From Candidatus Nomurabacteria bacterium (GTDB lineage Bacteria; Patescibacteriota; Minisyncoccia; Phycocordibacterales; UBA9973): a stretch of DNA of 64,000 nt. Of this stretch, positions 1 through 64,000 are shown piece by piece. Each line of letters opens with the position of its first letter. Position 1 is the stretch's first letter. Location: positions 51,141 through 115,140 of the forward strand of contig CALRHR010000001.1 of the NCBI GenBank assembly GCA_943359485.1, read 5' to 3'. The position numbers were made by a program, and so were the translations under genes. Below the pieces are notes generated by a model. It was not told the origin of the DNA. It searched no databases and saw only the letters and a list, made by a program, of their open reading frames with translations.

Positions 1-1276
1 TATCAATAACAAAAGCACTGTGCACAAAGTCCCCGAGGGGAAATCTTACGGACCAGTAGAAGTGAGTTTGAGGAAAAGTAAACTTTTTGTAAACCTGTCG
101 AGTCAGATAAATGCTTGGTCAAGTCATGGAGATTCAGTAAAAAAAGCACCGACTGGTTTCAAAATTATTGCGACTTCTAAGGGTGGCAAAGTAATCGAAG
201 CGATGGAAAATACCAAAGAAAAACTTTACGCGGTGCAGTTCCATCCGGAAGTCGAGCAGACAGAAGATGAAAATATTATTTTAAATAATTTTGTAAAGAA
301 AATTTGCGCTTGTAAACAAGACTATTTTAAAAAAGATGCAATAAAAACCATTTGTAAAGAGATAGGCGAGAATACAAAAAATATTTTAGGTGATAAAGGC
401 GTAGCCATCATAGGAGTTTCCGGTGGAGTGGATTCTACGACACTTGCGGCGATACTGACGCCAGTACTAGGTAAACAATTGAAGGCATTCTTGGTAGACA
501 CTGGTGGAATGCGGAAGGGTGAAATAGAAAAAGTTAAAAGTATTGCAAAGAAAGCAAAAATAAATCTGGAAGTGATAAGTAAATACAAAAACAAATTTAT
601 CGAAAATGTGGGAAAAAGCATAAATGCGGAAGAAAAAAGAAAAAATTTTCGTGAGGTTTATGGGGAAGTTTTTAAAGAAGTGGCAAAATTTTACGGAGCG
701 ACGCACATGATCCAAGGCACTCTTGCCACTGATTTGATAGAGTCAGGATCTACGGGAAAATCTGCATTGATCAAAACTCATCACAATGTGGATTTGAAAT
801 TGGGACTCAAAGAAATAATGCCGTTCGCTGACTTTTTTAAATTTGAAGTGCGTGATATAGCGCGGTCATTTGGTTTAGGAGAATTAGTTTCAGGGCGTCA
901 GCCATTTCCTGGACCAGGATTGTATTTACGGGTAGTGGGGGTACCGGTAACCACAGAATTACTGGAGATTGTGCGTGAAGCCGATGACGAAGTAAGAAAA
1001 ATTTTAGAAAAACATAATTTATATAATAAAATTTCACAAACGATAGTAGCTCTTCTCGGCACGAAGACTGTTGGTGTTAAAGGCGACGGGCGAGTTTACG
1101 GATATTCTTTGGTGGTTCGCACAGTAGAGACGGCAGATTTTATGACAGTTAAAGGTTTTTATTTGCCACCTATTGTCTGCGAGGAAATCACCAATACTTT
1201 AGTCAAACATCCAAAAATTGTCCGTGTTCTTTACGACTGGACGACCAAACCCCCAGCCACGACAGAATTTGAATAA
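1..1276 (+). CDS. guaA: GMP synthase (glutamine-hydrolysing), 5'-truncated by window edge
   Basis: The frame is open from base 2, so the start lies off-window. The end of the GATase domain (YAVQFHPE) is followed by the ATP-PPase P-loop SGGVDSTT and a conserved C-terminal domain ending TTEFE. Confidence 0.9.
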   Translation, partial: INNKSTVHKVPEGKSYGPVEVSLRKSKLFVNLSSQINAWSSHGDSVKKAPTGFKIIATSKGGKVIEAMENTKEKLYAVQFHPEVEQTEDENIILNNFVKKICACKQDYFKKDAIKTICKEIGENTKNILGDKGVAIIGVSGGVDSTTLAAILTPVLGKQLKAFLVDTGGMRKGEIEKVKSIAKKAKINLEVISKYKNKFIENVGKSINAEEKRKNFREVYGEVFKEVAKFYGATHMIQGTLATDLIESGSTGKSALIKTHHNVDLKLGLKEIMPFADFFKFEVRDIARSFGLGELVSGRQPFPGPGLYLRVVGVPVTTELLEIVREADDEVRKILEKHNLYNKISQTIVALLGTKTVGVKGDGRVYGYSLVVRTVETADFMTVKGFYLPPIVCEEITNTLVKHPKIVRVLYDWTTKPPATTEFE

Positions 1277-1322
1277 GGTGGTATAATACATTTATGATTA
1301 AGAATATTATTTTATAAATTTT

Positions 1323-2018
1323 ATGGAGAAAAAATCTTTTCAAGAAAATCCTGACAATCACTTTGACACTGAAATGCGTTTGAGGGCATTAGAGGGTGCT
1401 GAAGCAAGCCATAGTGCAAAAATGGCTGATGAAGACCGTTTGGGCGTACCAAGCTACGATGAAAGTATGGTTTCAGATTGGATTAGAAACAGGATAGATA
1501 TACCAAAGGATATGATAGGGGGGAAAGGTGTATTTAAAGTTGAAACAAGTGCACAACCAGAAGGGGATTATGAAAGAGATTTAAAAATACTTCAAGCTCT
1601 TACAAAAGATCAGCTAGACAAACTTTTAGCCACAGTAGAAAATGAAAGCAAGAAAGACAAAGGGCTTTTTTCTAAAGGCGATTTACTAAATGGATATGCA
1701 ATTGATCCTGAAACCTTACAATCTTTACAAACTAGGGACCACCATGGGACGGCGAAAGATCTTGCGCTAAGCATATTGTATAGTATGGATGATGAAAAAA
1801 TTACTGAAAATACAGAAAATTATTTAATGAGAAGAATCATAGCGGGCATGGTTTTTTTTAAGGTGCCTGGTTTTAGAACTCCCATAATAAAATTTAACCC
1901 ATTCGTTTCAGTAAAAACAAACGATAAAGTACCTGAAGACAATGTTAAAAAAATTTCAAACCACCTAAAGCGAGAAAGAAAATTATTGCCCATTACTTCA
2001 GATTTTCAAGTACTTTAG
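1323..2018 (+). CDS. hypothetical protein
   Basis: A 231-aa ORF in an intergenic-free slot. I recognise no motif. Confidence 0.5.
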   Translation: MEKKSFQENPDNHFDTEMRLRALEGAEASHSAKMADEDRLGVPSYDESMVSDWIRNRIDIPKDMIGGKGVFKVETSAQPEGDYERDLKILQALTKDQLDKLLATVENESKKDKGLFSKGDLLNGYAIDPETLQSLQTRDHHGTAKDLALSILYSMDDEKITENTENYLMRRIIAGMVFFKVPGFRTPIIKFNPFVSVKTNDKVPEDNVKKISNHLKRERKLLPITSDFQVL

Positions 2019-2033
2019 GATGTTTTTCTTCCT

Positions 2034-2064
2034 ATCTCTAATTCGCGCGAATAGACGAATAGAT
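2034..2064. promoter_or_regulatory. putative ArsR operator, copy 1 (contains perfect palindrome ATTCGCGCGAAT)
   Basis: ATCTCTAATTCGCGCGAATAGACGAATAGAT lies upstream of the arsR-like gene. A near-identical copy sits at 2372-2402. Confidence 0.5.
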
Positions 2065-2105
2065 ATAGTGTGTTATGTTATATAAAGTTTTGGTATAATA
2101 AAAGA

Positions 2106-2372
2106 ATGAACGAGAAGGAACTCGAAAAAGTTTTAAAAGCGCTTGCTAATAAGCGCCGGGTTGCGATTTTAAAATTTCTCAAGCATACCAAGCAGGCATC
2201 GGTGGGGGAAATCGCAGACGCTATAAAATTGTCTTTCAAAGCAACATCAAAACATCTAATGATTCTTTCAAATACAGATATAGTTGAAAAAGAGCAGAGT
2301 AGTCTCACGATGCTTTATTTTGTACCCAAGACCAATCATCCAATAGTTTCTAAATTATTATCCATTATCTAA
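2106..2372 (+). CDS. ArsR/SmtB-family winged-helix transcriptional regulator
   Basis: LKALANKRRVAILKFL...ASVGEIADAIKLSFKATSKHLMIL is the typical ArsR HTH. TATAAT at 2094-2099 lies 6 nt before the ATG at 2106. Confidence 0.8.
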   Translation: MNEKELEKVLKALANKRRVAILKFLKHTKQASVGEIADAIKLSFKATSKHLMILSNTDIVEKEQSSLTMLYFVPKTNHPIVSKLLSII

Positions 2373-2402
2373 TCTCTAATTCGCACGAATAGGCGAATAG
2401 TT
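2372..2402. promoter_or_regulatory. putative ArsR operator, copy 2
   Basis: ATCTCTAATTCGCACGAATAGGCGAATAGTT is a direct repeat of 2034-2064. It lies immediately upstream of the ATG at 2408. Confidence 0.5.
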
Positions 2403-2407
2403 TAAAT

Positions 2408-3049
2408 ATGCAGGATTTTACTAAAAAAGAAAAAGCTTTATTAAAGAAATTGGATACTCCAGCGAAGGTGCAGGATTTTTTAAATGGAATTCCTTTTAAT
2501 TTTGAAAAAAGGGGAGAGACATTAAAATCCCCATTAATGGTTTTACGAACAAAAAGCGCGCATTGTTTCGAGGGGGCGCTTTTGGGCGCATATATTTTAT
2601 CTCTTCATGGTTTCACTCCATATGTTTTGCATTTAAAAAGTATCAAAGATGACTACGATCATATCATAACGCCATTTAAGATTGAGGGATTGTGGGGCGC
2701 GCTTTCTAAAACCAATCATGCGGTCTTGCGTTATCGCGAGCCAATCTATAAAAATATTCGTGAGCTCGCGATCTCGTATTTTCATGAATATTTTTTAAAT
2801 GATGGAAAGAAAACTTTGAGACAGTACTCCCAACCTTTAAATTTAAATACTTTAAATAAACCCACCCGACCGAACGGTCGTCCGGGCGGGAATTGGGTAA
2901 CTAGTGAAAAAGATTTGTGGTATATAGATAAAAAATTAGATAAAATAAAACACTATGACATCATACCTAAAGCGCACATAAAAAATCTGCGCAAAGCAGA
3001 CAAAATTGAAATCAAGGCAGGGAAGGTGGTAGAATACAAGAAGCCATAA
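2408..3049 (+). CDS. hypothetical protein (possible transglutaminase-like Cys-His-Asp fold)
   Basis: A 213-aa ORF. The segment SAHCFEGALLGAYIL...DYDHIITPF resembles a Cys/His/Asp catalytic arrangement, but the functional call is weak. Confidence 0.4.
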   Translation: MQDFTKKEKALLKKLDTPAKVQDFLNGIPFNFEKRGETLKSPLMVLRTKSAHCFEGALLGAYILSLHGFTPYVLHLKSIKDDYDHIITPFKIEGLWGALSKTNHAVLRYREPIYKNIRELAISYFHEYFLNDGKKTLRQYSQPLNLNTLNKPTRPNGRPGGNWVTSEKDLWYIDKKLDKIKHYDIIPKAHIKNLRKADKIEIKAGKVVEYKKP

Positions 3050-3081
3050 ATTCTTGAGGGCTACAAAAATGAGATGTAATC

Positions 3082-3113
3082 CTTACTTCACTAACGGCCG
3101 TCAGTGTGGTAAG
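3082..3113. promoter_or_regulatory. palindromic hairpin/operator overlapping the -10 of the PaaX-like gene
   Basis: CTTACTTCACTAACGGCCGTCAGTGTGGTAAG is centred on ACGGCCGT. It overlaps TAAGAT (3110-3115), which lies 6 nt before the ATG at 3122. Confidence 0.55.
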
Positions 3114-3121
3114 ATAATCAC

Positions 3122-3697
3122 ATGAGGGGACAAATACTTTTAAAGGCTCTGGAAGTGCTCACAGATTGCGCATTGACTCAAGTTGATTTTATTGAGGCAG
3201 TGCTTGCGAGTGGTTACGGGGCGGGTTTAGGGAAACTTGATTATGAATTTAGAAAAAGGCGAAGTGTAAGAGAGCGGGCAAATCTCAGAGAAGAGTATAA
3301 AACAGAACGCCGAAGGAGATTACAAAATTTTTTATACCAGATGAAACATGACGGATTGCTGGATGCTACTAAAGATAATAAATTGACCGTTTCTATAAAA
3401 GGAAAACAAAAAATAAAGGAACTAAAAAATAAATTACCTGGGCGTTACTACCTTAAAACAAAGACAACACAGATCACCATCATTAGTTTTGATATACCAG
3501 AGAAATTAAGGAGAAAGCGAAACTGGTTACGGGAAGTGATTAGGAATCTTGGGTTTAAAATGATACATCAGAGTGTTTGGATGGGGAAAAACAAAATCCC
3601 TGCAGAATTCATAGAGGATCTTGAGAACTTAAGAATTTTGGAATATGTTGAGATTCTGGAAGCTACTAAGAGCGGAAGTTTGAAGAAATTGGTATAA
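3122..3697 (+). CDS. PaaX-like regulator with Cas2-fold C-terminal domain (paralogue 1)
   Basis: ITIISFDIPEKLRRKRNWLREVIRNLGFKMIHQSVWMG matches the PaaX_C/Cas2-like beta-alpha motif. A paralogue lies at 32676-33221. Confidence 0.6.
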   Translation: MRGQILLKALEVLTDCALTQVDFIEAVLASGYGAGLGKLDYEFRKRRSVRERANLREEYKTERRRRLQNFLYQMKHDGLLDATKDNKLTVSIKGKQKIKELKNKLPGRYYLKTKTTQITIISFDIPEKLRRKRNWLREVIRNLGFKMIHQSVWMGKNKIPAEFIEDLENLRILEYVEILEATKSGSLKKLV

Positions 3698-3698
3698 T

Positions 3699-3730
3699 CT
3701 TACTCTACTAACGGCCGTCAGTTGGGTAAG
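3699..3730. repeat. second copy of the 3082-3113 palindrome, downstream of the gene
   Basis: CTTACTCTACTAACGGCCGTCAGTTGGGTAAG is again followed by TAAGAT. Confidence 0.6.
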
Positions 3731-3966
3731 ATTTGGATAATTGCTAGATTGCTAGATTGCTAGGAGTCTTCTTTTCTTCTTTTTCATGGCAGTATTCTTT
3801 TTGGGTTTTCTGTATTGTTCGTTTTTTTTATTTTCAGTATTTTTAATTATTACGACATTTAAAATGCATCAATATTAGACGATACAGGATGGGGCGGCGA
3901 GAATTGGGGAGATGGTTAATTTTCACAAAAATCTTGCTCTTCTCGGAGCCTTGCTGATGCTTTTGT

Positions 3967-4413
3967 CTATTCCTTTGCCTTGGGTGGTCTCTCTAGCTCT
4001 GCAATAGCTTGATCTAAAAAATCATTTGCTTTTTTTATCTCTTCTGCCGTAATTCTATTTTCCCCTGTCTTTCTATCTTCTCCTGTACGTAATCCTTCTT
4101 CAAATACTTTAAAATTTTCAAAATCAACTAGCAAACTTGCACTTAAATCTATCCTTGATTCTATCGCATGTAAAAAATATCTAACTATCTTCAGAAAAAA
4201 ACTTTTTCTGCATTTATATATAGCAAATTCTGGATTTGTTTTTGGAGTTAATAAGTATTCTGGTATTTCATCAATAAAATCATTACGAAAAATACGAAAT
4301 ATTTCTAAATATCGTTCTTTTGGACTTTCTATATTTTTTGTAGCAAGAAATTTTTGATTTAGCGCTCGTGTTTTAGACGTACCCTCATATGCAGTTGTTT
4401 GTCGAGCTTCCAT
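3967..4413 (-). CDS. hypothetical protein
   Basis: A 148-aa ORF downstream of nrdB. No motif recognised. Confidence 0.45.
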   Translation of the reverse strand: MEARQTTAYEGTSKTRALNQKFLATKNIESPKERYLEIFRIFRNDFIDEIPEYLLTPKTNPEFAIYKCRKSFFLKIVRYFLHAIESRIDLSASLLVDFENFKVFEEGLRTGEDRKTGENRITAEEIKKANDFLDQAIAELERPPKAKE

Positions 4414-4471
4414 TTTTTTATTTTAATACATCCTTAAATGAATATTTTTATAGGAATTTAATTTACTTCTA

Positions 4472-5491
4472 TTATTTTTCTTCTCTTTTTTCTTCCTTTT
4501 TCTTTTCTTCCTTTTTGTGTCCGTGAGCGTCGACTTCGTAAGAAGTGTTTTGTTGTTCGAAAAAGTTTACCAGTTCAAATACATCGGTCGCTGTAGACAT
4601 CCATTTTGCAGGATTAGTAACACCGAAATGTGGTTCAAGTCCTAGTTCTTCCAGCCGGCGGTCGGCCACATACTGTACATATTGGTTCACATAGTCGGCA
4701 TTGAGTCCTAGAATCCCTTTAGGGAACATATCTTTGTTGTAATTATTTTCAAGACTTACTCCTTCAATAATAATATCTCTTATTTCCTTCGCAAATTCTT
4801 CAGTTAGGAGTTCTGGATTTTCTTCAAGAATTGTATGGATGAGCTGAATGCCAAATTTTAAGTGTAGAGATTCATCACGCAAGACCCAATTAATCATTGA
4901 ACCTAGATTGCGAAGCTGATTTCTCTGGCGGAAAGAAAGAGCTACCATAAAACCAGAATAAAACCAGGTGCCTTCCATTACTATGTTAGTGGCGACTAAG
5001 TTCCGCAAGAAATCTTTTTTGCCTTCAGTGGTTTCAATGTTGAGCGTGTCTTCTGTCATTCGGATAAGATATTTATTTACAAAATTTTCTTTTTTTACGA
5101 TCGAATCAATCTCTAAATGCACACCATAGACTCGGTCGCGGTCAAGCGGGAATGTTTCGAGCACATATTCAAAGGCGACACAGTGGTTCGCTTCTTCAAA
5201 CATTTGCTTGGCAATGTAGAGGTGGCATTCAGGAGATTTTAGATAGGGATAAATTCCAAGTGCCAGCGATCTGTTGACGATAAGTTCTGTAGGATTAAAA
5301 AATGCCATCAAAAATTCTACAGTATGTCTTTCATCCTCAGTCATATTTTTCCAGTCGGACAAATCTTCACCTAGTGGGATTTCGTGCGGGAACCAGCTGT
5401 TTCTAACTGCCTGATTGTAAAGGTCGTAAGCCCATTTATAATTCATGGGGTGTAGATTCATGTCTGTTGGGGATGCTTTTCCTAATATCAT
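4472..5491 (-). CDS. nrdB: ribonucleotide reductase class Ia beta subunit (R2)
   Basis: Di-iron ligand motifs are present (EEANHCVAFEYV, RDESLHLKFG). It lies downstream of nrdA. Confidence 0.9.
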   Translation of the reverse strand: MILGKASPTDMNLHPMNYKWAYDLYNQAVRNSWFPHEIPLGEDLSDWKNMTEDERHTVEFLMAFFNPTELIVNRSLALGIYPYLKSPECHLYIAKQMFEEANHCVAFEYVLETFPLDRDRVYGVHLEIDSIVKKENFVNKYLIRMTEDTLNIETTEGKKDFLRNLVATNIVMEGTWFYSGFMVALSFRQRNQLRNLGSMINWVLRDESLHLKFGIQLIHTILEENPELLTEEFAKEIRDIIIEGVSLENNYNKDMFPKGILGLNADYVNQYVQYVADRRLEELGLEPHFGVTNPAKWMSTATDVFELVNFFEQQNTSYEVDAHGHKKEEKKKEEKREEK

Positions 5492-5497
5492 AAAAAT

Positions 5498-5582
5498 TAG
5501 TTTCTAGTTGCTAGGTTCTAGGTTCTAGCAGTTTATTTATTAATCTTTTCTAGTCCCTAGAAGCTAGTCCCTAACACCTAAC
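5498..5582. repeat. TAGG-heptad palindromic element (nrdA-nrdB spacer)
   Basis: The left arm is TTAGTTTCTAGTTGCTAGGTTCTAGGTTCTAGCA and the right arm is TCTAGTCCCTAGAAGCTAGTCCCTAACACCTAA. Together they form an imperfect inverted repeat. Confidence 0.55.
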
Positions 5583-8141
5583 TCATTGGCAACTCTCGCA
5601 CAATAACGCATCCTGCGGGTCTTCAGGCAAGTGTATACGCATTGGTTCTGTGTTTTCTTTTTTGATGTTCTCTGATGCTTCAGGGAGAGATGTTGGTGTT
5701 TCTATATTTTCAATTATTGGGGTTGCTTGTATTGTTTTATCGCGTAATACTGAGAAGCCTTTTTTACCCAAAGCAGTCCCTTTGTTGACTGTCGTTGTGG
5801 ATTGCTCGGCGCTGTGGCGTGGTTTCATGTGGAGATAGTAAGTGGTCTTTAGTCCTTTATCCCACGCGCTCGTATAAACATTCATGATTTCATCGATGTC
5901 GCGAATTTCTAGATACATGTTGCGAGAAATTCCCATATCTACCCATTTTTGTGCACGCGCGGCGACTTCAATGTAGGCATAAGGGGAAACAGAAAAAGAA
6001 GTTTTGTAGATTCTTTTAATATGATCTGGAATTTTCTCAATACTCTCGATGTCTCCGTGATTCTCGAGTATTTGTTCGCGTGTATTTTCCCACAAGTTTT
6101 CTTTTTGCAGAGCTTCCATCATATTTGGATTTACCTCAAGATACTTGCCGGAAATTTTATTTCGGGAAAACATCTGGGTGAACCTCGGGTCGATTCCCGG
6201 AGAAGTCCCTGCCACTAGTCCAATGTTGGCATTCGGCGCGATGGCTAGGAGTGTGGCGTTCCGCATACCTCTTTTTACTTTGGCACGCAGAGTATCCCAG
6301 TCTAAAAGCGGAAGCAATTTTGCTGATTCTTTTTTCACAGTTAATTCGCGTTCGCGATCCACTTCGAGTACTGCTAGAGTGTCTATCGGTACTTGTCCTT
6401 TTGACCAGCCCGAACCCTTAAAATTTTTATAACTTCCTCGTTCTTCTGCTAAATTTGCGGATTCATCTATGGACATGTAAGAGATAAATTCAAAAACTTG
6501 GTCCGCAAAATCTGCAGCCCCTGTGTCTTCATAAGAATAGCCAAGTTGTTCGATCGAATCAGCGAAGCCCATTAGTCCCAAGCCGACGGCGCGGTTTTCG
6601 GAATCTGCGCGAATTGCTTCCGGAATTGGAAGTTTATTAATGTCTACTAAGTTATCAAGCTGGCGAGTGGCTAGACGCACGGATTCTTCTAACCGGTGCC
6701 AGTCAATCTGTCCGTTTACAATATGCCGTGGAAGATTTATTGAAATTAAATTACAAACAGCAATGTTGTCTCCATCTGTCGGTAAAGTAACTTCGGTGCA
6801 AAGGTTGGAACAATGAATAGTGCCAGTGTTGTTATTGAGCGCGCGCATATTTATAGTATCTTTCCAAGTAAGCCACGGATGGGAAGTCGTTTCAAGCGAA
6901 ATTAGGATATTCTTGTATTGCTGGCGAGCTGGCATTACACTGAACATCTTCATTTTTCCCTGTTTTGCCAAAGCTACATATTCATTATATCTCTTAGAAA
7001 ATTCTTTACCCACAAGCTCGTTTAAGTCTTTAACTTCATTGGGGTCGAACAGATACCATTCGTCACTGTTTAAAACACGCTTCATAAACTCATCCGAAAT
7101 AAATACTGCAGTGTTGGCAGTACGAGTTCTCCTGTAGTCGTCTCCGTTGTTTTGTTTTAAATCTAAAAAATCTTGAAAATTTAAATGCCAATTTTCCATA
7201 TAAAAACACAACGCGCCCTTTTTTTTGCCACCTCGTTGGACTGCGCGCACAGCGGAATCAATGATGTGCATGAAAGGAACCGGTCCAGAAGAAATGGTAT
7301 TGTTGGATTTTAGAACTGATCCCTCGGCGCGGAGTTTGGTTACCGCAAGTCCGATACCACCGGTCGCTTTAGATAAAAGCAAAACATCTGAAACAGTTTT
7401 TCCGATATGTTCCATGTTGTCGTGAATTTCCATTAGGAAACAATTGGAAAGTTTTGGATTCGGAGTGCCGGCACCGATGTTGGAACTTCCAGCCGAGAGG
7501 TACTCCAGTTTAGACATCTTGTCGTAAAATTTCTTAGCCCACCCTGTAGCGTCTTTTTCATTCAGCGACATTCCCATAGCGACGCGCATCCAGAAATATT
7601 GTGGCGTTTCGAGTGGAGATTGTTTTTCATTCTTCATCAAGTAGCGATTCTGCATTGTGGAGAGTCCAGAATATTTATACAGTTCATCGTTTTCTATTTT
7701 CAAGTGCGAAGCGAGCACTTCTAGATCAAAAATTGTTACCATTCTTTTATCCAAAAGTCCTTTTTCAACTGCATTTAAGATGTAATTTTTAAAATGAGCA
7801 CTGTGAAGTTTGGCAAATTCTTCTTTTGATATGTTTTTTGACTCGTCGTGATCGTAATCCCCAATGACTTTCTTGTAAATGTCCTTCAAAAGTAGGCGAG
7901 TAGCTATTTTGTCGAAATCTCCGCTGTATTGAGTGTTCTGTAGGGCGGCGTTTATGGTCGCCGCGTCCATTTCTTCGGTAGTAATGCCGTCATATAAGGT
8001 GAGTTGTGTTTCTGATGCTATTTGGATAACTTTACTGATTGGGTCACTCAATCCATAACACGTCCTTTCGATTGATTTGTTGATTCGGTCGGCATTGAAG
8101 GGAACTTTTGTGCCGTCTCTTTTAGTAATTGTGAGTGTCAT
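5583..8141 (-). CDS. nrdA: ribonucleotide reductase class Ia alpha subunit with N-terminal ATP-cone
   Basis: An 852-aa ORF with an ATP-cone (KRDGTKVPFNADRINKSIE), active-site NLCTE and a C-terminal CESCQ tail. TATAAT lies 8 nt upstream of the ATG. Confidence 0.92.
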   Translation of the reverse strand: MTLTITKRDGTKVPFNADRINKSIERTCYGLSDPISKVIQIASETQLTLYDGITTEEMDAATINAALQNTQYSGDFDKIATRLLLKDIYKKVIGDYDHDESKNISKEEFAKLHSAHFKNYILNAVEKGLLDKRMVTIFDLEVLASHLKIENDELYKYSGLSTMQNRYLMKNEKQSPLETPQYFWMRVAMGMSLNEKDATGWAKKFYDKMSKLEYLSAGSSNIGAGTPNPKLSNCFLMEIHDNMEHIGKTVSDVLLLSKATGGIGLAVTKLRAEGSVLKSNNTISSGPVPFMHIIDSAVRAVQRGGKKKGALCFYMENWHLNFQDFLDLKQNNGDDYRRTRTANTAVFISDEFMKRVLNSDEWYLFDPNEVKDLNELVGKEFSKRYNEYVALAKQGKMKMFSVMPARQQYKNILISLETTSHPWLTWKDTINMRALNNNTGTIHCSNLCTEVTLPTDGDNIAVCNLISINLPRHIVNGQIDWHRLEESVRLATRQLDNLVDINKLPIPEAIRADSENRAVGLGLMGFADSIEQLGYSYEDTGAADFADQVFEFISYMSIDESANLAEERGSYKNFKGSGWSKGQVPIDTLAVLEVDRERELTVKKESAKLLPLLDWDTLRAKVKRGMRNATLLAIAPNANIGLVAGTSPGIDPRFTQMFSRNKISGKYLEVNPNMMEALQKENLWENTREQILENHGDIESIEKIPDHIKRIYKTSFSVSPYAYIEVAARAQKWVDMGISRNMYLEIRDIDEIMNVYTSAWDKGLKTTYYLHMKPRHSAEQSTTTVNKGTALGKKGFSVLRDKTIQATPIIENIETPTSLPEASENIKKENTEPMRIHLPEDPQDALLCESCQ

Positions 8142-8273
8142 AGGATAGTATTATAATCTTTCCGCAAGATACAAAGCAAGTTGATATCTTTAAAATTATC
8201 ACAACAAAAAATAATCGTCACCTCGTCAATACGAGGGCTAGAAAATCCTTTAAAATTTTGGTAAAATGACCTT

Positions 8274-8741
8274 ATGTTTAGAAAAAACAAACAAGAGAGG
8301 ATTATGGTCTTTGGAACTTTCGATGGATTACACCCAGGACACCTTAATTTTTTCAAACAAGCGAGAAAATTATCCAAAACTCCCTTTTTGATCGTTTCGG
8401 TGGCGCGTGACCGCAATGTTTTTCGGATAAAAAAACAATTTCCAATTCTTCCCGAGAAGAACAGAGTAATTTTAGTTGAAAAATTAATTAAAAAAAATTT
8501 AGTAAACAAAGTTATACTCTCCGGAATAAAAAACCATATTCCGCATATTATAAAAGAGCGCCCTGATATAATTGCGCTTGGTTATGACCAAAAAGCTTAT
8601 ACTAAAAATCTTCAAAAAGATTTGAAAAATAAAGGCATCTTGATAAAAATAGTTCGTTTGAAGTCCTACAAAGAAAAAATCTACAAAAATAGTTTGCTCC
8701 GACCACTTCGCCCGAAAATAATCACCACCCCCTTCGCCTGA
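8274..8741 (+). CDS. cytidylyltransferase-like nucleotidyltransferase (FAD synthetase / FMN adenylyltransferase-like)
   Basis: FGTFDGLHPGHLNFF is the (H/T)xGH nucleotidyltransferase motif. TGgTAAAAT (8262-8267) lies 6 nt before the ATG. Confidence 0.6.
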   Translation: MFRKNKQERIMVFGTFDGLHPGHLNFFKQARKLSKTPFLIVSVARDRNVFRIKKQFPILPEKNRVILVEKLIKKNLVNKVILSGIKNHIPHIIKERPDIIALGYDQKAYTKNLQKDLKNKGILIKIVRLKSYKEKIYKNSLLRPLRPKIITTPFA

Positions 8742-8775
8742 AGCGAAGCGCCCCTCCTTTAAAAGGAGGGGAGGG
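8720..8775. repeat. GC-rich CCCCTCC/GGAGGGG hairpin element
   Basis: AATCACCACCCC...GCCCCTCCTTTAAAAGGAGGGGAGGG overlaps the 3' end of the 8274-8741 ORF. It is homologous to 56305-56344 inside the island leader. Confidence 0.6.
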
Positions 8776-8843
8776 TTACCACCTTGCTTGAGTTTTCCAC
8801 ATTTGTACTTGTGCAGAAGGTTATCTTAAGGTAAACTTCAGGT

Positions 8844-9116
8844 ATGTCTATAAAAACAAACAATATGTCAAGCATTATTGGATTAAAAGATTTGCGTCTC
8901 AACACCGGTAAATATGTTTCTGCTATCGAAAAGGGCAGGTCTTTTACCGTTGTTCGTCGTTCTAGGCCCATATTTAAAATGATGCCAGTGGATGAATGGG
9001 GGGATGAGGGTGTCTGGAAAACCTTAGTAGACTTTAGGGATAAAAATGGTAATGGTATCAACGCAAGGGATTTGCTTAAAATGTTAAACAAAATAGATAA
9101 GAATGAAAAAGCATGA
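8844..9116 (+). CDS. Phd/YefM-type antitoxin
   Basis: A 90-aa ORF. IGLKDLRLNTGKYVSAIEKGRSFTVVRRSRP is typical of the family. It overlaps the downstream toxin gene by 14 nt. Confidence 0.65.
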   Translation: MSIKTNNMSSIIGLKDLRLNTGKYVSAIEKGRSFTVVRRSRPIFKMMPVDEWGDEGVWKTLVDFRDKNGNGINARDLLKMLNKIDKNEKA

Positions 9117-9336
9117 GAAGTTGCTAAGAAAACTTTCCTCTCAAGATAGAAAGCGTGTCACGCTAGCAGTTGGTTTGATATACGCAAATAATTATCAGAT
9201 GCTTGATGTGAAAAAATTATCTGGTTTTGAAACATATAGAATACGAGTAGGAAAGTTTCGCATTAAATTCATTAAGCATGAAACCTTTAATGAAATAATT
9301 GAAATTGTAAGACGCGACGACAATACTTATTCTTAA
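9103..9336 (+). CDS. RelE/ParE-family toxin
   Basis: A 77-aa ORF containing YRIRVGKFRIKF...IIEIVRRDDNTY, the RelE/ParE signature. Confidence 0.7.
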   Translation: MKKHEKLLRKLSSQDRKRVTLAVGLIYANNYQMLDVKKLSGFETYRIRVGKFRIKFIKHETFNEIIEIVRRDDNTYS

Positions 9337-9377
9337 ATTTCTACCATCTCAAGCATATGCGTGGGATAGTAGAAAAG

Positions 9378-11186
9378 TTAAACAAGTTTGGCAGGCGCGG
9401 CGCCCTTGGTGGATATTTCTTCCAATAATTTTTTTAATAATTCTTCTTGTGACACATTCGACTTGCTAGTCTCAGTGCCATTCTCGCCTTCGCTCGTCGG
9501 CATTTGCCCTCCATCTCTAGATTCTAAAGTTAGTTTTCCACTTTCTATTTCTTTGTCTCCAATGACTACCCAATAAGGGATTTTATTGTTTTTTGCGTCG
9601 CGGACTTTTTTACCGAGATTTTCGTCTTCATTTGCTAGTTCTACTCGAATATTGTTTTCTTTTAATAACTCAAAAATATTTTTTGCATATTCATTATGAT
9701 TTTCTCGCACGGGTATGATTTTGATTTGCACCGGAGAGAGCCAAAGGGGGAAGTTCCCAGAGTAGTGTTCAATAAGTATTCCCATAAATCTTTCTGGAGA
9801 GCCTACAATTGCTCTGTGTATCATGACTGGAGTTTTTTCCTTGCCATCAGCATCGGTATAAGTTAGTTTAAATCTTTGAGGCATTATGAAATCAAGTTGT
9901 ATTGTAGAAATTTGCCACTCTCTTCCCAGAGAGTCTTTTGTAATTATATCCATTTTAGGTCCGTAAATTGCGGCTTCTCCAACACCTATTTCATATTTGA
10001 TCTTGTTTTCTTTTAAAATATTTTCAAGAATTTCTTGAGATCTTTCCCAGACTTCAGGACTACCTAGATATTTTTCTGGTTTTTCAGGATCCCAGAGAGA
10101 GAGTCTTATTTTGTAATTCATTTTGTAAGTCGTGAGAGCTTTCTTAACTACTCCAAGAATATTCTCAAACTCACTTTTTATTTGATCTTCTCTGCAAAAT
10201 GCGTGACCATCATCTTGGCAAAAGCATCTGAGTCTGGTTAATCCACTAAGTTCTCCTGGTCGTTCATCTCTATAAAGATTTGCAAAATCTGCATACCGGA
10301 TGGGTAGGTCGCGATAACTTCTCGGACGAGAAGCATATATTTGGGTGTGTTGTGGGCAGTTCATTGGTTTCAGAAAAAAGTCTTCTTCACTGTATTGTGA
10401 ACGAACAGTAAGCATGTCTTCTTTATATTTTTCATAATGACCAGAAATTTTAAATAATTCTGCTTTATTAAAATTTGGAGTATGTACTTCACCAAAACCA
10501 AGTTCAGCATTAAGTTCTCTACAGAAGTTTATTATGGAGTTACGAATAAAAGCTCCTTTTGGTGTGAACATTGGCATACCGCTTCCGACTAAGTCAGAAA
10601 ATACAAATAAGTCTAATTCTTTCCCTAATTTCTTATGATCCCTTTTTTTAGCTTCTTCTCTTTGGTCTATATATTTTTCCAATTCTTCTTTTGTTTCAAA
10701 TGCTAAACCATAAATACGGGTAAGCATTTTGTTTTTTTCATCTCCGCGCCAGTAGGCGCCGGCGACACGGTCGAGTTTGAAAGCATCAATGGGAAGATCT
10801 TTGTTTGGATGTTCTAAATGTCCTCCTTTGCATAAATCAACTAAAGTTCCAGATGTATAAAAAGTTAATTTTTTCCCCTCGGAGGCAAATTCCTCAAGCA
10901 GTTCAGTTTTGTATTCATTCCAGGCAAATTCCGCTCTAGCTTCTTCTAGTGTTACTTCGCGGCCGGTAAATGTATCCCAAGTCTTTATAATTTCCCGCAT
11001 TTTCTTTTCTATTTTAGGAAAATCTTCGACAGAAACTGCCTTTGGTAAATCAAAGTCTTGATAAAAACCATCATCAATAGCTGGACCAATGGCATTCTTG
11101 GCTCCTGGGTAGAGTTCTTTTATGGCTGTTACCAAAAGGTGTGCCAAGGTGTGTCTTATTTTGTAGGCATTAGTTACTTTTTCCAT
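9378..11186 (-). CDS. thrS: threonine--tRNA ligase
   Basis: An editing-domain remnant (HTLAHLL) and class II motifs (RDERPGELSGLTRLRCFCQDDGHAF) are present. The start is chosen at the MEKV codon, with TATTGT 6 nt upstream. Confidence 0.9.
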   Translation of the reverse strand: MEKVTNAYKIRHTLAHLLVTAIKELYPGAKNAIGPAIDDGFYQDFDLPKAVSVEDFPKIEKKMREIIKTWDTFTGREVTLEEARAEFAWNEYKTELLEEFASEGKKLTFYTSGTLVDLCKGGHLEHPNKDLPIDAFKLDRVAGAYWRGDEKNKMLTRIYGLAFETKEELEKYIDQREEAKKRDHKKLGKELDLFVFSDLVGSGMPMFTPKGAFIRNSIINFCRELNAELGFGEVHTPNFNKAELFKISGHYEKYKEDMLTVRSQYSEEDFFLKPMNCPQHTQIYASRPRSYRDLPIRYADFANLYRDERPGELSGLTRLRCFCQDDGHAFCREDQIKSEFENILGVVKKALTTYKMNYKIRLSLWDPEKPEKYLGSPEVWERSQEILENILKENKIKYEIGVGEAAIYGPKMDIITKDSLGREWQISTIQLDFIMPQRFKLTYTDADGKEKTPVMIHRAIVGSPERFMGILIEHYSGNFPLWLSPVQIKIIPVRENHNEYAKNIFELLKENNIRVELANEDENLGKKVRDAKNNKIPYWVVIGDKEIESGKLTLESRDGGQMPTSEGENGTETSKSNVSQEELLKKLLEEISTKGAAPAKLV

Positions 11187-11278
11187 ACTTCTACAATAGC
11201 ACATTTTTAATTTTTACAAAACATTTCGTTTGCTTTTAACCTTGAATATGCTAATATGTATTCATTATGGTAGTAAGA

Positions 11279-11491
11279 ATGAGACATACAAAATCGCATA
11301 CGAAGAATCGTCGAAGTCATCATGCTTTGGAGAGTACAAGCTTTACAAAATGTGAAAACTGTAAAGTATTGAAAAGGCGTCACACTGTGTGCTCTCTCTG
11401 CGGATTTTATCGCGGTAAAAAAGTATTGGATTTAGTAAAAAAAGCTGAAAAGAAACAAAAGAAAGAAAAAGCAAAGAAGGCACAAGCATAG
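11279..11491 (+). CDS. rpmF: 50S ribosomal protein L32
   Basis: MRHTKSHTKNRRSHHAL plus CxxC...CxxC. TATGGT lies 7 nt upstream of the ATG at 11279. Confidence 0.85.
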   Translation: MRHTKSHTKNRRSHHALESTSFTKCENCKVLKRRHTVCSLCGFYRGKKVLDLVKKAEKKQKKEKAKKAQA

Positions 11492-11493
11492 CG

Positions 11494-11561
11494 ATTAGGC
11501 CTTAGGCACTAGGCACTAGCAAATTAACGCTAAAGCCTAACGCTTAGAGCCTAACGCCTAA
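11494..11561. repeat. TAGGC-heptad palindromic element
   Basis: ATTAGGCCTTAGGCACTAGGCACTAGC-AAATTAAC-GCTAAAGCCTAACGCTTAGAGCCTAACGCCTAA. The two arms are imperfect reverse complements. Confidence 0.6.
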
Positions 11562-11565
11562 ACAA

Positions 11566-12534
11566 ATGGCAAATAGGCACCTTTCAAGATCAATAGTGCT
11601 TCAGACTCTTTTTGAGTGGGATTTCTTGCTTGCCTCGCAGAAGCAGAGCGAAGGCGGGCCTGCAGAAAAAAAGGGTGCAAATTCTCGGGCTGGCCAAATT
11701 AAAGAAATATTAAATAAAAATCTAAAAGAATTTGCTTCCGGACTCGAGGATGATAATTTTGTTTTATCTCTCATTGACCAAGTATTGGAAAAACAATCCA
11801 AAGTTGATGAAATCATAGAAGCATCCGCACCAGACTGGCCAATAGACAAGATTTCTGTGGTGGACAGAAATATCCTGCGAATTGGGTTGACGGAGCTTCT
11901 TTTTGGTGACAGGTCGCAGGTGCCTCCGAAGGTGGCGATAAATGAAGCCATAGAATTGGCAAAAACTTTTGGCGGAGAAAATTCCGGTAAATTTATAAAT
12001 GGCGTGCTTGGCTCAGTTTATAAGGAGATAGGCTCTCCGGGCAAGGAACAAATTAGTAAAAATACATATGCTGATAAGCCACTCGACATCTCAGAACTTC
12101 CAGTAGAAAAAAAGGGCGGAGCGTTGGTTTATACTAAAGGAGAAGATGGTCAATTTTTATTGGCTTTAGTGCATGATGTTTTTGGTTACTGGACTATATC
12201 CAAGGGAGGTATTCTAAATGAAGAAAATGAAAGAGAGGCGACAAAGAGAGAAATAAAAAAAGAAATTGGAATCGACATAGAGATAGAAAAAAAACTTGGA
12301 GAGAATGAATATGTGGCTTCTCACCCATCCAAGGGAAAAAGTTTAAAAAAAGTAGTTTACTTTTTGGCATATAGCGAGTATAAAGAGTTGGTGCTCGAAA
12401 AGTCGAGCGGACTAGACGGGGCCAGGTGGTTTGAACTTTCTCTTATACCAGAATTGCGTATATATAACGACATCATTCCACTTATCAGTAAAGCAGTCGA
12501 AATACTGGGTAGTGAAAAGTCACAAAGTTTATAA
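11566..12534 (+). CDS. nusB: NusB antitermination factor fused to a C-terminal Nudix hydrolase domain
   Basis: The N-terminus is NusB-like ([13 protein letters not shown]...[27 protein letters not shown]). The C-terminus has a near-consensus Nudix box, [23 protein letters not shown]. Confidence 0.75.
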
Positions 12535-12550
12535 AGTAGAAAGTAATAAA

Positions 12551-13258
12551 ATGACAAATAAAACAACAGATCTCGCAGATTTTGAGAAAAAAATAAAAAT
12601 AATTTTTAAAGACAAAAATTTACTTAAGCAGGCTTTCATTCATCGTTCTTACATTAATGAAAACACCGGCACAAAACTTTCACACAATGAAAGGCTTGAG
12701 TTTTTGGGTGATGCCGTGCTAGAGCTCATTGTCACCGACTTTTTGTATAAAAAATATCCGAGCTATACCGAAGGGGAACTGACGGCTCTGCGTTCGGCCT
12801 TAGTCAATGCCGTTATTATTTCTGAAATGGCTCTTGCTGTCGGTATGAATGATTATTTGTTTTTATCAAAGGGTGAATCCAAAGATAACGGCAAAGCAAG
12901 GCAATACATTTTAGCAAATACCTATGAAGCATTTATTGGGGCTTTGTATTTAGATCAGGGTTATGATGCGGTGGATAAATTTGTTTACAAAACTTTACTT
13001 GGCAAGACAGATGAAATAGTAAGTAAAAAACTTTGGCGTGACGCCAAGTCTTTGGTACAGGAACGAGCGCAAGAATTTGTAAATGTTACGCCTGCATACA
13101 AAGTTCTATCCGAGTCTGGCCCTGATCATGACAAGCATTTTACTGTTGGTATTTATTTCGGGCTTAATTTAATTGCTCAGGGTAAAGGTAAGTCTAAACA
13201 AGAAGCCGAGCAGAAAGCAGCCGAAGCTGCCCTAAAGGTGAAGGATTGGATGGATTAA
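12551..13258 (+). CDS. rnc: ribonuclease III
   Basis: The signature ERLEFLGDAVLE is present, followed by a C-terminal dsRBD (GPDHDKHFTVGIYF...GKSKQEAEQKAA). Confidence 0.92.
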   Translation: MTNKTTDLADFEKKIKIIFKDKNLLKQAFIHRSYINENTGTKLSHNERLEFLGDAVLELIVTDFLYKKYPSYTEGELTALRSALVNAVIISEMALAVGMNDYLFLSKGESKDNGKARQYILANTYEAFIGALYLDQGYDAVDKFVYKTLLGKTDEIVSKKLWRDAKSLVQERAQEFVNVTPAYKVLSESGPDHDKHFTVGIYFGLNLIAQGKGKSKQEAEQKAAEAALKVKDWMD

Positions 13259-13277
13259 ATATGGTAAGATAAGCATC

Positions 13278-15413
13278 ATGCGGCTTAAACATCTCGAACT
13301 AAATGGTTTTAAATCTTTTGCTCAAAAAACAGTTTTGGAATTTGAGACTCCAGTTGTGTGTGTAGTTGGACCAAATGGTTCTGGAAAATCAAATGTAGTG
13401 GAGGCATTTCGTTTTGTCTTGGGTGAGCAGTCTATGAAGTCTATGCGTGGTAAATCCGGCCTAGACCTTGTTTTCAAAGGTTCAAAAAATTTACCGAAAG
13501 GTAGCCGAGCGAGTGTATCTATTTATTTCAATAACCCTGATAAAGTTTTTAAGCTTGAAAATGACGGTGGGGAAAATATAAATTTAAATTACGATACTAT
13601 CAGTATTTCCCGTGAAGTTTATATAGATGGACGGAATATTTACACTTTAAATGGTAGCGAAGTTCGTTTGAAAGATATTCATCAGCTTCTTTCTTCGGTT
13701 AACATAGGCGCAAGTGGGCACCATATCATTTCGCAAGGTGAGGCCGACAGAATCTTGAATGCAAATCCGAAAGAGAGGAAAGAAATGGTGGAAGACGCAT
13801 TGGGGCTGAAAATTTATCAATATAAGATCAAGGAGAGTGAGCGCAAGCTTGAGCGAACAAATACAAACATGAAAGAAGTGTCGATGTTGCGACGAGAAAA
13901 TGCTCCGCATCTTAATTTTTTAAAAAAACAAGTAGAAAAATTTGAAAAGGTAAAAGAAATGCAGGCTGAGCTTGCAACTCTTTACATGGAGTATCTGGGG
14001 AAAGAAAATGTTTATTTAGAAAAAGCAAAGAAAAATCTCTTACTAGAAAGAAAAAATATTACAAGTGAGCTTGAGAGTGTAACCAAAAAAATCTCTGAGA
14101 CTAAAGAAGAAAAGGAAAATAAAAAAATAGAAGAATTAAAAATAGTTGAGTCAAAATTAAACGAACTTCGCTTACAAAAAGGTGAACTAGAACGAAAACT
14201 TGGTCGCATTGAGGGAATACTGGAAGCTAAAGAGCACAAGGTTAATCTTGCTGGCAGGTGTCCTTTGTGTGGCAGTGTTATCAAGAAAATAGATCCGGAA
14301 CAGATAGAAAAAAAAGACCACGAAGAAAAAGAATTAGCTGAATTGAAAAATTCGCAAGTGGAGATTCTTGCTCTGATTGAAAAAATAAAAATCGAAGAAG
14401 ATATGCAGTTGAGTTTTGTTGAAAAGTTGAAAACAGAAATAAATCAAGAAATGGAAGCCTTGCGAGACCTGGAGCGAGAAAAGTTTACCTGGAAAGTTAG
14501 AAATCAAGAGCTTCATTCTGCCCTCGATCTTTTACTTATAAAAGAAGGGAATTTGAAAGTGCGCACGGAGTCTTTTGAAAATGAAATCAAGGAAGGTGTG
14601 GCTCTGGTGGGGCAAAACATTTTGGCTTTTCGTAACTCTGTTATTTCAGCCGACACATTGGACATAAATGAGGTTGAGCAGACAGAACTCAAGAAAAGAA
14701 TCGAACGGTTAAAAATAAAATTAGAAGACGCGGGTCTTAGTAACGGGGCTGAACTGATAAAAGAATTTGAAGATATGTCGCAGAGGGATCTATTTTTAGC
14801 GAAAGAGCTCCTCGATCTTACTAAGAGCATTGAGTTCTTAGAGAAACTAATTGCAGACTTGAAAGAAAAAATTGATAAAGAGTTTAAAGAAGGAGTAAAA
14901 AAAATAAATGTGGAATTTCAAGAATTCTTTACACTTCTCTTTGGTGGGGGACACGGCGCGTTAGCTATTGTGGTAGAAAACAAAAAGAAGAGACGGAGTG
15001 AGGATGAATCTCTCGAAATCTCTCGAGATGATTCTACTGAATCAGATATTGTTTTTGAACAGGGGATCGAGATCAATGTTTCGCTTCCGCGCAAAAAAGT
15101 TAAAGAACTACATGCATTGTCCGGAGGGGAACGGTCACTCACATCTATTGCACTCCTTTTCGCTATGTCGCAAGTCAATCCACCACCATTTTTAGTACTA
15201 GACGAAACAGATGCTGCGCTTGATGAAGCGAATTCGCGTAAATATGGCGATATGCTGGAGAAACTTTCCAAAAGTTCCCAACTTATTGTTGTGACTCACA
15301 ATCGTGAGACTATGTCTCGCGCTGGAGTGATTTATGGGGTGACCATAGGGAGGAACGAAGCCTCCAAGCTTCTCTCTGTTAAATTCGATGAAGCTGCCGC
15401 GATTGCAAAATAA
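13278..15413 (+). CDS. smc: SMC-family chromosome segregation ATPase, short (711 aa), hinge replaced by a CPLCGS motif
   Basis: SMC-type head: Walker A GPNGSGKSN, ISQGEADRIL, signature LSGGERSLTSIALLFA and Walker B FLVLDETDAALD. It has long coiled coils and sits in rnc-smc synteny. Confidence 0.8.
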   Translation: MRLKHLELNGFKSFAQKTVLEFETPVVCVVGPNGSGKSNVVEAFRFVLGEQSMKSMRGKSGLDLVFKGSKNLPKGSRASVSIYFNNPDKVFKLENDGGENINLNYDTISISREVYIDGRNIYTLNGSEVRLKDIHQLLSSVNIGASGHHIISQGEADRILNANPKERKEMVEDALGLKIYQYKIKESERKLERTNTNMKEVSMLRRENAPHLNFLKKQVEKFEKVKEMQAELATLYMEYLGKENVYLEKAKKNLLLERKNITSELESVTKKISETKEEKENKKIEELKIVESKLNELRLQKGELERKLGRIEGILEAKEHKVNLAGRCPLCGSVIKKIDPEQIEKKDHEEKELAELKNSQVEILALIEKIKIEEDMQLSFVEKLKTEINQEMEALRDLEREKFTWKVRNQELHSALDLLLIKEGNLKVRTESFENEIKEGVALVGQNILAFRNSVISADTLDINEVEQTELKKRIERLKIKLEDAGLSNGAELIKEFEDMSQRDLFLAKELLDLTKSIEFLEKLIADLKEKIDKEFKEGVKKINVEFQEFFTLLFGGGHGALAIVVENKKKRRSEDESLEISRDDSTESDIVFEQGIEINVSLPRKKVKELHALSGGERSLTSIALLFAMSQVNPPPFLVLDETDAALDEANSRKYGDMLEKLSKSSQLIVVTHNRETMSRAGVIYGVTIGRNEASKLLSVKFDEAAAIAK

Positions 15414-15517
15414 TTGTTTTGTTTTGTTATTGTAATTTACGATTTTTTAGAAAAACATGGCACTTTCCTTTAAATAGTGTTATACTATAGATATTAACAG
15501 TAATAACTTTAAAAAAT

Positions 15518-15706
15518 ATGGCAGATTTACAAGCTTTGTGTATGAAGTGCAGGACTAATAATAAGCCGACCATGCAGAAGATGACTAACCCAGTGGTTAC
15601 TAAAAACGAAAAGGGGAGGTATTCAGCTAAGGGCACTTGTGCCGTATGTGGAGGCAATATGTTCAAGTTTATGTCTGCGGTTGATGGAGAGGCGATGATG
15701 AAATAA
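15518..15706 (+). CDS. small zinc-ribbon protein (DUF5679-like)
   Basis: A 62-aa ORF with CMKC...CAVCG. A terminator follows it. Confidence 0.45.
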   Translation: MADLQALCMKCRTNNKPTMQKMTNPVVTKNEKGRYSAKGTCAVCGGNMFKFMSAVDGEAMMK

Positions 15707-15728
15707 AGGTATAAAATTCCAAAAAAAC

Positions 15729-15760
15729 AAAAAGCCTCCATAGGGGCTTTTTGTTTTTTT
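15729..15760 (+). terminator. rho-independent terminator
   Basis: The hairpin AAGCCTCCATAGGGGCTT is followed by a T-run. Confidence 0.7.
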
Positions 15761-15785
15761 GGTGTATAAGTGGTAAAATTAGCTT

Positions 15786-16760
15786 ATGATAAAAAATATT
15801 CTGTTTACCAGGGTGATTCCCAACATTACTATTTCAATGTTGAAAGAGAAAGGTTATGAGGTAGATGTAAACGAAAAAGACCAAGTCCTAACTCAACCTG
15901 AATTAATTAACTTACTAAAACAAAAACCATATGACGGAGTAGTGACACTACTGACTGATAAAATTGACAAGAAAGTCTTTGACGCAACGCCCTCAACAAA
16001 AATATTTGCTAATTATGCTTCTGGCTTTGACAATATTGATATTGTTTTAGCGAAAGAGCGTGGGGTGACGGTTACAAATGCACCCACGGATCTGACGTCT
16101 ATATCTGTGGCCGAACACGCTGTCGCATTTATGTTTGCTTTAGCCAAGAGACTCGTGGAGGCAGATAAATTTGTACGAGAAGGTAAGTACGACGGCTGGG
16201 CGCCGATGAAATTTCTGGGGAATAGTTTATCTGGTAAAACTATTGGCATAGTGGGTACTGGACGAATAGGAGAGAAGGTGGCTAGTCTTTGTAAAGGTTT
16301 GGGTTTAAAAATAATTTATACCAATAATTCTAAAAATGAAAACATTGAGAGAGAAACTGGAGCGACTTACTGCAATTCCCTAGATGAACTTTTAAGAGAA
16401 GCGGATTTTGTGAGCCTGCATGTGCCACTCTTGCCTTCAACCACACATTTGATAAATGAAACTAATTTGAATTTAATGAAGCCGACTAGTTTTCTCATAA
16501 ATACTTCTCGGGGGGCGGTGATAGATGAAGTGGCGCTGGAGAAAGCCCTCAGGGGGAAAGTTATTGCTGGTGCCGGGCTCGATGTTTTTGAATTTGAACC
16601 GAAAGTCACTCCGGGGCTAACTTCTCTTTCTAATGTTATTCTCACTCCTCATATTGCCTCTGCAAATCTAGACGCTCGTGAGGCTATGGGGAGAGTCGTC
16701 GCCGAAAATCTAATTGACTTTTTTGAAGGCAGGGTTCCAAAAGATATAGTGAGTAAATAA
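15786..16760 (+). CDS. D-isomer-specific 2-hydroxyacid dehydrogenase (glyoxylate/hydroxypyruvate reductase-like)
   Basis: NAD-binding GIVGTGRIGEKVA and the catalytic region NTSRGAVIDE...LTPHIAS are present. TAAAAT lies 6 nt upstream of the ATG. Confidence 0.8.
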   Translation: MIKNILFTRVIPNITISMLKEKGYEVDVNEKDQVLTQPELINLLKQKPYDGVVTLLTDKIDKKVFDATPSTKIFANYASGFDNIDIVLAKERGVTVTNAPTDLTSISVAEHAVAFMFALAKRLVEADKFVREGKYDGWAPMKFLGNSLSGKTIGIVGTGRIGEKVASLCKGLGLKIIYTNNSKNENIERETGATYCNSLDELLREADFVSLHVPLLPSTTHLINETNLNLMKPTSFLINTSRGAVIDEVALEKALRGKVIAGAGLDVFEFEPKVTPGLTSLSNVILTPHIASANLDAREAMGRVVAENLIDFFEGRVPKDIVSK

Positions 16761-16778
16761 AATTAATCTAGAACTTTG

Positions 16779-18086
16779 ATGCCGATAATTTCCAATACAA
16801 AAGAATTGAGTTTAAACTTATTGCGAGAAAAAGCCTTAGCTATTGCTGAGGCAGGATTATCTGCGCTTGATTCCTCTATAGTTATCAGAAATTCTCTAAA
16901 ACTTGAGAACAATAATATTTATGTCGGTGATAAAATTTTTCCTATTTTGGCATCAAGCAAATTAATAGTAATTGGTGTAGGTAAATGCGCTATCAATGCG
17001 GTTTCGGAGGTAGAAAAAATTTTAGGTGACCACATAACTTCTGGTATTGTATTGGATGTTCATGAAAACACTACCTGTAAATTTAAAAAGATTAAATGTA
17101 TTACCGGCTCTCATCCAACTCCGACCGAGAAAAATGTTGTAGCAACAAAAGAAATTGTTGCCATGCTTTCTGACCTTACTCCTTCTGACTTAGTTTTATT
17201 TATTATCTCTGGTGGAGGCTCGGCGCTCTTGTGTCTACCTGAAGAAGGTTCAGTTTACCTAGATGAATCATTGATTGTTTCTGAACTTTTTCGTGTCGGG
17301 GCCTCCATTAAAGAATTGAATACACTTCGCAAACATATCTCTCTGGCTCGCGGAGGGTATTTGGCTAAATACGCATATCCCGCTCATGTAGTATCACTTA
17401 TTTTCTCTGATGTTCCTGGGAATGATATTAATTTCATTTCTTCGGGGCCGACGGTAAAAGATATGACTACAATTGTCGATGCGGAGGCAGTTCTATCCAA
17501 GTATCAAATTCTAAAAAAATGTAATATTCTACATTGTGGATTGATTGAAACTCCCAAAGATGAAAAATATTTTTCTAATGTATATAATTATCTTGTTCTT
17601 TCAAACGAACATGCCCTTAAAGCAATGTCTCTCAAGGCGAAAAGTCTTGGTTTGCGCCCTTCGATTCAAGATACCAAAATGGTGGGTGAAGCCAAGGTCG
17701 TTGGTGAAAGAATTGCTAAAGAAATTTCCCAAGCGGACGAGGGCAGAGTACTTCTTTACGGAGGCGAAACTACTGTGGTAATCCATGGCCATGGACGAGG
17801 TGGTCGAAATCAAGAGCTAGCGCTGGGAGCGTTAAAAAATATTCAAACTGATACCTTAGTCCTTTCTCTGGCTTCTGATGGAAAAGACAATGGTCCTTAT
17901 GCTGGAGCGATAATGGATCGAGAAATTTTAGAGAATTCAAATTCCAAAGGACTTGATTCGCAGATATTTTTTGCAGAAAATAATGTAAGTGAGTTTTTTG
18001 AACAAAGTGGTGGGCTTTTGAAAACGGGTGATACAGGTTCGAATGTTTCTGACCTGATTATCGCCATAAAAGATATACAAACTTAG
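16779..18086 (+). CDS. glycerate 2-kinase, MOFRL family
   Basis: DUF4147/MOFRL architecture with the motif GGETTVVIHGHGRGGRNQELAL. Confidence 0.75.
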   Translation: MPIISNTKELSLNLLREKALAIAEAGLSALDSSIVIRNSLKLENNNIYVGDKIFPILASSKLIVIGVGKCAINAVSEVEKILGDHITSGIVLDVHENTTCKFKKIKCITGSHPTPTEKNVVATKEIVAMLSDLTPSDLVLFIISGGGSALLCLPEEGSVYLDESLIVSELFRVGASIKELNTLRKHISLARGGYLAKYAYPAHVVSLIFSDVPGNDINFISSGPTVKDMTTIVDAEAVLSKYQILKKCNILHCGLIETPKDEKYFSNVYNYLVLSNEHALKAMSLKAKSLGLRPSIQDTKMVGEAKVVGERIAKEISQADEGRVLLYGGETTVVIHGHGRGGRNQELALGALKNIQTDTLVLSLASDGKDNGPYAGAIMDREILENSNSKGLDSQIFFAENNVSEFFEQSGGLLKTGDTGSNVSDLIIAIKDIQT

Positions 18087-18114
18087 TCGATTAATTTTAA
18101 TTTTTAATAAACAT

Positions 18115-20568
18115 ATGCCAAACGAATTAATTAATTTAAAAAAAAATGTGGTCTGGATGGAAAAAGTAGGGATTAAAGATGTGCCGGAAGTCGGAGGGAA
18201 GAATGCGTCTCTAGGAGAGATGATAAGTAATCTGATACCACAGGGAGTTAATATTCCTTCTGGCTTTATTGTGACGGCGAGTGCTTATCGTTATTTTTTA
18301 AAAACAACTAAGCTTGATGAATTTATAAGAAACACCCTGGAAGGATTAAATACAAGTAACTTAAAAGATTTAAATAAAAGGGCGCTTGCGGTGCGTAAAG
18401 AAATCGTGCAAAAGCAATTTTCTAAAGATCTTGAAGATGAAATAAAACAAGCTTATGTTGAGATGGAAAAACGTTACGGAAAAAATATTGATGTGGCGGT
18501 GCGTTCTTCGGCCACGGCGGAAGATTTACCTGGAGCTAGTTTTGCCGGTGAACACGACACATACTTAGGTATCAGAGGTGCGCAAAATATCATAAAAGCG
18601 GTGAAGTCGGCTATGGCGTCACTTTTTACTGTGCGAGCGATCTCGTATAGAGTTGATAAGGGATTTAGTCATTTTGATGTTGCGCTTTCAGTTGGGATAG
18701 AGAGGATGGTTCGTTCCGACAAAGGATGCTCGGGCGTGATGTTTACTCTGGATACTGAGTCTGGTTTTCGTGACAGTATTATTATAAACGGTTCTTGGGG
18801 TCTGGGTGAAATGATTGTGCAAGGAGAAGTGACACCTGATGAATTTATTGTTGCTAAAAAAACTTTACGCACGGCCAGCAATCCGATAATTTTTAAAAAA
18901 CTAGGCACTAAGGCCAAAAAAATGATTTATGCGACAAATAAGGTTACATTTAATCAAACTAAAGTACTTAATACCACAGACAAAGAACGAAATAATTTTG
19001 TATTGACTGATAAAGAAATAATCAAGCTCTCGGAGTGGGGATTAAAAATAGAGGAACATTATACAACTTATAATAAAGGAAAGTGGACTCCGATGGATAT
19101 CGAGTGGGCCAAGGACGGTAATACCGGCGAATTGTTTATCGTACAAGCTAGACCAGAGACTATTCACGCTGGCCGAGATTTTTCTACTGTTCGCGAATAT
19201 CAAAGGAAAGAAGAAGGCAAACTTATCGTCAAAGGAGCTTCGGTGGGTAGTAAGATTTCTATTGGAAAAGCTCGAGTGATTTTAAATGTAAAAGAAATCG
19301 GTCAATTTAAAAAAGGAGAAGTTTTAGTGACGGATATGACTGATCCAGACTGGGAGCCGATTATGAAAATTGCTTCGGCTATCGTCACCGATAAAGGCGG
19401 TCGGACTTCTCACGCGGCTATCGTCTCGCGGGAGCTTGGGATTCCGGCAGTTGTCGGTTCAGAGTTTGCGACCAAGAAAATAAAAACAGGACAGATGTTG
19501 ACGGTGGATACTAGCGGTTCGGATGGTCTGGTTTTTGAAGGGGCGTTGAAATTTGAAGTGATGGAACACAACATAAAAGATATTCCTAAAACCAAAACCC
19601 ACATCATGATGAACATCGCCACCCCGGATACGGCTTTTGAAAAATCATTTTTACCCAATAAGGGAGTGGGTCTGGCACGCGAAGAATTTATCATTGCTTC
19701 GGTTATCGGTATTCATCCAATGGCTTTAATTAACTATAAGAAACTTGAACCGTTACTTAAGAAAAAAATTGATGCGCGAACTCTCGGCTGGGATAGTAAG
19801 ACAGATTTTTATATCGATAATTTGGCGTATGGTATAGCCAAAATCGGTGTCGCCTTTGCGCCCAATCCAGTTATTGTTCGTTTTTCTGATTTTAAAACAA
19901 ACGAGTATCGAACTCTTCTTGGAGGTGATCTTTATGAACCGAAAGAAGAAAATCCAATGATTGGTTGGCGTGGCGCTTCACGATATTATGATCCAAAATT
20001 TATAGAAGCCTTTCGTTTGGAATGTAAGGCAATCAAAAAGGTTCGTGATGGAATGGGAATTACAAATATTATTCCGATGGTGCCTTTTTGTCGCACACCA
20101 GAAGAAGGTCAAAAAACTTTAGAGGTTATGGCAGAAATGGGGTTGCCGACAGCCTGGAGTTCTCGTAAAAAAAACGATCAAAATATTAGCCAGATTGTTC
20201 CCGTTTATGTTATGTGTGAAATTCCTTCCAATGTTTTATTAGCTGATGAATTTCTGGAAATTTTTGATGGAATGTCTATTGGCTCGAATGATCTTACTCA
20301 GCTTGTGTTGGGACTGGACCGAGATTCAGGTATTGTGTCGCATGTAGCCAACGAAAAAAATGAAGCTGTTAAAAAAATGATTAGTACTATCATTAAAAAA
20401 TGTAAGGAAAAAGGAAAATACATCGGCATTTGCGGACAAGCTCCTTCCGACCATCCGGATTTCGCCAAGTTCTTAGTACAAGAGGGTATTGAAAGTATGT
20501 CGCTCAATCCTGATACTGTCGTAAAGACAACTCTCGCTGTTTTCGAAGAAGAAAAAAACTTGGTCTAA
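18115..20568 (+). CDS. ppsA: phosphoenolpyruvate synthase (pyruvate, water dikinase)
   Basis: An 817-aa ORF with the phosphohistidine motif GGRTSHAAIVSRELGIPAVVG and a C-terminal PEP-utilising TIM barrel. Confidence 0.9.
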   Translation: MPNELINLKKNVVWMEKVGIKDVPEVGGKNASLGEMISNLIPQGVNIPSGFIVTASAYRYFLKTTKLDEFIRNTLEGLNTSNLKDLNKRALAVRKEIVQKQFSKDLEDEIKQAYVEMEKRYGKNIDVAVRSSATAEDLPGASFAGEHDTYLGIRGAQNIIKAVKSAMASLFTVRAISYRVDKGFSHFDVALSVGIERMVRSDKGCSGVMFTLDTESGFRDSIIINGSWGLGEMIVQGEVTPDEFIVAKKTLRTASNPIIFKKLGTKAKKMIYATNKVTFNQTKVLNTTDKERNNFVLTDKEIIKLSEWGLKIEEHYTTYNKGKWTPMDIEWAKDGNTGELFIVQARPETIHAGRDFSTVREYQRKEEGKLIVKGASVGSKISIGKARVILNVKEIGQFKKGEVLVTDMTDPDWEPIMKIASAIVTDKGGRTSHAAIVSRELGIPAVVGSEFATKKIKTGQMLTVDTSGSDGLVFEGALKFEVMEHNIKDIPKTKTHIMMNIATPDTAFEKSFLPNKGVGLAREEFIIASVIGIHPMALINYKKLEPLLKKKIDARTLGWDSKTDFYIDNLAYGIAKIGVAFAPNPVIVRFSDFKTNEYRTLLGGDLYEPKEENPMIGWRGASRYYDPKFIEAFRLECKAIKKVRDGMGITNIIPMVPFCRTPEEGQKTLEVMAEMGLPTAWSSRKKNDQNISQIVPVYVMCEIPSNVLLADEFLEIFDGMSIGSNDLTQLVLGLDRDSGIVSHVANEKNEAVKKMISTIIKKCKEKGKYIGICGQAPSDHPDFAKFLVQEGIESMSLNPDTVVKTTLAVFEEEKNLV

Positions 20569-20597
20569 AATAAGTTGTAATATTTTTGCAAATTAAA

Positions 20598-21854
20598 ATG
20601 CCGATTATTAAAAATCTTAAAGCCAAAGAAATTCTGGATTCACGGGGGAATCCGACAGTCAGTGTAATTTGTGAGCTCGAAAGTGGTGCTTCGGGCGAGG
20701 CCTCAGTGCCGTCTGGGGTGAGCACTGGTGAAGGCGAAGCCTATGAACTCAGAGACAACGATGGTACAAGATATAACGGCAAGGGTGTATTGAAAGCAGT
20801 CGAAAATGTAAATACTCAAATCAGTGAATCGTTAATTGGCCAAGAATTAAATCAAAAAACTTCAGACCAAGCATTGATAGATTTAGATGGCACGAAGAAT
20901 AAAAAAAGATTAGGGGCCAATGCCATACTCGCAGTATCACTGGCTTTTGCTCGCGCTTGCGCTAGAGAGAAAAAAATCCAACTTTATGAACACATTGCTA
21001 ATTTATATTTTAAAAATGGAGAGGCACGAATGTATGACTTACCTCAACCTTCCTTCAACACTATTGAGGGTGGTCGGCATTCTGAGAGTGGGCTTTCATT
21101 TCAGGAGTTTATGCTCTTGCCGACAGAATTTAAAACTATGAAAGAAAAAGTAGTCGTAGAGCAAAAAGTCATGAAAGCATTACAGGATATTCTTTTAAAA
21201 GATGGCGAGGAAGTGACGATGGGGGACGAAGGAGGACTTGCACCCAAGCTCTCGTCAAACGAAAACGCGCTTGAATATTTAGAAAGAGCGATAGTTTCGG
21301 CTGGTTACGATACAAATCAAATAAAAATTGGGCTAGATGTGGCGGCCACTTCGTTCTTTGAAAATGGTCAGTATTTTTTTGAAAATAAAATAGTTAGCCG
21401 AGAAAAGATGATTTCAGTGTATGAAGATTTGTGTAGCCGGCACAATATAATTTCTATTGAAGATGGTCTTGAAGAAAAAGATTTTGAAGGATTTTCACAA
21501 ATAACACAAAGATTAGGTGGAAAAATAAATGTAGTGGGGGATGACCTTACTGTCACAAATGTGGGATTAATAAAAAAAGCAATTCAAGAAAAATGCATCA
21601 ATGCGGTTGTAATAAAACCAAATCAGATTGGTACGCTAAGTGAAACTTTGGAAGCTATAAAACTAGCTAAGGCCAACAATATTAAAATTTTTGTGTCACA
21701 TCGAGGCGGGGAGACAGAAGACACTTTTATTGCCGATTTAGCTGTGGCTGTGGGAGCAGATTTTATAAAAGCTGGGGGTCCGACTAAAAAAGAGCGTATA
21801 TGTAAGTATGAGAGATTAATTGAAATTGAACAGGTTTTAACTATAAAAATATAG
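20598..21854 (+). CDS. eno: enolase
   Basis: Contains AKEILDSRGNPTV, IKPNQIGTLSETLEAI and SHRGGETEDTFIADLAV. Confidence 0.93.
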   Translation: MPIIKNLKAKEILDSRGNPTVSVICELESGASGEASVPSGVSTGEGEAYELRDNDGTRYNGKGVLKAVENVNTQISESLIGQELNQKTSDQALIDLDGTKNKKRLGANAILAVSLAFARACAREKKIQLYEHIANLYFKNGEARMYDLPQPSFNTIEGGRHSESGLSFQEFMLLPTEFKTMKEKVVVEQKVMKALQDILLKDGEEVTMGDEGGLAPKLSSNENALEYLERAIVSAGYDTNQIKIGLDVAATSFFENGQYFFENKIVSREKMISVYEDLCSRHNIISIEDGLEEKDFEGFSQITQRLGGKINVVGDDLTVTNVGLIKKAIQEKCINAVVIKPNQIGTLSETLEAIKLAKANNIKIFVSHRGGETEDTFIADLAVAVGADFIKAGGPTKKERICKYERLIEIEQVLTIKI

Positions 21855-21878
21855 CTTTTTTCTACACGACAACTAGTC

Positions 21879-21907
21879 TTGACTTCCATCTATGCTTGGC
21901 ATATACT
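21879..21907 (+). promoter_or_regulatory. sigma70-type promoter of the rRNA leader (TTGACT-N17-TATACT)
   Basis: TTGACT lies at 21879-21884 and TATACT at 21902-21907, with a 17-nt spacer. Confidence 0.6.
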
Positions 21908-21971
21908 CTTCTGAGCGTCTTTCCATTGGTTGGATAGGCGTTTTGATTTACTCCACCAAGTCGGGGTAAAA

Positions 21972-21985
21972 TACTCTTTGACAAA
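21972..21985 (+). promoter_or_regulatory. boxA-like antitermination element
   Basis: TACTCTTTGACAAA resembles the rrn boxA consensus TGCTCTTTAACAA. It lies in the leader upstream of the 16S gene. Confidence 0.5.
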
Positions 21986-22037
21986 AGAATAGGTTTTTTA
22001 GAACAGGTGCAAGTCTGTTCTGTTTTTTTGAGTAAAT

Positions 22038-22103
22038 CCGCACACTTATATTTTGATCGTTTTTCAAACGCGCTTTTAGCGCAATCAAAAAATAAGTGTG
22101 CGG
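22038..22103. repeat. long hairpin with conserved 12-bp termini (CCGCACACTTAT...ATAAGTGTGCGG), copy 1
   Basis: A second copy lies at 29264-29331. The interiors differ but still pair. The tail GTAAA-T-TAA-TAATTT is conserved. Confidence 0.6.
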
Positions 22104-22267
22104 GTAAAGTATAAATAATTTTTAGAGCAAAGATTGAACTCTAACGAATCCAACAAAAATAATACGAATCGTAACATCCAAGGGTCGACGATGCAAAGCA
22201 TCGGAGATACTGAGGAGCGAAGCGACGAATGTACTGTTTTTTGTTTTGTTTCGTTCTAATTAACTTT

Positions 22268-23910
<1,643 letters not shown>

Positions 23911-24138
23911 TTGAAAACTATCCCGGTCCTCTTCGGAGGGCTGAGTGTCAGACCCGTTCTGACCGGATTTATTGAGTCGGTATTGTGTCGCTCAATTGAC
24001 GACACAATAGTTTTTGCTCAAACTTAAAATGAGCTAGACTATATGGAAAGACATATAAAATAAAAAAGTTTCAGCCTTCGGGCTGATCCGCCTCTGGCGG
24101 AAAAAAGGAACGAAACAAAACAAAGGACAGTAACAAAA

Positions 24139-24168
24139 AACACCACATGGAAACATGTGGTGTTTTTT
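24139..24168 (+). terminator. rho-independent terminator after the 16S unit
   Basis: The hairpin ACACCACATG-GAAA-CATGTGGTGT is followed by TTTTTT. Confidence 0.7.
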
Positions 24169-24185
24169 GTTATAATAAAATTATC

Positions 24186-24869
24186 ATGAAACAAGGACCA
24201 CCAGAAAGACCAAAAATAAATGAAATATTTAGTCAAATTGAATGGAATTCTGGACAATCAAAGATACCAGAAGAGGTTTCAGATTCGCTTAAAATACTTT
24301 GTGAAACTGGCATAGTTACTAGATGGTCTACTGATCATAGATTTAAAATCCCAGAAAATTTTATGGTTGATGGAGTATTTGTAAAATTCGATTCAACTTT
24401 ACCCCTTGAAATAGGTGATAAAAGTCAAAGAAAAGCCTTTTTTCAGTTAGCTCAACCGTTTTCAAAGAAAAAACTTTTAGAAGCAGTCAAAGCGTACAAG
24501 AAGTTGGAAAATTTTGCATCACCAGATAATAAGGAAGAGCCAGTGATGTCTTTTGAGTTATTTACTTATCCTACTGGCTCAGCTCGTGGTATAGGACGAA
24601 ACAATTTTTATTTTAGATTTTCAGTTTCACCAACTGACATGTATGCAAATAAAGAGTATGTTATAAGATTTAGAAAAGAACATCCAGAAAAATATAAATC
24701 TATATGCGATAAATTGTATTCAAAAAAGGAAGGTAGCCTAGAAGAATTATTTGATGAAAGTTATCTGGCCCATAAAAAACAACTGCAAGAAGAATTAGAT
24801 AGAGAAGTTTACGAGGCTTATAAAATAATGCGTGGTTATGGGTTTTCAGACCACGACCTTTGTGGTTAA
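24186..24869 (+). CDS. hypothetical protein
   Basis: The start is moved to MKQGPPE because the ORF-track start at 24147 lies inside the terminator hairpin. Confidence 0.5.
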   Translation: MKQGPPERPKINEIFSQIEWNSGQSKIPEEVSDSLKILCETGIVTRWSTDHRFKIPENFMVDGVFVKFDSTLPLEIGDKSQRKAFFQLAQPFSKKKLLEAVKAYKKLENFASPDNKEEPVMSFELFTYPTGSARGIGRNNFYFRFSVSPTDMYANKEYVIRFRKEHPEKYKSICDKLYSKKEGSLEELFDESYLAHKKQLQEELDREVYEAYKIMRGYGFSDHDLCG

Positions 24870-24889
24870 TTTTTTGATATAATTCATTT

Positions 24890-25810
24890 ATGCCAACCGA
24901 TACTAAAAAAAGAATTGGAATATTACGAGGAGGGACAGGGAGACATTATAAATCTTCTTTACAAAAAGGAGGGGATATTATTTCGCATATTTCGGAAAAA
25001 TTATCGGACAAATATAAACCAGTTGATATTTTGATCGATAAAGATTATGTCTGGCATGTAAATGGCGTACCCGTAAATCCTGGAAATTTAGTTAATAAAA
25101 TTGATGTGGCTTGGAATCTTTCTCACCCAAGCTTTTCAAATATCTTAACGAGTTTTTCTATTCCGACCATTGGAGTTGGAACTTTCCTCTCCACCCTTAT
25201 GAACAATAGAGAAATGTTTCGCAACCATGTGAAAAGTATCGGAATCTCTATGCCTCGGCATATTGTGTTGCCAGTTTACCAGAAAGATTTCGATGGTCCG
25301 CAGGAAAAATATGCCATAAAAAAAGCTAAAGAAATTTTTGATAAATTTTCTTCGCCGTGGATTGTAAAATCTCTCACTCCGGACTATGACATGGGTATTC
25401 ATGTGGCGAAAACTTTTCCAGCGCTTGTAAATGCGATAGATGACGGAGTAGCTCACAAGCAAAGTATTATCGTTGAAGAATTTATTTCAGATAAAATCGC
25501 CAGTATTCATTCTGTGCCTGCGTTTCGTGGGGAGGATATTTATGCTTTTCCAGCAGTTAGTGTTTCTGGAAGTTTTTCTAGTACAGAGAGGGAGAAGCTC
25601 GCTAGCATCGCCAGATATTTACATAGGCACATTGACGCCAAGCATTATTTAAAATCTGACTTTGCTCTGAATTCTCGAGGGAAAGTTTATCTATTAAGTG
25701 TGGAATTAACCCCAGACCTAAAAAAAGATTCTCATCTCCATTTTGCTTGCGAATCTGTCGGCTCCGATACGCGCCATGTGGTGGAACATATTCTCGAGAG
25801 AGTTTCGTAA
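24890..25810 (+). CDS. ddl: D-alanine--D-alanine ligase-like ATP-grasp protein
   Basis: The N-terminus KKRIGILRGGTGRHYKSSLQKGG resembles Ddl, followed by an ATP-grasp body. TGaTATAAT (24878-24883) lies 6 nt before the ATG. Confidence 0.6.
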   Translation: MPTDTKKRIGILRGGTGRHYKSSLQKGGDIISHISEKLSDKYKPVDILIDKDYVWHVNGVPVNPGNLVNKIDVAWNLSHPSFSNILTSFSIPTIGVGTFLSTLMNNREMFRNHVKSIGISMPRHIVLPVYQKDFDGPQEKYAIKKAKEIFDKFSSPWIVKSLTPDYDMGIHVAKTFPALVNAIDDGVAHKQSIIVEEFISDKIASIHSVPAFRGEDIYAFPAVSVSGSFSSTEREKLASIARYLHRHIDAKHYLKSDFALNSRGKVYLLSVELTPDLKKDSHLHFACESVGSDTRHVVEHILERVS

Positions 25811-25819
25811 AATTATTTA

Positions 25820-25891
25820 CGGGCCGTAGTATACTGGGTCGTACGCATCCTTCGGGAGGATGTAGCCCCTGTTCGATGCCGGGCGGCCCGA
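25820..25891 (+). tRNA. tRNA-Pro (anticodon CGG)
   Basis: Hand-folded cloverleaf. It has a 7-bp acceptor stem CGGGCCG/CGGCCCG and a D-loop with GG. The anticodon stem is CATCC/GGATG with loop TTCGGGA, and the T-loop is TTCGATG. No CCA is encoded. Confidence 0.85.
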
Positions 25892-25931
25892 CAAGTTGCT
25901 TTACTATTTTTAGTGGATTATAATAAAAAGT

Positions 25932-26273
25932 ATGAAGAAAGTCGTAAAAGATACAAACAAAGAAATGAAGCATTATCTGGGGGTACTTAACGAAATGCAT
26001 GGTGAAAACCTAAAGGGAATTAGAGAGGGTTTTATTCCCATAAATAGAAAACTAGATACTATTACAGAGACCTTAGATAAGCATACAAAAAAACTGGGCT
26101 CTCATTCTGAGATGATAGGTTCTTTGATGAAGGATGTTTCTACTTTAAAATCTGATATGACGATAGTTAAAGGAGATCTCTCTACTATAAAAGGTGATTT
26201 AAAGAAAAAAGTTGACTATGATGATTTTCTTTCTCTAGTACGAAGAGTTCAAAAAATAGAGGCGAAGATATAA
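25932..26273 (+). CDS. hypothetical coiled-coil protein (paralogue of 27589-27855)
   Basis: A 113-aa ORF ending VQKIEAKI. TTGCTT-N17-TATAAT lies 7 nt before the ATG. Confidence 0.55.
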   Translation: MKKVVKDTNKEMKHYLGVLNEMHGENLKGIREGFIPINRKLDTITETLDKHTKKLGSHSEMIGSLMKDVSTLKSDMTIVKGDLSTIKGDLKKKVDYDDFLSLVRRVQKIEAKI

Positions 26274-26288
26274 AATATAACCAAAATA

Positions 26289-27143
26289 ATGAGCAGAAAA
26301 TTTATTATAATCATTTCAATAATTCTTGTAGCCTTTTTTACGACAGAGATTTTTGTCTATAAAAGTAGTTCTTGGGTGTCCGAAAACGAAACAACTACCT
26401 CTTCTGCGCTAGATTCTACAAAACACAGCTCGCTTTTATTTTCAGGGATTTTATTATCTGGGGAAATTCAGGGTCACATATCTCATGGAGAAAAATTCCA
26501 AAAAGATATTGGCCATGGTTTGGTTTTTGAGTTGGTGCCTGATGATTACGGATGGAAAGTTGTTATATCTGCAAAAATAAAGAAAGTTAATGATTATAAT
26601 TTTACTCTGTCTACACCTTCATTCCATGGCGATAATCCAACTTATATTCAAGGGAGAGACTTTACTGATTTAGTCGGTTTTGTTCCAGATCCACTGAATA
26701 ACTTCACCAGAAACATACGAGACTTTTCTTTTGTTCTAAGTAGTGCTGACGCAGATGCTATGGCTATTGCTATCAATAATCTTACTTCGGGTAAAGTTTC
26801 AGATTTTTCACCAGATATTCCTACGGGTCAAGGTAAATTAACCTTTGCAAACACGGAACTCGGCCCTATTGTGCCTGGCCAAGACACATTCATTAAGTCA
26901 ACAGATTTTAGTGTTGATGTAACATTTCCAGAAGTAAACAAGGATTTAAATCCTTTCCCTGTAAAATCAATTAATATGAACTCTTCAGATGGAGGTTTAG
27001 TGAAGGTGACTGCTTATCAGGTTCCCACAAGAGTTCGGTATGCTGCAAATAATTATAGAATTGAGGCTACATCTGCTGGCGTGAATGATAAACTTTACTA
27101 TATAAAGAAATTCTGGTTCCTTTTGCTGGTGATCCAGACTTAA
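26289..27143 (+). CDS. hypothetical membrane-anchored protein, probably frameshifted into 27092-27496
   Basis: It has an N-terminal TM helix (FIIIISIILVAFFTTEIFVY). The frame changes near 27090-27110. Confidence 0.5.
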   Translation: MSRKFIIIISIILVAFFTTEIFVYKSSSWVSENETTTSSALDSTKHSSLLFSGILLSGEIQGHISHGEKFQKDIGHGLVFELVPDDYGWKVVISAKIKKVNDYNFTLSTPSFHGDNPTYIQGRDFTDLVGFVPDPLNNFTRNIRDFSFVLSSADADAMAIAINNLTSGKVSDFSPDIPTGQGKLTFANTELGPIVPGQDTFIKSTDFSVDVTFPEVNKDLNPFPVKSINMNSSDGGLVKVTAYQVPTRVRYAANNYRIEATSAGVNDKLYYIKKFWFLLLVIQT

Positions 27144-27280
27144 AGTTAGTTAGAAGTACTAATGGAAAGGAAGGTGTCGTTGTCATAGAGTATCCATCCG
27201 CCGCCGATGGCGGGCGGGAGGCTTGGCATATTCTTACCAGTAAGAACGGGAAAATAGTTCGACTTGATAGGTCGGAATTT

Positions 27281-27496
27281 TTGAAAAAACCTATTTTACA
27301 AGCTGATTCGGAGAATTGGAGTAGTGTTAGCGATTTTTATGTTATGGCTTATGCTGGAGTTGAAGTTCACGGGGACGAAATAATAGAAACAATTCCAACC
27401 AATCCTTTAAATGGCGCCAAGAATACTACTTTAGAATTTCATTTCAAGTTTACTGGCGATGCAATAGAACTAATGTCAGTCAAGAAAGTCCAGTAG
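27281..27496 (+). CDS. hypothetical ORF, probably the C-terminal part of the 26289 gene
   Basis: Its frame is open back to 27092 and overlaps the end of the upstream ORF. Confidence 0.35.
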   Translation: MKKPILQADSENWSSVSDFYVMAYAGVEVHGDEIIETIPTNPLNGAKNTTLEFHFKFTGDAIELMSVKKVQ

Positions 27497-27588
27497 TAAG
27501 TGCGATAGATTGTTTTTATTTAGCCTAGACAGAGGCTTAGGCTCTGTCTAGTTTGCTTTGATAGTTTGAGTGGTCTATAATACAAGAC

Positions 27589-27855
27589 ATGAAGGTTAAA
27601 AGTAATGATAAAGGATCTAAGATGACAATAGATAAATTGGCGATAATGGTTGCCAAAGGTTTTGCAAATGTGGCTACAAAAGAAGATTTCAAGAGTTTAG
27701 AAGCAAGAATGGCAACTAAAACGGATGTTGAAGGTATAAAAAACCAGCTTGCCGGCATGAATAAAAGAATAGATGATTTTGCAGAAACTAAAGTTTCTAA
27801 AATTATGTATAAAGGACTTGAAAGTCGAGTTCAAAAAATTGAAGCTAAAATATAA
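27589..27855 (+). CDS. hypothetical coiled-coil protein (paralogue of 25932-26273)
   Basis: An 88-aa ORF ending RVQKIEAKI, followed by the same TAAAATATAAxCAAAATAAT trailer. TATAAT lies 7 nt before the ATG. Confidence 0.55.
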   Translation: MKVKSNDKGSKMTIDKLAIMVAKGFANVATKEDFKSLEARMATKTDVEGIKNQLAGMNKRIDDFAETKVSKIMYKGLESRVQKIEAKI

Positions 27856-27882
27856 AATATAAACAAAATAATTCAAGTTAAT

Positions 27883-28803
27883 TTATAATTTTACTAACTC
27901 TTTTTCTAACGAAGAAATAGATCGCTCCAAGTATTTCTGTAGTAATTTATCACTTACTCTTAATAACCTTAAATTATTTAAAGGAAGTTCTATTTCTTGT
28001 TTTTGAAAAACTTTTGCTGAAACTTTACTGTCCACTTTTTCTGTATAAACGTCTTTCCCTTGATGGTATTTTATACTCAAAAAAAGTTTACGTATTGTAG
28101 TGATTATAAATTGTTCTAATTCTCCACTTATCATTTCTTTGGCCAACTCTTTTTTGTCATCAATTTCATCTTTAAGAATATCGTTTCCACTTTCTAGATA
28201 TGTATAAAGTCTTTGCGCATATTCTTTTTCTTGTAAATTGCCTCTTTTTAAATCATTAATAAAATCACCTAAAATTTTATCTAACGCGGGGGTTGGCATT
28301 AAAGCCATTTTGATTTGTTCTGGTGGAATTACATCTTTTTGAGCAGAAATCCTTGTTGCACCATCCCTTAGTCTTTCATTCAACAGAACTTTATTTTGTG
28401 GTTTATGTAATGCTTGATGATGTCTTTCCCAATGATTTCTAAAAAATACTTGTTCTGCTGTTTCCCTAGGAAAACTTGAAATATGTGATACAGAATATTC
28501 TTTGGGCTCCATGATTAAAATCATTCCTCGGTTTTCTCCCGTATCTAAATTATCATATACTTTACCACGGCCAGATTTTCTTCTTTGGTCTATAATTTGT
28601 TCTGCTTTAGTCCAATGTTTTATGCAAAAACTAGGAGCTACTGACAAAGTAGCTAAACCTTCTCTAAAGCGAAAACCTTCAGTATTAATGGCCTCAAAAT
28701 CTTTAGCAAGAGTATCGTGATAGTAATACTTCCGGGGGTTTGCCCGCTCTTTTGATTCTTTTTTTTCTAAGCTAGGATTTGTGAAATTATCTTCAATTCT
28801 CAT
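27883..28803 (-). CDS. hypothetical protein
   Basis: A 306-aa ORF. No motif recognised. Confidence 0.5.
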   Translation of the reverse strand: MRIEDNFTNPSLEKKESKERANPRKYYYHDTLAKDFEAINTEGFRFREGLATLSVAPSFCIKHWTKAEQIIDQRRKSGRGKVYDNLDTGENRGMILIMEPKEYSVSHISSFPRETAEQVFFRNHWERHHQALHKPQNKVLLNERLRDGATRISAQKDVIPPEQIKMALMPTPALDKILGDFINDLKRGNLQEKEYAQRLYTYLESGNDILKDEIDDKKELAKEMISGELEQFIITTIRKLFLSIKYHQGKDVYTEKVDSKVSAKVFQKQEIELPLNNLRLLRVSDKLLQKYLERSISSLEKELVKL

Positions 28804-28960
28804 ATATGAATTATAACACTAATTTATGTATTCCCATTGGCTCGAATTTTTGATACAATATAGTAAAGAATTGTTTTTATCTGTAGCGGGTGGTCGCACT
28901 CACATAGGCACATATGTTGGAGTTTCGCCATCACCCGCTTCAAATGAAAATAATAAAATA

Positions 28961-28992
28961 AAAAATCACAAAATATTTTTTGTGATTTTTTA
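28961..28992. terminator. bidirectional hairpin terminator
   Basis: AAAAAATCACAAAATATTTTTTGTGATTTTTT. Confidence 0.6.
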
Positions 28993-28993
28993 T

Positions 28994-29092
28994 TTTGTAC
29001 ACTTCACTTCGTTCAGTGTCCTCAATTTTGTAATTTGCTACGCAAAAATAAAATTGGTTTGTACATTCACTTCGTTCAGTGTCCTCAATTTT
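28994..29092. repeat. tandem ~64-bp repeat (2 copies)
   Basis: TTTGTACA(C)TTCACTTCGTTCAGTGTCCTCAATTTT occurs at 28994 and 29058. The partial motif CACTTCGTTCA recurs at 29425. Confidence 0.7.
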
Positions 29093-29263
29093 TTAAATTT
29101 TCTTCGAAAATAAAAAATTGGGAGTTATCCACAGTTTTGTGAAAAAAGTATTGTATTTAATTTCTATATGCGGGATAATTAAAGAGTTCCCGCAATAATT
29201 ATTGAAAATATTTTTTCTTTAATTTTAAAAAAATGTTTTCAGGTCGTTTTATTGCAAACTAGA

Positions 29264-29331
29264 CCCGCACACTTATTTGCTTGAAGCGCCATAGACGCAA
29301 GTTGCAAATATCAAGCACATAAGTGTGCGGG
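29264..29331. repeat. long hairpin with conserved termini, copy 2
   Basis: CCCGCACACTTAT...ATAAGTGTGCGGG followed by TAAAATTTAATAATTT. Confidence 0.6.
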
Positions 29332-29465
29332 TAAAATTTAATAATTTAATTAAAAATCATATGGCAGCAAAAAAAAAGAAAGTAGCAAAGAAGGCAGCAA
29401 AGAAGGGAAAGAAACGAGCGTAGTTTTTCACTTCGTTCAAGATCACGACAAATGTCGAGATCTTT

Positions 29466-29498
29466 AAAAAACTTCCGTCGAACGACGGAAGTTTTTTT
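29466..29498 (+). terminator. rho-independent terminator
   Basis: The hairpin ACTTCCGTCG-AA-CGACGGAAGT is followed by TTTTTT. Confidence 0.7.
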
Positions 29499-29592
29499 AT
29501 TTTGCCTGTTCCGTACCAAAATCAACGATATCCAGAAATAGGTAAAAATAAAAAGCTTTTATATTTTGGTGTAGGATGCTAGTATTATACTT

Positions 29593-32121
29593 ATGGGTCT
29601 ATTCAGTAAAATATTTGGCGACGAAAGCTCGAAATTCATCGGTCAAGCTGAGAAAATAGTAGTCAAAATCAATGCTCTCGAGGCGGGTATTTCAAAGTTG
29701 GCTGATTCTGATTTTCCCCAAAAAACGCAGGAATTCAAGGATAGACTGGGTAAGGGTGAGACCTTGGATGATATCTTGCCGGAAGCCTTTGCTCTAGTAA
29801 GAGAAGCCCAAAGAAGAACTTTGGGAATTCGGCTTTATGATGTTCAACTTATTGGAGGATTAGCTCTCCATCAAGGTAAAATTGCCGAAATGAAAACAGG
29901 TGAAGGAAAGACAAATGTTGCTACGCTCCCGCTTTATTTAAATGCTTTGACGGGAGAGGGCACACACCTTGTTACTGTGAATGATTATCTGGCGCGTCGT
30001 GATGCGGTTTTGATGGGTCAAGTTTATAATTTCCTTGGTCTCTCCATTGGTGTTATAAATTCAAATAATATTTCTTATCTTTATGATCCCTCGCACAAAG
30101 AAGAAGATAAAGAACGAGATCAAGTTGGTGAGTTTAAAATTATTTATGATTTTTTAAAACCATCTACTCGCAGAGGTGCATATGCCGCTGATATCACATA
30201 TGGCACGAATCATGAATATGGGTTTGATTATCTACGAGATAATTTAGCAGTATCAATCGAAGGTCTGGTTCAGCGTGGACATCATTTTGCTATTGTCGAC
30301 GAAGTGGATTCTATTTTAATAGACGAAGCGCGTACTCCGCTTATTATCTCAAGTGTGGCTGGAGACTCGGAAGATTTTTATGTAAAATTTTACCAAATCG
30401 CCAAACAGTTGAAGCGAGATACAGATTATGAAGTGGATGAAAAATTGCGCACGATAACTTTAACCGATACGGGTATAACTAAAGCTGAACAACTCCTCGG
30501 AGTGGGAAATATTTACACGGAAAAAGGCATAAAATATGTGCATCATTTAGAAACCGCAGTCAAAGCGCAAGCTATTTTTGAAAAAGATAAAGACTATGTG
30601 GTCAAAGAAGGGGAGGTGGTCATTGTTGACCCCTTTACTGGACGCTTGCAACCGGGACGGCGTTGGAGTGAGGGAATACATCAGGCGATTGAAGCCAAAG
30701 AGGGCGTAAAGATCGAAAAAGAAACTCGCTCGTCCGGCTCGATTACTTTTCAGAACTATTTTAGATTCTATAAAAAGCTCTCAGGTATGACAGGCACGGC
30801 AGCAACTTCTGCCGAAGAATTTTTGAAAGTTTATGGGCTTGATGTTGTTGTGATTCCGACCAATCGTCTGGTGGTGCGTAAAGATTTAAATGATTTAATT
30901 TTTCAAACTGAGAAGGGCAAGTTCCAAGCAATAGCCAAAAAAGTGAAAGAATTAAATATCCAAGGTCAGCCGGTTTTGATTGGTACTATATCTATTGAGA
31001 AGAATGAACTTTTGTCCGTATACCTAAAACAAGAAGGCGTACAGCATACGATTTTAAATGCCAAGAACCATGAGAAGGAAGGTGAAATCATCGCTCAAGC
31101 TGGGAAGCGTGGTGCGGTCACTATCGCTACGAATATGGCTGGGCGTGGTATAGATATAAAACTTGGTGGCAATCCAATTGTCAAAGAAGAATATGAATTT
31201 GTAAAAAGTGTTGGTGGACTGTTTGTGTTAGGAACAGAAAGGCATGAAGCTAGGAGAATTGACAATCAGCTTCGAGGTCGTTCCGGCCGGCAGGGTGACC
31301 CGGGCGAGACGCAGTTTTTTGTTTCGCTAGAAGATGATTTGATGCGTGTTTTCGGATCGGAGAAAATTAAAACTATGATGGGTAGATTTGGTATACCAGA
31401 AGATATGCCGATTGAAAATCGCTTTATCGGCAAAACTCTTGAAGGAGCACAGTCAAAGATAGAGGGTTTTCATTTTGATGCTCGTAAGCATACTCTGGAA
31501 TACGATGATGTGATGAATCATCAAAGAAAAATAATTTATGAGAGACGGCAGAAGATGCTTTTTGCTGACAAGGAGGGTATCGAAAAAGTTTTAGAGGATA
31601 CCTCAGCCGGACGCGAAAATGCGGAAAATATTATAAAAGAAAAAAGAGAAAAGCTGGGCGAGGCCGGATTTCTAGAAACTGTCAGGCGAATTGCTTTATA
31701 CACAACTGATACATTATGGATGGAACATCTGGAAGCGATGGATTATTTGCGTAGTTCGGTTAACTTGCGCGCGTATGGTCAACGGGAACCGATAGTGGAA
31801 TATAAGAAAGATGGCTTGGCGATGTTTAAAGAAATGGAAGAAGTTTTCAAAGAACAAGTTTTTTCATTAATTACTACAATTCAAGAAGCTCCAAAGGGAG
31901 ACGATGTAGGAATGAAGCAAACTCTGGTGACCAGTCACGCTGAACCTAGTGAAATGGGAGGTGCGAAAGATTTATCGGATGTAGCTGGGGTAAAAAATGA
32001 AGTCGGCCGCAATGATCCTTGCCCATGTGGAGCTATCAATCCCGCTACCGGTGAAGTCTACAAATACAAAAAATGCGGCCTCATAAACGCTTCGCAACAC
32101 AGAAAATCATTAATTAATTGA
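29593..32121 (+). CDS. secA: preprotein translocase ATPase SecA
   Basis: An 842-aa ORF containing MKTGEGKT, DEVDSILIDEARTPLIIS and a C-terminal zinc motif CPCG...KKCG. Confidence 0.93.
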   Translation: MGLFSKIFGDESSKFIGQAEKIVVKINALEAGISKLADSDFPQKTQEFKDRLGKGETLDDILPEAFALVREAQRRTLGIRLYDVQLIGGLALHQGKIAEMKTGEGKTNVATLPLYLNALTGEGTHLVTVNDYLARRDAVLMGQVYNFLGLSIGVINSNNISYLYDPSHKEEDKERDQVGEFKIIYDFLKPSTRRGAYAADITYGTNHEYGFDYLRDNLAVSIEGLVQRGHHFAIVDEVDSILIDEARTPLIISSVAGDSEDFYVKFYQIAKQLKRDTDYEVDEKLRTITLTDTGITKAEQLLGVGNIYTEKGIKYVHHLETAVKAQAIFEKDKDYVVKEGEVVIVDPFTGRLQPGRRWSEGIHQAIEAKEGVKIEKETRSSGSITFQNYFRFYKKLSGMTGTAATSAEEFLKVYGLDVVVIPTNRLVVRKDLNDLIFQTEKGKFQAIAKKVKELNIQGQPVLIGTISIEKNELLSVYLKQEGVQHTILNAKNHEKEGEIIAQAGKRGAVTIATNMAGRGIDIKLGGNPIVKEEYEFVKSVGGLFVLGTERHEARRIDNQLRGRSGRQGDPGETQFFVSLEDDLMRVFGSEKIKTMMGRFGIPEDMPIENRFIGKTLEGAQSKIEGFHFDARKHTLEYDDVMNHQRKIIYERRQKMLFADKEGIEKVLEDTSAGRENAENIIKEKREKLGEAGFLETVRRIALYTTDTLWMEHLEAMDYLRSSVNLRAYGQREPIVEYKKDGLAMFKEMEEVFKEQVFSLITTIQEAPKGDDVGMKQTLVTSHAEPSEMGGAKDLSDVAGVKNEVGRNDPCPCGAINPATGEVYKYKKCGLINASQHRKSLIN

Positions 32122-32124
32122 TCT

Positions 32125-32592
32125 ATGCAAAAAATCATTACCAATCTTTGTATTATTCACCAGCATCCAAAGATTTTACTTGGTATGAAGAAAAGGGGAT
32201 TTGGATCGGGGCGTTGGAATGGTTTTGGTGGGAAGGTAGCAGACCATGAGAGTGTGATTGGTTCATTACACAGAGAATTAAAAGAAGAGGCAAATATTGA
32301 AGTTGAAAATCCAGTAAAGTTGGGTATCTTGGAATTTGAATTTATTAAGAATGGCGAAGTGATAGAAGTACATATATTTAAAGCCAGTAAATTTAAAGGA
32401 GAACCAACTGAAACCGAAGAAATGTCTCCGAAATGGTTTTATGTGGACGAGATTCCTTTTGCTGACATGTGGCCGGATGATATTTATTGGATGCCACTTT
32501 TTTTAAAAAATAAAAAATTTAAAGGCAAATTCACATTTGGAGAGAATGATTCTGTTTTAGAATCTAATTTAGAAGAGGTGGAAGATTTATGA
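32125..32592 (+). CDS. Nudix hydrolase (MutT/MTH1-like)
   Basis: Nudix box GGKVADHESVIGSLHRELKEEANI. Confidence 0.7.
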   Translation: MQKIITNLCIIHQHPKILLGMKKRGFGSGRWNGFGGKVADHESVIGSLHRELKEEANIEVENPVKLGILEFEFIKNGEVIEVHIFKASKFKGEPTETEEMSPKWFYVDEIPFADMWPDDIYWMPLFLKNKKFKGKFTFGENDSVLESNLEEVEDL

Positions 32593-32630
32593 AAATACCA
32601 GAAAAAGATTTTATTATCATAAAAAAATCT

Positions 32631-32664
32631 ACTACAAAAATACACGGCCGTGTTGTTTTATAGT
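32631..32664. promoter_or_regulatory. palindromic hairpin/operator abutting the -10 of PaaX-like paralogue 2
   Basis: ACTACAAAAATACACGGCCGTGTTGTTTTATAGT is centred on CACGGCCGTG. TATAAT (32664-32669) lies 6 nt before the ATG. Confidence 0.55.
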
Positions 32665-32675
32665 ATAATAGGAAT

Positions 32676-33221
32676 ATGCGTAATAGGATTGATTATAAAA
32701 GAATTATTTTAACGACGGTTGCAACTGCAGGAATTTTAGCGGTGGCGGTTCTTGCACCGAATGTCCTGCAAGTTCTAAAGCCTTTTTTAAAGCAAAAGAA
32801 AAGATATAACCTTAAATACTATTTAAATCAAAAAGCAAAGAAACTTATAAAAAATGGTTTTCTTAAAATAGGCACTGAAGACGGGAAACAATTTTTATCG
32901 CTCACAGAAAAAGGAGAGTCTAAATTGAAATTTTATAAGGTTATAGAAAAAAAGAAAAATATTAAATGGGATGGCAAATGGAGGGTAGTTATTTTTGATG
33001 TATGGGAAAAAGCCAGATCAAAAAGAGATCTTTTACGCATGGAAATTAAAAATTTTGGATTTATCCAGCTCCAGCAAAGTGTATGGATTTATCCTTATCC
33101 GTGCGCAGAATTCATTGAGCTTTTAAAGGCAGATTTATCTTTTGGTAAAAATATTAGATATATGGTTGTGGAAAAATTAGATCACGATGAGAATTTGAAG
33201 AAAAAGTTTGGTTTTGGGTAA
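32676..33221 (+). CDS. PaaX-like regulator with Cas2-fold C-terminal domain (paralogue 2, N-terminal TM helix)
   Basis: WDGKWRVVIFDVWEKARSKRDLLRMEIKNFGFIQLQQSVWIYPYP. Confidence 0.6.
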   Translation: MRNRIDYKRIILTTVATAGILAVAVLAPNVLQVLKPFLKQKKRYNLKYYLNQKAKKLIKNGFLKIGTEDGKQFLSLTEKGESKLKFYKVIEKKKNIKWDGKWRVVIFDVWEKARSKRDLLRMEIKNFGFIQLQQSVWIYPYPCAEFIELLKADLSFGKNIRYMVVEKLDHDENLKKKFGFG

Positions 33222-33233
33222 ATTATAGATATG

Positions 33234-33264
33234 CTACAAAATTACACGACCGTGTAGTTTTGTA
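33234..33264. repeat. second copy of the paralogue-2 palindrome, downstream of the gene
   Basis: CTACAAAATTACACGACCGTGTAGTTTTGTA. Confidence 0.55.
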
Positions 33265-33312
33265 TTGCGGATGGTTTTGTGATATTGTTTATGTATAGTT
33301 TTTAAATAGAAA

Positions 33313-33978
33313 ATGAATAATCAGGAGCCACAACCAGGATTTTATTATCATTATAAGCATGACCCGAAAGAGGATGTCAGGAATTATGCCTACGAAGTCC
33401 TGAATATTGCGCATCATACAGAAATCGAGGACTTGGATGAAAATGCAATGGTGGTGTATAGACCGCTATATGAATCAGGTGTTTATAAATTGGGCAAGCA
33501 TTGGGATGCCAGACCGATGAAGATGTTTCTGGAGAATATACTGAAAGATGATAAAGAAATAAAGCGTTTTACGAAAATTACTGACCCCAAAATAATTTCT
33601 GAATTAGAAAAAATTAAAAATCAAATGTATGGAAATAACACTACGACTATTACCTATCAGGATTTTGAAAAAGTTGATATACGGGCGGGGGAGATTTTAA
33701 AGGCGGAAGATTTTCCAGAAGCCAGAAAGCCGATGTATAAAATAACAGTGGATTTTGGCGCAGAGATCGGAATAAAGATGTCTTCCGGGCAATTTACGCA
33801 TCACTATACCAAAGAAGAATTAGTGGGGAAAATGATTATTGGCGTGCTGAACTTTCCACCCAAAAAGATCGGTCCATTTTTCTCGGAATTTTTAACCTTA
33901 GGACTTGCCGATGAAGAAGATAAAGTAGTACTTCTCATGCCTACCCAAAAAGTTCCAAAGGGTGCAAAAATGATGTAA
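33313..33978 (+). CDS. DUF1653-like domain fused to a CsaA/EMAP-type tRNA-binding domain
   Basis: The N-terminus FYYHYKHDP...VVYRPLY is DUF1653-like. The C-terminus VDIRAGEILKAEDFPEARKPMYKITVDFG...GVLNFPPKKIG is a tRNA-binding OB fold. Confidence 0.65.
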   Translation: MNNQEPQPGFYYHYKHDPKEDVRNYAYEVLNIAHHTEIEDLDENAMVVYRPLYESGVYKLGKHWDARPMKMFLENILKDDKEIKRFTKITDPKIISELEKIKNQMYGNNTTTITYQDFEKVDIRAGEILKAEDFPEARKPMYKITVDFGAEIGIKMSSGQFTHHYTKEELVGKMIIGVLNFPPKKIGPFFSEFLTLGLADEEDKVVLLMPTQKVPKGAKMM

Positions 33979-34086
33979 GAATTAAAACAAGAAATAGATA
34001 AATTTAATACAGAAATTTGGTGGGAGGTTGTTGTTGAAAAATAAGAATTATTCTAGACATAAATAGAATTATGTTATAATCATTTT

Positions 34087-34827
34087 ATGATGAGTAAATC
34101 ATATTATACTTCAAAAAATAACAATAAAATTTTAGACAATCAAGACAAGCCATACCATTTAAAAATAAGAGATTTACCGCAAGATGAAAAGCCTCGTGAG
34201 AAACTTCTTAAACATGGTCTTTCTTCTGTTTCTGTCTCTGAGTTATTGGCTTTAGTCTTGAACACTGGAACAAAAAAAGAAGGTGTTTTGGAAATGTCTT
34301 CTAGGGTTATCAAGGATTATGGTGAGGGAAGTATTATGAATGAAAAGAATCCAGTAAATTTGGCTAAAAATTTTAATGTTCCCATCATTAAAGCAATTGC
34401 CATCGTTGCCTGCGCTGAATTAGGTAGAAGATTTTTTCAAAAAAATAATTCTTCTTTTCCTGTTATCAGGACTGCTCGCGAAGTTTATGAATATGTTGCC
34501 GATATGCATAATCTTTCCAAGGAACACATAAGAGGTATTTATTTAAATGCGCATTTCAAAGTGATTCATGATGAAATTATTTCCATTGGCACGGTCGATG
34601 CCAACATCATTCATCCGCGTGAAGTTTTTAAGCCCGCGCTCGAACATTGCGCCGTCGCTTTGATTTTAGTTCACAATCATCCCTCTGGTGTTACTACGCC
34701 TTCTTTGGCTGATTTATCTATTACTAAACAGCTTATTGAAGCGGGTAAATTTTTGGGAGTTGATTTGATAGATCACATTATTGTTACGCATGATGCCTTC
34801 GCTAGTATTCCCGGGAATTATCGTTAA
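34087..34827 (+). CDS. radC: RadC-like JAB-domain protein
   Basis: It has an HhH N-terminus (EKPREKLLKHG) and a JAMM motif HNHPSG. TATAAT (34075-34080) lies 6 nt before the ATG. Confidence 0.85.
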   Translation: MMSKSYYTSKNNNKILDNQDKPYHLKIRDLPQDEKPREKLLKHGLSSVSVSELLALVLNTGTKKEGVLEMSSRVIKDYGEGSIMNEKNPVNLAKNFNVPIIKAIAIVACAELGRRFFQKNNSSFPVIRTAREVYEYVADMHNLSKEHIRGIYLNAHFKVIHDEIISIGTVDANIIHPREVFKPALEHCAVALILVHNHPSGVTTPSLADLSITKQLIEAGKFLGVDLIDHIIVTHDAFASIPGNYR

Positions 34828-34865
34828 TTTTTAGTCGAAATATTATTTAATAATTTTTTTATTTT

Positions 34866-35198
34866 ATGTCTACATCTGCAATTTTGTCTAGCTATTATCA
34901 AGTGTATCAAATTCGTTTGCCGAAATACTGGCTGGTGCGGGATGAGCCAGTTGATTTGAATGATTTTAATCACAAGAAATTGTTGTTTCATGTTAGTCAA
35001 AATGATTATTTTTCCACCCTAGCTACCATCTTAAGATTTTATGAAGAATCAGTAAATGACAAAAATATAACAGAGGAAGAGATGCGTCTGCTCCAGAGTA
35101 AAATAATTAAAAATATTATTCAAGACCTTCTATATCTTGAGAAAAATTATGTTATAGTACCGAAAGATAGAAATAGATTAGATGAAAAACTTAATTAA
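34866..35198 (+). CDS. hypothetical protein
   Basis: A 110-aa ORF that overlaps the murE start. Confidence 0.45.
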   Translation: MSTSAILSSYYQVYQIRLPKYWLVRDEPVDLNDFNHKKLLFHVSQNDYFSTLATILRFYEESVNDKNITEEEMRLLQSKIIKNIIQDLLYLEKNYVIVPKDRNRLDEKLN

Positions 35199-36423
35199 AA
35201 TATTTAAAATTATATATTGGAGAATCAAATCTTTTATTATTAGATATTATTTTGGCAACCCAGCAAGAAAATTAAAAATCGTGGGAGTTACAGGCACCAG
35301 TGGCAAGACGACGACAGCGACGCTTTTGTATAAAATCGCTCTTCAACTCGGATACAAAGCTGGACTAATAAGTACAGTGGAAATTTTAGCTAATGGAATA
35401 GATTTACAAATTGAACACAAAACACCAACAACCCCAGACTCTGTAACTCTAACTAAAATTTTTAAAAAAATGGTAGATGAAAAATGTGAATATGTTTTTA
35501 TGGAAGTCTCCAGTCATGCTGTCGTCCAAGGGCGCGTCGCTAATGTTGATTTTATTGGCGGGATCTTTACGAATTTTTCACAAGACCACTTAGATTACCA
35601 TAAAAACATGGAAGAATATTTTGAGGCCAAAAAGAAATTTTTTAAAATGCTTTCTCCGGGTGCTTTTGCTCTTGCGAACGCTGACGATAAATATGGCGAC
35701 AGGATGCTAGAGGGGATAGTGGCCAAGCCATCTCTGTATGGCATAGAAAATAAAGATGTAAAATTTTACGGACAAATTTCTAAACTTGATTTTTCTGGTC
35801 TTGAGTTGATTTTTAACGGACAAAAAATTAACTCCAAAATGCTCGGTAAATTCAATGCTTACAATCTACTTGCAGTCTGGAGCACATGTTCACTCTTGGG
35901 TTTTGATATGGATAAGGTGAATAAAATTTTAGAAAATGTAGAACCACCTCGCGGACGGTTCGAACATTTTACTTCAAAGGGAGGAGTTCTTATTATTGTC
36001 GATTATGCTCACAAACCGGATGCTCTTGAAAAAGTACTTTCTGCAGTAAAAGAAATTAAGTCTGGTTCCGGTAAAATAATTTCTGTTTTCGGCTGTGGAG
36101 GAGACCGCGATCCATTTAAGCGTCCAGTAATGGGAAAAATCGGGGTTAGCATGTCCGATATTGCTATATTTACTTCTGACAATCCACGCAGTGAAGATCC
36201 AGATGTAATTATTGCTCAAATGAAAACAAATTTATCTGTTGAAGATTTGCAAAAAGTGAAAACAATTCCAAACCGACACGAAGCAATTCGGGAGTCTGTA
36301 AAAATTGCTCAAAATGGAGACATTATCCTAGTTGCCGGCAAGGGTCACGAAGACTATCAAATAATTAAGGGCGTCAAGAGCCACTTTGACGATATGGAGG
36401 AGTTGAAGGAGGCATTTCAATAG
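35182..36423 (+). CDS. murE: UDP-N-acetylmuramoyl-L-alanyl-D-glutamate--2,6-diaminopimelate ligase
   Basis: Contains GVTGTSGKTTT and the DNPR motif (FTSDNPRSEDP). Confidence 0.85.
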   Translation: MKNLIKIFKIIYWRIKSFIIRYYFGNPARKLKIVGVTGTSGKTTTATLLYKIALQLGYKAGLISTVEILANGIDLQIEHKTPTTPDSVTLTKIFKKMVDEKCEYVFMEVSSHAVVQGRVANVDFIGGIFTNFSQDHLDYHKNMEEYFEAKKKFFKMLSPGAFALANADDKYGDRMLEGIVAKPSLYGIENKDVKFYGQISKLDFSGLELIFNGQKINSKMLGKFNAYNLLAVWSTCSLLGFDMDKVNKILENVEPPRGRFEHFTSKGGVLIIVDYAHKPDALEKVLSAVKEIKSGSGKIISVFGCGGDRDPFKRPVMGKIGVSMSDIAIFTSDNPRSEDPDVIIAQMKTNLSVEDLQKVKTIPNRHEAIRESVKIAQNGDIILVAGKGHEDYQIIKGVKSHFDDMEELKEAFQ

Positions 36424-36575
36424 AAATAAATTTTATAAAGCAATCTATCTAGGCAAGCTTGCCTAGCGAACTGCTCGTCGCTCAAGAAAATAATAAATAG
36501 AATACTATTTTTATTTTCTAAGCTCCTGTGCAAGGCTTTCTAAAACTTATTTCTATTTTATGCTAGTATATTTTT

Positions 36576-37904
36576 ATGGTTGATTACAAGCAATATTTCA
36601 AAGGTAAAAAGATCACAGTCATGGGTCTAGGGCTTTTGGGGCGTGGTGTGGGAGACACGGCCTTTCTTGCTGAATGTGGAGCACAACTCACAGTTACTGA
36701 TTTAAAAACAAAAGAACAATTAAAAGAATCACTAAAAAAGCTCAAGAAATATAAAAATATCAAATATGTTCTGGGTGAACACCGCCTAGAAGATTTCAAG
36801 AATAAATACATGATTTTAAAAAATCCAGACATACCACTTGATTCTGTCTATATAAAAGAGGCTAGAAAAAATAAAATTCCAATAGAGATGAGTGCTTCAC
36901 TTTTTGTTAAACTTTCTGGTCTCAAAACAATTGCTGTGACTGGTACTCGCGGTAAATCCACAGTAACACACCTAATTGCCCACATTCTTGAATCTGCGGG
37001 TAAAAAAATAATTCTAGGAGGAAATGTGCGCGGTGTTTCAAATTTGCAGTTATTGAAAAATGTAAAAGGTGGTGAAATGACAGTTCTAGAATTAGACTCC
37101 TGGCAGTTGCAAGGATTCGGTGACGCTAAAATGTCCCCAAATATTTCTGTCTTCACCACTTTTTTTTCAGATCATATGAAATATTACAGGGGTAGTATGC
37201 AGAAATATTTCAAAGATAAAGCAAATATTTTTAAATTCCAGCAAAAAAATGATGTTTTGGTTGTTGGAAAACAAGCCCTACCTTTTATTAAAAAATGGCA
37301 AAAAGAAAACAAAGAAAGAATTAAAAGCAAAATAATCACAGCAGGAGAAAAGCTGCCAAAAAATTGGAAATTAAATTTACCCGGTGTTCATAATGAATAT
37401 AATGCCATGCTGTCAGTCGATGTTGCTAGGCTGGTTAATATTCCAGACGATAAAATAAAAAAATACCTTACTACTTTTATAGCCCTACCTGGTAGATTGG
37501 AATTTTTACGTTCTGTCAGTGGTATAGAAATATACAATGATAATAGTTCAACTACTGCAGAAGCTACCTTGGTTGCCTTGCGTGCTTTGGGTAAGCAAAA
37601 AAATATTATTCTTATAGCTGGTGGTTTCAATAAAGGGCTAAACATGAATGATTTAATTAAAGAAATTCCAAAATATTGCAAAGAGGTGATATTGCTCTCT
37701 GGTACTGGAACAGAATTAATAAAAAATAAAATAAAAAATTCACTAGAAGTGGACAGTATGAAAAAAGCAGTGACGGAAGCACGAGCTCTGGCCAAGGTGG
37801 GGGATATCATACTTCTTTCTCCAGCTTTTGCTTCCTTTGGAATGTTTAAAAACGAATATGATCGTGGAGATCAGTTTGTAAATTTAGTTAAAAAACTTAA
37901 ATAA
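36576..37904 (+). CDS. murD: UDP-N-acetylmuramoylalanine--D-glutamate ligase
   Basis: It has a Rossmann N-terminus GLGLLGRGVG and the P-loop VTGTRGKSTV. TAGTAT lies 6 nt before the ATG. Confidence 0.85.
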   Translation: MVDYKQYFKGKKITVMGLGLLGRGVGDTAFLAECGAQLTVTDLKTKEQLKESLKKLKKYKNIKYVLGEHRLEDFKNKYMILKNPDIPLDSVYIKEARKNKIPIEMSASLFVKLSGLKTIAVTGTRGKSTVTHLIAHILESAGKKIILGGNVRGVSNLQLLKNVKGGEMTVLELDSWQLQGFGDAKMSPNISVFTTFFSDHMKYYRGSMQKYFKDKANIFKFQQKNDVLVVGKQALPFIKKWQKENKERIKSKIITAGEKLPKNWKLNLPGVHNEYNAMLSVDVARLVNIPDDKIKKYLTTFIALPGRLEFLRSVSGIEIYNDNSSTTAEATLVALRALGKQKNIILIAGGFNKGLNMNDLIKEIPKYCKEVILLSGTGTELIKNKIKNSLEVDSMKKAVTEARALAKVGDIILLSPAFASFGMFKNEYDRGDQFVNLVKKLK

Positions 37905-38682
37905 GGTTTATTTTAACTTTTCCAAACCATTTTTTCACTAAAAATTCTAGGTTTTGCGTTTTGTCGGTGACTAGTATTTTTATACTTTTATTTTTGGAAA
38001 GCTTTTTGGTTATCTCTGGGTGTTTCGCAAAATATTCGTTTAGTTTCTTAGGGATTATTTCATCTTGAGAAATCAAGGTTACATTTTTTGGTATTATTTT
38101 TTTTATTTCTTTTTTAAAAATAGGGTAGTGAGTACAACCTAATATAAGAGCATCTATATTTTTATTCATTAGTGGCCTTAGATATTTTAAAAGGAAAAAT
38201 GTGGCTAATTTATGTTCTCCTTCTTCTATTAGTGGCACTAGAATTGGTGCAGGATTTTGAAATATTTTTATGTTTTTATTTAATTTATTTATTTCTAATG
38301 GAAAAGTATTAGAAGCTACTGTGCCCAGAGTGGCGAGTATCCCAACTTTCTTATATTTAGAAGCCTCTTCGGCAGCGGGAATTAAAACACCAAGGACTTT
38401 TCTGTCTTTGAAGTTTTTTGGTAGATAGTCTTGTTGTATTTGTCGCAGGGCTCTGGCTGAAGCAGTATTGCAAGCGATGATGATGACAGCGCAGTTTTCT
38501 TTACGGAAAAGATAGTCCACAGCTTCCTTGGTAAATTCATAGACGGCTTCGTGAGATTTGTTGCCGTAAGGAACCCTTTTAGTGTCTCCAAAGTAGACAT
38601 AGTCATATTCCGGCATCATTTTTCGTATTGCTTGTGCGATAATTAGGCCCCCCAAGCCCGAATCAAATATTCCAATTTTCAT
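37897..38682 (-). CDS. murI: glutamate racemase
   Basis: Contains IGIFDSGLGGL, IACNTAS and LGCTHYP. Confidence 0.92.
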   Translation of the reverse strand: MKIGIFDSGLGGLIIAQAIRKMMPEYDYVYFGDTKRVPYGNKSHEAVYEFTKEAVDYLFRKENCAVIIIACNTASARALRQIQQDYLPKNFKDRKVLGVLIPAAEEASKYKKVGILATLGTVASNTFPLEINKLNKNIKIFQNPAPILVPLIEEGEHKLATFFLLKYLRPLMNKNIDALILGCTHYPIFKKEIKKIIPKNVTLISQDEIIPKKLNEYFAKHPEITKKLSKNKSIKILVTDKTQNLEFLVKKWFGKVKINLI

Positions 38683-38731
38683 ACCTGTATTTTAACATAT
38701 TACTCATTTGTGGTATATTGACTATGAATTT

Positions 38732-40000
38732 ATGAATCTAGACCTATCAAAAATTAACACTTCTAAAATACTCAGTGCAAGAAAAGTATTCTTCATAGGT
38801 ATCGGAGGGATTGGTATTTCGGCTATTGCGCGGATGATGCATTTGGAGGGCAAAGATATTTCTGGTTCGGATATGTCAGAAGGAGAACTTACACGTGAAT
38901 TGCAAGAACTTGGGATAAAGATAACTATCGGGCAGGGATTTGAACTCATACCTAAAGATACAGACCTCATCGTATATACCATCGCCATTCCGCATTATGA
39001 CCCAAAGCTCTTCGAGCAGATCAAGAACTCTGGAATAGAGATGCGGAGCTATCCACAGACCCTCGGCATTGTTACTGCTAATAAATTTACTATTGCTGTC
39101 GCCGGTACTCACGGCAAGACCACAACAACTGCGATGATTGCAAAGATTCTTGTAGACGCAGGACTAGATCCATCTGTTGTTGTCGGCTCCTTACTCAAAG
39201 ATTACAAATCTAATCTTATCGTAGGTCACAGCGAATACTTTGTCGTCGAGGCCTGCGAGTACGAACGTTCATTTTTAAATATTCATCCCAAGCTCTTGGT
39301 GATCACCAACATTGAGGCAGACCATCTCGACTATTACAAAGATTTGGAAGATATCCAGGGTGCATTTAAAGAGCTCGAGGGTCAGAGTGAGAATGTTATT
39401 AAAGACTACTCTAGGTATCTCGACAAGGTTCCGAAGCTTCTGGTTCCTGGGGTTCACAACCGCTTGGATGCGGCTGCATCTTTAGCTGTGGCGGATTTTC
39501 TCAAGATTGATCTCAAGGTTGCCCAAAATTCCCTCGAAACTTTCCAGGGCACTTGGCGCAGGCTCGAGAAAAAGGGTACAACATCCGAGGGAACTATTGT
39601 CTACGATGACTATGCCCACCACCCGACAGAAATCAAAGCAAGCTTGCAAGGGCTTCGAGAGCTTTACCCCAACAAAAATATTACAGTCTTGTTCCAACCC
39701 CACCTTTACAGCCGAACCAAGGCACTTTTTGATGATTTTGCTAAAAGTTTTAAAGGAGCGGATAGGATATTACTCCTTCCCATTTACTTTGCTCGTGAAG
39801 CTAAGGATGAAAGTATTTCAAGCGAGAAATTAGGGGAGGCTATCTCTAAAAATGGTGAAAATGCGCAGGCTTTTCCTGACTTTGAATCTGCTGAGAGGGT
39901 AGTTTCTTCCTTGAATCTAGGTAAAGATGACATATTTGTGACGATGGGAGCGGGGGAGGCGTACAAAGTTGCCGAGAAAGTTTTCAACACCCAAAATTAA
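38732..40000 (+). CDS. murC: UDP-N-acetylmuramate--L-alanine ligase
   Basis: Contains GIGGIGISAIARMM and AGTHGKTTTTAM. Confidence 0.88.
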   Translation: MNLDLSKINTSKILSARKVFFIGIGGIGISAIARMMHLEGKDISGSDMSEGELTRELQELGIKITIGQGFELIPKDTDLIVYTIAIPHYDPKLFEQIKNSGIEMRSYPQTLGIVTANKFTIAVAGTHGKTTTTAMIAKILVDAGLDPSVVVGSLLKDYKSNLIVGHSEYFVVEACEYERSFLNIHPKLLVITNIEADHLDYYKDLEDIQGAFKELEGQSENVIKDYSRYLDKVPKLLVPGVHNRLDAAASLAVADFLKIDLKVAQNSLETFQGTWRRLEKKGTTSEGTIVYDDYAHHPTEIKASLQGLRELYPNKNITVLFQPHLYSRTKALFDDFAKSFKGADRILLLPIYFAREAKDESISSEKLGEAISKNGENAQAFPDFESAERVVSSLNLGKDDIFVTMGAGEAYKVAEKVFNTQN

Positions 40001-40241
40001 CCCATTTCTAGTAAGTTCTGTCAAGTAGATAATTCTAAAAAATCCTTATTTTATAAGGCTTTTTTGACTTGACAGAGCCATAAATCATGGTATAACTATT
40101 GACTTTTAAATCAAAGTATGCTACTATATCTGTATAACCTTATTTTATAGGTGCAAGCCTATTAAATAACGGTTTTTTTAGTTTTAGGGCAACTTAATAC
40201 TAAATATCAGTACTGGGTTTGGCGGAGCATAACCGCTATAT

Positions 40242-40910
40242 ATGAAAAATAAAAAATTAATACATTTCGTGGAATCGTTGATTCTCTTACCAATGATTAC
40301 CGTGTCGCAAGCACCTATGGGCCCTACCCAAACTGCTTTAAACACTGTATCTTTTCCCCAAATTGTATTATCACAAAAACTAAATAAGACTGCGGATTCT
40401 ATGAATTCCATCTTTGCTGTTGATAGCACAGAAAAAGATGCTAAAAATCTTAAGGCTTTGGAATTAGAGAATCTAAAAATCAAAGAAACTAAAGCAGGCC
40501 TGATCGATGCTTATTTCCAGAGACGCGATATGCCACTTTATGGCTATGGTATGAAGATGGTAGAAGAAGCCGACAAGAATGAAATCGATTGGCGTCTTTT
40601 ACCAGCGATTGCTGTTCGAGAATCCACAGGCGGGAAATTTGCTTGCAAGAAAGCTACTTGTAACTCTTTTGGGTGGGGTTCATGTAAAATTGGGTTTAAG
40701 TCGAATGACTTAGCCATCGAAACGGTAGCCAGGAATCTCGGGGGGAACAATCCAAAAACAGCGAACCATTACGATAAAAAGACTACTCTGCAGATTTTGC
40801 GTGCTTACAATCCGCCGTCCATCGTGCCTCTTTATGCTGAGCAAGTGATCTCCATCATGAATATAATCGGCCTTGAAGAGCCAACAGAAACCCCTGTTGT
40901 AGCTATATAA
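40242..40910 (+). CDS. secreted hypothetical protein, possible peptidoglycan hydrolase/lytic transglycosylase-like
   Basis: It has an N-terminal hydrophobic segment. The stretch LLPAIAVRESTGGKF resembles an SLT-type E-S motif, but the functional call is weak. Confidence 0.35.
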   Translation: MKNKKLIHFVESLILLPMITVSQAPMGPTQTALNTVSFPQIVLSQKLNKTADSMNSIFAVDSTEKDAKNLKALELENLKIKETKAGLIDAYFQRRDMPLYGYGMKMVEEADKNEIDWRLLPAIAVRESTGGKFACKKATCNSFGWGSCKIGFKSNDLAIETVARNLGGNNPKTANHYDKKTTLQILRAYNPPSIVPLYAEQVISIMNIIGLEEPTETPVVAI

Positions 40911-40981
40911 TAAAAAACCTAAAATAAAAAATCTCTGTGAAAGGCTCCAGCTAGGCTGGAGGAATGTAGAGATTTTTTATT

Positions 40982-42172
40982 TTAGGTTTTTATGTTCCAC
41001 AAATCCCAAACATTTTTTGCTAAATTTATTTTCGGTCCTTCCATAGCAAAATAATGCAGGTCAATGAAGGGCAGGGAGTTACATTCAATAATTCCCCATC
41101 TTTGCGTATCTGGATCCTTGGTTGGATCTTCCATAATTAAATCAAAACCCGCCACTGGTGCTTCTACTATTTTACCAGCTTTTTGGAAAATTTTGTGAAT
41201 CCTTGGGTGTATTTCTGGGAGCATTTCTTTAGTATAGCTACCGTACATTCGGCCTGTCTTGGCTGAGAGGTTAATGGTTGTGCCAAGAGGTGGCACGGTT
41301 TCAATGGTCTGACCCTGCCTTTTTATAAAATTTAGTAAATCTTCGTTGATCAAAATCTCGGATAGTTTTTCGTGACGGTTGGCATTTTTATTTTCTATAT
41401 GTTCTCGGATAGTTTTTTTACCGTCCCCAGTGATTTGTGGCGGGTCTCCACGGAAAAATCCTACTAGCTCGCCATTAATGACGGTAGCTCTATAAATACT
41501 ACCATGGAGATGTTCCTGTATTACTACAGATGGAGTAATCTCCTTAGCTAAATTAAATGCATTTTTTAATTCTTCCTCGGTATTTATGTTAGTTGTAGTG
41601 TGTCGTCCTCGTGAGCCATGTCTTGGTTTGATGATTACCGGTTTGCATAGTTCATGGAAGGATCCTTTGGCAAACTTCCATAGGTAAGTTTTTTTTGTTT
41701 TTGGGACGGAAATGCTATTTTCATTTAGCATATTGAAAAGAATAAATTTGTCATCTAGCCATCTGTAGCCACCTTGATTCATCCATGGTGGGATTGGCAG
41801 ACTTTCGAAATAGAAAACTTTATTATTTATTTTTGCCTTATATAGCTCAATAGGCTTACCAAATATAACGACTTGGGACATGTGAATATCCCGCCTTATT
41901 GCTTCTTCCCAAATTAATTTCGAACGGCCAGTTAAGGCCTTTTCGACATCAAAGTTAAATCTGACTATTCCGATATAAGACATTCCCGTAAATAATATTT
42001 TCTCAACCAAAGACGCAAAATTTCGTCTTCTATTGGTCGAAGATAAATTAAAAATTTTAGTGTCAAACTGGTCAGTAACTTCATTCAAGAAGTTTCCAAT
42101 CAACAAGAGTTTGTGATTAATCGGGCTAGTTCCGCAAGCGCTACATTTATGGCGGGTATTGTCTTCTCTCAT
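40982..42172 (-). CDS. ATP-grasp ligase resembling the cyanophycin synthetase N-terminal module
   Basis: VIIKPRHGSRGRHTTTNINTEEELKNAF...GSIYRATVINGELVGFFRGDPPQITGDGKKTIREHIE. Confidence 0.55.
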   Translation of the reverse strand: MREDNTRHKCSACGTSPINHKLLLIGNFLNEVTDQFDTKIFNLSSTNRRRNFASLVEKILFTGMSYIGIVRFNFDVEKALTGRSKLIWEEAIRRDIHMSQVVIFGKPIELYKAKINNKVFYFESLPIPPWMNQGGYRWLDDKFILFNMLNENSISVPKTKKTYLWKFAKGSFHELCKPVIIKPRHGSRGRHTTTNINTEEELKNAFNLAKEITPSVVIQEHLHGSIYRATVINGELVGFFRGDPPQITGDGKKTIREHIENKNANRHEKLSEILINEDLLNFIKRQGQTIETVPPLGTTINLSAKTGRMYGSYTKEMLPEIHPRIHKIFQKAGKIVEAPVAGFDLIMEDPTKDPDTQRWGIIECNSLPFIDLHYFAMEGPKINLAKNVWDLWNIKT

Positions 42173-42339
42173 AATATCTTTTTAGTTTAAATTTAAAAAA
42201 GACAAACAAAAAACCAAGGAGAGAGTTTAAGTTTCCCTAAACTAACCACTTGGTTTTTGTAAAATCTTAGTGTCCTCCCAACATAGTATTTTTGTAATTA
42301 CAAAACACTACTAAATCGACCAGTACATTATACCACCTC

Positions 42340-43461
42340 CTATTCCAAATGCACAAGTGTCATCTTTTGATCCTTTGGTTCAAACAGGGTGATCTGGAAA
42401 TTATAGTTCTTCCCGAGCTCCAATTTCTCACGGAGCTTTGCCTCAGTTGGAAAGGTAGAGTTGTGTACTAGTCCAGCTACGCCTTCTTTTATAGACACCA
42501 GAGCACCATGCTTATTATATTTTATAACAACACCTTTTATAATATCACCCTTTTTTAGTTTACCCTCGAACTCTTTCCATGGGTTTTCTTTCAAAGCTTT
42601 TACTGAAAGAGAAACTTTTCCGTCTTTTATTTCGATGACTTTGGCGCGGGTTTTGTCGCCGACTTTAAATATATTGCGAGGGTCTTCCACTAACCCCCAA
42701 TCAAGCTCCGAGATGTGAACCAATCCTTCCAGACCATCTTCGAGCTTTAGGAATATTCCGAAGTCAACTATTCCTGCTACAGTACAGTCGAGTTCATCGC
42801 CAATACTATACTTGCTTAAAATTTCCTTCTTTTCTTCTGGGTTGTTGTTTTTCTCTGAGAAAATTAATTTACCTTCTTTTGGAAGTGTGGAAATGATCAT
42901 TACCTCTATGTAAGTGTTGACGAGCTTTTTCAATTCTTTTAATATTTTATCTTTATCCGAATCAAGCACGCGAGGGTAGTGTTCGGCCTTGAGCTGGGAA
43001 GCGGGTAGGAATCCCTGGATGCCTTGCCATTCTAAAATGAGTCCACCCTTGTTGGCATCTTTGACTTCCAGATTTAGTATCGTTTTTTCTTTGATTGCCT
43101 TTTCAGCTTCGTTCCAGGTCAATGCTTGTTTGGCTTCTTTCAGAGACAGTTCTACATACCCATCTTCGTTTTCTGTATCGACAATCTTTGCTTTAATTAT
43201 GTCGCCGATGCTGATTTTTTTGATTATGTCCCTAGCATTGATAAATTCTCGGCCGTAAATAATTCCCGTGCCGAAAGGTGAGAGGTCAACGAAAACAGAT
43301 GATTTTTCGACACTAATTACTGGACCTTCAACAAGGGCATCTACTTCTGGTTTACTTCCACTTCGGTCTAGAATGGATTTCAAAACTAAATTTTCCTCAC
43401 CTGCATCAGCTATACCTGAAGCATTGCGGGCAGGTTCTACTATTTCTTTGTCTTTTGTCAT
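42340..43461 (-). CDS. rpsA: 30S ribosomal protein S1 (multiple S1 domains)
   Basis: It carries repeated S1 OB-fold motifs (GDIIKAKIV, GIVDFGIFLKLEDGLEGLVHISEL, GVVIKYNKHGALVSI). The ATG at 43461 is preferred over the TTG at 43482. Confidence 0.8.
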   Translation of the reverse strand: MTKDKEIVEPARNASGIADAGEENLVLKSILDRSGSKPEVDALVEGPVISVEKSSVFVDLSPFGTGIIYGREFINARDIIKKISIGDIIKAKIVDTENEDGYVELSLKEAKQALTWNEAEKAIKEKTILNLEVKDANKGGLILEWQGIQGFLPASQLKAEHYPRVLDSDKDKILKELKKLVNTYIEVMIISTLPKEGKLIFSEKNNNPEEKKEILSKYSIGDELDCTVAGIVDFGIFLKLEDGLEGLVHISELDWGLVEDPRNIFKVGDKTRAKVIEIKDGKVSLSVKALKENPWKEFEGKLKKGDIIKGVVIKYNKHGALVSIKEGVAGLVHNSTFPTEAKLREKLELGKNYNFQITLFEPKDQKMTLVHLE

Positions 43462-43602
43462 ATAAATTAAAAAATCCGCCAAACAAAAATTTTGAAGCGG
43501 ATATAAGGTCTAGGTTCTTAAGACAAAAGGTCAAAAGGGTTACCCTAAATCCTGCTATTAATTACTTTGAGTCTATCAAAAAACCTGCTATAATGCAAAT
43601 CG

Positions 43603-44229
43603 ATGATAATAACATATTTCGGTAAACAGTTTTTTAAGATCCAGAAAGGAGAGATGGCTCTGGCCTTTAATCCTGTCAGCAAAAATTCCAAATCAGGCAT
43701 TTCGGCGCATTTTGGAGCAGACATTGCTCTTGTGACCACGAACCATCCGGATTATAACGGTATAGATCAATTAAGCCATGGTGAGAGAGTGCCCTTTGCA
43801 GTGACTGGTCCGGGTGATTACGAAGTTGAAGAAATTTTTATAAAAGGGGTGATGTCGGAGGCCACCCTGGCAGGCAAAAAATATATTAATACAATTTATT
43901 CTCTCTCTGTAGACAATATCAAGATTGTATTTTTGGGGGCTCTTTCGAATGCCGAACTTGGGAAGGAGGCGCATGAAGTTATCGGTAATCCTGACATTCT
44001 TTTTATTCCGGTTGGAGGCAGTGACTTGCTTGATGCAAAAACTGGAGCTAAACTGGCACTATCATTCGAGCCGAAACTCATTATTCCTATGGACTACGAT
44101 AGTGTTTCCCTTAAAGCATTTTTAAAGGAAATAGGAGAAGAGGCATCCGAAGTATCCGAGAAATTGACTCTTAAGTTAAAAGATTTAGAAGGTAAAGAAG
44201 GTGAGGTAGTCGTTTTATCAGCAATATAA
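43603..44229 (+). CDS. MBL-fold metal-dependent hydrolase (UPF0173-like)
   Basis: The N-terminus MIITYFGKQFFKIQ and the overall pattern fit. TATAAT lies 8 nt before the ATG. Confidence 0.5.
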   Translation: MIITYFGKQFFKIQKGEMALAFNPVSKNSKSGISAHFGADIALVTTNHPDYNGIDQLSHGERVPFAVTGPGDYEVEEIFIKGVMSEATLAGKKYINTIYSLSVDNIKIVFLGALSNAELGKEAHEVIGNPDILFIPVGGSDLLDAKTGAKLALSFEPKLIIPMDYDSVSLKAFLKEIGEEASEVSEKLTLKLKDLEGKEGEVVVLSAI

Positions 44230-44262
44230 TCAGATAGCGCTCCAAGTGCTACTTGTAAAAAT

Positions 44263-44517
44263 ATGCGAAAAATTATTCACAATTTAAGACAACAGCCAGA
44301 AGAAGTAAGGAGGAATATTTTACATATCCTGACCATTGTCTGTGGAGTCATTCTTTTATCTTTTTGGGTTTATTCCTTGGGGACAAATTTAGGAAGTGAA
44401 GATACGCAAGCAAAAATAGAGAATGGTTTAAAGCCACTGTCTGCGCTTAGGGGTAACATTATTGGTGGGTACAACAGTATTTCAAATCCAGATCCAGATT
44501 TAACTTTACCGGAATAG
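44263..44517 (+). CDS. small membrane protein, unknown function
   Basis: An 84-aa ORF with one TM helix (ILHILTIVCGVILLSFWVY). Confidence 0.45.
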   Translation: MRKIIHNLRQQPEEVRRNILHILTIVCGVILLSFWVYSLGTNLGSEDTQAKIENGLKPLSALRGNIIGGYNSISNPDPDLTLPE

Positions 44518-44551
44518 TAAAATATGTCAGAGTAATTTATTTTAATTTAAA

Positions 44552-47011
44552 ATGGCGAAAAAAATTTTAGAATCAAACCAAGAAAAAGCACGAGACACAG
44601 TTTTACCTGTTGATGTTGTGACTGAAATGAAAGAGTCCTATTTGGCTTATGCCATGTCGGTCATTACTTCGCGTGCCCTACCGGATGTACGAGATGGGTT
44701 AAAACCTGTGCATCGTCGCATACTTTTTGCTATGCATGAAATGGGGCTGACCGCTTCCGCTAGGTTTAGGAAATCTGCGGCAGTAGTCGGAGATGTGCTC
44801 GGAAAATATCACCCACACGGGGATGTGGCAGTTTATGATTCGATGGTGGGCATGGCCCAAGAATTTTCTTATCGTTACCCATTTATTTTAGGACAGGGAA
44901 ACTTTGGATCCATAGATGGGGACAACGCTGCGGCAATGCGTTATACCGAAGCCAAGATGTCCAAAATTTCGAGTGAACTTCTGCGAGATTTAGAAAAAGA
45001 AACAGTAGACTTTCGTCCGAACTATGACCAGACCCGCAAAGAGCCGATAGTTTTTCCTTCGAGTGTGCCAGCGTTATTATTAAATGGTACTCTTGGTATC
45101 GCTGTTGGTATGGCGACTAATATTCCACCTCATAATTTAGGAGAAGTACTAGACGGAGCGTTGGCCTTGATCGAAAACGAAGATGCCACAACCGAAGACT
45201 TGATGCAGTTCATCAAGGGCCCTGATTTTCCAACCGGTGGAATTGCTTATGGGTCTAAAGACATGCTACACGCATATTCATCTGGTCGCGGAGGGGTGGT
45301 TTGTCGAGGTGAGGCAGAAATTACAGAAGATAAAAATGGCAATCCGCAAATCGTTATTACTTCGATTCCTTTCCGGGTAAACAAATCTAACTTGATCATG
45401 GCGATAGCGGAGTTAGTGCAAGAAAAAAAATTGGAAGGTATCAAAGGTCTGCGAGATGAATCCACCAAAGATATCAGAGTCGTTATTGATTTAAAGAACA
45501 ATGCTCATCCGGAAAAAGTTTTAAATTATATTTATAAAAATACTCAACTTGAATCCAACTTCAATTTTAATATTGTTGCCTTGGTGGATGGTGTTCCACA
45601 GACCCTTTCACTCAAGTCAATTTTGACCGAATTTATTTCTCATCGAAAGGAAGTGGTAAAGAGGCGGAGTATTTATGATCTACGCCGTGCCGAGGAGCGT
45701 GAGCATATTCTGCTTGGTTTAAAAAAGGCGTTGGATAAAATAGATCGAGTCATCACAATCATTCGTGGTTCAAAAGATTCACACATTGCTAAAGTTAATT
45801 TAATAAAAGAATTCAAATTTTCCGACTTGCAGGCGATCGCGATTTTGGAAATGAAACTTTCCAAGCTCGCCGGACTGGAGAGAAAAGCCGTGGAAGACGA
45901 ACTAAAAGAAAAACAGAAATTTATTGCCGAGATGAAAGAAATTTTGGCCAGTACAAAAAGAGTTTTGAAAATAATTTCCGATGAATTAAAAGAAATTCGT
46001 GAGAAGTATGCTGATGAACGCCGCACCAAGATAGTCAAAGGTGGGGTTAAAGAAATTTCTGATGAAGACCTAGTTCCAGAAAAAGAAACCATGCTTGTAC
46101 TCACCGCTGGTGGATATGTAAAGTGTACAGATCCTTCTGAATATCATGCCCAAAAGCGTGGTGGGGTTGGCGTAATTGATTTAGAAACCAAAGAAGAGGA
46201 TTTTGTTACTAAACTTGTCTCAGGTTCGACGCACGATGATATGCTTTTTTTCACAAATCTGGGTAAAGTTTATCAAATTAAAATGTATGATATCCCAGAG
46301 GGTAGGAGAGCTACAAAAGGTAAGTCCATTATGAATTTCTTAGCTCTTTCTGCCGAAGAAAAAGTGAGCTCAATATTGGCAATGCCGAAAGATAAAGGTC
46401 TAACCACCACCTCTCTAATGCTTGTAACAAAAAATGGTATAGCTAAAAAAATGTCTTCAGGTGGTTTCAAAGATGTGCGTCGTAGTGGTATTATAGCCAT
46501 TCGTTTAGATAAAGGAGATGAATTAATTTCTGCGCTTTTAACAGAAAAAGGTGATGAAGTGATTTTAGCAACTACAGAAGGACAATCTATTAGATTTAAA
46601 GAGTCCGATGTGCGTGAGATGGGTCGCACTGCAGGTGGCGTCACAGGTATAAAAATGAAAAAAGATGATGAAGTTATCAGTGTTGATGTTATTAAAAAAG
46701 ATCAAAAAGACGGAACCTTCCTAGTAATGAGCGCCAACGGTTTTGGTAAAAAAACTAATTTAAAAGAATATAAAGTTCAGCGTCGTAGTGGTTCAGGCAT
46801 AAAAACAGCCAAAGTTACAGCTAAAACCGGTAAACTCATCGTCGCTAAGGTTTTAACCGGCAATGAATTAGAATTGATAGCCATGTCAAAAAAGGGGCAG
46901 GTTATTCGCACACCCCTAAAAGACATTTCATCTTCAGGCCGTCAAACTCAAGGAGTAACCATCATGCGTCTCCGTCCTGGAGATGGCATAGCGTCACTTA
47001 CCTGTATTTAA
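44552..47011 (+). CDS. gyrA: DNA gyrase subunit A
   Basis: [24 protein letters not shown], the active-site region AAMRYTEAK and C-terminal beta-pinwheel repeats are present. Confidence 0.95.
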
Positions 47012-47013
47012 CC

Positions 47014-47034
47014 TGTCAAAGGCGGGCTTTGACA
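47014..47034. repeat. REP hairpin TGTCAAAGGCGGGCTTTGACA
   Basis: A perfect palindrome that overlaps both the gyrA stop and the last codons of the RAYT ORF. Confidence 0.8.
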
Positions 47035-47642
47035 TCAAAATTCAGTGTTTGCTCTATAAAGTTTTTAGTGTCTCCAAAAGTTTCCAGTAAGAATTCTTTA
47101 CTAACTATTGGCAAGTTTCGGTCTGATGCATAATCATTATAACTACCCCACTGATATTCTTTTGGATGTTTCACTAATCCATCTTTTACTGGATTCATGT
47201 GAATATAAGATGATGTCCACATCAGCTGAGGATCGCCTTTAATAAGTACTGCCTTAAATTTGTCTTGAAAAACATGCCCAACTTTTTTATATTTTTTATT
47301 AATGTATCTAGAATAACTAGTACAAAGTTTTAACATTAATTTTGAAATTGGCATGTCTACAATTTGTTCAATTAGAAAATGGAAGTGGTTTGGCATCAGA
47401 CAAAAAGCATACAAATTAAAAGCCCCTTTTTCCATTTTAGTTATCCTGATTCTAGAGTAGGGTAGGGCAGTTAATTTTTCTTTGTTTAATTCTTCTTCAG
47501 TAAATCCCAAAGACAGTCCCAGTCTAAAGAGGAAAGCTCTATAATCCTGCTCATCGAAAAATATCTTCTCCTTATTATTGCCACGATTATAGATGTGATA
47601 AATACCACCAGGAGCAAATTCTTTAAAGTCTCTATTATTCAT
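47016..47642 (-). mobile_element. REP-associated tyrosine transposase (RAYT, IS200/Y1 transposase family)
   Basis: IYHIYNRGNNKEKIF...FCLMPNHFHFLIE...YIHMNPVKDGLV matches the HUH plus Tyr pattern. REP hairpins flank it. Confidence 0.8.
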
Positions 47643-47655
47643 ACTTGTAAGTATA

Positions 47656-47676
47656 TGTCAAAGGCGGGCTTTGACA
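47656..47676. repeat. REP hairpin copy 2
   Basis: TGTCAAAGGCGGGCTTTGACA. Confidence 0.8.
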
Positions 47677-47731
47677 AGGGGAAGTTATCAACAGGGCATA
47701 TAAAATGTGTCAAAGTGTGCCAAGGGCGATG

Positions 47732-47752
47732 TGTCAAAGGCGGGCTTTGACA
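47732..47752. repeat. REP hairpin copy 3 (degenerate half-copy at 47707-47720)
   Basis: TGTCAAAGGCGGGCTTTGACA. Confidence 0.8.
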
Positions 47753-47800
47753 CACAGTTTTGAGCTTGTTTGCTTTTTTATAAAAGGTTATAATTAAACA

Positions 47801-48319
47801 ATGTTCTCCGATCCGGTAAAAAATTTAAAAGCTTTGGGGTTGCGGGAGACTGACATTGTGGCGGATTTGGGTGCCGGGACAGGATACTATGCTATTGCCG
47901 CAGGTCACATTGTGACCAAGGGGAAAGTTTATGCAGTTGAAATAGCGGAAGACTTCCTTCATACAATAAAAAATAAAACTAAAGAAGCACATCTCTCTAA
48001 TGTCGAAATTCTCTGGGGAGATGTTGAAAAGATAGGTGGCACAAAAATCGGTGACGGCATTGCTGATGCAGTTATTGCCTCAAATGTGCTTTTCCAAGTT
48101 GAGGATAAAGATGGATTTATTAATGAAACAAAACGAATTTTAAAGCCGAAAAGCAAAGTCTTGCTAGTAGACTGGTCTTCAGATTCTCCACTTATGGGGT
48201 TAAAACATTCCGTACATAAAGACAAAGCACGGGAGATGTTTGAAAAAAAGGGTTTTGTTTGGCAACGGGACATTGACGCTGGAGCGCATCACTATGGTAT
48301 GATATTAATCAAGAATTAA
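47801..48319 (+). CDS. class I SAM-dependent methyltransferase
   Basis: Motif I is VADLGAGTGYYA. TATAAT (47789-47794) lies 6 nt before the ATG. Confidence 0.75.
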   Translation: MFSDPVKNLKALGLRETDIVADLGAGTGYYAIAAGHIVTKGKVYAVEIAEDFLHTIKNKTKEAHLSNVEILWGDVEKIGGTKIGDGIADAVIASNVLFQVEDKDGFINETKRILKPKSKVLLVDWSSDSPLMGLKHSVHKDKAREMFEKKGFVWQRDIDAGAHHYGMILIKN

Positions 48320-48325
48320 TTTGCA

Positions 48326-49624
48326 ATGAAAAGCAATTTTCAAATTATAGTTTTAGTTGTCTTTATTGTATTTGCCATTTTCGGCGTTTTGGTTTTTTCT
48401 GGCACTATACCGATAGGTGACAATGGTGAGCCGGGGTCTTTGGGCACAGTTACTTTATGGGGGACAGTCAAAAGCGAGGCGATGATTCCTATTCTCGAAG
48501 AATTCAATCTTGCCAACCCGACTTTTATCTTAAAGTATGTTCAGAAATCTACAGATTCGTTCGACCAAGACCTACTTGAAGCTTTAGCTGAAGGTAGGGG
48601 TCCCGACATTGTTTTCATGACAGATGAATTAGCATTTCACTATAATAATAAAATTTTTACCATTCCATTTGCCAGTTATCCGCTCGCTTCATTCAAAAAT
48701 AATTTCGCTAGTGCTGGAGAAGTTTTTCTGACTTCAAAGGGTATTATGGCTTTTCCTATTTCTATTGATCCGCTTGTGTTGTATTACAATCGTAGTATTT
48801 TAGATGCAAATGGTGTGGTGTATCCCCCAGTCTATTGGGACGAAGTCTCTCTACTTATTCCCACTTTAACCAAAAAAGACGATAGCAACAGAATATCAAA
48901 AAGCACCATAGCGTTGGGGCATTTTTCAAATATAGCTCATGCCAAGGACATTATTTCCACTTTATTTATGCAGGCGGGTAGCTCCATTGTAGCCGAGAAA
49001 AGTGGCATTTTTAGCTCTAGCTTGGATGTACCAGGTAGGCAAGATAACCCTAGTGCAAGTTTGAAATTTTACACTGACTTTGCCGACCCAAACAGCGAGT
49101 CGTATTCCTGGAATAAATCTTTTTCAAACTCCAGAGACAGCTTTTCCAAAGGGGACTTGGCATTTTATATTGGTTACGCGAGCGAGCTTTCATCGCTCAT
49201 AAATAAAAATCCGAATCAAAATTTCGGAGTGGCACCACTTCCACAAAAACGAAATGCTAATTTTAAATTAACCGGAGCTCACATTACTGGTGTTTCTCTT
49301 TTGTCATCTTCCAAGAACTTTTCTACCGCCCTTACTGCGGCGAGTCTCATAGCTACGAGCAACTTCGCTTCCAAATTTGCCACGATTTTTGGGGTAGCCC
49401 CAGCCCGCCGGGATCTGCTTGCCGTCAAAAAGGCGGATGATAGCTTTATGCCGACGGTGTACAATTCCGCGCTCTTCGGAAAGAGCTGGCTCGATCCTTC
49501 CCCCAAAGATACAGATGTTATCTTCCGCCTTATGGTCGATGGAGTTCTTTCCAACAGTATAACTCCGGACAATGCCGTATCCGATGCAGATAGCAGACTT
49601 AACATTTTATTGCTTCAGCCATAG
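48326..49624 (+). CDS. extracellular solute-binding protein (ABC-type, family 1-like), membrane-anchored
   Basis: It has an N-terminal TM helix, then TLWGTVKSE...FDQDLLEALAEGRGPDIVFM typical of sugar-type SBPs. Confidence 0.6.
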   Translation: MKSNFQIIVLVVFIVFAIFGVLVFSGTIPIGDNGEPGSLGTVTLWGTVKSEAMIPILEEFNLANPTFILKYVQKSTDSFDQDLLEALAEGRGPDIVFMTDELAFHYNNKIFTIPFASYPLASFKNNFASAGEVFLTSKGIMAFPISIDPLVLYYNRSILDANGVVYPPVYWDEVSLLIPTLTKKDDSNRISKSTIALGHFSNIAHAKDIISTLFMQAGSSIVAEKSGIFSSSLDVPGRQDNPSASLKFYTDFADPNSESYSWNKSFSNSRDSFSKGDLAFYIGYASELSSLINKNPNQNFGVAPLPQKRNANFKLTGAHITGVSLLSSSKNFSTALTAASLIATSNFASKFATIFGVAPARRDLLAVKKADDSFMPTVYNSALFGKSWLDPSPKDTDVIFRLMVDGVLSNSITPDNAVSDADSRLNILLLQP

Positions 49625-49654
49625 GCTGATCCGCCTTGGGCGGAAAAATCAATC

Positions 49655-50050
49655 ATGAAAAATATAAAAAAAATTCTCATAAATATCACGGCATTCCTGA
49701 TTGTATTTATGTTGCTTGTTACACCAGTATTGTCTTTTGCGTATAATATCAGGGATCCGATAGTGCCACCTTGTCCGGCGACTGGGTGTGGGTGGAATGA
49801 ATTTTTAATGCTTATAAACAATGTAATTTATTTTATTCTGTATGGTTTGGCTATGCCTATTGCTGCCATTATGTTTGCGTATGCCGGAGTTCTTCTCGTC
49901 CAAGCGCAAGGTGGGGAAGCCAAAACTAAAGCCAAAGAAATTTTCCTGAACGCTGTGTACGGCCTGGCCATAGCCGCCGCTGCCTGGCTGATAGTCAAAA
50001 CCTTACTCGCTGTGTTGGGTTACAAAGATGCCGCTTGGATTGGATTTTAG
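49655..50050 (+). CDS. T4SS-pilin-like (TrbC/VirB2-like) small membrane protein 1
   Basis: It has a signal peptide plus two TM helices. These flank the loop LLVQAQGGEAKTKAKEIFLNAVYGLAIAAAAW. Confidence 0.6.
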   Translation: MKNIKKILINITAFLIVFMLLVTPVLSFAYNIRDPIVPPCPATGCGWNEFLMLINNVIYFILYGLAMPIAAIMFAYAGVLLVQAQGGEAKTKAKEIFLNAVYGLAIAAAAWLIVKTLLAVLGYKDAAWIGF

Positions 50051-50074
50051 TGTGTGTATGTTATAATAAAAGCA

Positions 50075-50482
50075 ATGAAATTTATTAAGAAAAATTTTTA
50101 TATCATAGTACTGCTGACTTTTTTGGTTGTTATGCCTATCCTTTCTTTTGCGCAAGCTACGCCTGGCGGGAACCCTATAAGTACACCTGGTGGAAATGCC
50201 GGATGTGACCCCTCGAAGAAAATCTGCAATCCGATAAAAACCGACACCTTAAATGGCTTTATCAGGGCTATCCTTGAAGGCGTCTTCAAGATCGGCTTGC
50301 CTATTTTAGCGTTGGCATTTGTTTTTGTTGGTTTTCTGTTTGTGCAGGCCAGGGGTAATTCGGAAGAATTGACCAAGGCCAAAGATGCTCTGTTGTATAC
50401 TTTAATCGGTGCAGCGGTGATCCTCGGGTCGTGGGCTATCGCACAGCTTATCACTGAAACAGTGACCGCATTAAAACCGTAA
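50075..50482 (+). CDS. T4SS-pilin-like small membrane protein 2
   Basis: It has a signal peptide ending SFAQA and the loop FVQARGNSEELTKAKDALLYTLIGAAVILG. TATAAT lies 7 nt before the ATG at 50075. Confidence 0.6.
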   Translation: MKFIKKNFYIIVLLTFLVVMPILSFAQATPGGNPISTPGGNAGCDPSKKICNPIKTDTLNGFIRAILEGVFKIGLPILALAFVFVGFLFVQARGNSEELTKAKDALLYTLIGAAVILGSWAIAQLITETVTALKP

Positions 50483-50517
50483 GGTATGGTTGATTATTAA
50501 TAAAAATAAAAATAAAT

Positions 50518-50820
50518 ATGATGTGTAATCAAGAAGGTTTAATTGAAATGGTGTGTAGGTTGGGTGATCTTTTCAGTATTGTTGTTCCGGTATTAGTGGG
50601 CTTGGGAGTTGTTTACTTTGTCTGGGGTGTCGTTCAATATGTTATTGCTGATGATGTAGAGGCAAAGTCGAAGGGCAAAGACAGGATAATCTTTGGCATT
50701 ATCGGTTTGGCTGTGATTGTTAGTTTGTGGGGGTTAGTGTTCATTCTTACGGATACTTTTTTTGGTGTAGATGCAGGCATGGAAGGTGCCCCTGATTTTC
50801 AAGGTCTACTTCCTGAATAA
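50518..50820 (+). CDS. T4SS-pilin-like paralogue 3 (no obvious signal peptide)
   Basis: YFVWGVVQYVIADDVEAKSKGKDRIIFGIIGLAVIVSLWGLV. Confidence 0.5.
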   Translation: MMCNQEGLIEMVCRLGDLFSIVVPVLVGLGVVYFVWGVVQYVIADDVEAKSKGKDRIIFGIIGLAVIVSLWGLVFILTDTFFGVDAGMEGAPDFQGLLPE

Positions 50821-50825
50821 AAAAT

Positions 50826-51563
50826 ATGAAAAAATACGCACAAAAAATAGTAAAATTTATTCCAATACTTTTTATTTTAACCTTTGTTCCATTTTTAGTT
50901 TTTGCCCAACCCATACCCCCTTCTGCGCCTTCCGGTTTGGCTGCTGTAATAAATAAAATCAGTGCTTTGCTTAGCTCACTTCTCCCCGTACTTATTTCCC
51001 TAGGAGTACTCTATTTTATTTGGGGAGTTATTATTTATTTTATTGCTGACGATGCAGAGGCAAAGTCGAAGGGCAAAGACAGGATAATCTACGGCATTAT
51101 CGGCCTTGCTGTCATTGTCAGTGTTTGGGGACTGGTTGCCATCTTAAATCAAACTCTTGGTTTGAGTGGGAACTCTGGTTTATCTGGCGTGAGTGCTCCT
51201 TCTAGTATTTCAAATTTGGCACCCTCTTCCAATGTATTACCTTCATGTTCATATATGATAAGTAATAAACCAAAGCTGGCGAATTATCTGGAGTACTTTA
51301 CTTGTATAATTGCTCAATCAGTCATCCCACTTATCTTTGCCATAGCTGTCGTGACCTTTATCTGGGGTGCGGTAAAGTTCTTTATCATCAATGCGGAAGA
51401 GGAAGCCAAAAGAGATCAGGGCAAGCAGTTCATGCTCTGGGGTATTATTGCCCTCGCGGTGATGATCAGTGTTTGGGGTTTGGTCAAAATTCTGGGAGAG
51501 ACCGTGAATATAGATACAAACTATCTGCCTTCAGTTCAGCCGTACAGTTCATCCCGGCCGTAG
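50826..51563 (+). CDS. T4SS-pilin-like paralogue 4, tandem double-domain
   Basis: It has a signal peptide and two copies of the two-helix module (…ADDAEAKSKGKDRIIYGIIGLAV… and …NAEEEAKRDQGKQFMLWGIIALAV…). Confidence 0.55.
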   Translation: MKKYAQKIVKFIPILFILTFVPFLVFAQPIPPSAPSGLAAVINKISALLSSLLPVLISLGVLYFIWGVIIYFIADDAEAKSKGKDRIIYGIIGLAVIVSVWGLVAILNQTLGLSGNSGLSGVSAPSSISNLAPSSNVLPSCSYMISNKPKLANYLEYFTCIIAQSVIPLIFAIAVVTFIWGAVKFFIINAEEEAKRDQGKQFMLWGIIALAVMISVWGLVKILGETVNIDTNYLPSVQPYSSSRP

Positions 51564-51628
51564 CCCTTGCTTTTATTATTAGTATGTTTGTGTTAGAATT
51601 AACAGGTCGTTTATTAATTAAGTCAGGT

Positions 51629-51699
51629 ACTAGGTGTTAGGCGCTAGGCATTAGCATAAAATCAAGCTAAAGCTTAAAGTCTAAATTCCTAAAGCCTAA
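51629..51699. repeat. TAGGC-heptad palindromic element
   Basis: ACTAGGTGTTAGGCGCTAGGCATTAGC-ATAAAATCAA-GCTAAAGCTTAAAGTCTAAATTCCTAAAGCCTAA. Confidence 0.55.
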
Positions 51700-51703
51700 A
51701 AAA

Positions 51704-52090
51704 ATGAAAAATAAATTAATGGTTTTGTCGGGTTTTGTTATGGGTTTGGTTCCGGTCGTGGCGTTAGCGCAGAATACTGGTGGTACTCCTACTGTGTGTA
51801 CTGCGGGTCCTGTGACAACCTTTCAGGGTGCCTTGTGTAAAATTGGGGAGATTATGAATGCAATCATTCCGATTTTGATAACACTGGGTGTACTGTACTT
51901 TGTCTGGGGAGTTATTTCGTATGTTATTGCTGATGATGAAGAGGCAAAGTCAAAGGGACGAGACAGGATAATCTACGGTATTATCGGCTTGGCTGTTATC
52001 ATTTCTGTTTGGGGATTGGTGAAGATTTTGTCAAATACTTTTGGGCTTACAAATGTACAGCAAATTACTTTTCCGACTGTTTCTTACTAA
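51704..52090 (+). CDS. T4SS-pilin-like paralogue 5
   Basis: It has a signal peptide ending VALAQN and YFVWGVISYVIADDEEAKSKGRDRIIYGIIGLAVIISVWGLV. Confidence 0.55.
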   Translation: MKNKLMVLSGFVMGLVPVVALAQNTGGTPTVCTAGPVTTFQGALCKIGEIMNAIIPILITLGVLYFVWGVISYVIADDEEAKSKGRDRIIYGIIGLAVIISVWGLVKILSNTFGLTNVQQITFPTVSY

Positions 52091-52140
52091 TCTATAAAGT
52101 GTCGCACCAAGAATCGTGCGACATGATTTCGTAAAATCAC

Positions 52141-52488
52141 ATGAATTTATTTCTCGGTCTTTTCTCTGCCAGGGTGGCTTATGCGAGCGTTGATACCTTT
52201 ATGAATAGCGTAGGCGAGCTTATCATAAATCCGCTCATCAATTTTCTTTTTGCTCTAGCGGTGGTGTATTTTCTGTATGGCGTGTTTGAATTTCTGTCCA
52301 ATCAGGAAAATGAAGACAAGAGAACAGCCGGCAAGAGCCACATGCTTTGGGGAATTGTCGGCATCACCATCATGATGGGTGTGTGGATCATCTTTGGTCT
52401 TATTCTGGACACTTTTAACTTAAGAGGTGACATAGATGTCAGTTCAGGAGGGGTTATAAATGTGAAGTTGCCACCATACAATCCTTAA
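52141..52488 (+). CDS. T4SS-pilin-like paralogue 6 (divergent)
   Basis: VVYFLYGVFEFLSNQENEDKRTAGKSHMLWGIVGITIMMGVW. Confidence 0.5.
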   Translation: MNLFLGLFSARVAYASVDTFMNSVGELIINPLINFLFALAVVYFLYGVFEFLSNQENEDKRTAGKSHMLWGIVGITIMMGVWIIFGLILDTFNLRGDIDVSSGGVINVKLPPYNP

Positions 52489-52624
52489 TAGAGAATTCAT
52501 CTCAAGAGAATAAATTCAAATTAGAGACATAAAAAGGGCGACTTCGCAAAAGCGAAGTCGCCCTTTTAGGTTCTGGAGTCAGTTTACTTTGCACAGCATA
52601 GATCTTTTGTGGTATACTGCAACT

Positions 52625-52855
52625 ATGAAAAATATCATTCAATTTTCAATCGAAAAAGGGCAGGATGGGTATTACATTGCTACAGCAAATGATTTTGCTA
52701 TTATTACCCAAGCGAAAAATTTAGAAGATTTGTTTGTAAATATTAAAGAAGCCACCGAGCTTCACTTTGAAGAAATTTTAGAAGAAGAAACATCTCTGAG
52801 CCGCAATCCTTCAATTTTTATAAACTACGAAATGCCTATCGCGCTCTATGCCTAA
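52625..52855 (+). CDS. hicB: HicB-like antitoxin
   Basis: MKNIIQFSIEKGQDGYYIATANDF...DLFVNIKEATELHFE is UPF0150/HicB-like. TATACT (52613-52618) lies 6 nt before the ATG. Confidence 0.65.
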   Translation: MKNIIQFSIEKGQDGYYIATANDFAIITQAKNLEDLFVNIKEATELHFEEILEEETSLSRNPSIFINYEMPIALYA

Positions 52856-53090
52856 ATTAAAGCGACTTTCTGGCAAAGAAGTCATAACTTTTTGTGAACA
52901 ACACAATTTTAGTATCAGTAGACAGAAAGGAAGCCATATTAATTTGGTACGAATTGTTTCAGAGAAAAAACAAGTGGTGACCGTGCCAAATCATAAAGAA
53001 ATAGACAGAGGAACATTGCATAATATTTTCAAGAAACTGTCTTCATTCATTCCTGAAGAAGATTTAAGAAAATTTTTCTTTACTGACTAG
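52848..53090 (+). CDS. hicA: HicA mRNA-interferase toxin
   Basis: KLKRLSGKEVITFCEQHNFSISRQKGSHINL is the YcfA/HicA signature. It overlaps hicB by 8 nt. Confidence 0.75.
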   Translation: MPKLKRLSGKEVITFCEQHNFSISRQKGSHINLVRIVSEKKQVVTVPNHKEIDRGTLHNIFKKLSSFIPEEDLRKFFFTD

Positions 53091-53098
53091 GTAAAATC

Positions 53099-53140
53099 AA
53101 AAAGGCGGTCGTTCATCGCTGAACGGGTCCGCCTTTTGTT
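53099..53140. terminator. bidirectional terminator at the left edge of the GC-rich island
   Basis: AAAAGGCGG-(CGTTCA-GCGA-TGAACG)-CCGCCTTTT has T-runs on both strands. Confidence 0.65.
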
Positions 53141-53248
53141 TTGCGCGTGGGGCTCGCACGCGCGATGTTTTCATGAGCCCTCCTTTCTCCGAAGTTGATC
53201 TGCTTCGGGCAGAGACCTTCTTTGCGCTGGTCAGGCGCTCCGAGAGAA

Positions 53249-54253
53249 TTACTCCCGGATGTATACACCTGTGGCTGGGGTTGCCCCCTCGCCACAGAAC
53301 TTCCAGATCCCCGCCATCCCGATGGACGGCGGGGGGGTGGTGCCGAAGGTCTCTGTATGAGATCCTCCGTCCGGGTCAAACACCTTCATGGAGCCCCGAT
53401 CGGGACCCCACTGGCTGTTGATCCGTAGGTTCCGTTCGTAACAGCCATCTGTTCCGAACGGGTAGAGGGTGGGTGTCGGCCCTACCTTCGCGGGCGCCGG
53501 GGCTGTCGAGGCCACCGGCGTGGATGTCCGGCTACCTGCCGGTGAGGGGGGTGCGGGAGGTAACAATCCCCCAAAAAATCCACCCACTGTCTCCCGGATC
53601 TCGGTCCCGACCCGTTGGGCTACTTTGTCGCCGACTACAGCCTTTTTTGCTGTGTCGATAGCCACTGGGCCGATGCCGCGCCCCTCGGATGCCGCCTGAT
53701 CTGCTTCCTCCCACTTCGTCGTGGGGGCGGGAATCGCGGGGACCGTCATTGGCGTCGCCGACTTCGGCCGAGCCATCTCGGCCGATCGTGGCATTTCCCT
53801 TGCCACGAAAAGGGAAATCAACACTATTCCGAAGATGGTGAGCGCTGGCTTCACTCGGCCGTGTGCCGTCATTGCGGCGATCACGACCGAACAAAAAAAC
53901 AGCGCTACCCAAATTAAGATATCCGTACTGGCTGTTGGGTATAGCCATGGGCGTGGTCCCGTGGTGAGAAAGTAGCTGAAGGCGAAGTTATTGCTAACTC
54001 CGACAACAGTAGTTCCCACCATCATGACGAATGTAAGCGTAGAGAACCCGACGATGAATTTCTTCATTCCATCGGAAATTCCGCCGCCGTGTGCCGCCGC
54101 GGGTCGCGAGAGGCCGCCCCAGCCTTGGTGCTGGGCCAGCTTGTAAAGGCCGTACAGCACTCCGCCGACGATAGCGACGGTCCAGGGGTTCCAGCCGAAT
54201 GAGCTCGACACCCAATACACTCCCAGGGCCGCGATTGCAAATTTCCAAAACAT
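53249..54253 (-). CDS. GC-rich polytopic membrane protein A1 (unknown function; Pro-rich linker plus small Cys-containing C-terminal domain)
   Basis: A 334-aa ORF with an ATG preceded by AAGGAAG. Third codon positions are G/C-rich. There are about 5 hydrophobic helices, then PAIPAPTT...PPAPPSPAGSRTSTPVASTAPAPAKVGPTP. Confidence 0.65.
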   Translation of the reverse strand: MFWKFAIAALGVYWVSSSFGWNPWTVAIVGGVLYGLYKLAQHQGWGGLSRPAAAHGGGISDGMKKFIVGFSTLTFVMMVGTTVVGVSNNFAFSYFLTTGPRPWLYPTASTDILIWVALFFCSVVIAAMTAHGRVKPALTIFGIVLISLFVAREMPRSAEMARPKSATPMTVPAIPAPTTKWEEADQAASEGRGIGPVAIDTAKKAVVGDKVAQRVGTEIRETVGGFFGGLLPPAPPSPAGSRTSTPVASTAPAPAKVGPTPTLYPFGTDGCYERNLRINSQWGPDRGSMKVFDPDGGSHTETFGTTPPPSIGMAGIWKFCGEGATPATGVYIRE

Positions 54254-54545
54254 TTCATTTCTTCCTTAACTCCGTCCCCTTGACTGGGCAACATGGAGTT
54301 GGAGCAGACTGATCAGAGTACTACAACCGCTTGCGCGTTTGTCTTACTTTGAATAGTCTGCCCGCTAGGAAGCCGGATTTTTTCTCTCCTCTCCTTACCC
54401 CCTCCGCTTTCAGCACCTCCCCCTAAATAGGGGGAGGCCGGGTAGGGGTACAAAGGGGTGAGGGTTCAGCTACATGGCGGGCAAACCATTCATTTTGCTC
54501 GAAATTCTACTTACTTCTTATTTAATTTTCGAAGGTCAGCTTTAC
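54254..54545 (-). promoter_or_regulatory. ~290-nt structured 5' leader of cassette 1
   Basis: A 13-bp long-range stem (54351-54363 with 54479-54491) encloses a GC-rich variable domain. A GCAA-tetraloop hairpin lies at 54328-54337. Confidence 0.55.
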
Positions 54546-54551
54546 CTATGT

Positions 54552-54580
54552 ATTGTATCACACTTATGACAAAAAGTCAA
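54552..54580 (-). promoter_or_regulatory. promoter of cassette 1 (TTGACT-N17-TACAAT on minus strand)
   Basis: The -35 lies at 54575-54580 and the -10 at 54552-54557. The sequence is identical to cassette 2. Confidence 0.7.
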
Positions 54581-54626
54581 GCCCTTTGGGCTGAATTTGT
54601 CCTTATTTTGTAAGGTTAAAATGATA

Positions 54627-54658
54627 AAAGGGCCGCCTCAGTGAAGAGACAGCCCTTT
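54627..54658 (-). terminator. terminator of cassette 2
   Basis: On the minus strand, AAAGGGCTG...CGGCCCTTT is followed by TATCATTTT. Confidence 0.55.
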
Positions 54659-54783
54659 GTTTTGCGCTGGGCCTGTGCGCGATTTGGGCCCTGGGTTGAC
54701 GAGTCCCCGTTGCGTCACTCTGGTTTGTTCCCTCCAGACGGGAGACCTCTATTTTGTAAGCGCTGGTCAGGTGCTTTGTCTTT

Positions 54784-55281
54784 TTAGGGGCAGTACCGGC
54801 TTGCCCCCTCTTCGAGGGGGTTGAACGGCCGTTTCTTCCCGTCCTCCCCGACGATCTCGTCGGGGCAGCCGAATTTCTTGTGTTTGGGGGTCCCTACCCC
54901 CAGAATTTTGTCGACGGCCTGGTCGAGCGCTTGCCCGACAGAGACCGCCGACTTGCCGTCGCCGAGTCCAAGACTCCCGAGGACCTTGTTGATCCCCTCG
55001 AGGGCCGCGTTCCCGGCGGTCTTTCCGATCTCAAGCGCGCGCCGATTGCGCAGCGCGCGGGCCTTGGCTAGAATCGTCGGAGTGCTGTCCTCCGGATGCG
55101 CCTCGAGCCAGGCCAGCGTCTTGCTGGCCCCGTCATAGAGCGCCTTCGCTCCCTCGATTGTTGTAGCGGCTGGAGCCTTCTCCAGAGCCGCCACTTTCTG
55201 CGCCATTTTTTCTTGTCGGCTGGCGCCACAACCGACCGCCGTGAGTGCCACGGCGAGCACGAACGTCAAGAGGAAATTCAT
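54784..55281 (-). CDS. GC-rich putative lipoprotein B2 (helical, unknown function)
   Basis: The signal peptide MNFLLTFVLAVALTAVGC is lipobox-like. GGAGGGGGAGGGAAGAA lies immediately upstream. The start overlaps the upstream stop as ATGA. Confidence 0.65.
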   Translation of the reverse strand: MNFLLTFVLAVALTAVGCGASRQEKMAQKVAALEKAPAATTIEGAKALYDGASKTLAWLEAHPEDSTPTILAKARALRNRRALEIGKTAGNAALEGINKVLGSLGLGDGKSAVSVGQALDQAVDKILGVGTPKHKKFGCPDEIVGEDGKKRPFNPLEEGASRYCP

Positions 55282-56153
55282 TTCTTCCCTCCCCCTCCAA
55301 ACATTCCCTTGACTATCCACTCCAGGGGCTGGGTGACTACCTCACCCAGGGAGTGTTTGGCGGCCAACTCCCCAATGCCGCCAATCTTCCATTTCCTAAT
55401 ACCCCCGAGGACCTCGTCCCAACGGGAGCAGACGATGGCTCCGACGAGCGCTATCATCTGCCACCCGAGAACTCCCCACCCCATAGCCTTCTCCCCGAAG
55501 AGAAACGAGTTAATGGTTGCCCAAAAACCGAATTCCCCCAGGGGATCCTCGAGCGGAGTCGTTGCCACAGCCCAGAACTGGGCTTTGGCGATTTCGATGG
55601 GGTTTAGGGTTGCTGGCGCCGCGGTAGGGTCCACCCACCACAAAAACACCACCCCTAACACCATCCACACCGTCGTGCGAAGTACCCAGTTGTTGTCGCC
55701 GAGCCGGATCAGGACACTCCGCCCGATCTCCGCAGCCCCACGGCCGTGAGTCTCGATTCCCGCGAAGATGGCGAAGACCGCGAGCGTGGTCACGAGGGCA
55801 ACTAGCGTAAAGGCTGGGTAGCCGAACCAAAAACCGAAGACGATCCAGTAGAGTACTATGAACAGCGCCCCCCAGAATCCCACGGTCTTCGGCTTGATCA
55901 CTACCTCGCCTTCGTCGCAAGCGCCATCGCCTACGACTTCGGCCCTAATGATGTGTCGTCCCGGTTTGAGGTCTTTGAGCTCGAAGCTCGCGACCCCGCC
56001 TTCCGTCTTTACGGCGCGCTTGCGCTTGCCGTCGACCGAGAAACGAACCTGGACTTCTTTCTCGCCACCTTTTTTCCCGGCGGTGGCCGGCCGGTCTGAC
56101 ACGACGGCTTCCGCCACCGTGTCTTTCTCTACTAAACTCAAAGTCAAAATCAT
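55278..56153 (-). CDS. GC-rich membrane protein A2 (N-terminal beta-rich soluble domain plus multiple TM helices)
   Basis: The start is chosen at MILTLS, with TAGGAG 7 nt upstream. The hydrophobic core is FWGALFIVLYWIVFGFWFGYPAFTLVALVTTLAVFAIFAGI. Confidence 0.6.
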   Translation of the reverse strand: MILTLSLVEKDTVAEAVVSDRPATAGKKGGEKEVQVRFSVDGKRKRAVKTEGGVASFELKDLKPGRHIIRAEVVGDGACDEGEVVIKPKTVGFWGALFIVLYWIVFGFWFGYPAFTLVALVTTLAVFAIFAGIETHGRGAAEIGRSVLIRLGDNNWVLRTTVWMVLGVVFLWWVDPTAAPATLNPIEIAKAQFWAVATTPLEDPLGEFGFWATINSFLFGEKAMGWGVLGWQMIALVGAIVCSRWDEVLGGIRKWKIGGIGELAAKHSLGEVVTQPLEWIVKGMFGGGGKK

Positions 56154-56462
56154 TATCTTTCTCCTAATCAAATTTTTTCTCGAGCACACGATTCAGAATA
56201 CTACAACCACTTGCGTGTTTGTCGTTTCCTGAATAGTCTGCCCATCAATGAGCCGATGCATTTCCTCTCCCTGCGAAGGGGGAGATTTGAGAGGGGGTCT
56301 CAAGAATTACCACCCCTAGCCCCTCCTTAATCAAGGAGGGGAGGAAACATAAAATACTCAGCTTCTTAACGGGCAAACCATTCATTTCCCCGCCAGTCTG
56401 GCCGGGGTAAATTGCTCGAAATTCTACTTACTTCTTATTTAATTTTCGAGTAACAGCTTTAC
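56154..56462 (-). promoter_or_regulatory. ~310-nt structured 5' leader of cassette 2
   Basis: It has the same architecture as 54254-54545. The stem joins 56231-56243 with 56371-56383, and the GCAA hairpin lies at 56208-56217. There is an extra 24-nt hairpin insert. Confidence 0.55.
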
Positions 56463-56468
56463 CTATGT

Positions 56469-56497
56469 ATTGTATCACACTTATGACAAAAAGTCAA
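56469..56497 (-). promoter_or_regulatory. promoter of cassette 2 (TTGACT-N17-TACAAT on minus strand)
   Basis: The -35 lies at 56492-56497 and the -10 at 56469-56474. Confidence 0.7.
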
Positions 56498-56626
56498 GCC
56501 TAAATGCTCCAAAACAGCCTTATTTTACAGGCTATTTTGGGGCATTATTGACATTAGTCTTGTATTGTGTTTTTAAAAAAGTCTATAGTTCTTGTCTTAA
56601 TCTAATTCAAATGATATTATATAAAT

Positions 56627-56857
56627 ATGAACACCGTAACCTTACCCAAAAATCAATACATGCAAATTTTAAGCACTCAAGACAAATTTCAAGTGGATTT
56701 GTCTCGCTTGGAGAGAATGGTTTCTTATATGGTTCAAGATGAAGTTAGTCCGGTGTATATGACCAGACTTTCTAAGATAGAGAAAGGTCTTTCCGCTGGC
56801 AAAGGTGTTAAGTTTAAAAATAAAAGTGAACTCAAAAAATTCTTTCGTTCTTTATAG
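56627..56857 (+). CDS. putative antitoxin (partner of the RelE/ParE-like toxin)
   Basis: A 76-aa ORF lying 2 nt upstream of the toxin gene. TATTAT (56615-56620) lies 6 nt before the ATG. Confidence 0.5.
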   Translation: MNTVTLPKNQYMQILSTQDKFQVDLSRLERMVSYMVQDEVSPVYMTRLSKIEKGLSAGKGVKFKNKSELKKFFRSL

Positions 56858-56859
56858 TT

Positions 56860-57144
56860 ATGAATAATTTAGAGAAGATGAATTTTATTTTTTCTCTGGA
56901 ATTTAAAAAAATTCTAGAGAAAATGGCAAAGAAAGATAAATTAGGATTAAAAAAAATAGAAGACCAAGTATATAAAATAATCTCTAATCCACTCATAGGT
57001 AAACCTCTTCGTAATGTTATGAAAAGTTATCGACGAGTTCATATAGGGCATTTTGTTTTGATTTATAAAATAGAGAACGGAGAGATAACATTTGCAGATT
57101 ATGACCATCATGATCGCATTTATAAAAAATATTCTCTAACCTAA
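56860..57144 (+). CDS. RelE/ParE-family toxin
   Basis: YRRVHIGHFVLIYKIENGEITFADYDHHDRIY. Confidence 0.65.
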   Translation: MNNLEKMNFIFSLEFKKILEKMAKKDKLGLKKIEDQVYKIISNPLIGKPLRNVMKSYRRVHIGHFVLIYKIENGEITFADYDHHDRIYKKYSLT

Positions 57145-57145
57145 T

Positions 57146-58057
57146 ATGCTACTTTCTGCCATCATCACAATAATCGGCCTCTCGCTCTTTGAAGCAGTTT
57201 CTTCGGTTGACAATGCCATCATCAATGCGGAAGTTCTCTCGACCATGGGGGCCAAGGCACGGCGCTGGTTTTTGACTTGGGGGATGTTCATTGCGGTCTT
57301 TCTAGTTCGCGGGCTTTTACCTTTTGCAATAATCTGGGCTTTTAATACATCTCTCTCACCACTCCAAGTTTTATCTGCGGCCTGGTCTTCAGATCCGCTC
57401 GTTTTGGCGTCCATAGAAAAGTCCGCGCCGATACTCCTCGTCGCCGGGGGAGTTTTCTTGTTATTTTTATTTTTGCATTGGCTTTTCTTGGAAGAAAAAC
57501 ATTTGGGTTTGCCTATGGCAGAGAAATTCTTTATGAAGAATGGGGTTTGGTTTTATGCCACTGTATCAGTCCTTCTTTCAATTATCGCTTGGTTTGCATT
57601 AAAGGAGAGCAACCTGATGGGCTTTGGTGCTGTTGTTGGTTCCAGTTTATTTTTTATTACGCATGGTTTCAAGCAAAATGCCGAGGAGCAAGAAAAAAAA
57701 CTGCTCGGGTCGGCACACTCTGATCTCTCCAAGCTTTTTTTCTTGGAAATAATTGATACTACATTTTCTATCGATGGTGTGCTCGGCGCTTTTGCTTTTA
57801 CTCTTTCGGTGCCACTCATTCTGCTTGGCAATGGTTTCGGAGCGCTCTTGGTGCGGGAGCTGACGATTCGCAATATCGAACGAATAAAAAAATATGTTTA
57901 TTTAAAAAATGGGGCGATGTATTCCATTCTGGTTTTGGGGATGATTATGATACTGCACAGCTTTGGGTTTCACATACCGGAATACGCTTCGCCACTTTCT
58001 ACTTTTATCATTATTGGATTCTTTTTTTGGAAGTCGCGAAAATCGTTGCAGGTGTAG
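57146..58057 (+). CDS. DUF475 / TerC-like integral membrane protein
   Basis: LFEAVSSVDNAIINAEVL is followed by multiple TM helices. Confidence 0.6.
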   Translation: MLLSAIITIIGLSLFEAVSSVDNAIINAEVLSTMGAKARRWFLTWGMFIAVFLVRGLLPFAIIWAFNTSLSPLQVLSAAWSSDPLVLASIEKSAPILLVAGGVFLLFLFLHWLFLEEKHLGLPMAEKFFMKNGVWFYATVSVLLSIIAWFALKESNLMGFGAVVGSSLFFITHGFKQNAEEQEKKLLGSAHSDLSKLFFLEIIDTTFSIDGVLGAFAFTLSVPLILLGNGFGALLVRELTIRNIERIKKYVYLKNGAMYSILVLGMIMILHSFGFHIPEYASPLSTFIIIGFFFWKSRKSLQV

Positions 58058-58200
58058 TTTTTGAGAGGCCTTTCGCAGGTCGTTCGACTCTGAGAGTCTC
58101 AGACTCGATGAGCCGACGGGCCGAGAAGTTCGCTCCGCAAGCTTGCGGAGACAGATTGCCTATCAAAAACTATACCAAGAAAGATTTTCACAACTAAAAC

Positions 58201-58228
58201 AAAAAAATCCCCGAGCGGGGATTTTTTT
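58201..58228. terminator. bidirectional terminator
   Basis: AAAAAAATCCCCGAGCGGGGATTTTTTT. Confidence 0.75.
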
Positions 58229-58235
58229 GTTTCGG

Positions 58236-58745
58236 TTATGCATGCTTTAGGGGTGTGTCGTGATAGTTTTGCTCTCCGCGGAATACCCTCCTAACTAAGA
58301 TGACTATCAAGAGAATTAATATCGCAAGAAGAATCCATTGAACAAGCCCAGAAGGCATGAAACTATTTGAACCATAGATGACATTGGCAGCAAGTTCTTT
58401 GACATCTTCCGCAGTCTTGACTGGTTCGTCGGCAGTAGAAGTTGTGGCAACTTTGTTCGTAGCAGGCGCTGCTTTTCTCACGGTAGTCGTAGTGGTAGTT
58501 GCCTGTGGAGCATAAGCGTTAGTATTTCCTGAGTAAATAGTAGGCGCGTCGGAATACTCAGTATTAGTATTTACTCCCGCAGAATTGTCTCGTACAGTAG
58601 CCCACTTAGTGCTGTTGTAAGGGGTAACATACCCGGCTCTGTCGGCACTTGCTTCTGTGGGTACAAACATGACCCCTAGAGCCAAAATAGTGAATGCTTG
58701 TAAGCCATAAAATGCTATATTTAATTTTTGATTATATTTATTCAT
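58236..58745 (-). CDS. hypothetical secreted protein with C-terminal TM anchor
   Basis: It has a signal-like N-terminus, a poly-Thr tract and the C-terminal helix WILLAILILLIVILV. Confidence 0.5.
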   Translation of the reverse strand: MNKYNQKLNIAFYGLQAFTILALGVMFVPTEASADRAGYVTPYNSTKWATVRDNSAGVNTNTEYSDAPTIYSGNTNAYAPQATTTTTTVRKAAPATNKVATTSTADEPVKTAEDVKELAANVIYGSNSFMPSGLVQWILLAILILLIVILVRRVFRGEQNYHDTPLKHA

Positions 58746-58783
58746 ACTTATAGTATAGCATATATAAAAACAAATGTCAAGTT

Positions 58784-59653
58784 TTAACGGCTCCTGCTGC
58801 CACCTTGAGGATTTCGACGTCCTGAAGAACTGTCAGCACTGCGAGTTTGCGGAGAAGTAGTAGTTCTTTCTGCTCCTCCCGTTCCTCCTGTTGTTCCCAT
58901 TGTGCCCGTTCTTGCCTTTGTTCCTGTGCGTGCGGGGCTCCCAGTGTGTCCAATGCTTCCAGTGTGTCCGGTGTCCACTCGATTTCGAATCACTCCAGGT
59001 CTATATACAACTCCTCGGCTTCCATAACCACTCCTATGAATGATCACTGGACGAGAAGCGTCTGCTTGTTTCTTTGCAACACCAGCTGCAATTTTAGCTA
59101 ATTTCTCGTCATGTTTTAATTGCGCCTTTGTTTTTTCGCTAGTTGTTAATTCAGATATCAAGTTGCCATCAGCATCGTACTTTCTTTTTAAAGCACCTCT
59201 TCCGGCAGCTACTTTTTCAGTATTAGCTGTGGTAAAAAGTTTTTCATCGTCTTCTTGAGTTCTAGATAATTTTTCTTCATCTTCATCTTCAGCTTTAGCT
59301 ATTTCTACATCCGCTTTCGCCAAAGCAAGTGCCTTTTCAGCTGCTTGAATATCAGCTTTATTTTCTGGATCTTCCTTAGCAACACTAAGGTCATAGGTAG
59401 CTTCCACAACAGCTTTTTCAGCTTTAGCAATAGCTGCCTTACTTGCTTGCATTTCTGGAGACAAAAAAGTTCCTGCTGCTATGGCGGCAGTAGCGAATTT
59501 TCTTCCAATTCCGCTATGATTATTTTTAGTTCTTGCTATTTCTCTAGCCCTCAGCTCTGAAGCTGTTAACTCCGTAGTTCCTTCTTCTGGAATAAATTCA
59601 CGTCTAGAACCTCCTATATTTTCCATTCCCATAGTATTTTTAGTTTCAGCCAT
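58784..59653 (-). CDS. hypothetical protein (Ala/Lys/Glu-rich helical region, Gly/Thr/Arg-rich tail)
   Basis: A 289-aa ORF. No motif recognised. Confidence 0.45.
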   Translation of the reverse strand: MAETKNTMGMENIGGSRREFIPEEGTTELTASELRAREIARTKNNHSGIGRKFATAAIAAGTFLSPEMQASKAAIAKAEKAVVEATYDLSVAKEDPENKADIQAAEKALALAKADVEIAKAEDEDEEKLSRTQEDDEKLFTTANTEKVAAGRGALKRKYDADGNLISELTTSEKTKAQLKHDEKLAKIAAGVAKKQADASRPVIIHRSGYGSRGVVYRPGVIRNRVDTGHTGSIGHTGSPARTGTKARTGTMGTTGGTGGAERTTTSPQTRSADSSSGRRNPQGGSRSR

Positions 59654-59810
59654 AGGTCATCGACTCTGAGAGTCTTAGACTGATGAGCTGATCCGCCTTT
59701 GGCGGAAATTATTAATAAATTAAACTTTCCTAAATTATACTTTATATTGCAAGATTTTACAACCTTATACTAAGATAAGTGTATTATGGTATATAAAACC
59801 TTTTTGTCAA

Positions 59811-59895
59811 TGGTGCTGGAGGGGGGACTCGAACCCCCAAGCCTTGCGGCACTAGTTCCTAAGACTAGCGCGTATACCAATTCCGCCACTCCAGC
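59811..59895 (-). tRNA. tRNA-Leu (anticodon UAG), CCA encoded
   Basis: The reverse complement reads GCTGGAGTGGCGGAATTGGTA...CTAGT-CTTAGGA-ACTAG, then a long variable arm, GGGGGTTCGAGTCCCCC and CTCCAGCACCA. Confidence 0.9.
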
Positions 59896-60036
59896 GTCTT
59901 TTCAAATATACTTCGTATTTGAAATTTCGATTCACGAAACCGACGCTGGAGTGTCGGCCTCCTCACTTTGTTCGGATGAAAAATAAAGCAGTTTATTTTT
60001 CATCCACTCCAGCTTCTAAAGTGCTCATGCACTTTG

Positions 60037-60109
60037 TGCGTCCAGAAGGGATCGAACCTTCGACCTTATCCTTAAGAGGGATCTGCTCTACCAGCTGAGC
60101 TATGGACGC
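60037..60109 (-). tRNA. tRNA-Lys (anticodon CUU)
   Basis: The reverse complement reads GCGTCCATAGCTCAGCTGGTAGAGC...CTCTTAA...GAAGGTTCGATCCCTTCTGGACGCA. Confidence 0.9.
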
Positions 60110-60251
60110 AAATATATTCAATTTTAAAACAAGACTTTACCATTAATAATCTTTCGACCTACCAAAACAGCTATGGACGCAAATATATTTAATTTTTAAA
60201 CAAGACTTTACCACCAACAATCTAACGATTTACCAAAACAGCTAAGGGCGC
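60098..60251. repeat. 71-bp tandem repeat duplicating the tRNA-Lys upstream region plus the first 12 nt of a tRNA
   Basis: AGCTATGGACGC occurs at 60098 and 60169, and AGCTAAGGGCGC at 60240. The intervening ~59 nt are about 85% identical by eye. Confidence 0.75.
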
Positions 60252-60292
60252 ATGTTTAATTTTCTAAAATAATTACAAATTTATAATTATTC

Positions 60293-60377
60293 TGGTGCTC
60301 GGGATGGGAGTCGAACCCATACCCCTTACGAGATTCGATTTTAAGTCGAACGCGTATACCAATTCCGCCACCCGAGC
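60293..60377 (-). tRNA. tRNA-Leu (anticodon UAA), CCA encoded
   Basis: The reverse complement reads GCTCGGGTGGCGGAATTGGTA...TTCGA-CTTAAAA-TCGAA, then a long variable arm, ATGGGTTCGACTCCCAT and CCCGAGCACCA. Confidence 0.9.
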
Positions 60378-60570
60378 AGTTGTCTAAGTCTAACTGAAAA
60401 AAGTATTTTTTTCAATCCCTATTTACAGATTACATATCAGGTTATATAATATTCAGATGAGTATGGAAACTTCCGATCCCCAACTATCATTAGGAAATTC
60501 TGAGCTCTTGGAAGACCTAAAGTCACTCGTTGCTAAAAGATTATAAAAAATGAGATAGTATATTATTTAT

Positions 60571-61089
60571 ATGTCGGAAAAACTATTCAAAAGTGTCCCT
60601 AGTGCAGTTATTGAGAGAACTGAAATGGGTATGGTGGGACAAGTAAGAGAACTCGTAAGATTGATTCTTTGGGATAAAGTTCTGCGCGATAAACTTGTAG
60701 ACAATCCAATTGGAAAAGAAGGTCTGGATGCACTCAAGAGGCTCGGCAAAAATTTTTCTATTGTTCTTGCGGATAGTGTCCCCGTCTTAGGATCCGTTGT
60801 TCATTGGAGTGCAGATGTCTTAAAATTATCAAAACATGATGCAACTCCGGATGTTTCCAAATTAACAGCATGGGGAGCAAATATAATTGATGTATTAACT
60901 CTTGATACTATTCCCTCATATTGGATTCAAGCAGCTCTTCAATTGAGAAAAGATCTACCTAAGCTTCAGGCATTATTGAAACTTATTCAGAAGATACGCA
61001 CAGAAGAGATGGAAGATTATGAGGAAAATCAATCTCAAGTTGATGGTGCAATAAGAGTTTTTGGCACCGAAGAAAGAGATGAAAAATAA
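60571..61089 (+). CDS. hypothetical protein
   Basis: A 172-aa ORF. TATATT (60559-60564) lies 6 nt before the ATG. Confidence 0.5.
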   Translation: MSEKLFKSVPSAVIERTEMGMVGQVRELVRLILWDKVLRDKLVDNPIGKEGLDALKRLGKNFSIVLADSVPVLGSVVHWSADVLKLSKHDATPDVSKLTAWGANIIDVLTLDTIPSYWIQAALQLRKDLPKLQALLKLIQKIRTEEMEDYEENQSQVDGAIRVFGTEERDEK

Positions 61090-61092
61090 AAT

Positions 61093-61323
61093 ATGGATAA
61101 AAAAGAAGCTTTAAAAATACTTATAGAACACAGTTTTGTCTTCACTAAAGATGTGCAAGAAAAATTGATTGCGGGTATTCCCGCTATGACTTTGCGAGAT
61201 GTTGATGCTCTGGGCAAGCTTTTAGCGTCACTAAAACAAAAGAGTATTATTTCTTATGATGCTGACATGAAGAAAATAAATCAAATGATTTTGGTGGTTG
61301 AAAAAGAAAAGGGAAGTGTCTGA
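61093..61323 (+). CDS. hypothetical protein
   Basis: A 76-aa ORF lying 3 nt after the upstream stop. Confidence 0.45.
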   Translation: MDKKEALKILIEHSFVFTKDVQEKLIAGIPAMTLRDVDALGKLLASLKQKSIISYDADMKKINQMILVVEKEKGSV

Positions 61324-61341
61324 TGTTTTTCTGTTTCTTTG

Positions 61342-61413
61342 AGGCGTGGGTGGGAATCGAACCCACGCATGTCGGTTTTGCAGACCGAAGCGTTACCATT
61401 TCGCCACCACGCC
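61342..61413 (-). tRNA. tRNA-Cys (anticodon GCA)
   Basis: The reverse complement reads GGCGTGGTGGCGAAATGGTAACGC-T-TCGGT-CTGCAAA-ACCGA...GTGGGTTCGATTCCCACCCACGCCT. Confidence 0.88.
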
Positions 61414-62133
61414 TTTTAAATGAAAATCGATTATTTTTCTAATTTTCCTATCAACAACCTTTGGTCGTAATTCAAAGTAGTTATTGAATATTTTAAATTT
61501 TCGCATAAAAAATGAATTAATGCTAGTGCCTTTGTATATTAGTTTGAATATTTGTAGAGAATCTTTTGTGTTGTATATTGCTTGGAAAGATCTCTTACTT
61601 GAATAAATTTTACCTTCTTTAATCCCAATTTTTCTAAAAACATGATTCATTTTTTCAAGAAATATTTTACTACCACTAGTAAATATCACACGAACCCTTT
61701 TTATTATTAATTTTTGGGTTTTACCTTTGGTTTGTGCAAAGTGAACACATCCATCTCCATCAAAATATCCCCTCATAAAATGACCTAAGTATTTTTGTGG
61801 AACTTTTGGGAACTTTATAGTTAGAGATTTGTTTGGATATAGACCTAATCTAAAAAGGTCATTGTATATTTTATGACTACCTATTCTTAACGCAAAGCAA
61901 ACTTTTCCTCTGATAAAATTCGACCTTTTCTGGTTTGTTTTGTGTTCTGAACCCAACCATGTTTTTATTCTTTCTATGGAATCTTTATCTGTGCTAGCTA
62001 TTTGGATATATTTACCACGCATATAAGGTGAATCATCCAAACTTCCATCAGCATAAATATATCCCAAAACATAGGCCATATTCGGGGACCATTTTTCGAA
62101 GAATTTTTCATTAACTTTATATTTTATTCCCAC
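61393..62133 (-). CDS. LAGLIDADG-family homing endonuclease-like protein (double motif)
   Basis: Two motifs are present: LGYIYADGS and MRGYFDGDGC. The start is GTG with TATAAT 6 nt upstream. The last 21 nt overlap tRNA-Cys. Confidence 0.75.
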   Translation of the reverse strand: MGIKYKVNEKFFEKWSPNMAYVLGYIYADGSLDDSPYMRGKYIQIASTDKDSIERIKTWLGSEHKTNQKRSNFIRGKVCFALRIGSHKIYNDLFRLGLYPNKSLTIKFPKVPQKYLGHFMRGYFDGDGCVHFAQTKGKTQKLIIKRVRVIFTSGSKIFLEKMNHVFRKIGIKEGKIYSSKRSFQAIYNTKDSLQIFKLIYKGTSINSFFMRKFKIFNNYFELRPKVVDRKIRKIIDFHLKGVVAKW

Positions 62134-62173
62134 TTTTATATTATAAGTGGTAATTAATTATACTGCAACTTGA

Positions 62174-62494
62174 TTACTTTTCTCGTAGCAATTCGTCAAT
62201 TTTTTGGCGGTTTTTTTCACCCAGATCAATGGCAATGTCGACAAAGGGGATGGTCTTGACGGGCATGTTTTTTTTCAAGTATTCCCGCAGTTCTGGTCTT
62301 TTGCGTTTGGCAAATTCTAGCGCGGTTTTTTCTTTTGAATCTGGAAGTACTGTAATAAATATCGTTGCCCGTTTTAAGTCGGGGGAACAGGTGGCGGCTA
62401 TCACGGTAATAAGTGAAGTTTTATTGTTTTCTCTTCCCAAAAAAATTGCCGCTAATTCTTTTATTTGATTTGCAACTTTATTATTTCTCTCCAT
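62174..62494 (-). CDS. rbfA: ribosome-binding factor A
   Basis: RNNKVANQIKELAAIFL...ATIFITVLPD is an RbfA-like pattern. It lies downstream of infB, in conserved synteny. Confidence 0.8.
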   Translation of the reverse strand: MERNNKVANQIKELAAIFLGRENNKTSLITVIAATCSPDLKRATIFITVLPDSKEKTALEFAKRKRPELREYLKKNMPVKTIPFVDIAIDLGEKNRQKIDELLREK

Positions 62495-62521
62495 AATTTT
62501 AGATTAAGAATGTTTAAAAAA

Positions 62522-64000
62522 TTATTTCTGCGCCACACTAAATAATTCCACGACATCACCCGCTACGATTTCTATTTTAGATTCTACCATCATGCCAAAT
62601 TCCTTTCCCTCGGATACTTCGCTGGTTTTCATTTTACCTTGTTCCAAGTTTACGATTTTTCCACGACCGATTTCGAAATCTCGACGCATGATTTTAACCG
62701 TTCCATTTAGAACCATGGTTCCCTCGATTACTTTTCCGCCAACGATTTGGCGCTCGCGGGTTCGACTGAAAGCTCGGATGATCTTTGCTTTGCCAGTTGT
62801 TAACATGGTTTCGATCCTCGGCCGGCGGTTTTCCATTTCGACTTCCAGCCACTCGGTCAGTTTATAGATAATATTAAATAAGTTAATCCGGAGGCCTCTT
62901 TTTTGGGCAAGTTCTGTAGCATTTTTATCTATTTTGACATTGAAGCCAATAACGATGATGTTTCCACTGTCGGAAATATTTTTTATGTCTGATTCGCCGA
63001 TAGTTCCTACGCTCTTACTAATGATTTTAAATTCTGCTCCCTCGGTTTTTATCTTTGCTATTTCTTTTTCGATGGCTTCGAGAGTCCCGGAGACATCGGC
63101 TTTTAATATTATTGGAATTATTTTTTTTGTTGATTCTGTTTCGCGAGTAGAAAGGTCAGACCTTTTTGAATTCTCAAGGTCAGACCTTGGGGAATTATTT
63201 TTTATATATTCTTCGGCATCTTTTTTATTTTGAAAAGATTTAAAGATTGCTCCAACTCTCGGCATTTTGTCGAAGCCGACAATCCGTACCGGGGAAGACA
63301 TGGAGACAGAATCCATCATACTCCCTTTGAAATTTTCTATGATGCGCGTGGAGCAGATACAATCTTCTACCACAACCGTCATTCCTTTTTTCAAGGTTCC
63401 ATTTTTAACAATTAGCGTCGCCACGATTCCACGCTTAGAATCCAAATTTGCTTCAATGACGACTCCGGAGGCAGCTTCATCGATATTTCCAGTAAAGTTT
63501 TCCATCTCGGCCATAATTAAGATAAGTGACAGGAGGTTATCCACTCCTGTGCCTGTCTTTGCAGAAATTTCTACGCACGGGATCTTGCCACCATAATTTT
63601 CCAGATAAATTTCTTTTTCTACTAATTCTGTTTTTGTTTTTTCTACATTTGCGCCTGGCTTGTCTATCTTGTTGATTGCTACGATGCACACAGTGTTGCT
63701 TTCATTTATAGTTTTCCAGGCTTCCAATGTCTGTGGCTTGACGCCATCTTCTGCAGAAACTACCAATATTGCGATGTCGGCCACGGCTGCTCCGCGCTCG
63801 CGCATTTTCGAAAAAGCTTCATGGCCAGGTGTATCTAGAAAGGTGATTTTGCGACTAGCAAAATCATCCCGAGATTTTCGAGGGATAGCTCGATTCACTT
63901 CGTTCTCTCGGGATTTCGGTTCCTCTTGAGGAACCTCAACTTCATAGGCAGAAATATTTTGAGTTATGCCACCGATTTCACCTTCTGTCACATTTGTTTT
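62522..64000 (-). CDS. infB: translation initiation factor IF-2, N-terminus beyond window edge
   Basis: G-domain motifs are present ([24 protein letters not shown]), followed by C-terminal beta-barrel domains. Confidence 0.92.

Follow-up and report, generated by a model that had tools for sequence, protein, structure and literature searches.

Two GC-rich gene cassettes in the window (the whole stretch of 64,000 nucleotides from a Candidatus Nomurabacteria contig analyzed here) open with the same long untranslated leader, which raises the question of what kind of element this leader is. An initial annotation of the sequence had described it as a riboswitch-like or protein-binding RNA, and all of the features listed there are in place. 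The leader is a new, narrowly distributed, putatively regulatory element, and it is unlikely to be a riboswitch. We think it probable, though not strongly so, that it is the modular 5′ UTR of an operon conserved within a small clade of Patescibacteria (CPR), contributing a cis-acting RNA hairpin for processing, stability, or protein binding.

The operon spans about 2.4 kb and encodes a 291-amino-acid membrane protein, a 165-amino-acid lipoprotein-like protein, and a 334-amino-acid membrane protein. Cassette 2 holds the 291-amino-acid gene (55278 to 56153; minus strand, as are all cassette features given below), which begins with the Shine-Dalgarno sequence AGGAG and an ATG (56151 to 56165) and is followed by the lipoprotein-like gene (54784 to 55281) and a conserved 3′-UTR module with an intrinsic terminator (54618 to 54700). 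Cassette 1 holds the 334-amino-acid gene (53249 to 54253), which begins with AAGGAAG and an ATG (54251 to 54266) and is closed by the conserved 3′-UTR module and terminator (53092 to 53175). The leader copy before this gene may be an optional terminator-promoter-leader block that splits the operon in some genomes only. None of the three proteins has a significant match in sequence profiles of Pfam, NCBIfam, or PDB. The 334-amino-acid family is real, with 11 homologues; its AlphaFold2 model is confident only in a C-terminal beta domain (mean pLDDT of 60, pTM of 0.28) and is therefore unfit for a fold search. The operon runs convergently toward an array of VirB2-like pilin genes, and its neighbors are pilins and toxin-antitoxin pairs. 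The GC content of its synonymous sites is 62 to 77%, far above that of the surroundings, across diverged relatives. Since its position beside the pilin genes and its GC-richness are the same in all relatives checked, the label “island” used in the initial annotation is misleading.

Apart from a 4-nt patch, the two window leaders show 100% identity over the stretch that runs from the −35 hexamer to the end of an AT-rich hairpin; they diverge completely inside a long stem and converge again in a 3′ module. Their predicted promoters (54552 to 54580 in cassette 1 and 56469 to 56497 in cassette 2) are identical, each with TTGACT, a 17-nt spacer, and TACAAT, with TG before the −10 hexamer. These promoters place the predicted transcription starts near 54545 and 56462, where they had been proposed, and the motif GGCTTGACTTTT...TGnTAtAaT is kept in relatives. 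About 10 to 25 nt into the predicted transcript lies a 5′ box with the family consensus CTGTYMYTTGAAAAT, which reads CTGACCTTCGAAAATTAA in cassette 1 (54522 to 54539) and CTGTTACTCGAAAATTAA in cassette 2 (56439 to 56456). A weight matrix built from the relatives only, applied to every position of the 64-kb window, places the cassette 2 box first and the cassette 1 box third. Across 11 leaders, the box segment has no predicted consensus pairing. In the window copies, unlike in the relatives, the box is partly buried, as it makes up the 5′ half of the AT-rich hairpin (CTTCGAAA...TTTCGAG at 54498 to 54534 in cassette 1; CTCGAAAATT...GAATTTCGAG at 56415 to 56450 in cassette 2).

Minimum free energy folds of both window leaders have z-scores of −4.6 and −5.5, with no shuffled sequence equally stable. 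They retain the 13-bp stem GAATGGTTTGCCC/GGGCAGACTATTC, lengthened to about 16 bp; as annotated, this stem includes two G·U pairs, and the stretch within it measures 115 nt (cassette 1) or 127 nt (cassette 2). The GC hairpin CCCCGGCCAGACTGGCGGGG, described as an insertion in cassette 2, is found only there (56388 to 56407), both in the comparison of the leaders and in the fold. The 3′ module (54313 to 54342 in cassette 1; 56193 to 56222 in cassette 2) consists of a GNRA hairpin, ACAAACGC-GCAA-GCGGTTGT (54323 to 54342) or ACAAACAC-GCAA-GTGGTTGT (56203 to 56222), followed by AGTACTCTGA or AGTATTCTGA, respectively.

Neither leader is overlapped by an Rfam 15 family at gathering thresholds, and relaxing the search to E-values of up to 10 over positions 53000 to 57200 still gave no overlap with the leaders. 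The best nearby match, to ftsZ-DE, lies in the 3′ UTR and scores 26.8 bits against a threshold of 72.2. The view that the leaders belong to no known family thus agrees with Rfam 15. Like the CMfinder-type motifs in Rfam, the leader is conserved upstream of homologous genes and shows covariation; unlike them, it is absent from Rfam 15, and it is known from about a dozen metagenomic contigs and one Patescibacteria MAG.

The core of the leader is common to about ten related contigs of groundwater and sediment Patescibacteria, the relatives being from Hainich groundwater and similar sites. Homologous leaders (on L001, with two copies; L002; L003; L006; L008; L010/L015, with two copies; L018; L021/L022; and L023) stand, on independent contigs, before homologues of either of two different genes, in constant orientation and always between the promoter and the ribosome-binding site. 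The recurrence beyond the window on which the initial annotation had made its proposal depend is thus observed, with the same promoter, box, and hairpin in independent metagenomic contigs. A near-consensus sigma-70 promoter, the 5′ box (single-stranded by consensus prediction), and the long-range stem are conserved across the relatives. Other parts are local. The AT-rich hairpin, although present in both window folds, occurs in the window only and has no consensus structure in nine other leaders. The 3′ module is likewise conserved between the two cassettes, but outside the window it is found only in L003 and L023, and a scan of the genome collection with its annotated pattern gave no matches; the module is confined to this subclade. 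Within the subclade (the window, L003, and L023) the upper stem of the GNRA hairpin does covary, with CGC-GCAA-GCG in one cassette and CAC-GCAA-GTG in the other, as reported initially. Lineage-specific small tetraloop hairpins follow the long hairpin and precede the Shine-Dalgarno sequence, with a GNRA loop in the window subclade and a UGCG loop in other relatives.

Across relatives, the long-range stem is a nearly continuous hairpin of 26 to 27 bp with one to three mismatches per copy, and its consensus is GAAYRGTTTGCCCRYYAAGnAGCYRA ... TYGGCTCTTTRSYGGGCRAACTRTTC. In the window it occupies positions 54351 to 54491 in cassette 1 (5′ arm, 54491 to 54466; 3′ arm, 54375 to 54351) and 56231 to 56383 in cassette 2 (5′ arm, 56383 to 56358; 3′ arm, 56255 to 56231). 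The 12 related copies on metagenomic Patescibacteria contigs represent 8 distinct hairpins, which together with the two window copies give 10 distinct sequences. Over these sequences and 26 pairs, 90.8% of the cells pair, a share that falls to 26 to 45% when the 3′ partners are slid by one to three columns. Both sides have changed in eight of the pairs, which provides the compensatory support in homologues that the long stem called for. Examples are GAATGG/CTATTC, GAGCAG/CTGCTC, and GATCAG/CTGATC at the outer end, and, further along, TTTGCC/GGCAAA against TTCGCC/GGCGAA and AGCCAA/TTGGCT against AGCTAA/TTAGCT. The covariation score of 0.308, compared with 0.214 in shuffles that ignore shared ancestry, was reached by none of 500 shuffles. 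The covariation counts are modest because only 10 distinct, related sequences are available. The hairpin folds all have z-scores between −6.3 and −8.5. The minimal hairpin, in L021 (169 to 223), is 55 nt long.

In contrast to the arms, the region that they enclose is not conserved, and it is dispensable. Apical lengths are 4, 5, 6, 7, 14, 47, 52, 76, 90, 102, and 393 nt, with unrelated sequences between conserved arms; the window inserts account for 90 nt (54465 to 54376, cassette 1) and 102 nt (56357 to 56256, cassette 2), both GC-rich, and the 393-nt insert of L003 holds a complete gene with its own promoter. The functional unit drawn initially, with its GC-rich domain and AT-rich hairpin, therefore does not hold, as the former ranges from 4 to 393 nt without relationship between copies and the latter is window specific. 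We suggest that the GC-rich apical domains of the window may be passenger insertions of C-tract/G-tract palindromes.

The apical variation bears directly on whether the leader is a riboswitch or other ligand-sensing RNA, the leading suggestion of the initial annotation. Such a reading would draw on the length and structure of the leader, its place before membrane-protein genes, the strong folds of both window copies, and the lack of a match to a known family. However, the sole domain complex enough to form a pocket is the GC-rich region, which in the relatives is unrelated or absent, down to a loop of 4 nt; with such variation in length and sequence, it does not resemble an aptamer core. The conserved remainder is a single long helix with few unpaired conserved nucleotides, plus the box predicted to be single-stranded, and so offers neither a multi-helix junction nor a conserved pocket of the riboswitch type. 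Nor is an expression platform conserved, either as a terminator or as a pairing that masks the Shine-Dalgarno sequence: from lineage to lineage the 3′ segments change, and the 5′ segment has no consensus alternative pairing. We therefore regard ligand sensing as highly improbable, while the other half of the original suggestion, a protein-binding RNA, remains plausible.

Two further candidates were rejected. The hairpins are not intrinsic terminators or attenuators, as a terminator scan was negative at the hairpins and the sequence after the 3′ arm is A-rich or mixed and lacks a U-tract. A mini-ORF over the 5′ arm (M-x-x-L-P-x-K-stop) is not a leader peptide: no Shine-Dalgarno sequence precedes it, L003 lacks its start, and its stop coincides with the variable n of AAGnAGC.

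Pairing also differs between the two strands. On the sense strand, 236 of 260 cells pair, compared with 214 of 260 on the antisense strand; 29 cells are G·U (in 11 columns) and 7 are A·C (in 5 columns), and this excess favors the transcribed strand as the one that folds. The sense-strand fold is the more stable in 6 of 7 hairpins. This preference, together with the compensatory changes, argues against reading the repeat as a DNA-level element. Such an element could be a palindromic repeat of MITE type, a pair of inverted half-sites forming an operator, or an ssDNA hairpin that serves conjugative transfer as a single-strand promoter, a priming site, or an attC-like site. The length and imperfection of the inverted repeat and its variable center would fit these elements, the locus adjoins type IV secretion pilin genes, GC-rich palindromes resembling the apical inserts occur elsewhere (at about 8720 to 8775 in the window and at 368 to 420 and 1050 to 1100 in L006), and a DDE (rve) transposase gene lies beside one copy in L001. 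The repeat itself, however, is found in these leaders only, where it never changes orientation and keeps its place with respect to promoter and ribosome-binding site. The 64 kb contain no more than two copies, and unrelated sites of the 23 short contigs (L001 to L023) fetched via two protein families contain none. The half-sites are 4 to 393 bp apart, a spacing incompatible with a dimeric operator, and neither a relaxase, VirB4, nor an integron integrase is encoded within about 10 kb. We accordingly consider a DNA-level function quite unlikely.

Along with the operator, two other variants were rejected: a MITE or dispersed repeat, since over the 64 kb and the 23 short contigs copies occur only in homologous leaders and no target-site duplication was seen in their flanks, and an attC site, since the arms, with GTTTGCC and GGCRAAC, lack the core sites RYYYAAC/GTTRRRY, the element lies between promoter and ribosome-binding site, and there is no integrase in the neighborhood. 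The leader does resemble integron attC sites and MITEs in being an imperfect inverted repeat with conserved mismatches, a center of highly variable length, and a strand-specific fold; it differs from them in lying 5′ of genes and behind a promoter, and in lacking attC core sites, an integrase, dispersal, and target-site duplication.

A covariance model (R1) built from five short-loop relatives only recovers all of the relatives' hairpins except those of L003, with its 393-nt insert, and of a cut copy in L023. In the 64-kb window it finds copy 2 (36.3 bits, E = 5e-7) and nothing else; copy 1 is missed with filters on or off, and with filters off, copies with long inserts are lost. Plasmids and phages gave no match to the cassette 2 leader in a sensitive blastn search (word size 11). 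Among viral contigs, the 5′-arm pattern had 57 matches, all in unrelated coding sequence, the 3′-arm pattern had 3, none confirmed by the covariance model, and a protein-based search had none.

The sequence of the stem is conserved more strongly than pairing alone requires, with near-invariant segments GTTTGCC, AAGnAGC, and GCTCTTT. Even its mismatch positions are conserved; for example, 9 of the 10 sequences have no pair at columns 25/43. Such conservation is what would be expected if a regulatory RNA-binding protein recognized the hairpin by its sequence and used it as an operator of translation or stability, with the single-stranded, A-rich GAAAAT repeats upstream as auxiliary sites, although the strong conservation of the stem could equally reflect a DNA-level site. 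The hairpin of L006, which ends 6 nt before the Shine-Dalgarno sequence, would also suit an operator, but the distance between hairpin and Shine-Dalgarno sequence ranges from 6 to about 110 nt among the leaders. The locus, moreover, offers no candidate binding protein: its products are membrane or lipoprotein-like proteins, and its neighbors are the pilins and toxin-antitoxin pairs. An operator of this kind thus appears unlikely.

The 5′ box suggests a further alternative, modeled on rRNA operons or lambda nut sites. A boxA-type box would load NusB/NusE and other Nus factors, and the complex would hold the 5′ arm until the 3′ arm emerges, so that processive antitermination would be combined with assisted formation of a long-range helix over variable cargo. 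The box is conserved, promoter proximal, and single-stranded by prediction, and its YTTTGAYAA motif is kept even in leaders that lack the long hairpin. In Gram-positive bacteria, rRNA boxA is UGUUCUUUGAAAAC, a sequence that would be one position away from the L003 box. An analogous leader-trailer helix exists at the window's own 16S gene, and TTTGAAAACTA is common to the relatives' boxes and to a site just 3′ of that gene (23913 to 23923). Measured against the E. coli boxA consensus GYTCTTTAANA (PMC5725501), the boxes of the relatives match at 7 to 8 of 10 specified positions (8 for GTCCTTTGAAA, GTTATTTGAAA, and GCACTTTGAAA) and the window copies at 6. Action outside rRNA operons is known for boxA, at suhB (PMC5725501) and in CRISPR arrays (PMC7665894), and NusB-NusE is also reported to have a double-stranded RNA site beside its boxA site (PMC3177189).

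Several observations speak against this module. The positions critical in E. coli boxA (C4 and T6) vary among the leaders, and in the window copies the box is sequestered in the AT-rich hairpin. Resemblance to the rRNA-leader boxA of the same organism is the criterion used in PMC7665894; by the box weight matrix, the window's rRNA-leader candidate ACTCTTTGACAAAAG (at about 21974) scores 4.5 bits and the post-16S site 7.3 bits, and neither is near the top of the window, which has one rRNA locus. The operon is also short. Overall, the likeness to rRNA leaders and to lambda nut sites (boxA plus boxB) lies in a promoter-proximal U-rich/A-rich box, single-stranded by consensus prediction, and a helix after it that can enclose long cargo; the window's 16S gene has such a helix. 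The differences are the partial match to boxA and the weak match to the organism's own rRNA-leader candidate, a hairpin far longer than boxB, the absence of an N-like protein, and genes that are protein coding. We regard Nus-factor loading at the box as doubtful. A more elaborate version, in which an rRNA-operon-style module is reused for protein genes, strikes us as something of a long shot: the boxA-type box would recruit the Nus complex and help to close a long-range processing helix, the loop would be a safe harbor for cargo (GC-rich palindromes or, as in L003, a complete gene), and the module would be coupled to an operon whose synonymous sites stay GC-rich although the Patescibacteria genomes around it are AT-rich.

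We therefore return to the modular 5′ UTR with a cis-acting hairpin as the reading that we favor. Its obligatory modules would be the near-consensus sigma-70 promoter and the single-stranded box. Its main structured module would be the 26- to 27-bp hairpin, with an apical loop that appears to tolerate anything from 4 nt to a gene-carrying insert of 393 nt. The long hairpin is not essential for expression, since two leaders of the family (L018, 240 to 371; L006, 1140 to 1267) lack it and keep the promoter and the small 3′ hairpins. Where present, it would affect its own mRNA in cis, as a double-stranded element with no ligand sensing. A helix of two and a half turns would be explained most simply as an RNase III-type cleavage site, a 5′ stabilizer, or a protein-binding platform, and it is long enough for RNase III, whose substrates have a near-continuous duplex of about 20 bp or more. 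Combined with the strong promoter and the strong Shine-Dalgarno sequence, the hairpin would determine how strongly abundant envelope proteins are expressed.

Long stem-loops in 5′ UTRs serve as RNase III sites or 5′ stabilizers in the E. coli rnc and pnp leaders, the ompA 5′ UTR, and the mRNA leaders of S-layer genes. The leader described here resembles these in that a long hairpin separates the strong promoter of envelope-protein genes from their strong Shine-Dalgarno sequence and in having a cis-acting helix of at least 20 bp that needs no ligand pocket. It has no sequence relationship to them, and the CPR element, for which cleavage or stabilization is a proposed role, is set apart by its unusually high stem conservation, its predicted single-stranded box, and its insertion-tolerant apical loop.

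The narrow distribution and simple structure of the leader make its general significance modest, unless a Nus-factor or processing mechanism is confirmed. If the rRNA-style module were true, it would mean a dedicated regime of mRNA stability and expression for the envelope proteins of a pilin locus. Arrays of VirB2-like pilins have been reported as essential in one cultured Saccharibacterium (PMC12102498). The leader also marks a three-gene operon that is unannotated and without family assignment. Most Patescibacteria remain uncultured, and next to nothing is known of how they regulate their genes; for these organisms, the leader before envelope-protein genes is a concrete and testable cis-element.

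The 334-aa gene (53249-54253, minus strand) and the 291-aa gene (55278-56153, minus strand) each follow a leader, at 54254-54545 (cassette 1) and 56154-56462 (cassette 2). Both are preceded by an identical promoter of the sigma-70 type (TTGACT, 17-nt spacer, TACAAT with TG before it; 54580-54552 and 56497-56469, minus strand), which places the expected transcription starts near 54545 and 56462. From the -35 hexamer to the end of an AT-rich hairpin, a pairwise alignment shows only two differences between the leader copies: a 4-nt patch, and 25 nt inserted in cassette 2 that include the hairpin CCCCGGCCAGACTGGCGGGG (56407-56388, minus strand); the sequence within the long-range stem is unrelated, and the 3' module is alike once more. 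Alignment and RNAfold thus agree with the shared architecture described in the initial annotation. The 13-bp stem GAATGGTTTGCCC/GGGCAGACTATTC, with two G.U pairs and enclosing 115 nt in cassette 1 and 127 nt in cassette 2, is exactly as given there; RNAfold retains and lengthens it in both copies, and the leader folds have z-scores of -4.6 and -5.5 against dinucleotide shuffles. The leaders match no Rfam 15 family, whether gathering thresholds or E-values of up to 10 are applied. Directly upstream of the cassette 2 promoter, a hairpin CCCCAAAATAGCCTGTAAAATAAGGCTGTTTTGGAG (56500-56549, minus strand) weakly resembles the upper leader hairpin (15.7 bits, E about 0.01, with the covariance model described below); it may simply be the terminator of the upstream gene.

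By BLAST and direct reading, we located homologous leaders on metagenomic contigs of relatives: L001 (two copies), L002, L003, L006, L008, L010/L015 (two copies), L018, L021/L022 and L023 (partial). Common to these leaders are a promoter, GGCTTGACTTTT...TGnTAtAaT; a box, CTGTYMYTTGAAAAT, soon after the predicted start; and the long-range stem, which in relatives is a 26-27 bp hairpin with the consensus GAAYRGTTTGCCCRYYAAGnAGCYRA, loop, TYGGCTCTTTRSYGGGCRAACTRTTC (54491-54351 and 56383-56231 in the window). When a weight matrix of the box was derived from relatives alone, the window copies ranked 1st and 3rd among all positions in the 64-kb window. RNAalifold predicted no consensus structure for the 5' segment of 11 leaders; the AT-rich hairpin, proposed as a shared part of the structure and indeed present in both window leaders, is thus particular to this genome, where it partly buries the box. 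Two leaders of the first operon gene (L018 240-371 and L006 1140-1267) keep the promoter, YTTTGAYAA and small GC hairpins and lack the long hairpin. The leader is thus modular, with the long hairpin as an optional module.

The distance between the hairpin arms is 4, 5, 6, 7, 14, 47, 52, 76, 90, 102 or 393 nt depending on the copy, and the apical sequences are unrelated between copies. At the upper extreme (L003 486-877; partial copy at L023 1-30), the arms are 393 nt apart yet still conserved, and the apical loop contains an AT-rich, helix-rich 107-aa ORF preceded by a TTGCGT-17-TACAAT promoter of its own, with hardly any leader. Because apical length and sequence vary so freely, the window's GC-rich CCCTCC/GGAGGG hairpins, which the initial annotation described inside the long-range stem, are passengers. 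Similar C-tract/G-tract palindromes (CCCCTCC...GGAGGGG, often with CCTCACCCC nearby) occur in either orientation at other intergenic spots (window about 8720-8775; L006 368-420 and 1050-1100; L003 about 3600-3662), pointing to a loose family of hairpins able to insert.

We then assessed the helix in an alignment of 10 distinct copies, in which the apical region was replaced by GAAA and 26 pairs were counted. Standard pairs fill 90.8% of cells, compared with 26-45% once the 3' partners are shifted 1-3 columns. Eight pairs show changes on both sides, and the covariation score of 0.308 (0.214 in shuffles) was reached in 0 of 500 shuffles. Since the sample is small and the shuffles retain shared ancestry, this is good rather than overwhelming evidence that the helix is selected as a structure. 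A covariance model trained on five short-loop relatives finds all relatives' hairpins except that of L003, with its 393-nt insert, and the cut copy in L023. In the window it finds copy 2 (36 bits, E = 5e-7) and nothing else; it misses copy 1, which has a 90-nt insert and a more divergent upper stem, though copy 1 pairs in the alignment. Pairing favors the transcribed strand: of 260 cells, 236 pair in the sense orientation and 214 in the antisense, G.U cells outnumber A.C cells 29 to 7 (in 11 and 5 columns, respectively), and the sense fold is the more stable in six of seven hairpins. The repeat could instead act as DNA, as a MITE, an operator, or an attC-like or single-stranded DNA hairpin. 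We disfavor these readings because the element is fixed in position and orientation and is not dispersed to unrelated sites in the window or the relatives' contigs, its arms are spaced 4-393 bp apart, and its wobble pairs are strand-biased.

The 3' module (GACAAAC, GNRA hairpin, GGTTGTAGTA, TCTGA) is narrower in distribution, being common outside the window only to L003 and L023. The difference between cassettes noted initially, CGC-GCAA-GCG against CAC-GCAA-GTG, is real, and across this subclade the upper stem covaries (CGC/GCG, CAC/GUG, GGGAA/UUCUU; loops GCAA, GCAA, GAAA) over a constant ACAA/UUGU base. The GNRA hairpin is therefore supported for the subclade. In other relatives, this position is occupied by small hairpins of another kind (GCUCCGAC-nnnn-GUCGGAGC and GCGCC-UGCG-GGCGC), except in L006, which has none and whose long hairpin ends 6 nt before the Shine-Dalgarno sequence.

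The leaders belong to an operon whose gene order in relatives is that of the window: a 291-aa-type gene (6 homologues), a lipoprotein-like gene of ~160 aa and a 334-aa-type gene (11 homologues, 46-65% identity), converging on T4SS_pilin genes (Pfam PF18895/TrbC). In the window these are an array of six VirB2-like genes (49655-52488, plus strand), followed by a HicB/HicA pair (52589-53090, plus) before the cassettes; a ParE-type toxin pair (56627-57144, plus) lies upstream of them. Of the ORFs scanned from ~41 kb to 59.7 kb, none encodes VirB4, a coupling protein or a relaxase. Patescibacteria are known to carry arrays of 2-11 VirB2-like pilin genes (PMC12102498), and a Patescibacteria MAG is among the relatives. 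At every locus (window, L001, L002, L003, L006, L010, L015, L018), the three operon genes are rich in GC, with 52-62% overall and 62-77% at third positions of codons, compared with 30-44% and 26-48% in flanking pilin and housekeeping genes. The supposed "island" is thus a conserved operon of odd composition rather than a recent insertion; recent transfer does not explain an excess of synonymous-site GC that lasts across proteins only 46-65% identical. Alignment of the 334-aa family reveals a conserved N-terminal multi-helix membrane part, then a Pro/Ala-rich linker. Its C-terminal beta domain (residues 260-334) is highly variable in sequence and the only part modelled with confidence (pLDDT about 85); such a pattern would fit a surface domain that is exposed and evolves fast.

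Six loci (L003, L009, L012, L013, L014, L017) have ~55 nt and no leader between the lipoprotein and 334-aa genes. The window, L001, L002, L006, L010/L015 and L018 have a block at this point, consisting of a 3'-UTR module (roughly GGCCTGAAATCGCGCGCCTGGCCAGCGCGCAAAACAAAGGGC), an intrinsic terminator, a promoter and a leader. The module and terminator are conserved (L002 196-282, L006 2606-2692, L010 1712-1798, L018 1818-1902) and end not only cassette 2 (54618-54700, minus) but also the 334-aa gene (53092-53175, minus); the second leader thus repeats, as an optional internal element, the end and beginning of the operon. The two leader copies of one locus tend toward homogenization (window, L010). 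A strong Shine-Dalgarno sequence and an ATG often lie ahead of the module, creating a basic mini-ORF of 17-27 codons whose reading frame differs from locus to locus. In L001 alone, a DDE (rve) transposase gene (2155-3102) is inserted after the lipoprotein-like gene, ahead of the second copy of the leader.

These results led us to consider how the leader could act. A single long helix and a box that is probably unpaired in relatives make up the conserved core of the leaders compared, which contains no junction, pocket, conserved terminator or Shine-Dalgarno-sequestering alternative. The findings favor an RNA element acting in cis over a sensor. The box could be a boxA-type Nus-factor site: relatives' boxes match 7-8 of 10 specified positions of GYTCTTTAANA (E. 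coli consensus, PMC5725501), the box shares TTTGAAAACTA with the region immediately 3' of the 16S gene in the window (23913-23923), and a box followed by a long-range helix parallels the rRNA leader-trailer arrangement, clear at that 16S gene, which is likewise bracketed by a helix (22232-22256 with 24107-24132, about 28 bp, -36.8 kcal/mol). We nevertheless consider this unlikely, as the box matrix scores the organism's own rRNA-flank candidates poorly (4.5 and 7.3 bits), boxA positions critical in E. coli vary among leaders, and the window boxes are the poorest boxA matches. The 16S gene has its own promoter (21879-21907), a boxA-like sequence ACTCTTTGACAAAAG (21974-21988) and a terminator at 24140-24170, with no 23S gene after it within the window.

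With a strong promoter before it and a strong Shine-Dalgarno sequence after it, the ~26 bp helix, whose mismatch positions are conserved, could most simply serve as an RNase III-type processing site, a 5' stabilizer or a protein platform; we infer that processing or stability is its most likely role. The initial interpretation stands in that the leader is structured, conserved and novel, and gives way as to which parts matter and its likeness to a riboswitch. The motif is real, previously undescribed, narrow in distribution and structurally simple, with a putative function in this conserved operon.

Follow-up and report, generated by a model that had tools for sequence, protein, structure and literature searches.

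The persistence of homing endonuclease genes within conserved genes is ascribed to their concealment in self-splicing introns or inteins; phages and organelles are the main known sources of free-standing ones. In phage T4, the tRNA gene cluster harbours a free-standing GIY-YIG homing endonuclease, SegB, whose recognition site includes conserved tRNA-gene sequence and which spreads itself, together with the neighbouring tRNA region, into relatives without it (PMC2330249). In cyanobacteria, an HNH homing endonuclease gene is conserved upstream of the tRNA L-array operons and has been proposed to disseminate the array (PMC8421152). CPR bacteria and archaea carry LAGLIDADG endonucleases in rRNA insertions and introns (PMC11270868).

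Here we analyse a 64,000-nucleotide stretch of a Candidatus Nomurabacteria genome (contig CALRHR010000001.1, positions 51,141 to 115,140; hereafter the window), in which a LAGLIDADG gene runs directly into the 5' end of tRNA-Cys. In the literature that we searched, no description of an endonuclease gene laid out in a pre-tRNA leader was found, SegB being the closest analogue. We propose that the gene is probably a free-standing, site-specific homing endonuclease cassette that fills the whole 5' leader of pre-tRNA-Cys and from which RNase P would release the tRNA.

Locus organisation

The ORF (61393..62133, minus strand) encodes 246 aa, with a GTG start and a TAA stop. Upstream of it lies the host gene rbfA (62174..62494, minus strand; Pfam RBFA, E=9.6e-14), which forms the left flank of the insertion site, and beyond rbfA lies infB (62522-63991). 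Downstream, also on the minus strand, is tRNA-Cys(GCA), a canonical cloverleaf; ARAGORN puts it at 61341..61413 and Rfam, with 69.5 bits, at 61342..61413. A first-pass annotation of this DNA had described a 246-aa, double-motif LAGLIDADG ORF on the minus strand between rbfA and tRNA-Cys, and our coordinates and Pfam match agree with it. It had also proposed that the tRNA gene encodes the last codons of the ORF. Indeed, the two genes overlap by 21 nt (61393..61413, minus strand), which correspond to nt 1-21 of the tRNA: residues 241-246 (GVVAKW) are encoded by nt 1-18, and the TAA stop occupies nt 19-21, in the D-loop. The order infB-rbfA-ORF-tRNA-Cys is found at 9 of 10 genome loci. Gene callers routinely truncate or mis-extend such ORFs, of which the databases contain 228-aa and 302-aa versions.

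An insert of ~960 nt parts tRNA-Cys from tRNA-Leu(taa), tRNA-Lys(ctt) and tRNA-Leu(tag), which form the remainder of an ancestral tRNA cluster (59811..60377, minus strand). Lying between rbfA and this Cys/Leu/Lys/Leu cluster, the ORF is a free-standing gene among tRNA genes, and no second copy or paralogue of it was found within the window.

Could the gene instead be part of an intein, or of a group I or archaeal-type intron that interrupts a tRNA or an rRNA gene? The CPR LAGLIDADG genes described so far sit in rRNA insertions (PMC11270868), and the best structural match of the product is an rRNA-intron enzyme (see below). We nevertheless regard this origin as very improbable. The tRNA-Cys gene is contiguous; the rbfA stop codon and a promoter lie directly upstream of the ORF, where half a tRNA is not seen; translation has a start of its own, 6 nt downstream of a -10 box, and Pfam found no Hint/intein domain in the product of the ORF. 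Group I and other introns and ribozymes were rejected after Rfam searches of 59000-64000 (E<=1) and of the whole window (gathering score), which returned tRNAs and 16S rRNA only. The annotation's view that the gene is not inside an intron therefore stands, with tRNA-Cys uninterrupted and no intron family recognised by Rfam.

Since tRNA genes are classic integration sites, the gene might also belong to a tRNA-targeting phage, plasmid or integrative island, but this is even less credible. The insert measures merely ~790 bp, carries one ORF without an integrase or repeats, sits at the 5' end of the tRNA and not at its 3' end, and is flanked by the core genes infB and rbfA. The sole match in phage records was tRNA-Cys itself, in two cyanophages, and a phage or plasmid origin was rejected.

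The encoded endonuclease

LAGLIDADG_3 is the sole Pfam match of the product (E=4.3e-12), and no WhiA or HTH domain was detected by Pfam. Motif 1 spans residues 19-31 (..LGYIYADGS; 62041..62079, minus strand), with the catalytic Asp29 at 62047-62049, and motif 2 spans residues 116-129 (..RGYFDGDGC; 61747..61788, minus strand), with the catalytic Asp127 at 61753-61755. Whether the acidic residues of both motifs are preserved had been raised as a check by the first-pass annotation; in an alignment of 68 sequences D29 and D127 are intact and invariant, and so are D125, G126 and G128 of motif 2.

The AlphaFold2 model of the protein (pLDDT 89.8, pTM 0.87) has the expected order of helices and strands and is predicted to form the double alpha-beta-beta-alpha-beta-beta-alpha domain of the DNA-binding saddle type. 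Its top Foldseek match is I-Tsp061I (PDB 2dch; E 1.9e-11), which is the best match by sequence as well, followed by intein endonuclease domains, I-AniI, I-SceI and I-OnuI; the bI3 maturase is also among the fold matches. The tRNA-encoded tail is modelled with low confidence (residues 241-246, mean pLDDT 39; residues 243-246 below 50). More than 100 intact homologues of ~245 aa exist, and the dN/dS of the gene, 0.07-0.15, indicates that it is under strong purifying selection. Because the catalytic residues are invariant, dN/dS is low and the confident model matches known endonucleases, the enzyme is likely to be active as an endonuclease.

Linkage to tRNA-Cys

At all 17 homologous loci compared (the 10 genome loci plus L047, L081, L097, L131, L133, L134 and L139), the ORF stops no more than 10 nt short of tRNA-Cys and no more than 90 nt inside it. 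Even in L010 and L133, which have a gene other than rbfA upstream, the linkage holds. Moreover, ~92 of the 120 nearest homologues carry C-terminal peptides derived from tRNA-Cys in either of two frames: 58 end in GHVVK, 11 in GVVAKW and 11 in a KAMW-type tail from the other frame, each followed by the stop codon, while 12 read through. In a wider set of 150 family representatives the C-terminus matches a tRNA 5' end in 17, against none of 600 control pseudo-termini. By this comparison of sequences, the ORF/tRNA overlap is beyond chance.

The first-pass annotation had regarded the ORF as physically fused to the tRNA gene. Conservation extends to the abutment on the tRNA but not to the frame and length of the overlap, which varies from -10 to +90 nt in two frames with some read-through, nor to the GVVAKW tail. 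This variability, and the predicted disorder of the tail, would suit a chance read-through or a decaying pseudogene with a meaningless overlap. Such an explanation is, however, already refuted by the comparative data, and we give it next to no weight: intact homologues are numerous, selection is purifying, the catalytic residues are invariant, the ORF abuts tRNA-Cys in every one of the 17 contexts, and the control termini behave differently from the real ones.

Promoter and start codon

The ORF had been assigned a TATAAT-N6-GTG start, and the sequence bears this out: the -10 box TATAAT (62140..62145, minus strand) lies 6 nt ahead of the GTG (62131-62133), the geometry of a leaderless mRNA, and a -35-like hexamer, TTGCAG (62163..62168, minus strand), lies 17 nt upstream of TATAAT and completes the cassette's own promoter. 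The spacer between the hexamers contains the segment TTACCACT (62146..62153, minus strand), which occurs exactly once in the window and is near-invariant across host clades that share merely 40-50% IF-2 identity; ATTACCAC is the invariant spacer of the cassette's own promoter. The whole block, TTGCAGTATAnnnwwTTACCACyTATAAT, is confined to endonuclease-bearing loci. The possibility that it represents a general promoter type of the genome was rejected, the motif being unique to the cassette.

A -10-like hexamer is found 6-7 nt ahead of the start codon at 17 of 17 loci, including those of sister families with independent promoters, and the GTG start is retained in all rbfA-linked copies. GUG is a poor start codon for leaderless mRNAs in model bacteria, and its conservation therefore counts against the leaderless reading. 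A promoter scan of the 3' part of the ORF revealed nothing convincing as an internal tRNA-Cys promoter, and synonymous-site identity is flat along the ORF (~0.5), with a mild rise at motif 2 and the 3' end only.

Distribution and probable mobility

Occupied and empty sites coexist within the host clade of the window, in which IF-2 is ~70% identical: the endonuclease is present in the window, L001-L004 and L139, and absent from relatives of equal similarity in rbfA and infB, namely L022 (rbfA 84% and IF-2 70% identical to those of the window), L083 (73% for both) and L142 (rbfA 85%). In the close relatives with empty sites, rbfA is followed by ~45 nt with a different promoter (TTGATA-N17-TATAGT versus TTGCAG-N17-TATAAT in the cassette) and then by tRNA-Cys. 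Comparison with relatives lacking the ORF, a check proposed by the first-pass annotation, thereby places the insertion site in the promoter-plus-leader region before tRNA-Cys: a cassette of ~790 bp, composed of its own promoter and the ORF, stands in place of a short promoter and leader. L097 has an internally deleted remnant: both motifs are gone, and what persists is the promoter, the GTG start and the final ~75 codons. In an unbiased sample of 18 tRNA-Cys loci, occupancy was about 10% (one intact element and one remnant). A 1-kb gap between rbfA and tRNA-Cys in L033 was considered as another endonuclease and rejected, as it holds an ordinary DHH-family gene.

Sister LAGLIDADG families are placed likewise at other tRNAs. 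At tRNA-Leu(UAA) they occur in L124 and L135, and 74 of 120 tails read GPGAxIGRQ..; at tRNA-Asp(GUC) they occur in L132 and L143, with tRNA-Met on the other side of the ORF. Sister ORFs are probably also present at tRNA-Val (L084, with read-through into tRNA-Val(GAC)) and at tRNA-Leu(GAG) (L060).

The empty sites, the remnant and the constant position at the 5' edge of the tRNA fit the earlier suggestion that a homing site lies at or beside tRNA-Cys and support, at the level of sequence, an element that is site-specific and mobile. Counting against homing, no systematic difference that would confer 'immunity' separates occupied from empty alleles in the 5' half of tRNA-Cys; a G2A/C71T change is confined to L002-L004. 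When occupied L002 was compared with empty L022 for a recombination breakpoint, near-identity was confined to the tRNAs, and the spacers were different. No near-identical pair of genomes differing only by the element was found: an exact look-up of the window's rbfA returned the same strain only, and the closest other rbfA is 88% identical.

In a comparison of identity matrices, the endonuclease strongly tracks IF-2 (Mantel r=0.77, p~4e-4), and inheritance therefore looks largely vertical within lineages. Between host clades, the endonuclease is 58-67% identical and the C-terminal half of IF-2 40-51%, so that a role beneficial to the host also fits. One could thus speculate that the protein is domesticated, an old, vertically inherited host gene co-transcribed with tRNA-Cys and lost in some lineages, which might, for example, bind DNA to regulate the tRNA operon or bind RNA to help pre-tRNA maturation. 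The match between endonuclease and host identities, the low dN/dS and a conservation between clades exceeding that of both IF-2 and RbfA argue for such a role; the invariant promoter spacer could be an operator, and LAGLIDADG proteins are known to turn into maturases, bI3 among the fold matches being one. We consider domestication unlikely all the same, though it is the likeliest of the alternatives. The gene is patchy within a single clade, with clean empty sites that have a different promoter, an internally deleted remnant and low occupancy in the unbiased sample. Both catalytic aspartates, usually lost in domesticated relatives, are invariant, there is no WhiA or HTH domain, and independent sister families at other tRNAs form a pattern of site-specific invasion.

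Discussion

How would a homing cassette in front of tRNA-Cys be tolerated and propagated? Transcription from the cassette promoter would produce a leaderless mRNA that is at once the 5' leader of pre-tRNA-Cys, and an RNase P cut at tRNA position +1 would free a normal tRNA, so that the insertion should come without cost to the host. RNase P would hence take the role that self-splicing has for intron-borne endonucleases. The same cut would strip the stop codon from the mRNA, which would still encode the complete folded domain (residues 1-240); lacking a stop, it should keep endonuclease output low. At or close to the leader/tRNA-Cys junction, the enzyme would cut alleles that lack the endonuclease, and repair from an occupied allele would copy the cassette in, with the conserved 3' end of rbfA and the tRNA genes serving as homology arms. 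Moreover, as the native tRNA promoter has been replaced, the host would depend on the cassette promoter, which may be why the remnant in L097 keeps it.

We infer DNA cleavage, co-transcription and tRNA processing. For co-transcription and release by RNase P, which the first-pass annotation had also suggested, the argument is one of geometry: the layout seems to leave no space for another promoter, a -10 box ends 6-7 nt ahead of the start codon at every locus, and the remnant retains its promoter. That the same layout recurs across numerous related genomes, and also at other tRNAs, suggests that ordinary tRNA trimming, and not an intron, is what makes the insertion harmless.

It is tempting to go further, although we do so tentatively and hold this wider proposal to be somewhat less probable than its opposite. 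Patescibacteria may possess a class of homing endonuclease genes, free of introns and inteins, that live as the 5' leaders of pre-tRNAs or as spacers between tRNAs, with one family per tRNA identity (Cys-GCA, Leu-UAA, Asp-GUC and others). On a leaderless mRNA, the ORF would run from the transcription start to a point within the tRNA, and RNase P, together with 3' processing of any upstream tRNA, would release both products, remove the stop codon and throttle the endonuclease. By capturing the tRNA promoter, the element would become hard to delete.

If true, the use of pre-tRNA leaders by a large chromosomal family would represent a third way of making an insertion at a conserved target harmless, in which the host's own RNase P removes the insertion, and it would help to explain the abundance of LAGLIDADG genes in the reduced genomes of CPR bacteria. 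Two things follow from this reading: bacterial mRNAs should exist in nature from which tRNA processing removes the stop codon, and a leaderless GUG start should be conserved. In addition, the family would offer compact (~240 aa) single-chain meganucleases, whose likely targets are predicted to be the 5' junctions of tRNA genes.

Among the known systems, SegB resembles the present gene in being free-standing, outside introns and embedded among tRNA genes. In contrast, SegB is a phage-borne GIY-YIG enzyme, while ours is a LAGLIDADG protein encoded in a chromosomal infB-rbfA context; the SegB ORF is not fused to a tRNA 5' end and is not known to supply a tRNA promoter, and SegB does spread, whereas cleavage and homing by our element are predictions from sequence. 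The rRNA-insertion enzymes such as I-Tsp061I share the enzyme family, the host group and the choice of highly conserved RNA genes as targets, but their genes lie inside the RNA gene and need splicing or excision, while the present ORF lies in the 5' leader, outside the mature tRNA. The cyanobacterial HNH gene is likewise located upstream of a tRNA operon and co-regulated with it; it belongs, however, to a different family, is a separate gene without overlap, and accompanies a large mobile tRNA array instead of one core tRNA.

In eukaryotes, the Ty3 and Dictyostelium TRE5 retroelements insert just upstream of tRNA genes, their integrases being guided by Pol III factors. They occupy the same niche, a few nucleotides before a tRNA gene, where insertions are tolerated, by a wholly different mechanism. 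Finally, organelles punctuate their transcripts with tRNAs, and their genomes contain free-standing LAGLIDADG ORFs. As there, the mRNA considered here is bounded by tRNA genes, is presumably released by tRNA-processing enzymes and has no secured stop codon; in contrast to the organellar case, its source is the chromosome of a bacterium, its leaderless ORF is promoter-proximal and the family is tied to particular tRNA identities. If our broader reading is true, these genes would represent a bacterial form of tRNA punctuation.

Results

On the minus strand, the 246-aa LAGLIDADG ORF starts with the GTG at 62133, stops with the TAA at 61393-61395 and matches LAGLIDADG_3 in Pfam (E=4.3e-12). ARAGORN places tRNA-Cys(GCA), which Rfam scores at 69.5 bits, at 61341-61413 on the same strand, and the two genes therefore overlap by 21 nt, with residues 241-246 (GVVAKW) encoded by tRNA nucleotides 1-18 and the TAA formed by D-loop nucleotides 19-21. 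Between a perfect TATAAT (62140-62145, minus strand) and the GTG there are 6 nt; 17 nt upstream of the TATAAT is TTGCAG, and the rbfA stop codon is merely 5 nt further. The factual statements of the first-pass annotation were all correct: a double-motif ORF of 246 aa with a TATAAT-N6-GTG start and a C-terminus encoded by the 5' part of tRNA-Cys. The finding is genuine, and it is wider than was visible to that first reading.

In the window, an insert of ~960 nt (60378-61340) separates tRNA-Cys from tRNA-Leu(taa), which in relatives follows 20-40 nt after tRNA-Cys. The insert carries two plus-strand ORFs, at 60571-61089 (172 aa) and 61093-61323 (76 aa), neither with a Pfam match. The tRNA-Cys(GCA) at this locus comes in two kinds. 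The elbow is canonical in the window copy (61341-61413) and in locus L001 (D-loop AAUGGUAA, T-loop UUCGAUU), whereas many relatives (among loci L002-L010, L022, L047 and L097) combine the D-loop AGUAGCUAA (G19 to C) with the T-loop UGCAAAU (U55 to G); judging by these sequences, the D-loop/T-loop contact looks as if it covaries. The 16S rRNA gene (22266-23911) is 1646 nt long, compared with 1533 positions in the model, and thus holds roughly 110 nt of extra sequence, with no endonuclease-sized insertion.

The association with tRNA-Cys extends across the family. A scan with one genome per species gave 10 loci from Nomurabacteria, Paceibacterota, Levybacteria, Falkowbacteria and further Patescibacteria MAGs, with homologues 48-82% identical to the window protein. 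In all 10, the homologue ends at tRNA-Cys(GCA), between 5 nt before and 90 nt inside it, and seven contexts found by other routes (L047, L081, L097, L131, L133, L134 and L139) share this arrangement. The infB-rbfA pair lies upstream in nine of the ten, but the linkage is kept in L010 and L133 despite a different upstream gene; thus, the partner is the tRNA, not rbfA. Among the 120 closest database homologues (~225-250 aa), tails ending in GHVVK predominate (58), followed by read-through tails that continue into the tRNA or all the way through it (VVKKLTRxSAKP; 12), GVVAKW (11) and KAMW-type tails, which use the same tRNA in another frame (11); 28 are other or unclear, and of these, L133 and L134, the two whose context was read, terminate 8-10 nt short of the tRNA. 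The conserved feature is abutment to the tRNA, while frame, length and tail peptide vary. In agreement with an unconserved tail, the structure model gives residues 241-246 a mean pLDDT of 39 (243-246 below 50), while the remainder is modelled confidently (overall mean pLDDT 89.8, pTM 0.87). Gene callers disagree on these ORFs (228 aa for database entry P0001, 302 aa for P0030, and also P0043, P0052 and others), many entries beginning at an internal Met19 and others extending through the whole tRNA, so public annotations of the family are systematically truncated or over-extended.

Both sequence and fold mark the protein as a genuine member of the LAGLIDADG family. The acidic residues are intact in both motifs, as neither the catalytic D29 and D127 nor the G/D residues around them vary in a 68-sequence alignment. 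Pairwise dN/dS is 0.07-0.15 with synonymous sites merely ~50% identical, so constraint acts on the protein. The best fold match (E 1.9e-11) is I-Tsp061I, an archaeal rRNA-intron enzyme and the sole solved sequence relative, followed by intein endonuclease domains, I-AniI, I-SceI, the bI3 maturase and I-OnuI relatives. A profile search at E<=1e-30 delimits 758 clusters (50% identity) inside the much larger LAGLIDADG_3 superfamily, and tests for intron-encoded, intein-encoded, SegB-type or WhiA-type membership were all negative. This is a real and probably active enzyme.

All rbfA-linked copies share the promoter TTGCAGTATAnnnwwTTACCACyTATAAT, followed after 6-7 nt by GTGGG; this motif is confined to occupied loci and occurs once in the window. 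In 17 of 17 loci, the distance from the end of a -10-like hexamer to the start codon is 6-7 nt, also where the promoters are unrelated (L010, L047, L081, L131) and in L124 and L132, which belong to sister families. As this leaves no space for a Shine-Dalgarno sequence, the mRNA would be leaderless and the ORF would fill the pre-tRNA leader from transcription start to tRNA. The spacer block (A)TTACCAC(T/C) beside the -10 box (62146-62153), also present in L001-L009, L097, L136 and L139, shows almost no variation across clades with 40-50% identity in IF-2 and ~50% identity at synonymous sites of the ORF; it may serve as an operator or belong to a recognition site.

The same layout is found at other tRNAs. 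Locus L124 carries a 229-aa LAGLIDADG ORF (~28% identical to the window protein, TATAAT-N6-ATG) that ends 23 nt inside tRNA-Leu(UAA); in 74 of its 120 closest homologues the tail GPGAxIGRQPRLKIE is this tRNA translated through the anticodon loop, and a 47-nt overlap in L135 confirms the layout. In L132 (1356-2254) and L143 (59-883), the ORF is situated between tRNA-Met(cat) and tRNA-Asp(gtc) and runs on into tRNA-Asp(GUC), by 24 nt in the former and 15 nt in the latter. The L143 sequence can also be read as a longer in-frame ORF from an ATG 9 nt after tRNA-Met, the called gene starting further downstream. Such mRNAs are flanked by tRNAs on both sides, like organellar tRNA punctuation. Moreover, the L084 ORF reads through tRNA-Val(GAC), and that of L060 stops 5 nt before tRNA-Leu(GAG). 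With a small tRNA reference set, 17 of 150 family representatives had a tRNA-5' peptide as C-terminus, against none of 600 control pseudo-termini. The exception is a paralogue in L103 (435-1175, oriented with tRNA-Cys on the plus strand), which directly follows tRNA-Leu(taa) and precedes a protein gene, with no tRNA after it.

Occupancy is patchy. Scanning metagenome contigs with a tRNA-Cys anticodon- and T-arm pattern, blind to upstream content, recovered many infB-rbfA-tRNA-Cys loci without the endonuclease. Two of these empty loci nest in the window's own host clade, whose members share ~70% IF-2 identity: L022, with 84% (rbfA) and 70% (IF-2) identity to the window, and L083, with 73% for both. 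In empty sites of this type, ~45 nt separate rbfA from the tRNA, and the promoter differs (TTGATA-N17-TATAGT, then a leader of ~11 nt). The comparison with relatives lacking the ORF that the first-pass annotation had suggested thus defines the insertion site: the whole spacer is swapped for a ~790-nt cassette of promoter and ORF, with its right edge at tRNA position 1. Among 18 unbiased tRNA-Cys loci with a CPR-type T-loop and enough upstream sequence, one was intact and one a remnant. Locus L097 carries a remnant in which both LAGLIDADG motifs are deleted; its cassette promoter and GTG persist, as do the final ~75 codons, including the GHVVK-stop overlap.

Of the five nearest relatives by rbfA that have usable contigs (L138-L142), L139 is occupied (endonuclease 81% identical), L142 is empty, and the other three have tRNA-Cys inverted beside rbfA and no endonuclease. 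The inverted regions span 2327-2499 in L138, 2332-2618 in L140 and 2322-2354 in L141, with tRNA-Leu(taa) inverted as well in L138 and L140; the locus appears rearrangement-prone. Partial tRNA-Cys-like 5' fragments just upstream of the intact tRNA-Cys (oriented on the plus strand), at a distance of ~60 nt in L118 (sequence GGCCGCGTGGCCAAGTGGTAAGACGAGAGTCTGC...) and ~100 nt in L122, may be scars of past recombination.

Discussion

Anatomy, conservation, patchiness and decay are observed, and from them we propose the most likely mechanism. The cassette promoter would drive a single RNA comprising the leaderless mRNA and pre-tRNA-Cys, and RNase P cleavage at tRNA +1 would release a normal tRNA, making the insertion neutral without any intron. 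The same cut would strip the stop codon from an mRNA still coding for residues 1-240, the complete fold, so that ribosome rescue would leave little enzyme. This enzyme would cut empty alleles near the leader/tRNA junction, and repair would copy the cassette in, with the conserved 3' end of rbfA and the tRNA genes serving as homology. With the native promoter replaced, the tRNA would depend on the cassette promoter, which fits a remnant that keeps it.

Identity between endonucleases follows that between their hosts (Mantel r=0.77, p~4e-4; two host markers against each other, r=0.93), so persistence looks mostly vertical, or transfers occur chiefly among close relatives. Between clades, the endonuclease (58-67% identical) is better conserved than IF-2 (40-51%). 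We found no near-identical genome pair differing by the element alone, and no systematic difference between the tRNA-Cys 5' halves of occupied and empty alleles that would account for self-immunity. These points, together with the invariant promoter spacer, weaken the mechanism above and leave some room for a domesticated protein with a host-useful role, a reading that we consider unlikely.

Regarding the homing element that we prefer, papers on CPR rRNA insertions and Patescibacteria tRNA introns make no mention of tRNA-flanking LAGLIDADG genes, nor did broader literature searches return any. In the literature searched, we did not find a description of the leader-filling, tRNA-overlapping arrangement, the element-borne promoter, the leaderless start, or the repeated occurrence at different tRNAs. 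As a kind, free-standing homing endonuclease genes linked to tRNA genes are already known. Two systems come closest. SegB of phage T4, encoded within a tRNA cluster, is a free-standing GIY-YIG endonuclease; its recognition site takes in a conserved tRNA motif, and it drives inheritance of the tRNA region (PMC2330249). The other is an HNH endonuclease whose gene lies upstream of tRNA arrays in cyanobacteria (PMC8421152).
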